A stretch of 64,000 bases of DNA from NCBI RefSeq assembly GCF_021028975.2, contig NC_059430.1:64542001-64606000 (forward strand), given 5' to 3'. Of this stretch, positions 1 through 64,000 are shown piece after piece. The notes below the pieces were generated by a model. The model ran no database searches. It was not told where the DNA came from and saw nothing but the letters and a program-made list of their open reading frames with translations. The translations under genes and the position numbers were made by a program. Within the stretch, counting starts at the first letter, position 1. Each line of letters opens with the position of its first letter. The stretch is from Sphaerodactylus townsendi (taxonomy: Eukaryota).

Positions 1-140
1 GTTACATTACACGAACACAGAAACTGGTCTTGGGAACAAAAGTCTCATCTATTCTTCCTTGCAGAGATGTGTTTTTTTAATATTTTATTTTATTTGTTTG
101 TTTAGAATATTTGTATACTCCACCAGACATACAGAATAAC

Positions 141-604
141 TGTAGTCTTGCCCACGAGGCCCCAATGAAGAGACGACACGCGGAGATTCCATCTGGTGGA
201 GAGAGCCAGTAGCAGGAAGCGCAGGATCCCGTGATCCTGGCAACTCTGCCTTGTGCTAGGCTCGGGCTCCTTTTATTAGGGTTTACAAGAGGGGGGGCAA
301 CGTGGGCAGACCGGGAGGCAGGAGGGCGGGAGAGCGGGAGATCATCATGTGACGCATGATCTCATAGGGCTGCTATGTGCAGGAGGAAGCATCCACGTCT
401 GGGTCTAATCCACACCTGGAAGGCAAGAGCCCCTTTGTCCCTTTGTCTGGGACATCTGGTGACAGTGAGTCAGGCATCTCATGACCTGTGACTCACGGGG
501 GACTGGGGGGTGGGGGAGCTTGTGCGCCCAGAAGGCCGTAGCAGGCACCGGCATGCCAGGCGCTCTTTCTACGGTTCTGCTGGGTTCGCGGGCTCACCCC
601 TACA
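141..604 (-). mobile_element. Solo LTR, same family as the provirus at 15882-21673 (different subfamily)
   Basis: Termini TGTAG...CTACA. Flanking direct repeat ATAAC (136-140 / 605-609). Colinear blocks shared with the proviral LTRs (catctggtggagag, ccttttattagggttt, gagatcatcatgtga.gcatgatctc, tgactca, ccagaaggccgtag). Confidence 0.9.
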
Positions 605-2485
605 ATAACCATGCCCAAACTGATTCCCGTGTGTGTGGATTGACTGCCAGGAAAATCTGGAGCAAATTGAGCATGCGGAAAAATCCTGTTCTTTCAAATA
701 AACATTGCTTTTTTCTCATTAAGATTTTTATTGTTTTTTATGTAAATGATCTTTTAACGAAGGACCAATCACCAAGAATTATGCACCCGTGCACCTATAG
801 TGATCTAGCAGTTACAGTATCAGAGTACTACCTGGGGAGATCTGTGTTCAAATGTTCTTTCAGCTATGAGGCAAACTGACTGATGTGAAACCTAATGCAC
901 CTCACAAGATTCTGTGACGATAAAATGCTACCTTGAATTTCTAGAGTAAAAGTCAGGATAAAAATGAGATCATCCAGTTGTCTATGAAAACAGACACATA
1001 TAAGCACAGGGTGAATAAACATAGAAACTAGTATAAATGCATAGTCAGGAACCTTCATGTCTCGGGTTGGGGGGGAGGGATCCCATCCAACACACTCCAC
1101 ATCCTTTGGGCCAGTCACTTCCCAGGCAGCCTGCCTGTCTAAAGTGCTCGGTCTCTGCTTGCCTGGCAAATGTTGTTCAGCTTCTGCTGCTGTAAAAAGT
1201 GTAGAGGGCAGCAGAAGCAGCTCCCCCCCCCCCTCACCAGCCCCTTGTAGTACCATCACATCTGCCTGTCTGGTCATGTGGAAGAGGAGGGAGGATATAG
1301 CAACTCCCATTCCTCCTCACCCACACACCCACAGTACCAGTGGTGGGGCGGCAGTGGCTCCTACTCCTCTCCACCTGCTTGATCCACACACTTGCAGAGA
1401 CACTGGTAGGGGTTCTTCTTCCTCTCTCAGCCACCTGCCCACCCACCCAGCTGACCGGTACCACAGCAGCAGCTCCTGCTGGTGATGGTAGTAGTTTCAG
1501 AAACTCACTCCTCCCCCTCTGCCTACTAAGTCACCCACCCAGTTTTGGCAGCAGCAGCTCCAATTCCTACCTCTGCCTATTTCTCATCCATAGGGATATG
1601 TCATTGCATTGTCTGTTGGGAGACATTTAAACCACTTTTAAACTTTAAACTTCCTTTTAACTTCCTTTTAAAAACTTTTCTCATTTTACTGCAAACTTGG
1701 GGTGGGGGTCCTCCCGGGTCTGCAGAAGAATACTTCCTATCTGAACCTGTCCACTTTCTCTGGGTCTATTGATCTGTATCGGAGCCAGGTTCAGTGTTAG
1801 ATATAAGATAATGTAAAGTGTATGAGCTCACAGCACACCCAATGGAGGCCTATCTGCAAAGCAGAAATGCTTTTTACAGTGATGCATGTTGTGAAATATG
1901 TACAATGCAATTTCATCATATGATAGCCAGGTCACTGAATTTTATCACTTCCTTTCCACAGTACAAGTTCAGGATGTCTCCTAAATGACTTGCATTAAAA
2001 AGGGGGTAAAAATAAGTTCAGACTGCTGCCCTACATCACAAAGGAGAAGCAAATGACAAAACTCAGGGTTTTTCCCTGCCTTGTCTTATTCTATGTTACT
2101 AGCAATTTTATGCAATCGAATGCATAAAATATCTTCTTGGTTTGCTAAGTTTGGGTATCTTCAAACATATCCTTCTACGGTGCTCTAATGAAACAGCCCC
2201 ATAAAATCCAGCTGAAACTATAACTGGACATTAAAGTAATACTTAGAGTAAATGTACCTACCACTGCCCTGAAGGAACATCTATAAGTATTGCCTGTAAT
2301 GGAACTTAGTATGCATTTGTTTCTTGAAGAAACTGTTTTTATTTGATTCTCCCTCTATCTGTCAAGATTTCCAACAAGCCCAAGTCTTGGATGATGGTTG
2401 GATGTGCTATATTCACCATGCCAAAGTTGACACTGTCTCCTAAGCCTGCTGCCCCTCCCCCACTAGCCACGTAGACATTTGCACC

Positions 2486-3042
2486 TGTCAGGATTTGTAA
2501 AATGGCTGACAAACAAGATGGCTGAGATATGTTCAGCTTCCTAGATTAGCAGAAAGCATCATAAAGTTATAAGTCATGAAAAGTTCAAGTGACAGTTAGG
2601 CTTCAGTAAAAAGTAAAAAGCGTAGACCTTTGAAGGGATTGGTGGAAAGTTATGGACCAATCGGGGGCTTGTTGCTGAGGCAGGATAATGTATCCATTGT
2701 ATGAGTCTGAGCCCAAACTGAAGTTGGGAACCTTTATATGTAACCTCCTACTCTGCATATTTCTTCTTCTGTAATGAGCTATCTGAAAAGTAAGCTGTGT
2801 GCTTAAAGAAAACTGTGTGCTGTATATAGATTAGAAGTGTTCTGTATAGTTAGATTAGTTTATATTGGTAGCCTTGTAAATTCTTGTAACTTATTAAGTA
2901 AAGGCCTTCCTATGGAAAGAAGAACATGTCTGAAGAGTGTTTATTTCCATAAGTGAAAAAGGTTCCTGTTGTGTGCAAGAAGACTACACCACTCTCTCCT
3001 TGCCACAAGTTCTACCGTTGCATTAAAATAACTCTGCCAACA
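2486..3042. mobile_element. Solo LTR of an unrelated LTR family
   Basis: TG...CA termini (tgtcagga ... tgccaaca) flanked by the 5-bp direct repeat GCACC (2481-2485 / 3043-3047). Internal AGTAAA and TA-rich segment typical of LTRs. Confidence 0.65.
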
Positions 3043-4154
3043 GCACCTACATTTTTGGCAGTGTGCATAGTAATACCACCTCACCAAAGCCACCTCATGT
3101 TCTTTTTTATAAAAAAACTGGGTTTTGCATGTAAGAAAAAATCAGACATGGGAAGCAGCTTTAAGTCATCTGTAGTATCAAGTCTTGTAACATGTATAAG
3201 TAGAAGGAACTTTTCTCATGTAGCAATAGTCTCTCCTCCACTTTGCCTGTAGGATAAAGGTTATAATGTTACACTGAATTTGTCACTCCTTAACAATACA
3301 GATAGTGACTAAACCACACATCCAGTTCAATATCCTAACACACAGCATTTCCCTATCAGCCTCCAGTCCTAAACTGTGCGGACTGACCTCGTCACAAGAC
3401 CCACCCAATCTGCAGTTAATAAATGTATTGTTCTCCATTTTCTTTCAATTTGCATAGCACATGAATTCAGTGTCAATTTCTGTAGGGTATAATGGTGTCA
3501 CAATGCCAATTTTTGATTGCTTTGAGCAGTTTTGAGTATTTGTATTTGAATATTTCCTTCCTTAAATATAAAACATCCTTGAGATTTTGACATGTAAATA
3601 AGTATCTGTTGCCCTGTAATGTCACAGAGAGAAAACACTGTATAATATTAAAGGAAAGCTCTTCATTAACAACCGGACAGCTCTGTGACATTTCGGTAGT
3701 TCATTGGAATTATTAAAATGCCTAGTTAGATGTAGTCACTGCTGTAATGGACTCACTTCTGCCTCCTATGGGAGAGCAGAGACCCAGCGCAGACCTTTCT
3801 GCTGATCCTCTGTTTAGCTAGCAGGAAGGGCACAGGGGGAGCTATGTTTCTGGTATTTTACAGTCAGTTACAAGCATCATAAACACAGAGGTTAAACAGA
3901 TAGGCAGGTTATAATTTTACTGCTCCCTCCTTATGTCTACATTTTTGTTAGACTTGTTCAAACAGCAGTTCTGGAGAGGTACAACAGCACCTCTGTGCAA
4001 TCACTTGGGTCAACCAGCACAAGGCCAAATTACGTATCATTTTCACATGTTTCTGTCTTAATCAAAAGCAGTCATTAAGTCCAGATGTTTTCTTCTACTT
4101 TGAGACAGTTTTTGCATGCAAAGACACACATACACATCCCCAACACACACAATA

Positions 4155-4300
4155 ACACATGAAGTTGCTTTATATTGAATCAGACCATTAGGCATCAAGA
4201 TCAATATTGTCTAATCAGAATGGCAACAGGTCTCCAGGGTTTTGGATAGAAGTCTTTTGTATCATATCACCCACCATTTGACCCTTTTATCTGGAAATAG
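4155..4300 (-). mobile_element. SINE 3' fragment (same family as 34623-34822)
   Basis: Reverse complement matches the tail ...tggtctgattcagtataaggcagcttcatg of the copy at 34.8 kb. Confidence 0.55.
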
Positions 4301-5054
4301 GAGCTAAACAGCAATGGAATAAAAATTAAATAAAAAATACAGTCACCTGACAGTGAAATATTACTTCAGGATAAACCCAGAATTGATGTCACGCCTCTAG
4401 AAATTGGCAGTCTTAAAGAGGACTGATGTCACTTCTGAATTCACTGACCCCCCCAGCTCCCCCCAACTGCTTTTCATCCCAAACGATGAATTATCCCAAA
4501 TTGCATATATTGTTCCCTCCCGCACTAGGTGAAAAGTCAGCAAAAGGTGGTTTTAAATGAAAACATGTCTGAAAGAGAAAGGGTTAAATTGTTTTTCCTC
4601 TCCCCTCACCCCACACAATTTCACCAGTGCAACTTTCTTGAAGATAGTTTCACATAACAAAATCAGAAAGAAGTATGACTGTTTGTACTTTGGCCCTCTC
4701 TTAGTTTTGCTAGAGTAGCACCATGAAAGAAGTATAAAGAAAACTGCCATTTGAAAGCTAACTCCTTTGGTGGCTTGCAGACATCACTACAGAATTTCAG
4801 AATATGCTATCTGAGTGTGTCCTCAGTATAAGTTTATGATGGAGACATCATGCAGTACTCAGGAATTTGTGCTTAAATGTTCCAAAAAAACTGCAGTCAA
4901 TGCTTGCAATTTTTTTATACATTTTCTGTTGTATGTATGTGTATTACTAGTAAGTTATTAACATATGCTGGTGACTTAACTTTGTTACAGTTTCCAAATA
5001 TGCAAAGCGAAACTAGTTTGAGTTCACTTGAAGTTCATATATTTTATTCTGAGT

Positions 5055-5184
5055 ATGACACAGCATTTGAAGCATGACACAGCAATTGCAGATACCTTCA
5101 AGAAAAGTAGCATACACAAGAAATGTATATAAAGCATGACACAGCAATTGCAGATACCTCAAAGAAAAGTAGCATACACAAGAA
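5055..5184. repeat. ~62-bp tandem duplication
   Basis: gcatgacacagcaattgcagatacct..aagaaaagtagcatacacaagaa occurs twice in tandem, with a partial third unit. Confidence 0.85.
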
Positions 5185-8100
5185 GAAAGGTCACTTTGAG
5201 TGATCAACTTGTACAATTTTGCAGCTAAAATATGAAATTAACTCTTTTTAAAGAGTTCTGCCAAACTGGTAGCTCACCAGCTGAATCCCATCATGGCACC
5301 ACTCCAGGGCAGCCACAGATTGGGCCACCAGCCCAGAGGCATGCAGGCTGATCGGCAGCCACCCTGGGGTGGTGCCATGGCATGCAGCTTTCAGGGGAGG
5401 GCCAGGAGGCCTACTGGAGTGCCAGCAGGGCAGACCGGCATGGCCTGCCAGTGTGGCCGGCGCTGCTGGTGCTCCAGCAGGCCTCTTGGCCCTCTCCTGA
5501 AGGCCACACCGCAGCCGACCTTCCCTTGCCCCGAAGCTGCCACCTTCCCTCGCCTCCCCCACACTGCCCAACATCGGAAGGAGGCCAGGGCCACAGCAGC
5601 CAGGTAAGTGAGCACAGGGGGGCAACCAGTGGTTGATCTGGTTGGATCCCACCACTGCCTTTAAAGCTATTAATGTCAAGTAAGCCTTTATTGGCATAAG
5701 AAAAAGAAAGAAAAGGGTTACATATAAGTAGATAAAGCTGTTAATGGTTTTGACAGAAATTACTTGCAAGGATAAACCCATATATTCCTGCCAGTGCTCT
5801 GAGTCTGGTAGCTAATAGGCAGCAGGTAGAAATGGAGTTTTATGAGTGCTCTGTCCAGCTCCTGATAACAACTAAGCCACAGTGTTCTGCACTAATTGCA
5901 AATTCCAGTTTGATTTTGATGGAAGACCAACGTACAATGTACTTCAGTGGTTTAGTCACAGTGTTATCGTGGCATGGATCCAGGTGGCCAGATCAGCCAG
6001 AACAAGGTAAGGGGCCATCTTTCAGGCTAGGTTGAATTGGGAGAAAGCTTCTTTTGTAGCTGCATTAATTTGCCTCAGCAACAACGTCCACTAAAACCTT
6101 AGAGCTCTTAGCAGAGTCAGCAGGGGTCAGCTGACCACCTTAAAATGGGGAGCACAAAGTCCTTCAGGATTTCTGGCTTTCCAACCAGCATGGCCTCTGT
6201 CTTTTCAGGGTTTGTTTCCATTTGTTTGCTCTTTGCCAATTAATCACAGCAGTTAGGCACAGATTTATATAACTGCCGCATCATTATGAGACAAATAAAA
6301 TATATAGAACTGGGTATCATCCATAAAATGATGACAACCAAACCAAAGCTACAACTGATTTCTCTTAAATGCTTTTCATAAAGATCAAAAAGCATGGGAT
6401 TAGAACTGTACCCTGTACAACTCCACAGGTTAGGACCCACACTGATGACAACTGGTTTCCAATAGTAGCCCTTTGAATCTGATCCATGAAGAATTATTTG
6501 AACCAGTTCAGCGCACATTCCCTGGTATCTACTTCCACCATTAAGCACCTCAACTAGAGCAACATAGAAGCATGGCCTTTGTATGTACTCAATTGGAGGT
6601 AATTAATTAATGCTAACAAAGTTGTCTCCATCCCATAACCTGGCTTGAAGCCAGACTGAAAAGGGTCTAGAGCAGAGGAGTTATCCAAAATGGAGTTGAT
6701 CTGCTACTGCTCCCTCAATCACTTTGTCCAGAAAAGGCAGGTTAAAGACCAGGTGATGATTGGCCACATCATTTTTCTGTGGGGATGGATAACTTATTCT
6801 TTAAGTGGTCAAGGGAAAGTGCCCCAAGTTAGTGATTATTTATAACAATGCAGTGTTGAAGCATCTGATTTCTCCTTTTCTGATCTGGGAAGACCAAGAG
6901 TTCAGGGGAGAATGGAGTTAGGAGTGCACAGCCTGGCTAGTGACCTTTCAGTTGCCAGCCATCACAGGAGTGATCAAGAAGATGGGAACACCAAGAAAGA
7001 CCTAAAATACATTGGATTATGGATGAGAGCATTGCTTTGGTGGTGGACAGTCTGAAAGCATTTTGTTTAATTGTACCATATCATGCTGTATGAGCCACCT
7101 TGGGTGTCTTTCTGGATCAAATGGCAGGGCAGAAATCAAATAAATAACGAAATATGCTTGCTTCTACTGGCTTTTTAAAACAATTATCTGGATACCGAGT
7201 AACTCTCTTTAATCACAAGGAGAAAGGAAAAGCTGAGTCAGACTGTCACAAAGGTAATACAACATTATTTTCTTTTCCTTTGTAGAAGAGGCATTCTCTA
7301 AATAGTACAGGTGCTCAGGAAACATTCTATTCAGTGATGTAGGGGAAGTGCCTCCTGTGAAGGAAGTTCTTTTAAAGTAAAGTTACTCAGAGGAATTTGC
7401 GATTTTTATTGCAAGTACATTTTATTCTGAGGCCTGAACAGTAAATGAGGATTTCCCTGATGTCTTCTGGATAACAGAAATTCTAATTTAAGTAAATATG
7501 AACACCAACTGACTTTTTGTGATTCAAAACACCTCAATAAAAACAGAATCTATGGTTTGGCCCTTACAAGTAAATGTATCTGCAGAAATAACATTTACTT
7601 TACAGGTATGATTATCTTGGTTTGTTCAAGAACATCAAAGAAAGGACTCTATGGACTTTTGTGGTATTAGTCTTATGTAAATTTGATTGTGGGGTTGATA
7701 GATGGGATACAGCTCTTGAACTGTTCCAAACTTTTCTAGCCACTGGTCTAAATGACAAAGATATCATGAATACATTGTCATAAAATGAGTGATATATAGA
7801 CAGACTTTTTTAGAGACACTTGTTCAAGGCTGTAAATACACTGGCATAATAGAGAGCCCTTGTGGATGCCCATGGCTGTATTTTGATCTAATATTACATT
7901 CTACTTGCAGTATCTTATTTCAAATTGAGTAACAGTACTGATGAAGGGAGAAGCTGAAAGCTTTCATTAAATAATGTTAAACCTCCCTGTTTATCAGTCA
8001 TTTGCAAATTATTTCCAACCCAATTTCTCTCTCTCCCTTCCCCTTCCTCTGTAAAGACAGATAGACAGATTGCTTTTGTATTATTACTTACATATTAATT

Positions 8101-8304
8101 TTTCAGAACATTCCAGTATTATAATATATACTCCTGGCTTCTGTATACTACAGTCAGTTGGTATAAGCTCAGGAACTAATTGGTTTAGCCCCATACAGAG
8201 TCAGTCAATGGAGTCTAGCAAGCAGCAAAATATAGTCTGTTTACTGAGAAGCCGTATACAGTTCTGGACTCTTATGATTTTGTACCATCAACCTGGAATG
8301 GTTG

Positions 8305-8493
8305 AGGCTAGCTTCATCTCATCAGATCTGGGAAGTTAAATAGTTGATCCTGGTTAGTACTTGGATGGGACACCATCAGAGGGATCCAAGGTTGCTATTA
8401 GGAAGAGCAAACTACCACTATTTCTCCTTGCTCTGAAAATGCTATAGGGTCATCACAGATTAGCTATGACCTGACAACACTTTCTACCACCAT
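8305..8493 (+). mobile_element. 5S rRNA-derived SINE (5S-Sauria-RTE type)
   Basis: Head resembles 5S rRNA (atctcatcagatctgggaag...cctggttagtacttggatgggacacc), followed by a Sauria/RTE-like tail ending in (cca)n. Confidence 0.7.
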
Positions 8494-9513
8494 CACCTCG
8501 TGCAAGGGCTCTGTGAGGTTTGCTGTGGCTGTTGTGGGTTTTCCAGGCTATGTGGTCGTGGTCTGGTAGTTTTTGCTCCTAATGTTTCGCCCCCATCTAG
8601 TTTGTTCATTTAAACAAGAGAACAGCACTAGAAGACAAGAGGACAGTATTTGCACCAGAAATGCTGGAGTTTACTTACTAAAAAGTTGTATCAAGCAATT
8701 ACCAGTTACTTATCAGAATTCAAAGACATTACCATATACAAGTGTCTGTTCTGTTATATCTATGTGTTTAGGTATACAAATCTTGCTGTATTGTTCTGTA
8801 CATAAGATGGTTTTGACTTAAAGAAATTAACTTGCATTGTCTTGTTCATCAATCTTCAAACCTTGTATCTTTTCATCTTGTCTGATGTTATTCAATAATG
8901 TTTCCAGTGCCCAAATATAATTCAGATGTGCGCCATCTTACCTAGAAAATTCTACCCTGTACTCTCCCACAGCAAAAGCCCTATAAAGCTTGAGGACAGG
9001 GTATCCAAAGGATCATTGCCTCTCAGACCCGATTTTCAGAAGTAGATATAGGACCCATGTAGACAAAAATGGTAATATGCAGATCTGCTCTTTCACCAAA
9101 ATGACATACAAATTTTAATAAACAGATTCTGTTGTGAGATCTTGTAGATATTATGTCTTGTTCTAGCTGCTCACAGAACCAGTTTTTAACAATATTCTTC
9201 TTTCCAGTGGCTTTGTCTAGACTTGAGTACCTGATTTCTTTTTTACTTCTTGGTAATTTTGAAGATGCATCCTTTTATTAACAAGGTGAATCCTTTTATT
9301 AACAAAGACAAACCACTGTAGCCAAGATATTTTTATCTTCTTATGATGGCTTATGGCAACTCAATGACTACCTCAACCGGAAAAGCAATGAATTGCTTAA
9401 CAGTGTTATGCTGATTGAAAACAGATCTGTTAAAGGAATATTAGGTGGACTTGGGTTAGTAAGATACCTAAAGCTTACCAGCAGTTTGGAAATTTTATTT
9501 TGTGGGTACTTAC

Positions 9514-9905
9514 CAGCAGTGGTGTAGTTGTTAAGAGCAGGTGAACTCTAATCTGGAGGAATCGGGTTTGATTCCCATCTCTGCCACTTGAGTTGTGGAA
9601 GCTTACCTGGGGAATTCAGATTAGCCTGTACATTCCAATACACGCCAGCTGGGTGACCTTGTGCTAGTCACAGTTCTTCTGAGCTCTCTCAGCCCCACCT
9701 ACCTCACAGGGTGTTTGTTGTGAGGGGGGAAGGGAAAGGAGTTTGTAAGCCTTATACATTCTGTATTTTGATAGGATTTTATTCTGTTTGTTTTATGCCA
9801 AATAAAGGCTAAAGAAAAAAAATAAAGTTTGTAAGCCCCTTTGAGTCTCCGACATGAGAGAAAGGGGGGATATAAATCCAACTCTTCTTCTTCTTCTCCT
9901 TCTTT
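9514..9905 (+). mobile_element. tRNA-derived CORE-type SINE (squamate), interrupted by a 74-bp insert
   Basis: A-box-like gtggtgtagttgttaagagc, B-box-like gggtttgattccc, CORE-like cccacctacctcacagggtg, (ttc)n tail. Insert at 9752-9825 flanked by a 12-bp direct repeat. Confidence 0.8.
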
Positions 9906-10870
9906 TGCATTTACAAAACCCCTGGGTTTATATGCCCATTTACATATTCTTTGACATAGAAATATGTTGCACTGCTATTCTGAAATAATGGACCACAGGT
10001 GAGGACATTGCCAAAATGCATGTGGTCCTATATTTTACTCTGCCACAAAAAGTGTTCCACACATTTTAGTATATTTGTGGTACTGCTGCATCTGTTCATT
10101 AAAATTTGTTATCACTGCTTTCAGAGTAGATTTGCTTACAATCATTTTTCCTCAGCTTTTGTTGTTTATTTGCTTGCTTTCACTTTAAATTAGTTGCAGG
10201 TCAGTCCCTCTCCCCACCCTTTCTACCTACATCTCTTGTTCTGAAAACCCTCAGGGTCACAAGTCAGCTGTGACTTGACAGCACACACACATACACACAG
10301 GTCAGTTTACCATAGCCTTTTGCACCTTAAAAAGAAAAACATTTATTGTGACACATGCTTTTGTGGATTAGCTCATCCCATCAAGGCATGAAGTGTTTCT
10401 TTGGTAGGTAGTTGGCAGATATATTTGTAAACATAGATATAAAGAAAACTGAAATGCCAATATTGGTATGTGTGATGTTTCTATACAAAGTTCAAGTGCG
10501 AATCACATTGAAACACAATAACTGCCTAAAATAGCAGCTTTGGGAAATTTACTTAACCCCTGAAATGGGTGAGTAAACCTTGGTGTTTTTTTTTAAATTA
10601 AGGCTCTAATGAATATAATAAAATTCCTAATCAATTCCACTCCAATAATTCCAGATTTACGTTGTGCTTCAAATATTGATCTGGAAGCATTGCTCTTCAG
10701 GTGGCTGAGGGTCAGTGCAGATTAACAGATCAAGAACAACATCTACCAGTAATCTCAATACAGTTGTTCAGTCTGCATTTGTCAGATTTTTTAATTGCTT
10801 TCCCAGCATAGGGAGACAATGGTCAGTTTGTATTTCGAGATCACCTACACAGTCCCAGAGAGATGCATAA

Positions 10871-11388
10871 GGCCGTTTCCGCACGGCCAGGATGCATGCC
10901 GCGCCAAGAGTTCTGGGCGTGAAGGGGTTCCTGCGTGCATGAAGCGAGCGGCCCGAGGAAAACGACGAAGCTGACTCTGCCGAACGCCTCTTCCCCGTCC
11001 CGCCCATTCACTGTGTCACCTAAATTAGGTAAGCCTGCTGGAAACGTGCGCGGCCCCATGCGCTGCCCTCCGACCCTGGAGGTGGGAGGACGAGATGTGA
11101 GCGAACTCATAGCAGGCATTAACAGCTGAATTTGGCTACCGATGAGGCGGGGGGGCGAAGGCTTATCTTCCCGGCGTGGATTAGCGCAGCATCACGGAGA
11201 AGATGCTTCCTCCCAACAACAACCCCTTTAAAGGGTTGTTGTTTGAAACCTGGCAGCCGCCCTGGGGAAGGGAAGCACAGTCAATTAAGCCACTGCTGCG
11301 TTGCAGCAGCGCCTGTCGCATTTCAACGACCTAGGGGGCGGTGTTTTTACTGCCAGGCGTGGATTAATGGGCGTCTTGGGAAACGGCC
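10871..11388. mobile_element. GC-rich PIF/Harbinger-like MITE
   Basis: TIRs ggccgtttcc / ggaaacggcc, flanked by taa / tga (imperfect 3-bp TSD). Confidence 0.6.
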
Positions 11389-11442
11389 TGAGAGAAGTGG
11401 GAAGGGGGCGGCTTACAAGTTTAGTTCGCAACTGAGGCCCTA

Positions 11443-11540
11443 GCACAGGTGTCAAACTCGCAGCCCCCCAGATGTTAAGGACTACAGTTCCCATCATTCC
11501 CCGCCAGCATGATGCTGGCAGGGGATGATAGAATGGGAAT
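11443..11540. mobile_element. hAT-type MITE fragment
   Basis: caggtgtcaaactcgc.gcc..ccagatgtt..ggactacagttcccatca, related to the MITE at 38192-38293. Confidence 0.55.
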
Positions 11541-11559
11541 CCATAACTGTTTATCGGAG

Positions 11560-12460
11560 AACGCGGTTGTACCTATGCAAGGATGACATATGACAAGGAT
11601 GCGCTTTAAGCGCGTGAGTCCATCACCAGCTCATTAAGCCACATGGATCCGAAGCAACCCTCCTTCCCACACCAGCAGTCATCCTAAGCCAAGCTGCATA
11701 TTTTAAAATCCGCTGCAAGCAATGGGTGTAACTCTGAACAGGAGCTGGCACCGTGAAAAGGACGTCCGGTTGTTCACGCAGGGGGTAGCACCAGATGAGA
11801 ACGAGAAGGCAACGCCTGCAACAGTCTGAGAATTCATCTCCCGCAAGCCACAACTCGCCGGCCTGCTTCTCAGTAAAGATAGTATAATTAATTAATAGCA
11901 GCGTGCCGTGCACATTCTTTCTCCACCTTGAGCAGCGGCGGGCGCTTTGAAGCAACCCGCCCCGCCCTGTGCACTGAGCTGTGACTCAATTGCTCAGCGG
12001 GCGAGGGCATGCGCGCCTATCCTAGCAGCAGCCGGAGTGGAAAATTTTCAGAATCTGCGCACGCAGCCAGAGATGCGTACAGGCCTTCACCGTGGCTATC
12101 CCTTCCCCATCTGGAACATTCCGAGCGCAGGGGAGGTGTTGCGTCCGGATTGGCTCTTGCTCTCCATAATTAGTCACAATTAGAAGGGGGGAGACTGTGT
12201 CGAATTCACTGATCCTATATCAGCTTACTTGGAAAGAACCAAGTGGGACTAATTGCTGATTAATCGTACGTGGCTTTCGTTGTTCAGGGGCTATTCAGGT
12301 GTTCTTTTACGAGTATGTATGTCTGGGATCGCCTGAGAAATGGGGGTGGACGGCTGCTCCGCGAAGGCGAACAAGAGCTAATTTGAATCATAGCGGGAGG
12401 GGCGGGAGACGCGCAGCACGACCTGCATCCCAACCTCTTTGTAGTGAACCTGCCTTCAAC
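11560..12460. promoter_or_regulatory. CpG-rich promoter/enhancer-like island upstream of SLC38A2
   Basis: CpG-rich and not explained by a recognisable TE. GC box 11957-11967, AP-1 TGACTCA 11982-11988, NRF1-like GCATGCGC 12007-12014 and TGCGCACGCA 12056-12065, inverted CCAAT 12149-12153. Confidence 0.55.
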
Positions 12461-13316
12461 CTGTCTTTGCTCCCAAAGTGTGGCTGTTTCTGCCATTGTT
12501 TGCAAAGCCCATTAGCAAAGAGATAACAGAGTATCTGCCCCATCTGAACAGCTGTAGAAGGCACCTCTAAGCAAAATAACTTAAGGAGCAGAAGACAAGG
12601 GTGACAGAAGGGATTTGCTGCTGCAGCCTATAGTAGTTCCACAGAATTAAGTCTCACTGTGGTCAACAGAGTTGAGATCTTGGACAGTGTACAAAACGGA
12701 TTTCCAACCTCCAGGTGTGGCTTGTAGTTCTCTCAGAATTACACTCAAATCTTCAGATGACCACTCAGTTCACCTGTACAAATAACTGCTTTGGAGGGTG
12801 AAGTGTATGGCAATATGCCTCCTTGTTCTACCCAAAAGTAAAGCTCTCCCAGCTCCATTTTCAAGTCTCCCAAGAATTTTTCAAGCTCCTTGGCAACCCT
12901 CCTAAATTACAGTCACAATCACAGTGCTGCAGTGAACACATCTGAGAGACTAGGTTGCAAGAAGGCAGGTGCATGGCATTATATAGGTTGAAAAGAGGAG
13001 ATGTAACAAAGAGGAGAATGCAAAAGAACAAAATTAGAGATTGGTTTTTGAAAAGAGAAAAAATGGGATTGACAGGATCTCATTGATGAAGTGCAGATGC
13101 TTGTGACATATTTGGTTATTTGGTTTTGGACAAGTCAAAACCTTGAAATAATGGGGAAAGCAAGATGTGCTTTATTGGTGCATATTAAGTTTAATTGTAA
13201 TGTTTAATTGTAAATGGGTTAAAATGCAATAAATGTTTTCCAGCATTAGTGTCATGTTACATTTCTCTAGAATTTAAAAAGTATACAAATGACTTTTGGA
13301 ATTATTTGGTTTAGAC

Positions 13317-13967
13317 CAGGGGTCGGGAACCCGCGGCTCGCGAGCCGCATGCGGCTCTTCCGCCGCTGTTCTGCGGCTCCATCAGCCGAGCCGCGGGGCC
13401 CCTCTTCTCCCGCCCTGCGAGAAGCAGGCGGTATCGTTCCCCAGCGGCCGGCCCGGCCGAGCCGCTGGGCACCTCTTCTCCCGCCCTGCAAGGAGCAGGG
13501 CGGGAGCATCGTTACCCCGGCGGCCGGCCCGGCCGGGCACCTCTTCTCCCACCCTGCAAGGAGCAGGGCGGGAGCATCGTTTCCGGCGGCCCGGCCCGCG
13601 ACCCGAGCAGCGGGCACCTCTTCTCCGCCCTGCAAGGAGCAGGCGGGAACATCGACTCCCGGCGGCCCGGCAGGCAGCGGGCACCTCTTCTCCCGCCCTG
13701 CAGGGCGCAGGCGGCCATCTGGCGGCGGCCCGGCCGAGCATGAGCACCTCTTCACCCGCCCTGTAAGGAGCAGAGGCGGGCGCATCACTGCGCCCGGCAG
13801 CCCGGCGGGCCGAGCAGCGAGACCTGCCTGCCCTGCAGGCGGGTGTGTCTATGTGGCCAGGCGGAGGCCTTGAGCGGTGAAGTGAAGTACGAGGCGGAGG
13901 GCGTGCCAGCGAGTGGGGGGTGGGTGAGCCAAATGGCTCTTTGAGGGGAAAAGGTTCCCGACCCCTG
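13317..13967. mobile_element. Non-autonomous hAT (Charlie-like) transposon with an internal GC-rich minisatellite
   Basis: Perfect 15-bp TIRs CAGGGGTCGGGAACC / GGTTCCCGACCCCTG. Perfect 8-bp TSD GTTTAGAC (13309-13316 / 13968-13975). About 6 copies of a ~60-70 bp unit containing cacctcttctcccgccctgcaaggagcagggcggga. Confidence 0.92.
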
Positions 13968-15425
13968 GTTTAGACAATAGCAAGCTGTCACTTTTCCTGA
14001 GCATCTTACCAATGATCCTTTCAGGACAAATTGCAAGTTACAAAAACATTTGTGTATGGTTGCTGCTGCTGCTCTGCAAGGCTTGAAAAATACTTATAAT
14101 GAAAGGGATGACTAAAATGTACTCAGCCTGAGAAGGATGCAGTGAGCTTTGGACCACCACATTTTATAACAAAAATAAAGGTGGCATTCTGCAAATCTAG
14201 ATATAGCAGTGTACCCAGATGTAATTTTGCCCAAGATACAGAGTTCCACAGGGGGGCGAGAGCCTCTTAGTTTATGCACAGAGGCAAACTTGATTTGGAG
14301 CTATTGTCAGCTGGTATTGACTAGGGTTCAATTGTACCAACACTCGAGAAGGCTTCTCAGGCAGGAAGCGCTGAGTCCCTTCCTCACTCAGCGGCTTCAG
14401 GTTGCATGAGGAGCCCTTGTCCAAGGCAGTTTGTTTGTTGCTCTGAACTTCAACTCTAGCATTTATAAGTTCAGTCTTTGGGCAGATGATCTTTAAAGCA
14501 GCAAAGATCTCCTGGAGTATTACTGCCACAAGGTTGCAAATAGCAGTAATGCCACAGTCCACGCCTTGATCCACACCCACATTAGAAGAGGAGAGCAAAG
14601 CCAAAGAACTGTCTTTCTGCCCCAGTGCATCTCTTAACAGGTTCCTCCAGAGTAGATGGATCAACAGAGGTAGGCTGAAGGGACGTAGGAGCTGTAATAT
14701 TACTCTAAGTGTCACAGACTCAACAAAACATAGCGATTTGAGGTTGGAACAGAAATATCGCTTAAGTGAGCATCATGGGGCCTTTTAGCATCAAAAAGGT
14801 CTTGTATTTTTAGTTGCTTACAAGCAGGAGGAGAACTAAAATCATTTACATCTTGGGTTCAATTCCCGGTGAGTGACTGCATGATAAGTGTTGGGCTCCT
14901 TGAGTTAATTAGTTAATTGGGGCCATAAAACCATAAAACCACAGACTCAAAAACACCCAAAACCAAATAGTCAATAGAATAATAAAACATTAAAACATTC
15001 CATGCTAAAAGCTAATAGCAGCTATATAAGTATATAGTAAAGTTTTTAAAATATTCAAATAATCAGCAGCCAAACAAGGAGGTGCTGCTCAATATGGATA
15101 TATTCCTTCCCCCTTGAAATTACCTCTTCCCCAACCCAGGGATTAAGACTATTTTCAGACTTAATTTATGAGATGGAAATACAAATCCCACCTCTTTTCA
15201 AATCCATTGCTGGTATTTTTACAGTAAAAAAGAGAATCGTTGCACCATTGTATGAATCTTCAATTGCTCTTTGCTTTAATTCTGATTGCTGTTCTGCACT
15301 AGAATGTCTCATTATCAGACCTTCCTGGAAGTGCTGGATTTCATATGCACTGAAATTCAGCTTTCTATCTGTTATGGAATTATTGCAATAGTTTCAATAT
15401 ACCCATAACTGACCAACGCTCTACA

Positions 15426-15494
15426 AAAATTATTATGGCCCTTAATATGAGAAGGGGAAAATTATTATGGCCCTTAATATGAGAAGGGGAAAAT
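15426..15494. repeat. 32-bp tandem duplication
   Basis: attattatggcccttaatatgagaaggggaaa x2. Confidence 0.85.
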
Positions 15495-15881
15495 CCAGCC
15501 ACAGGGTCACCTATAGCAAGATTTGTATAGGCTTCAATGCTTACCCAAATCCAATAAATAATAATAATCAGCATTACCTGTTTCAGCATCATCTCTGCTA
15601 ATCTACAAAGACAAGTCTGAAGAATATATGGAGCAATTTGTGTTTCATTTCTAACAGATTCCTTCATAAGAGAACCTTGAAACACTGCATTTACTATGGG
15701 TAGTGTAGCACAAAGTTTTCATTTGGGAAATGACTATGGATCCTACATTTAATATAGTTTTTCCCAAAATGGTTGAAACTGCTGCAGTATGTCTTAGTGG
15801 GGACCAACAATGTCATCCTAAACAAAGCTATACTAATCTAAGTCCACAGAAGTCAAGCTTACAAAGTGAAACTTTGTATAG

Positions 15882-16341
15882 TGTAGTCATCCCCGCAGGG
15901 TCGTCGCTAAGGAATAGGCGAGACGCGGAGGAGGTTTCATCTGGTGGAGAGCGTCAGCAACAGGAAGCCTTGAGGATTTAAGTGATCCTGACAACTCTCC
16001 CTGTGCTGGTCTCTGGCACCTTTTATTAGGGTTTCATTGTGGGCGTGTAAAGGAGGTGGGTAGGGAGATGAGCGGGAGACCGGGAGACCTGGAGATCATC
16101 ATGTGATGCATGATCTCACCCTGCAGCTACGTCTTGGAGGAGAGGCGTGGCGTCTGAGCCTAATCCTCACCTGGGGGCAAGACCATTGTCCCTAAGCCCG
16201 GTGACTGAGCCGAAGACAGTTCATGACCATTGACTCATAGGGGGGGATGAGGAGTGGGGAGTGCAGTCGCGACCAGAGGCCGTGGAGTCCGTTGGCGTCC
16301 CAACGTTCTACCAGGGCTGCTGGGTCAGCAGTGCATTACTA
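15882..16341 (-). repeat. 3' LTR of the provirus
   Basis: Colinear with 21223-21673. The inner end lacks the terminal dinucleotide (..tacta vs ..tactaca). AATAAA on the - strand at 16022-16027. Confidence 0.93.
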
Positions 16342-16354
16342 TCTCCTCCTTTTA
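16342..16354 (-). promoter_or_regulatory. Polypurine tract
   Basis: The - strand reads AAAAGGAGGAGA directly before the 3' LTR. Confidence 0.85.
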
Positions 16355-17774
16355 CATTTTAGAAGGGGACGAGAAATGCTAAGGGGTGATTTAAAGGGGC
16401 AGCTTGTCTCCTCCGCCCGTCTGGTCAAGCTGACGAGCTGCTTGTGTAACATTAGAACTTGGTTGCGGGGTAAGGGGAAATTCGAGGGCTTCTTACACCG
16501 CGTTACAGGCAATATTAGACACACACTGAGCGAAGCAAGATCCGATAGCAGAGGCACACAATTAAACCAATGCAGAGCTGCACAATAGCACTCAACCATC
16601 CTCCCGCCAGCCAGCTCCAGAGGGCTGACCACCAATCAGAGCAAAACATCATATTTCAGATTAGATACAACTTCTTGCAGCTCACGTACTTTCATATGGA
16701 TCAATTGGGAATTATCAGGAAGATTAAAACAACACATATTATGTACATTCTCACAACCTTGGTGATGCAATAACAACAAATAATCAATGACTGACACGAT
16801 TATCTAAAATTAAACAGCCCGAAGTTCCTGCTGCTTTCGGAGGCCAGGGCATCAGAGCAATGGAGGAATGGAGTTGATGGACTTATGAGAACACAGGCCA
16901 ACCCGGCCAATAGTCTTGGTGTTACAGGAAACAAGTCCGGGGACTCCCACAAGGGAAGTTGCGAGGGAAACACATAGCAACTGAGCCGCCCGTGTAAAGC
17001 TCGGCAAAAGTCGGGGAAGGCGGGCGGTGGCTGTGCTTGGCTTCGAGGGTGAAGCCTGAGGCAGAAACGATGGTGTGAAGCGGTAGCAGAGAGTTCCGGC
17101 AGACACAGGCGAGGGAAATGCAGCAACAACAACCGGCAACTTCTAAAATTAAGGCATGCAATAACTTCAGCAATAGTTGGTTCACGGTAAGCAATAAAAC
17201 ATCGCTAAGCGATACATAGGCTGGATGATGTATGCGGAAGGAAGGCAACCCGTGGTTGCATAATTATCCAATGCATGGCTCTTGCTGTTTGACTACCAAA
17301 GCTACAGAAGCGATGGCGTTAGGAGTCCATGGATTTCTCAAGGCGTGAGGAGAGCTACTGATAGTCTTTAGCATTGCAGGTTCAGTGATTCTCCACGAGC
17401 AAGGTTGAGAGAAGCGTGTTCCAACAATATTCAATGACTGAGAACAGCCGGAGAGTTCCAAGGGTTAATCTATCAGGAATGTCCCTGGCTGCAACTCAAG
17501 CTTCAGCCGAGGCGGCAGAGGAGAGAGAATAGCGGTGTAGATGAGGAGCGGCATCAACCTCTGAGCCACAGCTGGCCCAGGCTGCGTTCCCCCCAGGGGG
17601 GCCAGCTAGCGGGGCTGTGATCACTTGTGGAGAAGAATGGGTGTGCTGGCTCCAGAGAGATCCCTCCCATCTCGGCCCAGGCACAGGGGCAATAGGGAGA
17701 CTCTCAACAGAGGCCGGCGGGGTCCGGATCCTCCAGGAGGCCCAGCTCCATCGGAGATGGGGCTGGCCTGGCAT
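16342..17774 (-). pseudogene. env: env (ASLV/avian-gamma-type TM with CX6CC), frameshifted
   Basis: The - strand from 16788 reads in one frame IDYLLLLHHQGCENVHNMCCFNLPDNSQLIHMKVRELQEVVSNLKYD, resembling ASLV gp37 [31 protein letters not shown]. Upstream are a fusion-peptide-like SLATSLVGVPGLVSCNTKTIGR and LAC; downstream are WWSALWSWLAGGWL and a hydrophobic TM. The 5' boundary is approximate. Confidence 0.85.
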
Positions 17775-19500
17775 GGCGAGCTGGACTCCCTGTATGGAAG
17801 AGACAAGCAGCTTTTCCCCAGAGGGTTTTCGTGCTGGCTGAGTTAGTCCTTATAGATGGCGATGGAAAGCCAGCGAGCCTGAGTGGAAGACAATTTTTTG
17901 ATAGATAGAGAATAGAAGAGTACTTTGGATATGGTCTGCTGGATGAGACCTTGATTGGAGTGGAATGGAACTACTCCCCTTTCTTTGGATTTGTTTGGCC
18001 AAGCACCGTTGAAGCGCCAGTTGGCCCCATTCCGACAACGATCACTTGCAACATTCAAGTTAAGAGATACAAGGCGAAATTGCCCGAAGGCTTAGGAGAA
18101 GGGAGAGGTCATATCCAGGTGGGATGTTTGTTTGTAAAACAATCCCAATCACCGTCTAAGGTGTGGGTTTTACAAAAGCAGCGAACAATTCACAATTATA
18201 GTCATATGGTAATATAGCATCTATAGGAAAGATATAGAAGATGCAAAGAAAACAGTTCCTGGGCTTGAGGTTTGATCACAGGGCAGAATTGAGAGGGTTT
18301 GCAAAACCTTTATCAGAATCCTAGATCTAGGAGTGGGGTCGCGTCAGCCCATTAGAAAGAGGGAGGTGTGTGCAGAAAGGAAAGGAAGGGTTTGGAAGTC
18401 AGCTCTACCTTCCTCGTGTAAAGGACTTTGGCGGTTTGAGCTAAGCTTCCTACCTTCTGGCCGGAGGCTGTGTAAGATAGGTGTGGCTGGTGCCCCAGCA
18501 CTGTGACTAGCCAGGGGGCGCTCAGCAGAGAATGTGGGAGCATGAAAATGATTTTGGCTTCATATGTAAACTTATGCGCCAATGTGGCAGTGTGGAAACT
18601 CAGATGAAGATGAAGGAAAAGGTTCTCAAGGAGAGGTTTGAAGAAGTTTTGAAGGTTTAAACCTTAAGATGGGCGGCTTGAAGCAGGTCCCATCGGTATC
18701 CTGAGAACAACATGCGAGCTGTGTCCCGTTTAAAGGCTAGGATGCTGTGGCGGTGAAACCTTTCAAGGCATTGGCACACATAATCAGAAGGAGAAAAACT
18801 TTAGTGAAGCACAAGAGCATAGCTTAGAAGCAATGGAAAAATCCCCTATGAGGGAAGAAACTTTAGGGTCTCTTGAAGGGGCAAGACATACCAGAATTTA
18901 TACATAGGCATACAGAGCACATATAAAATGCTAGGGAGGATTGCAACTCTGATTTGAGATTTTGCTCTCTCTGAGGGTGCTGCCAGCACCACTGGGAGCT
19001 TTGAGCTTAGGGCTTTGCACAGGCTCAGAGGCTATGAGATCTGGTTTGAACCTTACAGCTGGAAGACCAAGGGGGGCTTCTTCTTCGAAGGACTTTTGGC
19101 TTAAAGGCCATTGTCGCGAGCATCTTCCCCTTTCCATGCCTCATTGTCCCGTAGATTGGCTATAGGGCATTCTGAGAAAGGAGTTCAAAAGCGGCAGTCC
19201 TCTTGGATAATGAAGGCAGCGGACTGGGCATAGTGCCAGAATATTGGTTGCGTTCTCTTCCGTCAGCATTTCCTTCTGTTGCAATTCAGTGACTGTGGAC
19301 TCTGCAGAAGATTTTTTGAAATCGTGCCACTCTGGGGCACTGGCAGAGGCATGGTGACTTTGGAAGTAGAAAGGGTTAGCAGAGCAGGAAGTATAGGCGT
19401 AGGGAGGGAGCAAGCTGGCAAGACCAGCCCAATGGTCTCCGTGGGGATGGGATCACTATACTGAGCTGGGGCAGCGAAGATCTCATGAGGGAACTCGGGG
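17750..19500 (-). pseudogene. pol: Highly eroded dUTPase-pro-pol relic
   Basis: Motif remnants in the expected order, identified by eye: dUTPase-like PIPTETIGLVLP (~19455-19418), RT-start-like QWPLSQK (19113-19093), RNaseH-like PFLSFLHT (~18390), IN-core-like DMT..*AFGQFRLVSLNLNVASD (~18116-18040), IN C-terminal-like WGKAACLFHTG (~17820-17790). No YXDD motif was seen. Confidence 0.6.
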
Positions 19501-19539
19501 AAGGGTTTGAGGAGTGCGGATCTTGGTTCCGGGCTGGGG

Positions 19540-21014
19540 AGATGCCAGTGCGGACACTCCCAGCGGGCATTGGGAAGCGCCGGTCTTAGACTTTCCTGGG
19601 GGCCCTCTGGGGAGAACCCTCCTCCATCAGGGTTGTAGGCCCCCGCTTGACATGCTACAATTCCTCCCGAGGAATGTCCTGGTTTGCCGCGAATTGAGAC
19701 ACTTCGTCTGGGGCTGTCTCGCCTTGGCAGCGGAGAGAGGCGGCTAGGAAGGCTGGCTTGATGGGCGAAAGACCCGATATCCTGGCAAGCTTTGAGCATG
19801 TCGGCCAGCTTCGAGGAGTTCCTTCCTAGGCCTGTGATAAACTGCGGCACTCAGCGGAGGCGTTCTCCTTGGCAAAGGCGCTTGAGGAGTTAAGCCCTGG
19901 GCCTCCCCTCGTTGTCAACCTGCCTCTTGAGGCCTCCTGGAACCTGTTCACAAACTCAGCATAGGAGCTCTTGAGGCTTCTGCCGGTGCTAACTGAAAAA
20001 CTTTGGGTTGACTTTGTCCGGTATTGGGGACTTTCAGCGCCCAGCGAGGCGCATTCCAGAAAAGGCGTGGGGGGGTGGCCACCCGGCAGAACAATCTGAT
20101 TGTTGGGGTTACTGAAGGCATCGAAGCCGTAAAGCTGTCTTGCGGGGTAGCGGCCCGAGGCAGCTGCCCTGCTAAAGCATTGCTGGGCGGAACTTCGCTC
20201 TCCCAGATCACAAATTGTGCAGGGCTCAGGAGCATCGGAAGGTGGTCTTCCAGTCGTCCCGGAACCATTAAGTGATTCCTCGCGACCGCCTCTAGCATGC
20301 ACCTCTCACGCAAGGGGCTGGTGACTCCCGCGTCCGCGCATCGCTTTAGCGGAGCTCAGTGAGGATGTTATAGCTTAAGAGGCGGTGCACTTTCGACAAC
20401 CAGCGGTTTCAGCGCCATCCTCCCCACCGGTATCTCTGTGAAATGGGCCGGGCACAATCTGCGAGAATGCTCGGCATCGTCTTCCGTCAGGGTTTCTTTC
20501 CTTTGCAGATCGTGGCTATCACGCTCTGGGAACCAGCGCCATTACGATGGCGCTAACCGAGGAGAGTCGCGGTGGCTTTGGAAAATGAAGGCGGAGCAAG
20601 GGGAGGCTGACTGAGCGTGATTGAAATGGGCGAAGAGCAAGGGGCAGAAGGAGGACGAAGCGTCCAATTTAGCGGATAGAGAAAATTCCGGGGTTGAAAT
20701 TGAAGGTGAAAGATCGAAGGAGAGTGACCTACAGCAAAGGGAGCCATAGGTCTGCAGGCTGATGGCGACATAACATTGTCTCCCGTCGGTAGCGGTGACA
20801 CATCGGCGAGGCTCTGTCGCGAAAGTGCGCCCGATGTTTTCCCAGTCCAGATTCAATGTCCCCCCTCTGGGTACCATGGACACTGAGCTTCAATCTCTCC
20901 TCAACCAATTTCGCGCAGCTCCCTTCTCTTTCACGGGGACCCTGCCGCATTTAAGCTAACGCTTTCAGCTTCGTCAACGTGCTTGTCATAAGCCCTGCTT
21001 TTGCAAGCTCCCAT
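19540..21014 (-). pseudogene. gag: gag (betaretrovirus-like MA, CA, NC), frameshifted
   Basis: ATG GGA at 21014 (MGACKS, myristoylation Gly2). Joining single-nt frameshifts gives ..QCPWYPEGGTLNLDWENIGR (beta-type MA motif), late-domain-like LYPL and PSAP (~20680-20640), CA MLLSPAQFVIWESE, MHR-like YAEFVNR.QEA, LADMLKACQDIG, and a CCHC knuckle ..GKPGH..RNC. Confidence 0.9.
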
Positions 21015-21022
21015 ACTCACCC
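21015..21022 (-). promoter_or_regulatory. Major splice donor of the provirus
   Basis: GG|GTGAGT on the - strand, directly abutting the gag ATG. Confidence 0.65.
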
Positions 21023-21201
21023 GGTGTTCCGTCCGGACCGAGAGAGTGTCCTAGGACGCTAGCGTGTCTCTGGATCGCGCCGATCCAGAGGACGAAGGCG
21101 ATAATACCAAAGCGGGTGGTCCCCTGGATACGCCCGATCCAGCCGGACTTGGTATGTGACCCCTTCCCAGGCGACGGTGAGCAGGGTGGAGGTTCGAGGA
21201 T

Positions 21202-21219
21202 TCCCGGGTTTCGGCACCA
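21202..21219 (-). promoter_or_regulatory. Primer binding site, tRNA-Phe
   Basis: The - strand TGGTGCCGAAACCCGGGA, 3 nt after the 5' LTR, is the 18-nt complement of the vertebrate tRNA-Phe(GAA) 3' end TCCCGGGTTTCGGCACCA. Confidence 0.92.
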
Positions 21220-21222
21220 GCT

Positions 21223-21673
21223 TGTAGTCATCCCTGCAGGGTCGTCGCTAAGGAATAGGCGAGACGCGGAGGAGGTTTCATCTGGTGGAGAGCGTCAGCA
21301 ACAGGAAGCGCTGGAGTTCATTGTCCTGACAACTTTCCCTGCGCTGGTCTCTGGCACCTTTATTTGGAACACCATTGTGGGCGTGTAAAGGAGGTGGGCG
21401 GGAGATGAGCCGGGAGACGGCGAGACCTGGAGATCATCATGTGATGCATGATCTCACCTGGCTACGTCTTGGAGAAGAGATGGCTGTCTGAGCCTAATCC
21501 TCACCTGGGGGCAAGACCATTGTCCCTGCGCCCGGTGACTGAGCCAGACAGTTCATGACCCGTGACTCATAGGGGGATGAGGAGTGGGGGTGCGGTGCGA
21601 CCAGAAGGCCGTAGGTCCGTTGGCGTCCCAACGTTCTACCACGGCGCTGCTGGGTCAGCAGTGCTTTACTACA
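21223..21673 (-). repeat. 5' LTR of the provirus
   Basis: TGTAGT...ACTACA termini, adjacent PBS, colinear with 15882-16341. Confidence 0.95.
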
Positions 21674-21807
21674 GTATAGAATGGCACTGTAAGACAGCAG
21701 TCTAATACATGGCTAGATTCCAATCCTGTAGTATGTTAATTCTAATGCATGTTTACCTGAAAGTGAGCTTCAAAATAGTAGGCATATGACTGGCCCTGAC
21801 CTCTTGG

Positions 21808-21984
21808 CCCAGGCTAGCCCATCTCATTACATCTCAGAAGCTGACCATGGTCAGTCAGAGCACCATGGAAGTTCTATATAGAGGCAGGCAATAGCAAACC
21901 ATCTCTGAATGTCTCTTGCCTTGAAAACTCTAGGGAGTCACCATAAGCCTGCTGCGATTGGATGATATTTTCCACCACCACCAC
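21808..21984 (+). mobile_element. 5S-derived SINE (5S-Sauria-RTE type), internally deleted
   Basis: Similar to 8305-8493; ends in (cca)n. Confidence 0.55.
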
Positions 21985-22689
21985 GCGTATGCCTGAGAAG
22001 TGATCTCTATGGAAAATGTTTTGTCTTTGTCGAGCAGGGCAGTAATAGCATCAGATCAGTAGTTTCAACTGTCTACCAGCCTTGAATTTACCATTTTAAA
22101 TTTTCTGCATTTTTAAAAAAAATCTGCCTTAATCACACTGTTACTAGAAGTTTCAAGATTTTGGAACCAATTACAAATCTACATAGAGAGATTAAAGGGT
22201 CTCTTTGTGCAAGTGGTAAACTGCTACCTCAGAAAGGATGTTTCAGTTGCATCCCTGGTGAAGTAGTTACCATAGTAGCGGAATATGATACAGCTGCTTC
22301 TATAGTAACTCTGAATAAAGCATGCAAGAAAGTGAAGCATAAGTGAAACAGAGTATTGGAATACTGTAAAGGCAAACAGATTTATGGGTTCTCAGGCAGA
22401 ACCCCTCTGGTTGTCAGGTGCTGGACAGAGGTGTGAGTCTTGCTTGCGAGTTCTCCTGTGGCATCAGACTTGCTGCTCTTGGAAACAATATACTTAACAA
22501 GATGGACCATCTAGGCTCCTATTTAGTAATAATTATACTACCATGTTAAGTTTCAAGAAGGCTGAGGCTAAACCCATGATCACTCCATCCCTTTTTCCAA
22601 AATTCTCAGTATATGGGCTGACCTAGAAGATAATCTTCAGAACATAATATTATTTCCTCTATTCCTAAAATTAACTTGTTTAGTCAGTT

Positions 22690-22870
22690 TACATATATCC
22701 TGCCTTCTCTCCAAGGGGACCCATTACAGCTTTCTCCTCTCATCCATTTTATCCTCACAATGTGAGGTAGGTTAAAATGAGTTTGTATGGCTGACCCAAA
22801 CTGCCATAGTAAGGTGGAGATTCGAATCTAGGTCTTACAAATCCTACTCCAACACTCTGACCACTAAAAC
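22690..22870 (-). mobile_element. Old CORE/MIR-like SINE
   Basis: ccattttatcctcacaa..tgtgaggtaggtt...gattcgaatctagg motifs. Confidence 0.5.
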
Positions 22871-24049
22871 ATGCTAAAAGGACCAGATAAGTAATATATA
22901 AAACAAAGAAATATGTACAGAACCATAGAAAAATAGCACACATAGATGGAAATGTTTTTATGTGGGAGGAGTTGAAGGGAAACCAGGTTTTTAATCTGAA
23001 GGTAAAAAATTACAATTTAAAGATATCCGAATCCCTCTAAATTAGAAGTTAATGGGACATTTGAGTGTTAGATAAGATTCTGAAAAAATATTTTAATTTG
23101 GAGATTACGGTGAAATTGTATCCATGATTTCTACCTGCTAGCATATTGTACTATTACTCTGTAAATGTGAAATTGATGTTCAAGGCATAAATCTTTTTTT
23201 TCCTCTTGGTGATTTTGTTATCATGTGACAATGATAACAATCTCATGGGGTTTAACTGGGAAATAGGATTACGTGGCCAGAAATAGCACAGAATGATCAA
23301 GTGGTCCATTTTATTTGTATAACATTGAAATACATCACAGAACTGTCACTGACTATATGCAGCATATGAGCAACCATAATAGTACTCCAATACAAGTACA
23401 CATATTTCCAGTAAGTTTGCACAGTGCAACAAGATATCATTTAAATGTGGGTAGTGAAGGTTTGAGTTATGGACATACTGAAGAAACCCTTTAGAAATGT
23501 GCTTTAAGAATTTCTTTTCAAATATAGTGAAGCTGCCACCATATTTCCTATCTATGCTTTATCAGACCAAGAGCAGAAAAATCTAAAATAGTGGTTTATC
23601 AATTTTTCCTACTGTTGACAGGTGTCAGAAGTCAGAATGGGTTGTTAGCTAACACAGAATAGCAATACAGATTATTGAACATAAGCATGACTTCTTGGAA
23701 GTAACTCCTATTTTATTGACATGGGGTTATTTCCAGGGAAGTAACCTCTATCACCACTGGTTTATATGTTGTTATCCAGAAATTCATATTTACCCTTTTC
23801 GTTGTTCATTCATTTGTAACAAAATCAACAGTTCATCACAATCTTTTATAAAAATTAAAAATCCCTGATGTGTTGGTATTACAGAATACGTAGATATCGT
23901 GTTTGGAAGATTTTCTTCCCCCAGCTAATTTAGGTGCATATTTATATGATGCCATACTAGACTGAATGCTACACCTTCATTTTCAGCTTGATCTATCACT
24001 CTAATTAAAAAAAACCCGGGGTGCTTCGATTAAAACCAAAGGGGCATCA

Positions 24050-24400
24050 ATGGGAACAAATTTCTACATAGCTGCGTAACTCGCGCCGCATCGCCGATCT
24101 CCTCCCAGCAGTTCAGTAACCGCCTCGTGATCTTTTGTGCGGGAAGGGGGCGGTTCCAGAGGGGAACAGCGGCAGCCGAGGAAGGGTGGAGGGGCCGGAA
24201 GAGAGCCCCGGGCGACGCGAGGCAGCAGTGTTGGTATACAAAGGAAAACTGCTGCACGTTGCCGAGTGGAAGCCGCGCCCTGTCCTCCCTCGCTCCCTCC
24301 CTTCTGACGTCGCCGCATTCCACCCTCAAAAGCGGAGGCAGCGCGAGGCATTCTCTAGACCTGTGCGCGACTTGTCGCTGCATCTTGTAGCGACCGTTTC
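24050..24400 (+). promoter_or_regulatory. SLC38A2: SLC38A2 CpG-island promoter
   Basis: CpG-rich, with a GC box (ggggcgg ~24146) and a CRE-like TGACGTCG at 24305-24312, immediately upstream of exon 1. Confidence 0.75.
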
Positions 24401-24660
24401 GCAAAGCATCAGAGACACATACCTCGCCCGAGTTTTTTTCCCTGTTCGTTCGTCTGTTTAATTTAAGAAGAGAACAGTACGTTATTATTTTATAACCGAC
24501 TTGTTAAAAAAACTTTTTTCTTGTCTACTGGGGCCTTTCAATTGTTAAATATTTAAAGGGATTTTTGTGGCTGCTTTTTTCCCCTTTCTTCGAAGAAGCG
24601 GTTTAATTACGACCTCATCAAAGATTCCGAACATCCAGACTAGAAGCTTCACTGGTTAAG
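24380..24660 (+). other. SLC38A2: SLC38A2 non-coding exon 1 (start approximate)
   Basis: Ends at the donor AAG|GTAAAA (24660/24661). U-rich and ATG-free. Splices to the acceptor ccttcgcag|a at 25580. Confidence 0.6.
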
Positions 24661-25042
24661 GTAAAAATTAGATGGACAATGGCTGAAATGTTTCTAAGAT
24701 TTTTTGGAGGGGTTGGGGGGAATTTTTCAGGTAGAGGAAAGTATTTAAATGTATAACTTACGTATCAAATGGTTTTTGTTATGTAAGATTGTATAAGATG
24801 TACTGGCGGGGGGACCCACCCGGCCAGTGGTGGCTGCTGCATCCGAGCAGTAGTTTTAAAAAAGGCACGTATCTCATACATGCCTAGACGCTGCTGGTGC
24901 AGTCTTGTCTTGTGACTGATTTGCATTTTTTGTCATTAATATTCGGGGATCTCGTTTTTGGAGGGAGAGACAACAAGCCGCGGTAACGAAGCAACGAAGG
25001 GAGAGTGTTAAAAGCGGTAATGTGTGTTAATCCCTCGACTGG

Positions 25043-25051
25043 GTTGCATCA
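25043..25051 (-). promoter_or_regulatory. Candidate amino-acid response element (C/EBP-ATF site) in intron 1
   Basis: TGATGCAAC on the - strand fits TGATGxAAx. The mammalian SNAT2 AARE is known to lie in intron 1. Confidence 0.6.
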
Positions 25052-25699
25052 TATTCAGGGACCGGTGGGGATGGAGTTGTTGCATTGTCGAGCTTTCAGG
25101 CAGAATAGCTGTTAGTATTCATACACAATGTAAGTGGATTTTCATTAACCACTCTTTGCAGTTCAGATGCTCAGATCAGGATTTTTGTCTCTGAATACGT
25201 CTGAAACGGAGACACGTCTGGTTTAAGTCTGGGGAGGAGGAAGCCAGATGATGCTTTTGTTGTATGCGTCGAAATAAATTCCTGGGCAGATAATGTGCCC
25301 TTTGCGCACCCTGGCCTTTGCTAAGCAGATCTGATCCCCCCACCTCTCCGTGGCGTGGACTCCAGTGTTGTAGCGAGCCATTATCTTTGTTCTCCTATCC
25401 TGTACTTTTCCTTTCTTCCCCCCTCCCGCATCTCCCGCCCTTCGCTGCTAGTACTTTTCCACTCGCCTGGCTGCTGATGAATCAGCCGCGGTGAACAGCA
25501 GCAGCGGCGGCGGCGGCGGCTCACGTGACCCTGTTGGGGAGACCACTGCAGTATTGACGTTCCCTTTTTACCTTCGCAGACAAGGCAAGTCAAGCGACCA
25601 AGGACGAAAGATCAAGAGGCATCTGCGCTGCTGCTACAAACCCAAATAATTCGCTTGCCTGCCTAATCTGGTGTCTGAGGAGGCATCCTGGATCCCGGC

Positions 25700-36502
<10,803 letters not shown>

Positions 36503-37958
36503 CTGTCCACTTCAGACTCCAGTGTTCATTCAGCTATCTACTGAAAGAGAGAACTTCTTATCCATGTTTGCAGTTCTGCTTCCTTTGAAATGCAGATTCT
36601 TTGATGCTGGTTCTTCTGAGTGTAGAATAGATGGACTTCTTTCTGAAAAAAGAAAACTGTTCTGCACAATGGAAATGAATACTAACATCAGACCACCTGA
36701 ATCTTTGGCTGAGGGAAGTGACTATTTATTCCATTCCAGAGAATGGACAGCTGTCTCTGTAAAATTTTATCAAGCCAGATATTTGGCTTTTATCATTGTT
36801 ACTTGGATTTTTTTATTATTTACTTGAACGTGCCTATTGGAAACAAGTGGTGTGAGAAATCAGTTAGTTTACAGCAGAGAATGGGGTAAGCTAACCAATG
36901 AAAGTGAAAGAGAAAAAAACAATTATTTTTGTACCAAAAATTTTATGGACCTCAAAAGCACTATTTTGACTTTAAAAAAATGTTTTGTAAGTTGATAATT
37001 CAAATAAGTGTAGAAAGAAACCTATAAACTGTCTAATCAGTGTTCTAAATTCAACAAGTCTGGCCTTTCTATAAAGGCATAACTTTAAAAGGTATATTTT
37101 TGGCCATGAGAAATTATTTTTAAATTTATTATGCTAAAGGTCACCTAATTTGGAAGGCTCAAAATTGCACACAGGTTCTGTGTGTAACTCAGTTATCTTA
37201 AAACTGAACAAGGACAACCCAGTTTTAATATAGCTGACTCAATCAACATTAACCAACATACTATCTTAAAGGGAGAAGTTTACTCAAATTACCATGTTTA
37301 AAAAACAATTATACCACCAGAATGGGTTATGTAGTAAAACAATTTATATGTAGCAAATATAGCATCCAATCAAAGGAGCACTGCAACCAAGCAAGCCCCT
37401 TGAAATTCATGTGGGCTGCAGAGGACCAGTATTTGGCAGATCACACAGTAGTTGAATAAAACAGCAATATCTTAGCATTTTTCTTCTTGAGGTACTCAAT
37501 AGTGCAATTAGATACAATGGAAGAATTCATTCAGTTGCAGTTACCTGCTAAATCTTTGTAATTAGTTGCTATAGGAAGTCTATCCCTGCTGATGGGAATT
37601 CTTCTCTGACAATACATACGTAATCTAGATTCATTATACAAATTTTGGCTTTATTTTAGTTTATTACTTGAAAAGAGTAAATGTGAGGTCCTGTTATTGT
37701 TTACCAGTGGTACAGTATTTACAAACTAAAGGGGTGTTTTTTTTTCAGCACCAAGTTTTCATCCATTACTGGATTTAAATTATTCTATGTTCCTTGGAAC
37801 ATGTAATATATAATTTATATATCACACCAGGCGTTGGTGATAGCAACAAAAGTTTTCTTCATACGGCAACTGGGATTTTTAATGCAAATTATAGTGTACA
37901 CTAATCTTTGTTTTTAAAGAAAAAAGGTCATATCAGATGAGATGGTCATCTCATCTTT

Positions 37959-38072
37959 GGCTCATTCCGCACATGCAATGCTCTTTGAAGCTGTGCGGAA
38001 TGGCAAAATCCACTTGCAAACAGTTGTGAAAGTGGTTTGAAAACGCATTATTTTGCGTGTGCGGAAGGGGCC
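37959..38072. mobile_element. Harbinger-like MITE remnant in the 3'UTR
   Basis: TIR-like ggctcattccgcaca / tgtgcggaaggggcc. Confidence 0.6.
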
Positions 38073-38191
38073 TTAGTTTCTGAAATAGATGTATGCTGCT
38101 AAGCCTTGACTAGTTTGTTAAAGATGAAGCTAGTATACGGAGGGTAGTAAAAACAGGATTTTTCCCTTAATGTGGATAGATTTGTCTAGGA

Positions 38192-38293
38192 CAGGGGTAG
38201 GGAACCTGCGGCTCTCCAATTGGCCATGCTGACAGAGGCTGATGGGAATTGTAGTTCCTGAACATCTGGAGAGCCGCAGGTTCCCTACCCCTG
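38192..38293. mobile_element. hAT MITE (102 bp) in the 3'UTR
   Basis: Perfect 27-bp TIRs caggggtagggaacctgcggctctcca. 8-bp TSD GTCTAGGA (38184-38191 / 38294-38301). Confidence 0.93.
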
Positions 38294-40886
38294 GTCTAGG
38301 ACATAACAAAACTCTGCTTTCCCTGTCCTTCCTTCCTTCAACTGAATGTGCCTGTTCATGGGAAGTCTGATAATACCTCTCGTATCCCTGTCCAGCCCTT
38401 GACTCTTCAGTGGGTCAAAAAATGGCAGAGAAGGGGGGTCAGTGGATGGAGACACCGTCAGACCTTCCAGTCACTGATTTGTACACCATTTTGTAGCATG
38501 AATGAAAATCTCATGTTTCTATGCTGAGTAGAGGACAAACAGGACTCTGTTATGTCAGAAGATCTCTCCGTACATAAGCATTGCACACATGTGGGGAAGA
38601 TAATGTCTTAAAATGTTTTACTGCTGCAGCATGTTTGTGGCAACATTTCAGTCCTAGGCTGAAGATGTACGGTACTTGCATAAGAGCACATTTGACACTG
38701 CTTGTTATGCACAGATGCTACTGTAAGAATCAACACAGGCAAGAATTTGTGGCATTTCTAATATCCAGGTTTATAAATCTAAATAATTCAGATGCTTTGT
38801 TTGTATTTCTGCATGACAACTGCTAGCCCCTAAAGCTGCTATCCTGATTCCACTGAGATCAGTAACAATAGAAACCTGCCTTACTAGAAAGTGACCATAA
38901 TTTTTTCCCTTAAGAGTGGCTTGTAGTTTGACCCAAAGCCATCTTCCCCGGCAGTGCACTCTGGGCTGTAATTGATTCCCAGCCTGTCCAGACCTATCAT
39001 CTTTGTTCTCAGAATGTCCATGTAGGTACATGTGAGAACTCAAAACATAATTTTGCCCTAAATACTCAAAAGGCAACATCATGGCATTCAAAGATGACAC
39101 TTTTTAAGCAACTGCCAAGCCATTTTATTAGTTCTGTGTCTTGAAACTGTCATTGGCTTTGATTGGTTAGGATTACATTATACATAAGAAGACTTGACAC
39201 TTCTGTTTATCTGCATATTTGACTAGTACAGTGGTACTCAGCCATAATGCCTCAGATACAACTTCCAGTGTTTGACTTTGTCACATTGCTGGAAGTATGT
39301 GACAAAGTGTCAGTTCAGATGGCAAGTTTTCTTCCTTGCCTATTAATGTGGAACAAACAGAAAAAAACAATATGAGATTGGGAACAAAAAGTCCCACTTT
39401 CCAGTATCTAAAATAAATAGCTTTAAAAATAGTTTTATTGGGTTCTCTCAGCAGCTGGAAGACAGGTTAGAAAAAATGGAAATTTTAATTATTTTGTGTC
39501 AGTACATTAAATGATATCATTACTAAGTGGTATCTGTAGCAGAGACTGTGATTCACACAACTTTCTGCAATATTTGATGACTACAGAGTTTTCCAGCTGC
39601 TCCAGTTGAGTAGGCTAGATGGGTTTTTGAAGTCTGAACCTGTTGCTGGTCTATCGGTTTTGGAGGTTTCTGATATCATCTGAGCTATGCCTTGTTCCAC
39701 ATAAAGACACAAGTAAAATTGTAATTTCATCCACCATTTCCTTCTGCTCCCCCTTCACGTACTGCACCCCCCTCTCCACTTGTTGCAGCCTGGTCTGGTT
39801 TAAACAACAAGTTGGGAGTGTGGAGCACGTGGGGGGGGGGGGGGCAAGAGGAAATGGCAGATGAAGTTACAATTTCACTTAGGTCATTATGTGGAAGAGG
39901 GCATAGCAGTTCGAATATTAATTAAACCACTGTTTGTCACCTCGTTTTAAGAATACCGTCTTCCATGTTGTTTCATTCATAAAACATAACATGTTATTTA
40001 TAAAACCGTGAACCTGCTGATGTATTTTTCAGTATTTATGGGTAGCCTGTGTACATAAATTATGTCTATATATTGTAAGTATATTGTATATAATGTAGGT
40101 TGGGGAATTTGTATTGCTGTATATAATATTTCATTATACTTGACTGCTAATGTGTTATGCCTATGATTTGTTCATTTATGTTGTACATCTGAGAATGGTA
40201 TTCAATGGAAGTTTCCAGAGAAATGGTACTCCTATAACAATTAGAATTTTGGGTTCTCAAGTTGCATAAAGGCAGTATGGGACTGGTATCCAACGAACTA
40301 CTTCAGGCACACCTAATGGTATTTGTAGCCCAGTGGGATTATTTTCACTTTGAACTGCATATCCCACATCATATCACAAAACTGCTTCTGTAACTTCCCT
40401 CAGCTTGAAAAGCAGTTTGCTATGTGTAATGGAGGGAAAGCGCTGTTGTTTGAAGAACACATGCTGAAAGTCCTTTTTTGATTCACAGAACTAGTTTCAT
40501 AGTTCTTTGAAACCTGGTCACTGGCACAGGGGATTTAATGTATCCAGAGCTGTGAGTGCAAGAGGTTTGCTATCAGAACATCTCCCCTTCACGGGAGCTT
40601 CTGAATGTGCCCTTCATTTAGTATTACTGCTATAAACAGGAATATTGGGAGTCTACAAATTTCAGGTTTTCAGAGTACAAATTGCCATCATCTATTTCAG
40701 CAACTGAATTTTAAAATCTCAAAACAGGCCTTCGTGTACAGGTATGATACTATGTATATACTGTATATATATGTGTGTGTGTATATAAATATATAAATAC
40801 AGAAAACGCTATTGTTAGGTCAACAATCTACAATTGTTGAAAAAAGTGCTACACAGTTTCAATGAAACATTGTATGTTTTAACTAA

Positions 40887-40892
40887 AATAAA
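40887..40892 (+). terminator. Polyadenylation signal of SLC38A2
   Basis: AATAAA with downstream gtgtgagtgt. Confidence 0.6.
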
Positions 40893-41279
40893 GATATAAT
40901 CTTAGAGATTGTGTGAGTGTAGAAATTATTCATTTACAGAAAACATGTAAATTTTTAGATCTAACTGACCATTTTCTTTTTAAAGATAGTTGTTGAGTTC
41001 CCAAATAATTTATGATAGTATACTTATTTGAGTGACTTTAGGATCCCAAAACAAAAGGAATCTTGTCACATCTATTTAACAAGTTTATTGTGGCATCAGC
41101 TTTTATGCAGGTTTATGCTTCAGTGAATTGGCTAGTGTTGGACACAAACTGTGGTTGGATACAGAGAACTTGTTCCATGTGTGGACAAGTAGCTTTGGAT
41201 CCAATGCTATAGTTTACTTCAACCCCAAATCTTTAAGGCATTGTTTCCCAATCAGAGGGTTGAAGACCAGTCCTCCTTA

Positions 41280-43340
41280 ATCATGGAATCGAGAGTTGGA
41301 AGAGACCACAAGGGGCATCAAGTCCAACCCCCTGCTATGCAAGAATACATAATCAAAGCACTCCTGATAGATGGCTAGCCAACCTCTGTTTAAAAACCTT
41401 CAAAAAAAGACTCCACCCCTTTCCAAGGCAGTGTATTCCACTCTTGAAGAGTCCTTACTGTCAGGAAGTTCTTCCTAATGTTTAGGTGGAATTTTCCTAT
41501 AGCTTAAATCTTTTACTTTTAGGTAAGCTTTTCCTGTAGCTTAAATCTATTACTTCTTGTCCTAATCTCTGGAGCAGCAGAAAATAAGTTTGCTCCATCT
41601 TCAGCATGACATCTCTTCAAGTATTTAAACGTAGCTATCATGTTACCCCTTAACCTCTTCTCCAGACTAAACATTCCTAGTTCCCTAAGCCACTCCTTGT
41701 AGGGCATGGAATCCAGACCTTTTACCCTTTTGGTCGCCCTTTTCTGGACCCATTCTGGCTTGTCTATATCCTTCTTGAATTGAAGTGCCTAGAGTGTGAC
41801 ACTATTTCAGATGAAGTCTGACCAATGTAAAATAGAGTGGTACTATTATATCACTCAAGCTAGACATTATACTATTGATGATGCCAAGAATTGCATTGGC
41901 TTTCTTGGCTGCTACATCAGATGCTGACTCATGTTCAGTTTATGGTCTATGGGCACTACAATCTGGGGGGGGGGATCCCCCTCTGGATGCACTGTGCCTT
42001 CCACTGACATAAATGCCCTCTCCAGGGCACTTACACTGGCATAGGGGCAAAGTGCTCAGCAACATCTGAACATGACATATGGCCTCACACTGGCCCTTGC
42101 ATGCTGGCCACAGTTACCCCAGTTTTCCAGGGTGGCGACAACCTTAGTCAGCCTCCAAACTCCACTCAGCTCATATGTCAGCAGAGCTCAGCAGAGATAC
42201 GCCTGATTTTCGCTGTGTATCTCTATTCTTCCTAATGGAGGAGTTGGAGATTTTTGTTAAAACAAAAAACTTTTTCAGGTTTCCTGCACTGGAGGCAGTG
42301 ATGTCCCTGTCCTCAGCTCTGGAATGCACTGTAAGACTTCCAGATCCTTTTCACATGTATGGTTGACATCCCTTTAAGATAGATTTAAAAAGGAGAATCA
42401 CCCATATGATACCTGTGCATTTCATTTTTTCTGCCTGAGTGTAGTTTCTTACTTTTACCTCTATAGAAATTCACTTTGTTAGTTTTGGCCCAGTTCTCTA
42501 ATCTGTCCAGGTCATTTTGAATTCTGACCATGTCCTCTAGTATATTGGAATCATCTGCAAATTTGATTAGCATGCCCTCTATTCCATCATCCAAGTAATT
42601 GATAAAAATATTGAATAGCACTAGGCCTAGGATGGAACCCTGTGGCACCCCACTAGTCACTTCTTTCCAGAATGAAAATGTAGCCATTAATGAACACCTG
42701 CGGCGAAGCTCCCAGGGGGTGGGGTAGTGCGCGACGCACCAGGCACACGAATTTGGGTCAAGTGGCGGGCGCAAAATCTCCCCGGCCCCTCCCCCTTTCC
42801 CTCCCCCTCCCACACGGTGCACAAGTAAGTGGGGGGGGCGCCGCAGGGGGGCGGCGTGATTCCCCCCACAGCGGCCCCCAGCCGCCTCCCCCCCACACTT
42901 ACTTTAGGAAACCGAGCAGGCTGGAGAACAGGCCTTCCTGTTCTGGTGGGAACTACATTTCCCAGGAGACCCAGGGAAATGTAGTTCCCACCAGAACAGG
43001 AAGGCTTGTTCTCCAGCCTGCTCGGTTTTCTAAAGTAAGTGTGTGTGGGGGGCGCCGTGGGGGGTCGGTCAGTCAACTAATTACAAATTCATCCAACAGT
43101 AGCGTTGTGTAGCTGACATTTTAACTAGCTTGCTTGTAAGAATGTAATGGGAAACCTTGTAAAAGGCCTTACTGAAGCCAAAGTATGGTACATCCACAGC
43201 ATTCTCTCCATCTACCAAACTTGTCACTCTGTAAAAAAAAAAAAAGAAGAAATAAGGCATTTGTCTGACTAATTTTTTAGATACCCATGTTGATTTTTGG
43301 TGATCACAGCATTACCTTCAAAGTGCTTACAGACTAATGG
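41280..43340 (-). mobile_element. CR1 LINE, 5'-truncated, interrupted by two inserts (~41950-42390 and ~42699-43060)
   Basis: RT peptides WKEVTSGVPQGSILGLVLFNIFINYLDDGIEGMLIKFADD and LRELGMFSLEKRLRGNMI..FKYLK; CR1-type 3' end near 41281. Confidence 0.9.
42894..43043. repeat. Near-perfect 150-bp palindrome (70-bp arms, 10-nt spacer)
   Basis: Arms at 42894-42963 and 42974-43043 with 2 mismatches. Confidence 0.92.
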
Positions 43341-44789
43341 AGGAAAAGCAGCATCTTTTTTCTTCTGGCAAAAGCAGATGTATATCTGCAACAACTGTAG
43401 TTTAATGCCTCACTTCCCAAGAAACAACACAAGCCCAACAGAACCAAAGCAGAACCCAGGAACACCAACAGAACCACAAGCCCAACTGAACTAATATTGT
43501 ACCAGAGAATCACAGCAGAACAAAATCAAGCAGGGTCCCCTTTACAGGCCCAACAGAATCAATGTCCAATAGAAAAGCTTAGCATAACCCAAGGCAGAAC
43601 CAATGCTAAATCAGAGAATTCCAGCAGGTTTTTTGCCAAACAACTGGCAATCCATAGAAGCCCAGCACAACAATCTGAGGCAGGAGAGATACTATTGCAA
43701 GCCCAGCAGAACCAATTGCAACCTGAAAATGCCAGCAAAACCCACAGCCACTCAGGCCATGCAAGCCCAACAGAACCCAGCATTTATTTGTTTGTACAAC
43801 CAAGCACAATCCACGAAAGCTCAGCACAGCAGTCTTAAGTATGGGGGAGGGGAATATGTCCAAGCCCAGAAGAACTAAGAGCAATGTGGGCCACTGCGAG
43901 TAGCAGAGTGCTAGACTAGATGGACTCTGGTTTGATCCAGCAGGCTCATTCTTATGTTCTTAATGTACAGAAGTCTAGCAGAACCCAGGGCCACAGTGGC
44001 AGTGCAAGTTTAACAAAACCTATGTAAACAGAGAACCCACTGACAAACATACATACCATTGCTTTCCCGAAGAAGACCTCAGAAAATAAGAGGGAAGGGG
44101 GTTTGTGTGACCCTCCTCTCTCAGCAGTCTGCCCACCATCACTGGGCAGTGTCCCTTCTCTAACTGTAGATGCAGGTTTTCCAGTTTTCTTGTCTGTGTA
44201 TTTTCTGCTCTCAGCATACACATACACAATACATTTCAGATCAGATTCACTCTGACTGAAAACCCCTCAGAATAGATTTTCCACCCACATAGTTAAGGGA
44301 CTTGATGATAACACACAGGAATCCAAATCCAAAAGCCTCTAGTAGTCTTTTCCCTGTCAGAGAGATACCTCTTCCCTCTCCTTGTCAGCTGGTTGCAGGT
44401 CAGCTGACCCAATCAGAGTGCTGTCCAGTTCCTAGGAAGATTTTTCCTTGCACTCTGTGACTGCACATTATTTCTCTGAGTGCACTTCCAAACTTTATTT
44501 ACTGGTGCAGTCCATCACACATTGCCTCAGAGGAAGACTCTTAGGCACTACTGCCACTCTTTATCACTAAATCTTGCAGGATTCTCCAGTACTTGGGTTC
44601 AATTACCACTCAACCTATTTAGACCTGGGAGGCCAGCCTGATTAGATCAGCTGCTCCATCAGGTATAAGCTTGTGAGGCCAGTGTTCTAAACGCAAGCCT
44701 ATGTTTCAAACCTTATCAGTCCAGCTCAGGCTTGAAGGCACTACTTCAGTGGAAACCTGACTGGCCCTGACTGCAGAGATTACAACAGG

Positions 44790-44968
44790 GGCTTACAACA
44801 TTGCTTTCCCTTTTTATCCTAACAGCAACAATCCTGTGAGGTAGATTTGGTTGAAAAAGTGTGACTGGCCCAAGGTTACTGACTGAGCTTCCAATGCAGA
44901 ATGGCAATTTGGACTTGGATTTCCTAGACCTAGACCCTAGTCTGACACTCTAACTACTGCACCACACA
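44790..44968 (-). mobile_element. CORE/MIR-like SINE
   Basis: aatcctgtgaggtag...gactggcccaaggt...ctctaactactgcaccaca. Confidence 0.6.
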
Positions 44969-47274
44969 GCCCAAAACATTATTTTGCTTCCCTCCTAGGA
45001 GCTGTTGGCTCTGAACGTCCTTCTTGCATTTTGGGGAAATTATTTACTGTTAGCACAATAGCGAGACTATGACTATTGCCTTTTATATTGATCTGGCTGC
45101 ATCTTGCCTTCCTGTCTCTCTCCCTGTCAGTGAGGCTGGTGCTGAAGTGGTTTTCATGTATTGCATTGCTACAAATCAAGTAAGGGAAGAAAGGCAACAT
45201 GGAAGTATATTACCCCTAATCTAGAAGATTCCTTGCAAGGGTTCTAATGAGCATACCAAATTCACCAGCTCACATTATTAATTTAACAAGTGGGTTAAAA
45301 GGTTCAATCTCAGCTCTTCCTTCTTTGCAGAAGTAAGGACCACCATGGGTTACAGGTGGGTCTGCTATCTGGGACACTCTGGTTTAAATCCCACTTAGCT
45401 AAAAAGCTCACAGTGTTGCTGGGAGGATAAAATGGAGGATGAGAAAGCAATTTTGAAAACCAGTTTTTGTCACCATTGAGAAGAAAATTGGGCCATATAT
45501 GCCTACATAAATAAACTGGTGAAGTCTTCTCACTCAGGAGTTCATTGGTACACATATGATGTTGGAAAGTGCTGTCAAGTCACAGCTGACATATGTAACC
45601 CTTTAGGGTTTTCAAGGCAAGAGTTTAGGGTTTTCAAGGCAAAGTCACCCAGCAGGTTTTATACAGAATGGAGAATTGAACCCAGTACTCCAGATTAAAT
45701 CCACCACTCTGAACAACTGCACCACACTGGCTCTCATGCAGAAATGGGATGCTTGAAAAAGGCAACTAGAATCAGAAATCACATGGTAAATAATCACACA
45801 ACCTTTTATCGATGGAACCTTGCTTTGCTTGTGTTTATTAGTCTTTAGTCACCTAAATCTCCCTTGAAAAAGATCCTATCATGCAATTGGATTCTGATCT
45901 TATAAACTGCTAAATTTAGATACAATGTTCATTTCCTCATGACTATTACGTTATATAACTTGAGACCACCTTTTTACTGTGATTTGTCTGTTATCATTCT
46001 CTGCTATATATAGGAGACTAGTTTCCTGATGGCCACTATTAAGCTTTAAAGAGGATCAAACAAAATACATCAAACATCACTGATTAGGCACCACATTAGA
46101 GCTATTTTGTTGTTCATTTCCTGTGAGATTTTTCAGATACGTTGGACATATGCAGACTCAAGATTGTATTTTATACATAGATTTATGAACTGGAATAATG
46201 CTACCACTTATGGCTAGATCAGAATTTCAGATATGCATGCTACACAGATCTATCCCTTCAGATGTGTGTTCTATCCCTTTTAGTATTTGGAGTAAAGATT
46301 TGGAAGGCATATTCACAAACAGAATAATTTTGTATCATGGATAAAGTTTTTGGAAAGTGTTTGGTCTCCTCCCAAAGTGAGGACAATTCTCTCCTCCCAA
46401 AGTGAGGACTATTCTCAGTCCAAAAGAAAATCTTAGAAGATTTTTTTTAAAAAAAAGATTTAATATGGAAAGCTTTATATTTAATATGGAAAGCCTGGTC
46501 TGGATTTTTGAGAAGACAATTAAAAACAAGAAGATCCTAAGACTATTTGTGTTAGCAAATATTCTGGATTGGGCATATCAACCATTTCCTGAGTACATCA
46601 GCAGACACCACAATCAGACACGAACTCTGCATACAAAAAATGCCACTTCCATCTTCCAATATGACATCTGTGAAGGGAACTGTCATATTGAAAAGCTTGG
46701 CAGCAGAAATACACTGGTAAAACATGAATGCAAACACTGGTCAACGTCTAGCAAACAAAGCAAGGACTAACTGGCTTTTCAGTCAAAGTAATTATTACTT
46801 TTCTTAGTTGCCTTTAATTTTTTTAAGATTAAGGTTCAAAGGTCCTGTCTACATAGGCAGCAGAATACAGAGGCTACCTTCTGAAGTTGCAGAACGGGCT
46901 GTATCATGCCATGCATGTAGAGGAGTCACACATTTAATGTACAAATTACCCACATCAAGAGAAAGATTATAGCTTAATCCTTCACATGCTACACTAGTTT
47001 TCTACATATAGGGAAGAGAACTTTGGGAAATGTGCAATATAAAATGGTATCCATTCTGTCATTTTCACTCTGCCAGCCCATCAGCATTTCATTCTGCCAC
47101 ACGTCTAGACCAGGCTTAAGACACAGCTGGAAAGTTGTAGGTCAAATCTGTCTCATGGGAATTGTTCTCTTCTTGTAACTAAAAGAAATGTCTTTCCTTC
47201 AGCTAGCTTTTGTTAGGAGAAAGAAGATATCTGTAGCAAGTTGTTCAATTAAATGAGGGACAGACCAAAGTTAA

Positions 47275-47884
47275 AATCAATGTCATAGAAATTGACATTT
47301 TAAAGGATTTCTTATTCCTTGGCTCCTTCATCAACCAAGAGGGAGATTGCAACCAAGAAATCAGAAGGAGATTGAGACTGGAAGGGCAGCCAGAAGAAGC
47401 TATAAAAGATTTTTAACTGTAAGGATGTGTTGTTGGTGACTAAGATCAAGATATTTCATACAACAGTATTCCCCATTACTATGTAAGGATATGAAAGTTG
47501 AACAATGAAGAAATCTGACAGGGGGAAAAAGTTGATTAATTTGAAATGTGGTGTTGGATGAGAATTTTATGGATACTCTGGACAGCCAAAGAGATCAAAT
47601 GAAGCCTAATCTCTTCCTAGACGCTAAAATGACGAAACTGAGGTTATCATACTTTGGTCATATTATGAGAAAAGAGTCACTGGAAAAGGCAATAATTCTA
47701 GGAAAAGTTGAAAGCCGCAGGAAAGAGGAAGACCCAATATGGGATGGGTTGACTCAAGAAAGGAATCCACAACCCTCACTTTGTGAAACATGATCAAGGA
47801 TGTTAACAATAGAACATTGGGGAGGTTATAATTCATAGGCTCGCCATATCAAAAGCAACTGAATGGTACTTAATACACATACAG
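47275..47884 (+). mobile_element. RTE/BovB-like LINE 3' fragment
   Basis: EIRRRL.L..AA, KMTKLRLSYFGHIMRKESLEKAIILGKVE; (ca)-type tail. Confidence 0.8.
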
Positions 47885-48879
47885 TGTATCGCTAAACAAA
47901 CACAGGCTGATTACACAGTGAACACTTACCTTAGGACTCTTCTCTCTGCAGTGGGCTTGCAGAGGGCTGTCCTCATGTTTCTCAGTTTACACATGAGAAG
48001 GCAGCCCAAAGCCCACCACATAGCTGCTTCCAAAAGTCTCAACTGGCTTCTCCTTTTGCCACTTCTCTTAACACTCTTCTCTTAACACCACCAATCAGCA
48101 GTCTTAAAGGCACAGATTTCACTGATATTCTCCTCCCCACCCTTTCCCTACATACATACATTGTCCAAAAGAAAAATTTTAAAATGCCCTCCCAATCATT
48201 GGGGAGCGCAGAAACAAAGCAGGGGAGGAGGGTGGAACCATAAAGAGACCCTTCTTGATATTTATGCATCAATATGAGCATTTAGAGAAGTTGGAAGGAG
48301 TCAACAACAGGGAGGAGAGCAAGAGAGAAGCATGCAAAGCAGTACAAGGAAATGACGGTGAGTAGAAGTGTTAGCTGGGGGCAGAGGGAAGAGGTCTGGG
48401 ACTAATAGTGTGCTCTGGCTGTGAAGCAAAATTAATGTTAGAAGTGGTCATGCTTGCCATGGGAACAATAGAAAGTGAAAGGGGGCTTGAGGAAATACAT
48501 CCGTACAAGAAATTTTGTGGCAACTGACATTTGCTCCCATGGGACAGCAGATGCCTTGTGCATAATCGGTCACAGTGGTCTTCCGGCTTTCCTGACTGCT
48601 CTTCAAGTCCTACTGCTTGCAGCTCTTCCTTCTAGCCAGCAGGGGAATCTTCTGCATCTGGAAGAATGTGTTTCTAAATTACAATTACCACATCTCTTCC
48701 TTTTTAACCTTAAAGCAACATCAAATATTCAAAATAAAACCACAGTTATCTTATACTAAGTATTTCTGCAGAGGAGAGGTTACTAGCACATCATGCAGCC
48801 ATGAGTCTTTATTACTCACTTTCTTGATCTATTCTAAGCTGCTCAGAAAGTTTCTATGAGTCTTTTTGGAGCTTGAACC

Positions 48880-50420
48880 TTCCTCCTTCACTGCCAGGGC
48901 AGCTATTGATCCCCATAATCTTTAGATGAGCCTTGTTCAGACTCAGCTTGGTGTCCTCCTTGATTCTTCAAAGGTATCAATGATGTTGCATCATCCTTAT
49001 ATTAACCCATCTTGCAGTGTGTTTGGGAGTACTCTTAGATCCCTATGATTATGCCAAAAGGCATCTCACTGGTCTGTCTGAACTAGATAACTCCGACAAT
49101 ATTTTTTCATCTGAACCCCTCTGGAATTGTAGTCTCTAATGCATAGTCTCTAATGCATACTGGAAGTTCCTAAGTCTTTTTGTTAAAGTGGTGTTTTTGT
49201 CATGTCCTCACTTCTTTCTTCCTTCATACATTGCTATTGTTAGATCCAACTGTGCAACTAGCATCTTTCTACATGGATGGCTCATTTGAGCTTTCATAAT
49301 TTGAATTGTATGTTTGCCTGGTAAGCAGCCAAGACTTTCAAAGGTTTTGATATATCGACATAAGTAGCTCCTAGTTCTGATCCCCTTGAACTTGCACAAC
49401 CTGCATCCTTTAGACTAAATTAAGCTTCTCTCATGCTGCCAGCTCCAAGATTGGGACCACTTGTGTAGGTACTATAATGAATGCCAGTTTATACTTTGTG
49501 TTTTTATATGTTACAGTAGCAAGACAGTAAAGGAACTCCTCCTGAATATTGTTACTTTTATGCTTGTTGGGTGTAATTTTGGTCTAGACTGGAATATTTC
49601 ATAAGTTTGTTCTGGCAAAACATTGACCTGGACATCCATGGCCAGTTTGAAAGCTATCTTTGTTCCTTGTACTTCCAGCTGTAGTTTCCATGCCTTCTCT
49701 TTACTCTTCACGATGTCCTTATAAAACTTCTTGTGCTGCATCGGATCAACTGCATATACCTGAGGTTTCAATACTTGTAGTTTGCAGTACTCTGCTTCCC
49801 ACCATTGTAACAGTTTCCCAAAAAGCACACTTTTTGAAGCCATGCTGCATGCCACAGTTTCTAAACACTTGTTTCAAACCTCTGCATCCGCCCAAGTGCT
49901 TTCCTAAATGGATGCTGTACTTTCGAGGTTAGCTTTTGCTGGCCATGTTCCTGCCTGCTTACTGCTGACCCCAGCTGTGTTGTTTGTGCCTTCAACACTT
50001 CTGCTTTAGCAAATCTTGAGAGTTTTTTCCCCCGAGTGAGATCCATTTCCTGCAACAGTCTTTCACTTATTGTGTCCTCCCTAATGCTACACAGAATCAT
50101 TTTCCTGATAAAAGGGTGTTAAACTCCCAAAAATTAAGGTCATGCTCAGGGTTTTCAGATGAGCATGGATGATAGGCAGCCCCATCCCACTGGCCCCAGA
50201 GAAACTTCGTGGCGTCATGGGGAGGCTTCCAAAACAAAACAGTCTCCCTGCTTCTGAGAAGTCCAAAAGGGTCATGTAAATCTGAATTTCCTGCCACCAA
50301 CATACCTGGTGAATGGCCAGGAGGAAGCTGACTTATATTAGCTCCTCCCCCAGCCATGTCCCTGGACTGACTTTGCTGCAATAGCAGGAGGGATGCTGGG
50401 GGAGGCCGGCAGTGGCTGCA
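48880..50420 (-). mobile_element. Gypsy/Ty3-like LTR retrotransposon internal fragment (gag-protease-RT start), degraded
   Basis: ILCSIREDTISERLLQEMDLT (gag), FKLAMDVQVNVLPE (decayed FKLDTGAQVNVLP protease), FESLGCLPGKHTIQI. Confidence 0.7.
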
Positions 50421-50429
50421 TGCCAGTGG

Positions 50430-52620
50430 TTTCACTTCTCCACCAGGGTAAGTGCTCCAGGGAAGAAAAACTCAATTGTTACCTTTCTGGTACTGGTTTG
50501 CAACCAAATCTCAAATCCTCACATGGATCCAATTCTCATGGATCCAATTGATTTCCAGAATGACCTGTGGGATCCAAAGTCTACCAGCTGTTCCCTGGAT
50601 GCACCAGTGGAGGACTGGAATACCCAGCTCTCCAAAGCAATTGAGGGGATTGCTCTCTGACACCTCTACATATGAGTCTGGTCCCGTGGTATACCAAGGA
50701 GCTCAGGCTGATGAAATGGGAGCTGAGACAGCTACAGCGAGGTTGGAGGAGAATTTATGATTAAGTTACAAGAACATCTTATACGACATTTATGAAAGTC
50801 TATGAGATGGCAGCGAAGGAAGCAAAAGAAGAGATTCTATGCTTCCTCCATTGCGTCTGAAAGCTCTCACCCAGGACAATTATTTAATGTCATTCGATCT
50901 TTGACATCCCAACCAACGGGATCCAGAAATTAATGATTTGGCACCTAGCTGTGAGGTTTTTGTGAGCGCTTTTTTTTTTGCAGATAAAGTATTTTGCCAA
51001 CAATTGAAACCATAAGGTGAGGTCCCTTGGCTGTCTTCTGGTCCCATATTGGACCACTTTGATCTGCACTCTCCATCCAGTGTTGACAAAGTGCTGGCAA
51101 CTGTAAGATCTACCACTTGCTATCTGGACCCACGTCCATCATGACTGGTGAAGACCAACCGTGAGGTACTATGGGGCCACCTGCTGGAAATTATCAATTG
51201 CTCCCTATCACAGGGTATCTTCCCAGGGAGGTTAAAGGAGGCAATGGTATGTCCACGCTTGAAGAACCCATCATTAGATCCTATGGATCTGGCCAACTAC
51301 CACCTAGTCTTACATTCACTGTTTCTGGGTGAGGTAGTTGAAAAGATGGTTGCAGAACAGTTGCAAGTATTTTAGGAAGATGCATTAGTTTTGGATCTCT
51401 TCCAATGAGGCTTCCGGCCTGCCCATGGGATGAAGACTATGCAGCTTGTTCAAAGCCTTGGGCTGAGTTATCACCAATATGCTGAGGACACTCAGCTTGT
51501 TCTGTTAATGGATGGCCAGCTGGCCATCACCCCAGATGCCCTAGCACAGTACCTTGAAGTCATGGCTGGTTGGTTGGAAAATAGCAGGTTCAGGTTAAAT
51601 CCAATGAAAACATTGAAAACTTATGGCTGAGTTGGGGTGGTCTGGTGGAGGGTTTTCAGTTGCCAAGATTTGTGGATGCAGCACTACATCGAGATGCATC
51701 CAGTCCTCCCTTTCCATGAAAGCCCCAGTCACCAATACAGCGAGGATTGTCTTATACCATCTTCAACAGGCTAGGCAGCTGCACCCCTAACTATCCAAAC
51801 CTGACCTAGTCATAGTGATCCATGCCATGGTCACGTCCAGGCTAGTCTACTGTAACTTGCTCTATGCAGACCAGTCCTTCAGTCTGATGTGGAAGCTAGC
51901 ACTTGTCCAGAATGCAGCTGACAGATACCTCATCACTATATCAGTGAGAGCACATACAACACCTGTGCTCCAGCAGCTGTGCTTGTTCCCAGTGGAATTC
52001 CGAATTAGGTTAAAAGTTTTGGTCATAACCTTCAAGGCCCTGAGCAGTCTGGGATCACTGTACCCGTGGAACTGAATTACCCCATGCTGCTCACGGAGGA
52101 TGCTCCGGTCCGACAATAAAATTTTTCTGTTTGTCCCTGGTCCCAGGGATGTGTGATTGGCCTTCACCAGAGCCAGGACTTTCTCTGCCCTGAATCCAGA
52201 CTGGTGGAATTCTCTGTCAGTTGACACCAGGACCCTCTGGGACCTTAAACAGTTCTGCAGGGCCTGTAAGATGGAGGTGTTTGGTTGAGGCCCCTCATAC
52301 ATCCCAATGCCATCTGTCAACCTCCCTATAACAAGTCAACACTTGGTTATTCTGTGTTGCCGTTCTTCTGACTTGACCCATCTTGGACTGTATTCGGAGG
52401 ATTCATACCGAGCTGGGCCAAATGGACTGGCATGGGCTAATTTGTTCACCATCTTGAATTTAGTGGCTTAGTGTGTTTTTAATGAAAATTTTATGTATTA
52501 GTAAATTGTTTCACAATGTTAATGATAATTTCAGATATTAGTAAATTGTTTCACAATGTTGTGCACCATCCTGAGCCTGACCTTAGTTGGGGAGGGCAGG
52601 ATACAAATTTAATAAATAAA
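50430..52620 (+). mobile_element. L2 LINE, older copy, 5'-truncated
   Basis: IINCSLSQGIFPGRLKEAMV, YHQYAEDTQL, HAMVTSRLVYCNLLY..LVQNAA; 3' tail cctgagcc..ggggagggcaggatacaaat(taaa)n. Confidence 0.9.
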
Positions 52621-52949
52621 TACATTAATAATCCATATCAACTTGAACCAACTTCCTCTGATGTAGAGTGCTGCTAGCTTTAACATAACAGAGATAATTT
52701 CTTCAGCAAGAACACTAATGGTTATTTGTTGACAATAATGGAGTTAGATAGCAGTTTTTCTGAACCACCATCATTGCAAACCTCTTCCTACATGTAATTT
52801 TTCAAAAACCAAAATATTAAGTTAATTTCTTTCTTCAGCAAAGAGATCAAAATTAAAAATGGACTGTTCAGAACCATCTTGACTAAACTTCCTTTGTGTA
52901 TTAGACCCAAACAAGATGTGACAGTGTCCTGGTGATCACAATGTGGACA

Positions 52950-54814
52950 ATTTCAATTTCAAAGCCTTTACTGGCATAATAAATCAGTTGAATTGACAAA
53001 AAACAGCAAATAGTGTAATAACAATCCCTCCAGCAGTTAAACACTTAAAGTACTTATTTCTAATGCTTTATCTCTTGCAGAAAATTTGCTATTGTTTCAT
53101 TGAACTAGGCATCTGAGTTGTTCAATAATAGTGGGATTTTGAATAAATCAGCTGTTATGTCTTGTAATAGTGAAATACAGACAATGTATTTGGCTCTGAT
53201 CTCTGCATATTTGGGACCAAGTATGACAGAATGACAGTCAGTTTCCACCTGAGGTAAAGAGCAAGAACAGAGTCTTTTTGATTTTTCAATCCCCTTATAT
53301 CTGCCCCTCAGTAATGCTGAGGGCATAACATTGAATCTTCCTAAGGCAGGAGCTCTTCTTTGTGCAGGATTAAATAATTGGAGCAAGTATCTGGCCATAC
53401 AGCCTTGTTCAAAAGGGATTAGGTGGCTCAGGGGGGAACAAGACTTTTTTGCCTTTATCATTAATGATTGAAATTCCTGATTTAGGAGGTTGGATTTTAG
53501 GATCTTAGAAGCCTCTAAAGTAGAGAGAGAGTATAAAAGATCAATCTTGAGCCCAATAGTTTGTATCTTCTTTTCATAGAACAATCCAAGTGGATGATTT
53601 AGAATCTTGTAATAATCAATAAATAAGGCTAGAATGGCGTTGATGATGGTGAATTCTGAACCAAAATTTAAATGCTCTCAACCATGCCATAGTCTCAAAG
53701 GTGGTCTGACCCAGTTTCAAGCAGAGAGCCACAAATGATACACAGTTAGGGAAACCCATTACATAGTAAAAAAAACCCTTAGATTATACCTTGTTAAGTG
53801 CAGGATTTATCCAAATTGGGGATCCATATAGTAACTGTGCCCCCACTTTAGAATTAAATACTTGCAAAGCTGTTGATATGTACTGATTCCCAGATCTATT
53901 TTACAAAGGTAGATAGCATTGGTGGTATTATGCGCAATAATACTTGCTGAATTGCAATGCACTCTCCATGAAAGACTGTAGGTAAACATAATGCCTAAAT
54001 ATTTTAACTGTCTGACTTGTTCTAAGCAGATATTATTGATCTTCAAAGAAAATCTTTCAAATAATTTAGAAAAAATGAGAAATTTTGACTTAAAGTAATC
54101 AATTTCTAAATCGTTGCCTCTACAATAGCTTAAACAGCCATAAAGAAGTCTCATAAGGCCAATCCCAAATTTTGGAAAGGTGCAAAATTAAGGTAGTTTA
54201 CAAAGATGTTGAACAGGGTGGGAGCCAAGATGCAGCCTTGCTTTACTCCCCTGTATGGTCAGACATTCACAAATGCATTTAATCTGGCAATTGGTATTTG
54301 AATATAATTGTCTTATCAAAATTAAAAGCCTCCTATCATTTTTTAATGCAAGCAGTTTCTTCCATAAGATCTCTCTGGAGATGGAGTCAAATGCCTTTTT
54401 CAAATCTAAAAAGGCCATAAATAATTTCCTCTATTCTCAATATGTAGATTTGTTTGCTAAAGGTAACAGTACAGGGGCATGGTCTAATGTGGTTTTATCC
54501 TTGCAGAAACCAAATTGCTCTGGACCAATTTTTTCTTCCTGGGTGATCCAGTTTTGTAATTTAAGAAAAAGAAAATTGGCAAAGATTTTACCCACTACTG
54601 ATAGGAGACTAAAGGGGAGATAATTAGCAGGATCAGTTGGCTCACCTTTTTAATGTATTGGTACCAATATGGAAGAGAGCCATTTGCCTGGAATCATGCC
54701 TGAATCATTAATGTGGGTAAAGAGGGCAGCAAAAAGTGAACCCACGAATCTATCCTCAACTTTAAAAATTTGGCTGTAATAATATCAGGTCTCGCCGCTT
54801 TACCTGTCTTTAAA
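52950..54814 (-). mobile_element. RTE-X-like LINE, 5'-truncated
   Basis: AFLDLKKAFDSISREILWKKL, EQVRQLKYLGI, C-terminal RFNVMPSALLRGRY..RLCSC..VET..H; 3' end tatgccagtaaaggc. Confidence 0.8.
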
Positions 54815-56062
54815 TCTATATCTATAAACGTGAAATACCACTGACTCACTCACTGACTCATCAAAAGAACTAAAAAACCACCTAACCTACAAAGTTGAAA
54901 TTTGGCACACCGGTTCATTATGTGGTTTAGGTACTCACTAAGAAAGGATTTTTCAAAATATTCGGTTTTACTCAAGTTAGTACACATTTATTGTTGAACT
55001 CTGGCCATCTGCATTACTGTTGAACTTTGGCCATCTGCACGAACATTCTAAAGGTGACAGTTAAAAACCTGCTTGCCAAGCTCACAGGGAGTAAAAATGA
55101 TTCATTTCACAGGAGATTTTAATGAAGGGCACTTTGACGCTCTATTTCCATGTGTCGAATCGACAAGTTCTGATAATGCCCACAAAACAACAAGCACAAT
55201 TGAGCCAATGCTGGCCCAACTGGATTCTACCACCGACCTCTTCACCGCATACGAACCTGTTCCTTCTGTTGAAACAGGTAAAGGGAGGAGAGGGATTAAA
55301 CACAGAAAGTGATTTACAGATTCGATTAGAAAAAGACAACTACAGGAAGCTGCTGCAAAATATGTGAAAAACAACCCAGAAGTTCACAGACAGGCTGTGA
55401 TGAGGTATGCTGAATGTCACCCCAAAGTTAATAGAGAGGCTGTGATGAAGTATGCTGAATGTCACCCCGAAGTTCATAGAGAGGCTGTGATGTGGTATGC
55501 TGAATGTCACCCCGAAGTTCATAGAGAGGCTGTGAAAAAGTATTCCTCTAACAACCCTCATGTTAACCAGACTGCTACAGCCAAATACAATTAAAAAAAG
55601 ATTACAAATAAAATTATCACCTTGGACTAAAAAATATTTGTCGGGTTTTGAATATGGATCTCACATTGATTACTGTGGAGACAAGGTGATTGATCTCAGA
55701 CTTCAATCGCCCTGTGCTTGGTGTCATGCTCTGAAGTGGCGGGATGAGCCCCCAGGAATGTGCTGCAGTGGTGGTAAAGTTCAGCTCCCTGCCATTCAAC
55801 CCTACCCTGAACCTCTTCACAGCCTTCTCACACATCAGCATCCAATGGCAGAACACTTTCTTTTGCTTCCTGGAAATACAATGGATGCTTCCAAAAGACG
55901 TCTTTCGGAACCTGAGAGGTGAAAGAGAGCAATTTCATGCCAACATTCAAAGTGCAGGGACAAGTCTACCACAAAATAGGAAGCCTCATGATGGGACCCC
56001 ATCAGCAGCCGTCATTTCTTCAGATATACTTTGTTGGGGCTGATAACAATGAGAGGGACATT
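54815..56062 (+). mobile_element. Helitron 5' portion (RepHel N-terminus), 3'-truncated
   Basis: a|TCTATATCTATAAA 5' terminus. Peptides CAWCHALKWRDEPPGMCCSGGKVQLP..YPEPLHSLL and NFMPTFKVQGQVYHKIGSL..PSFLQIYF are characteristic of Helitron RepHel. Confidence 0.85.
55350..55565 (+). repeat. 45-bp coding tandem repeat inside the Helitron ORF
   Basis: About 4-5 copies encoding (K/R/W)YAECHPEVHREAVM. Confidence 0.85.
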
Positions 56063-56234
56063 CAGAGTCCTCCAGAGTTAGTTCACCTGACAGCTTGGTC
56101 ATCTTTCAACCAGAGAGAAAAACCAAGAATATTGTTTACAGGGAAGTTTTGAGCACTTAATCTGAGGGAGAAATGAAAACTGTATGCTGAACAAGTCATT
56201 AGTATGGCTACCACAAAGCTAGGGGTGGTGATTA

Positions 56235-59200
56235 CAGTGGTACCTCAGTTTTTATTTATTTATTTTATTTATTGTATTTGTATACCACCCTCCCCGAAGG
56301 CTCAGGGCGGTTTCCAACAAAATAAAAAGTTAAAACATCATATATATAAATTAATTAAAATACATAAAATATTAGACTAAAGATGGCTTCAGCTATTCTA
56401 TTCCCCCTTTTATGAACCCACGGGAGGCCAGATGTTTGCTTTTTGTTGCAGTTGATATCATCCCAGCTGGCCAAATGCCTGGCGGAACAGGTCCGCTTTA
56501 CAGGCCCTGCGGAAACTTTGTAAATCCCACAGGGCCCTGATCTCACCTGGAAGCCTGTTCCACCAGGTAGGGGCCAGAGCCGTAAAAGCCCTGGCCCTTG
56601 TAGAGGCCAGCCGGATCGCCTTGGGGCCAGGGATCACCAGTAGGTCCGCCTCCGATGAACGGAGGGGCCTAGAAGGGCGATATAGGGAGAGACGGTCTCT
56701 TAGATGTGCGGGGCGGCTTTAAAGGTCAAAACCAAAACTTTAAACATGACCCGGTACTCGATCGGCAGCCAGTGCAGTTGGTATAGGACCGGAGTAATCC
56801 GGTCCCTTGCTGTTGCTCCGGAAAGGAGTCTGGCTGCCGCATTCTGTACAAGTTTCAGTTTCCGGATCATGGCCAAAGGTAAGCCCGCGTAGAGCGAGTT
56901 ACAGTAGTCTAATCTAGAGGTGACCGTGGCATGGATCACAGTGGCCAGATCAGAACGGGAGAGATACGGGGCCAGTTGCCGTGCCTGCCGCAGATGGTAA
57001 AAAGCTGCCTGGGCTGTCTGGGTGACCTGGACCACCAATGATAAAGATGGATCCAGAGTCACCCCCAGGCTCTTGGCGAACAAAGTTAATTTTAACGTCT
57101 CGCCAAGAAGGGTAGGCAGGCCAAAGGCCACCGGACACTCCCCCCGGCCCAGCCACAGGACCTCCGTCTTAGTGGGATTCAACTTCAGCCGACTTGCACT
57201 CAACCAACCAGCCACAGCATCAAGACAACGCAGGAGAGCATCAGGGGCTGAGGTCGGGCTGCCCTCCATTGTGAACAAGAGCTGGGTGTCATCAGCGTAT
57301 TGATGACACCGCAGCCCAAAACTCCGAACTAGACTCGCCAGGGGGTGCATGTAGATATTAAAAAGCATCGGGGAGTATCGCTCGCTGGCGGCACCCCACA
57401 CATCTTGGGGCGACGCTTCGAGACCTCACCCCGATGCCACCTGCTGTCCCCGATCTCGAGGAACGAGATCAGCCAATTTAAGGCTGAATCTCCAACCCCG
57501 ATACAAACAAGGCGGTGGACCAAAAGGTCGTGGTCTACCATATCAACGCTTCGGTGAGATCTAACAACACCAACAGCCAACCGCCTCTGTCCAAGTGTAG
57601 TCGGAGGTCGCCCACAACAGTGACCAGCACCGTCTCGTCCCATGACCAGCGCTGAAGCCAGACTGGAAGGGATCCAGTACGCTTGTGTCATCCAGGAATC
57701 GCTGGAGCTGAGTCAGCCACCGCCGCTCAATTACCTTGCCCAAGAATGGTAAATTGGAAACTGGGCGGTAATTGGCCGGATCTCCAGGGATCTAAGTGCG
57801 GTCTTTTAGGAGCCGAGGGCGGACCACCGCCTCTTTAAGCCGACCAGGGAAAACTCCTTGCTCAAGGGAGCAGTTAACTATATCCAACAGGTGGCTCCGA
57901 AGCTCCTCCCCGCCGGCTTTCACCAACCAGGAAGGGCACGGGTCAAAAGGGACAAGTGGGTAGATCGTGACAGCATCCAGGGATCCTGTCAACATTCGTT
58001 GGGTCAAGTAAGTTGAAGTGGTCCAAGAAAGGACCCAAAGACGGCCCAGGGGCCTCTAAGTTCACATACCGTGATCAATAGTGGCAGGGAGTGGGATTGG
58101 CGGAGGGTCAGGACTTTTATTGTGTGTGAAGTAGTTACTGCAAAGCCTCACAGCCTAATGCCAAATCAGTCTCTTTTGGACCCCTATCGAAGAGGTCGTC
58201 AACGTCCGAATTACCACTCGTAAACAATTGTGCTGGTAGCGAACTAGCAGATTCAATAAGCTGAAGCAAAATATGCCCGCTTTCTCGTCTCCCCCCTTCA
58301 CAGTACCTCTGGCATAGGACTTCATAAATCCATCGATATGAGTGTCTTGACCCCTCGTCCAAGTACCACAGCACGCCACCCTCGGGCTTCAAGCCATCTC
58401 AGTTCCCTTTTCATGCTTCCTCAGCTCCTTGGTGTACCAAGGAGCCGGGTTAATGCGGTAATGCCGGAGAGGACGCTTTGGAGCGATACCATCGACGGCT
58501 TCAGAGAGCCTGGTGTCCCAGCTCTCTACCAGCTCATCTAGAGTAGCTCCAGTGGGCGGGAGTTCCCGTAGAGCATTTTGGAACCGTTCTGGTTCCATTA
58601 GTCTCCGCGGGCGGGCTAAAATATGCCCGTCACCTAGACGGGGGGGGGCATAGGAGCATCAATCCGAGCCTTCAGGACATAGTGGTCAGACCACGGCACT
58701 CTTTCTACAGAGGATAAGACCACATGCACACCTGCCGCGAAGACTAGGTCCAGAGTGTGGCCTCCTTGATGAGTAGGGACACCAGTATTTATAAGAGAGA
58801 GGCCTAGCGTCGCCATGGATGACACTAGATCAGCGGCCACTGACGAGGAGGCCGAATCAACATGGACGTTGAAGTCACCCAACACAATTAAGCGAGGGTG
58901 ATCCAGCGCCCACTCAGAGATGACCTCCAGCAGTGGATAATTTGTCTGAAAGGAATCGACAAAAACCGAAATCGACGAAAACTGAGGCACCATTCCCCAT
59001 AGGAATCAATGTAAATCCAATTAATCAGTTCAAGGCACTCCAAAAAGTGCCTGGAAGGGATTAATCGGCTTCTTCAAACCCCAGCAGGGAGGCAGAGGGA
59101 GCTCCTTATTTGGGCAGTGACATCAGAGGGAGTCAATGCCCAAATAAGGAGCTCCCTCTGCCTCTCCCTGGCTGGGGTTTGAGGAAACCCAGCCAGGAGA

Positions 59201-59610
59201 CAGAGGGAGCTCCTTATTTGGGCAGTGATATCAGGGGGTCCGCCTTTGCACGAGGCTCACCATTGTAGTTCCCCCTTATCTTCTCTTGGCTGCCATGGCT
59301 CTGTAGAGCCATGGGGACACGCCCCCGTGGCCATGGTGACACCTCCAGGGTTTCAGGCCAGGAGGTGTATCCCCTGGCCTCGGCAGTGCATTGACAGCCG
59401 AGAGGAGGTAAGAGTGGAACTACAGCGGCACAGGGAAAACACTGCTTTCCACCTGGTGCTGCTTTCCACCTGGTGCACCGAGTGGACACAAGCTTTTTTC
59501 AAATGACTCGCTAAGTTAGCGAGTCAGAAAAATGCAATTGTGGGGGGACTCCTCCCCCACAACACGAAGTACTCCCCCACAACGGCATTTTTACTGGCTC
59601 CACACCACTG
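56235..59610. mobile_element. Tc1/mariner (Tigger-like) non-autonomous element split by an L2 insertion
   Basis: TA|CAGTGGTACCTC at 56233-56246 and ACCACTG|TA at 59604-59612. The body resumes at ~58940 (..ccccataggaatcaatgtaaatccaattaatc..). Confidence 0.55.
56250..58935 (-). mobile_element. L2 LINE, young CpG-rich copy, 5'-truncated within the APE endonuclease
   Basis: LIVLGDFNVH..PTHQGGHTLDLVF..SDHY (APE), QYADDTQL (RT), HATVTSRLDYCNSLYAGLP..LVQNAAARL; (taaa)n tail at 56250. Confidence 0.93.
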
Positions 59611-60437
59611 TATATGGCTGATGCAGAATCTGCCTAAGTTAGAACATTATTAGAAGCAAAAGGGTCTACTTTTGTGGGAGTTTATTGCTCCAGCGGATTG
59701 TCCTTGAACTTGGAGAGCGGGCTAATTAAGTTATAACAAACCACAATGTGGACACTGCTGCCACTTGAAAGTTATTCAAAAATATTGTGGAGGTCTGATC
59801 CTGATTGGACCCACTGTGCGGCAAAATGCTCCCTCCATGCCACACACACACCATAGCTGCTCCAGCACTTAGTAAGGTGTGGCGGGTGGGGGGGGGGAGA
59901 AACAAGAGCCCTCATGGCACTTTTAACTGATTTTCCACTTGTCACATCTAGTTTGCCCCTTGGACAAAGGAAATTCAGTCTCAATAGTCCATGCAGTCCC
60001 TGTCTGTCTATACAATGCCAGGCTCAGAGCCAGCAGGGGCTGTCCTGTGTTCAAATGTCCTTCCAAACAGAATGAAAAATCTTCCCGTTACATAGAATTA
60101 AAACCAGTTGTTAATCTATTTTATAATTTTATTCAAAAAATCAGCCTGTTTATATATGACTTTACATCTAAGAATTAAAGTCTATTCAACATAATGTTTG
60201 ATGGCAGCCCATGTGTTTTCCTCCATCCTCTTGTAGTTTCTGGGATTTCTCCTGGCCTTCTGTTTAGGTGTACAGCAGAAGGAAAAACTGCCATGTACTT
60301 GAGACTTTACAAAGAGAGCAGGACCAACAATTATGAAATGTCTTATCACCTTGTGTTTCAATATGATTTACAGCTTGGTCAGGAATCCTATATGAATCTA
60401 TATGAAAAAAATTGGTAACCCCGACTTTCTATTTAAA

Positions 60438-60632
60438 AAAGGTAGTCACTGGTGCAAGCACCGGATCACTATTGACCCATGTGGGAGGGGAGGCATCATA
60501 TCACAACATTTACTAGCCAGACTGTGTTTACGAGATGGTCTGCCATTGCCTTCCCCAGTCATCCACACTTTACCCCTGTAAGCTGGGTATTCATTTTACT
60601 GGCCTTGGAAGGATGGAAGGCTGAGTCAGCCA
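60438..60632 (-). mobile_element. Sauria SINE fragment
   Basis: gccattgccttccc...gggtattcattttactggccttggaaggatggaaggctgagtc, typical Sauria SINE body. Confidence 0.7.
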
Positions 60633-61741
60633 ACCGTCTTAGATAAGTCTTTTTCTGCTGTCTGTGTCAAACACAGTTCCTGGACTGGCAGGTGTCATGC
60701 TGATGGTCCCAGGTGAAAACAAGGAGACACAATGAGGGAGAAACACTGTGGTTATGTTTCTGGACATCTGGAAGACCTGGATTCAAATCCTTACTCTGCC
60801 ACAGAGCTTACTGAATCACCTCCGACTAGCCATTGTCTCCCATGGACCCTACCTCACAGGGTTCTTGTGAATACAAAATAGAAAAGGGAGAACTAATAAC
60901 CACATCTTGAGGTCTTAGAAATTCTATATAGTTCTATACATACTTACACAAAAAAACTAATTTGTCCAAGGTCAAGCAGCAATTTACACATGAGCAGAAA
61001 TTGCATGCGTCTTAATTTTTTTAACAAAAATCCTTTCTGTGCAATTTTGTCTTTGCAGGTATATATACATCAGCCTATTTGTATATGACTTTACATTACA
61101 TGTGAATGAACAAGGCCTGTGCCAAATGTAAGTTTTTTAATACCATGATGACACTTTTGAGCCTTCTACAGTTAACTGTCATTTAATAGCTGCCCACAGT
61201 TGCCTTTCCTGACTGCTCGAAGGATTAATTCAAGTCACTTTTTAACAAGCTTCCTCAGTCACCTGCTTCCCTCCCCCAGTCACATGACTCTTTTTGATGT
61301 CATAGAGTGTGATCCCTATGGCTTCACATAAAGAATTTTAATTCTTCCTCAGAGAACCAACATTCTGCACATAGAGCAGCTTCTCAGCAGAATTCTGGGC
61401 TCAGCAGACTAGAAATCATGTCTGCAAAATACCTGGGTTGCAGAGATGTAGAATGAGTCAGAATGCAAACCATGAATTATATTTTGGCTGTATCTAATTA
61501 TAATAGTGACTGCAGTATTCCCACTTTCAGCAAATGTGCATTTTTGACAGAAGATGGTGGAAGGATAAAATTTCAGCAAGAGTAAATTCATACAGCATTT
61601 CACTAAGTATTGTTGTATTTTAAATTGTCACACTATCATCTAGATCACTTTTCACATACTTTCTTCAAGATTCTGAAAGAGGTTCTCTCATGCTAATCTG
61701 TATTACCATCTTCACACATTGTCACAAAAAGGCTGTGTTAT

Positions 61742-61941
61742 GTATTGTTGAAGGCTTTCACGGTCGGAATCACTTGGGTGCTGTGTGGTTTCCGGGCTGT
61801 ATGGCCGTGTTCTAGCAGCATTCTCTCCTGACGTTTCGCCTGCATCTGTGGCTGGCATCCTCTGTACATGTTTCACAGATGCAGGTGGAAACGTCAGGGA
61901 GAGAATGCTGCTAGAACACGCCATACAGCCCGGAAACCACA
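61742..61941. mobile_element. Penelope-like element end in inverted (hairpin) arrangement
   Basis: gaaggctttcacgg.cggaatc and tgacgtttcgcctgcatctgtggctggcatc are PLE-type motifs; arms at 61784-61850 and 61874-61941. Confidence 0.75.
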
Positions 61942-62299
61942 ATGTTAGCACATTACCCCAAATTATAACATGAAGACAGCAGAAGCTCAGATATAAATAA
62001 GAGAGAAAAGTCAATAAATAGCCTTAAGGCCCTTTAACTATTTCCGTTGGAAGTATCTCGCAGCTCCCAGGTTCTACCCTCGGAAGTAATGGTTGGCTGA
62101 TCTGTGCTCCCCTAAGTCCCTACTAGAGGGAAGGGAAGGCGGTCTTGAAAACCATTTTCACTTAAATCGGTTATACTGAGGTCCTAAGAACGGCTAATTG
62201 GCGCAAAACCAAATTGCCCTGCCCCTCCTTTCCTGTTCCATATAGAGATTCTATATAAGCAGACCGGCGACAACACCCTTTGAAGTGATCGGCACAGAG

Positions 62300-63480
62300 A
62301 TGTTTTCCGACGGGCAGGAAATGTACCTGTCCCTGGCATCAGCTCCAATTCACATGAGAGGAAGTGAGCGAGTGCCCCTCCACTCCAGCCTCATATTTCT
62401 GGAATCCCAACCCCCCGCCTTTTAAAGGGTATTCGCGCTATAATGAACGGGGGGGCCAACGCCGGCCAGGACTGGAAGGGAGCTGTGCGTGCGATCTGCT
62501 CCAGTGTACATACATACGTAGGATAGTCTGCACCCACACACGGGAGAAAGAGGAGGCGACAAGAGGGAGGCGGGAGCAGCATGGAGCAGCAGCAGCTGAG
62601 AGGTCGTCCTCCCAACATCTCATTCATTCCGAATTCCAAGCACCACGTCCACAGGCAGGTCAAAAAATATACACGCATGCACACCTATATTGCTTATATG
62701 CTTGCTATACTTAAAAGATCATGCTTTAAAACAAAGCGGTCTCTGTCCGCTGCAAATCCTGGACAAGAGGGGCTTTCTGCCTGCAACTGGATCCGCCTCC
62801 GAGAGCCACCCGAGATCTTGTAACAAAGGACACAGGCAACTGGGAAGCTGCAGGCGGGGCAGCGAAAGGCACCTTGGCTTCTGGATCACGGGCCGGTGGG
62901 AGTGGAGGCGAGATCCAGAGGACGCTGCCCTTTGATTAACAGGTAGCAGGCGGGGAGGGGTGGGGCTCGCCCCGCTATACCACCCCATCCGAAGAGAGCG
63001 TTGCAGATTCGTGAGGGGCCTGGGGAGGAAGGCTCAGGGGAGTTTGGTCTGCCTGTATATTGAAAAACGGTTGCAAGCACGCTCACCTTCAGCATCTTTG
63101 CAGGTGCCGGGGCGAAATGGACGTCTGCTTTCACAAACCGCTTCCTAGACACTCAGCGTGGCCCCAGATTGGGCACCTTAGTGGCGTGGCGCTACCGAAG
63201 CCGCGTGGTTTGCAAACGGGGCAATTTTCTTTTCCGTCCGCAGCAGCCCGCCTGGTTTCAGTTCCCCTTTCCCTCCCTTGGACGCAGGGGCCGGCGGCGA
63301 TGTAGTGTGCTTTGGTTAGTGTGGGAGGGATGAATGGGTCGCAGTGTAAATAGGGAGCATCGTTTTTCGGCTCTCATTCTTCTCTCGTTCTCCATGTTGT
63401 ATGAAGAAGGGGAAGAAAAAAGGCGCGTAGGAGAGGCGAACGTGTTCCTTGATGAGTCAAGTTTCCGATAATTTCCGTCC
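62300..63480. promoter_or_regulatory. CpG island, probable promoter/first exon of the next gene (SLC38A1 by synteny)
   Basis: CpG-rich with GC boxes and no TE hallmarks. The order SLC38A4-SLC38A2-SLC38A1 is recalled from amniote genomes. No coding exon is visible in the window. Confidence 0.5.
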
Positions 63481-64000
63481 TCTTGCGATATGGTTTCTTT
63501 CCCAAGAATTAAAAAAAAACCCAATGAAATAATTGCTAAAGAGATTTAATGCTGTAAGAGTAGTCCGGAATATAATTAATAATGCTGCCCCAATATAGGT
63601 GGGTTATTGTTTGAAGTCTATAACATACAGAGCGAGGGCGGGAAGGGAGCGAGGGCAGGAATTCTTCTAGTCTCCTTTTTCCAAAAAAAGGTCCCTCCGA
63701 AAAAAAAAAAAACCTTCCTCAACCCACCTTTGGCTACTCAGCTTTGGGCTCTTTCTGAATTCTAACAAAACCCAAGTAAACCCTGTGGAAGAACAAGGTT
63801 GACGTCAATTGAAGAAAATGGAGACGGAAGATATGAGAAGCTCTTTTAATGAACCCAGAACATTTTAGAAGGGGAACGTTCTGTCATCGTTCCCTTTGAG
63901 GAAAACGAGAGGAATTTTTTTATGTCTAGCACAAGGTGATGTACTTTAACACGGGCATAAGTGTATTTATTATGACATCTGATTACATATTTTTCCAAAA

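What the first reader, a model, noticed from the sequence alone, without database searches (positions are those of the whole stretch)
17750..19500. pro-pol eroded to about half length while gag and env TM stay recognisable: a helper-dependent retroviral lineage
Only ~1.75 kb separates gag from env, versus roughly 3.5 kb for dUTPase-pro-pol. Faint remnants of dUTPase, RT start, RNaseH and integrase survive in the correct order, which suggests many dispersed deletions and substitutions rather than one big deletion. This region looks CpG-depleted and far more decayed than the CpG-rich gag, LTRs and perfect PBS. Inference: the decay predates this insertion, so the family replicated for a long time using another virus's enzymes while keeping its structural genes, like a satellite retrovirus that contributes Gag/Env.
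Basis: partly seen in the sequence, partly recalled or inferred. Interest (0 to 1): 0.72.

Follow-up and report, generated by a model that had tools for sequence, protein, structure and literature searches.

The report
Satellite of a two-part endogenous retrovirus
This is one of about 400 copies of a recently mobile retrovirus relic that encodes no replication enzymes, and it likely borrows them from two sister families that are each incomplete, one holding the protease and envelope and the other reverse transcriptase and integrase, which would make the helper a retrovirus split into two complementary genomes.

Summary
The locus is a 5.8-kb beta-like provirus (15882-21673, minus strand, 6-bp target duplication) that is absent from a second animal of the same species, so it inserted recently. 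It belongs to a family of about 400 copies (type C) that all lack protease, RT and RNase H, so helper dependence is confirmed.

The 1.75 kb is not uniformly eroded pol. It holds a dUTPase relic, a gag duplicate, about 1.05 kb of likely host DNA with a decayed SINE, and an integrase relic. RT and RNase H remnants were not found. The env lacks SU, so an Env contribution is unsupported.

The surprise is the helper. In this LTR subfamily, 65 of 65 RT-bearing copies lack protease and SU (type A). All 17 protease-bearing copies examined lack pol; 15 keep SU (type B). Each keeps its own genes under purifying selection, and all three types exchange gag and 3' env. No uninterrupted autonomous copy was found among 100 RT-selected loci. 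Best reading: an obligately bipartite endogenous retrovirus with a satellite. Complementation is inferred, not shown.

The parts
15876..15881 (.). target-site duplication, left copy (6 bp)
   Evidence: sequence; empty-site contig in run X2
15882..16341 (-). 3' LTR
16342..16365 (-). polypurine tract
   Evidence: sequence
16373..17086 (-). env TM only (ASLV-like TM; SU absent); open as a 309-aa frame in several sister copies, broken in this copy
17116..17470 (-). degenerate second copy of env TM sequence standing where SU was; shared with type A
   Evidence: nhmmer; coordinates
17550..18130 (-). integrase C-half and pol C-terminal relic, decayed by many small indels
18130..19190 (-). segment X: no detectable pol homology, T-rich and CpG-poor, likely captured host DNA; its first ~180 codons extend the Gag frame in sister copies
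18400..18595 (-). decayed fragment of a high-copy host SINE inside X
19215..19390 (-). duplicate of the gag MA-CA spacer
19415..19560 (-). dUTPase relic, fused in frame to Gag in sister copies; gag-pro frameshift signal absent
19600..21014 (-). gag (MA, CA, NC with one zinc knuckle); frameshifted in this assembled copy, open in many sister copies
21202..21219 (-). primer-binding site, 18 nt, shared by types A, B and C (tRNA-Phe assignment recalled, not tested)
21223..21673 (-). 5' LTR
21674..21679 (.). target-site duplication, right copy (6 bp)

Best explanation
The window holds a recently inserted copy of an enzyme-less endogenous retrovirus family (type C) that is likely mobilised in trans by two complementary defective sister families, type A supplying reverse transcriptase and integrase and type B supplying protease, free Gag and envelope. 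Shown: type C is LTR-PBS-gag fused in frame to a dUTPase relic and foreign DNA, then an integrase relic and a TM-only env. Type A is one 1596-codon Gag-RT-RNase H-IN frame with the protease reduced to a neutral linker and no SU. Type B has gag, a frameshift signal, dUTPase-protease and a full env but no pol. All share LTRs, PBS and a recombining gag pool. Inferred: particles built in a cell expressing A and B carry B Gag, Gag-Pro and Env plus A Gag-Pol; B protease would process A Gag-Pol in trans; RNAs of all three types would be co-packaged, copied and integrated. Because every cell inherits all types, the usual co-infection cost of a split genome would not apply. Type C is likely a freeloader whose long frame is kept for a cis benefit (packaging or RNA stability). 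Segment X was likely picked up from a host transcript by template switching and replaced protease, RT and RNase H.
For: 43 of 43 type C loci lack PR, RT and RNase H; 405, 393 and 125 genome matches to X, protease and RT motifs, controls 0. Among 100 RT-selected loci, all 65 with the window's LTR type lack protease and SU at DNA level; all 22 protease-selected loci lack pol. Purifying selection on genes that only one type holds: B dUTPase-protease 20 syn/2 nonsyn (omega 0.03, 9 copies), B env 0.11 (12 copies), A RT-RNase H 0.07 (7 copies); A protease relic 1.4 (5 copies). Type A is one clade (99/95) at the end of a ladder of protease-less lineages in the RNase H tree. Types are intermixed in capsid and TM trees, and C-B recombinants exist (L098, L107, L108), which points to co-packaging. 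Identical or near-identical LTR pairs occur in A, B and C. The site is empty in sample S2. SINE fragment in X: 27-35 bits for L093 against host copies, shuffles at most 11.7.
Against: No functional test. The census is incomplete: 100 RT-selected loci against 125 motif matches, and 22 of about 390 protease copies; the assembly is noisy (18 of 211 fetched loci carry long poly-C/G filler), so a full-length copy could be collapsed or present only in other animals. Seven loci of an older LTR type do hold both protease and pol; each has a break in at least one enzyme domain, some of which could be assembly errors. The host source of X was not located. Type B's own pol relic is also unalignable to pol (z -1.2 to 0), so erosion alone can erase homology in this group. 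LTR identity can be inflated by polishing.
Confidence: 0.7

Rival explanations
1. A single autonomous helper (a collapsed or individual-specific full-length copy, an older-LTR copy, or a circulating exogenous virus) mobilises A, B and C, which are then just three deletion families.
For: Seven older-LTR loci hold both protease and pol, two of them with LTR pairs only 6-8 mismatches apart. The assembly is error-prone in these repeats. One autonomous helper plus defective riders is the known pattern (PMC10924933, section 20).
Against: 0 of 65 RT-bearing loci of the window's LTR type carry protease. A's pol and B's protease each form their own long-branched lineage under purifying selection, which a passive deletion family would not show. 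Four of the protease-plus-pol copies share substitutions in conserved protease positions, suggesting the enzyme was already decaying there.
Confidence: 0.17
2. One reading: the central region is pol eroded in place (with a SINE inserted into a provirus), and type C is a mutualist that pays its helpers with Gag and a TM protein.
For: dUTPase and integrase relics lie in order, and the integrase relic shows dispersed decay. Type B's pol relic is equally unalignable. The Gag frame stays open for 766-827 codons; five equal-length multi-copy indels in it are all multiples of three; 182 open codons in X arise in 5 of 20000 shuffles.
Against: No RT or RNase H signal by Pfam, tblastn or nhmmer. X differs in composition from the viral relics (T 0.28, CpG o/e 0.38, against T 0.14-0.23 and 0.51-0.67). 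SU is absent. Low dN/dS in C capsid and TM rests on alleles shared with other types (79 of 87; 32 of 36); C-only variants are too few to show selection (3 syn/5 nonsyn; 1/3).
Confidence: 0.13

Closest known systems
Central-swap non-autonomous ERVs: bovine ERVK[2-1-LTR] D-type, mouse ETn, koala recKoRV (PMC10924933; passages and section 20 read)
   Same: Central segment replaced by an old piece of retroelement DNA, gag and env flanks and LTRs kept, recombination with the helper, recent mobilisation.
   Different: Those ride on one autonomous element. Here no uninterrupted autonomous copy was found, the helper functions are split over two defective families, and many type C copies keep a 770-830-codon Gag fusion frame.
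Complementary non-autonomous pararetroviruses ePVCVL / ePVCVL2 of rice (PMC5491270; abstract and section 8 read)
   Same: Two defective genomes with complementary gene content, shared regulatory sequence homogenised by recombination, no autonomous partner found.
   Different: Plant Caulimoviridae fossils in small numbers; here an integrating retrovirus with hundreds of copies, young and polymorphic insertions, a split between protease-envelope and RT-integrase, and a third, enzyme-less rider.
RLG_Cereba / RLG_Quinta retrotransposon pair of wheat (PMC11302176; abstract read)
   Different: Cereba is fully autonomous; a Gag contribution by type C is not shown.
Class II (HERV-K-like) ERVs with an alpharetrovirus-like envelope
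   Same: RT and Gag closest to HERV-K entries in the PDB (7sr6 E 8e-140; 8c9m, 6ssj; the HERV-K identity of 7sr6 and 8c9m is recalled), dUTPase before protease, 6-bp duplication; TM closest to ASLV. Alpharetrovirus-like envelopes are reported as widespread in reptiles (PMC13568524; passages read).
   Different: Genome split into complementary types; type A has lost the frameshift and the protease.
Acutely transforming gag-onc retroviruses (recalled)
   Same: Helper-dependent genome in which Gag is fused in frame to host-derived sequence.
   Different: The 182-residue tail has no credible homologue and no clear amino-acid constraint (omega 0.53, p 0.064).

Membership tests
Class II (beta-like) endogenous retrovirus | LTRs with TG...CA ends, 6-bp target duplication, tRNA primer site, polypurine tract | tested here: met
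Class II (beta-like) endogenous retrovirus | Beta-type Gag (p10, p24) and HERV-K-like RT; dUTPase upstream of protease | tested here: met
   Gag in sister copy L002; RT in type A; dUTPase-protease in type B; relic only in type C
Genus Betaretrovirus | Beta-type envelope | tested here: not met
   TM matches ASLV, syncytin-2 and filovirus GP2 entries
Central-swap non-autonomous ERV (ETn, recKoRV, bovine D-type) | Shares LTR, PBS and flanks with a helper and recombines with it | tested here: met
Central-swap non-autonomous ERV (ETn, recKoRV, bovine D-type) | Central coding region replaced by old non-self DNA | tested here: inconclusive
   SINE fragment and odd composition shown; source locus not found
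Central-swap non-autonomous ERV (ETn, recKoRV, bovine D-type) | One autonomous helper of the same clade | tested here: not met
   0 of 65 RT-bearing loci of this LTR type carry protease; no uninterrupted protease-plus-pol copy among 100 loci
Mutually complementing bipartite element (ePVCVL/ePVCVL2 type) | Complementary gene content, each part under purifying selection | tested here: met
Mutually complementing bipartite element (ePVCVL/ePVCVL2 type) | Shared cis sequences homogenised by recombination | tested here: met
Mutually complementing bipartite element (ePVCVL/ePVCVL2 type) | No autonomous member in the population | tested here: inconclusive
   one noisy assembly; 100 RT-selected loci examined
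Mutually complementing bipartite element (ePVCVL/ePVCVL2 type) | Complementation in trans demonstrated | not testable with these tools
   no RNA or protein data
Gag-donating partner (Quinta type) | Own gag under purifying selection independent of the helper | tested here: inconclusive
   C-only capsid variants 3 syn/5 nonsyn, p 0.26
gag-onc transducing retrovirus | Fused host part is a recognisable conserved gene | tested here: not met

The most novel reading that the evidence does not exclude
An obligately bipartite retrovirus is replicating in a vertebrate germline: the autonomous ancestor is gone, a protease-less Gag-Pol genome and a pol-less Gag-Pro-Env genome depend on each other, and a 400-copy satellite with captured host DNA cheats on both. 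The genome still holds the intermediate stages of the split, giving a fossil series for the origin of a multipartite virus.
Probability: 0.62. Interest if true: 0.9.

Novelty: new variant of a known kind. Interest (0 to 1): 0.78.

Why it matters
Known trans-complemented ERVs ride on one autonomous element. A retrovirus whose essential enzymes are divided between two inherited genomes would show that endogenisation removes the co-infection cost of genome splitting. It would make a theory directly testable on hundreds of datable copies: that cheating drives multipartite genomes and shapes the load of full cheats (PMC10159356; abstract, section 10 and passages read; the string 'retrovir' does not occur in its main text). 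It also raises why protease and envelope, which are shared goods, stay under purifying selection in type B. Practically, activity screens that look for one intact provirus would call this family dead although it has insertions segregating now. Ten full-text searches listed no bipartite retrovirus; subscription journals, repeat databases and supplements were not searched.

Tried and rejected
RT, RNase H or protease remnants in 19190-18130: none by Pfam, tblastn (only a 12-residue match at E 5.6), nhmmer on both strands against 12 related elements or shuffle-tested global alignment. Inverted pol as the source of X: rejected. Conserved host gene as the source of the Gag tail: one low-complexity repeat hit only, no hit (length-limited), no usable Atlas hit. 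Host source locus of X: DNA search returned only provirus copies because just 40 of 847 candidates are scored. Protease-less Gag-Pol fusions in other species: the search returned RT N-terminal matches from birds, a turtle and mammals, none spanning the linker (length-limited). Old age of this insertion from its 5% LTR divergence: rejected because the site is polymorphic and the copy's indel excess looks like assembly noise; contigs cannot prove the absence of its private variants. Expression: no RNA holder listed. Organism B run X4 gave no cover at 18458-18688 at 99% likeness; not interpreted. Pfam hits to a cobra-toxin and a lactamase family (E 0.05-0.2) are below cut-off and were treated as chance. 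Earlier findings of the scan: nothing. The IAP paper PMC2413153 was not held; it is cited only through PMC10924933. One search returned irrelevant papers.

Full report
Locus. The window holds a provirus on the minus strand, 15882-21673 (5792 nt), with LTRs of about 452-460 nt, a 6-bp target duplication, an 18-nt primer site at 21202-21219 and a polypurine tract. A contig of runs X1 and X3 (one sample) runs from the left flank into the LTR. In run X2 (another sample of the same organism) a 647-nt contig at single-copy depth lies on 15465-15881 with letters 231-647 and on 21674-21909 with letters 1-236; equal length and depth identify it as one record, the empty site. The insertion is therefore polymorphic and recent. 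The assembled copy has 78 gap events in 1.4 kb of gag against L002, where L093 and L002 differ by 2, and contigs disagree almost unanimously at several of its single-base indels. Its frameshifts and 5% LTR divergence are likely assembly noise; contigs cannot prove this.

The family (type C). A DNA search gave colinear copies of 5.2-6.1 kb. A 20-nt motif of the central segment matches 405 places, control 0. All 43 type C loci tabulated lack protease, RT and RNase H; 20 of them were picked from a gag search, mostly for long open frames. Clean copies encode MA-CA-NC with one zinc knuckle, continued in frame for 300-360 codons, and often a 309-codon TM-only env frame.

What the 1.75 kb is. Against the full-length relative L077 and the other types: a dUTPase relic (about 19560-19415), a duplicate of the gag MA-CA spacer (about 19390-19215), segment X (about 19190-18130) and an integrase C-half relic (about 18130-17550; 330 matches, 84 mismatches, 35 gaps). 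X shows no RT or RNase H signal by Pfam, tblastn or nhmmer on either strand. Its alignment scores against three pol genes are z 0.5-2.5 over 30 shuffles, against 7.8-9.6 for true relics. X contains about 200 nt of a decayed copy of a high-copy host SINE (4233 candidates): 25-35 bits in L093, 13-15 bits in the window copy with two of three queries and no hit with the third, shuffles at most 11.7. X is T-rich and CpG-poor (o/e 0.38) next to intact RT-RNase H (0.63-0.70) and the integrase relic (0.51). I read X as captured host DNA that replaced protease, RT and RNase H (inferred; source locus not found). Against this, type B's pol relic is also unalignable (z -1.2 to 0), so erosion plus a SINE insertion is not excluded.

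Does type C contribute anything? SU is absent, and a degenerate TM duplicate shared with type A stands in its place. dN/dS is low in capsid (0.13) and in the TM 3' part (0.04), but 79 of 87 and 32 of 36 multi-copy variants have both alleles in other types too, and C-only variants are too few to test. The dUTPase relic (0.63, p 0.16) and X tail (0.53, p 0.064) are not clearly constrained. The frame itself seems to be kept: in 34 of 40 copies aligned, the five equal-length multi-copy indels inside it (183, 72, 72, 48, 87 nt; two probably one event) are all multiples of three, while two unequal two-copy events are not; downstream only 2 of 7 such indels are, measured against a reference that is itself broken in the TM frame. 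An open run of 182 codons arises in 5 of 20000 shuffles of X. The tail has no credible homologue. [quoted passage not shown]

The helper is split. Searches for RT and protease found two further types with the same LTR, primer site and gag. Type A is one 1596-codon frame with Gag, RT, RNase H and integrase and no dUTPase or protease domain; the remains of pro form a neutral linker (omega 1.4) and SU is gone. Type B has a 518-codon gag frame with two knuckles, dUTPase-protease and a 531-codon env frame, and no pol. A gag-pro frameshift heptamer is present in B and L077 and absent in A and C. At DNA level, of 100 RT-selected loci, all 65 with the window's LTR type lack protease and SU; 28 have an older LTR type, 5 a third type and 2 were unassigned. 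Seven loci, all of the older type, hold both protease and pol. All 22 protease-selected loci lack pol, and 15 of the 17 with the window's LTR type keep SU. Each of the seven has a break in at least one enzyme domain, and four share substitutions at conserved protease positions. Motif counts are 393 for protease and 125 for RT, the latter including tandem units on small unplaced contigs.

Both halves are maintained. Multi-copy variants give omega 0.03 for B dUTPase-protease (20 syn, 2 nonsyn; 9 copies), 0.11 for B env (12 copies) and 0.07 for A RT-RNase H (7 copies), using only copies with open frames. These genes exist in only one type of this LTR subfamily, so the signal cannot be imported from the other. 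In an RNase H tree of 31 of 35 loci tried, type A is one clade (99/95) at the end of a ladder of protease-less lineages (midpoint root only). Older-LTR copies show stages of both losses: protease remnants of falling length, and pol deletions leaving 25-29% of RT and 26-43% of integrase. Types are intermixed in capsid (60 rows) and TM (33 rows) trees, and three loci join a type C 5' half to type B sequence. LTR pairs with 0-2 mismatches occur in A, B and C; the best protease-plus-pol copies have 6-8; polishing could inflate identity.

Mechanism. From general retrovirology (recalled): RT and integrase need proteolytic release, and Gag-Pol needs excess Gag to assemble. Type A makes only a protease-less Gag-Pol; type B makes Gag, Gag-Pro and Env but cannot copy its RNA. 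Co-assembly in one cell would supply everything, and type C RNA would be packaged with the shared signals. Conserved full env in B suggests spread through infectious particles. Gene content, selection, recombination and recent insertion are shown; processing in trans, co-packaging and the route of spread are inferred.

Comparison. Gag and RT are HERV-K-like and TM is ASLV-like; alpharetrovirus-like envelopes are described as widespread in reptiles (PMC13568524, passages). Type C resembles ETn, recKoRV and bovine D-type elements, which swap a central segment for old retroelement DNA but rely on one autonomous helper (PMC10924933, passages and section 20). The A-B pair resembles the complementary pararetroviruses ePVCVL and ePVCVL2 of rice (PMC5491270, abstract and section 8). 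Quinta of wheat is a Gag-keeping partner of an autonomous element (PMC11302176, abstract). Theory predicts that cheating can split viral genomes (PMC10159356, abstract, section 10 and passages). Ten searches listed no bipartite retrovirus; the library lacks most subscription journals, and supplements and repeat databases were not seen.

Verdict. The element alone is a new member of a known kind. The system it depends on, likely a bipartite endogenous retrovirus with a satellite, is a new variant. Confidence 0.70; interest 0.78.

Noticed in passing
window 13393-13791: Five GC-rich copies of a 53-nt unit, spaced about 63-144 nt, in a 70% GC island.
   Followed up: no
window 9480-9900: Young copy of a high-copy host SINE; the top 40 genome matches are 93-95% alike. 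Used as the query that identified the fragment in X.
   Followed up: partly
window 15426-15489 and 27976-28671: A perfect 32-nt tandem duplication, and an 82-nt direct repeat 614 nt apart.
   Followed up: no
window 56703-57425 (-): A 241-codon frame with a LINE-type reverse transcriptase motif (motif recalled).
   Followed up: no
L088, L154, L157, L160, L139: Small unplaced contigs hold head-to-tail units sharing one LTR; likely loops of the assembly graph, which inflate type A counts.
   Followed up: partly
L042, L070, L084, L089, L091, L096 and others: Long poly-C or poly-G filler next to or inside copies in 18 of 211 fetched loci: an assembly artefact that creates false long frames.
   Followed up: partly
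L098, L107, L108: Recombinants with a type C 5' half and type B sequence downstream; L098 has an open 834-codon Gag fusion and SU, a gag-env element without enzymes.
   Followed up: partly
L047:3850-4550: Type B's 700-nt central relic is unalignable to pol but pol-like in composition; older copies (L129, L171, L207-L209) show a cleaner deletion.
   Followed up: partly
types A and C, gag 3' end: Both lost the second zinc knuckle and the frameshift signal through what look like different deletions that fuse gag to the next frame.
   Followed up: partly
window 19010-19063: A second species (organism B, run X4) holds this part of X at 99% likeness or more and at high depth, so type C likely predates the species split or crossed hosts.
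   Followed up: no
L002:4363-4914 (-): The X-derived Gag tail has two hydrophobic stretches that could span a membrane; not modelled.
   Followed up: no
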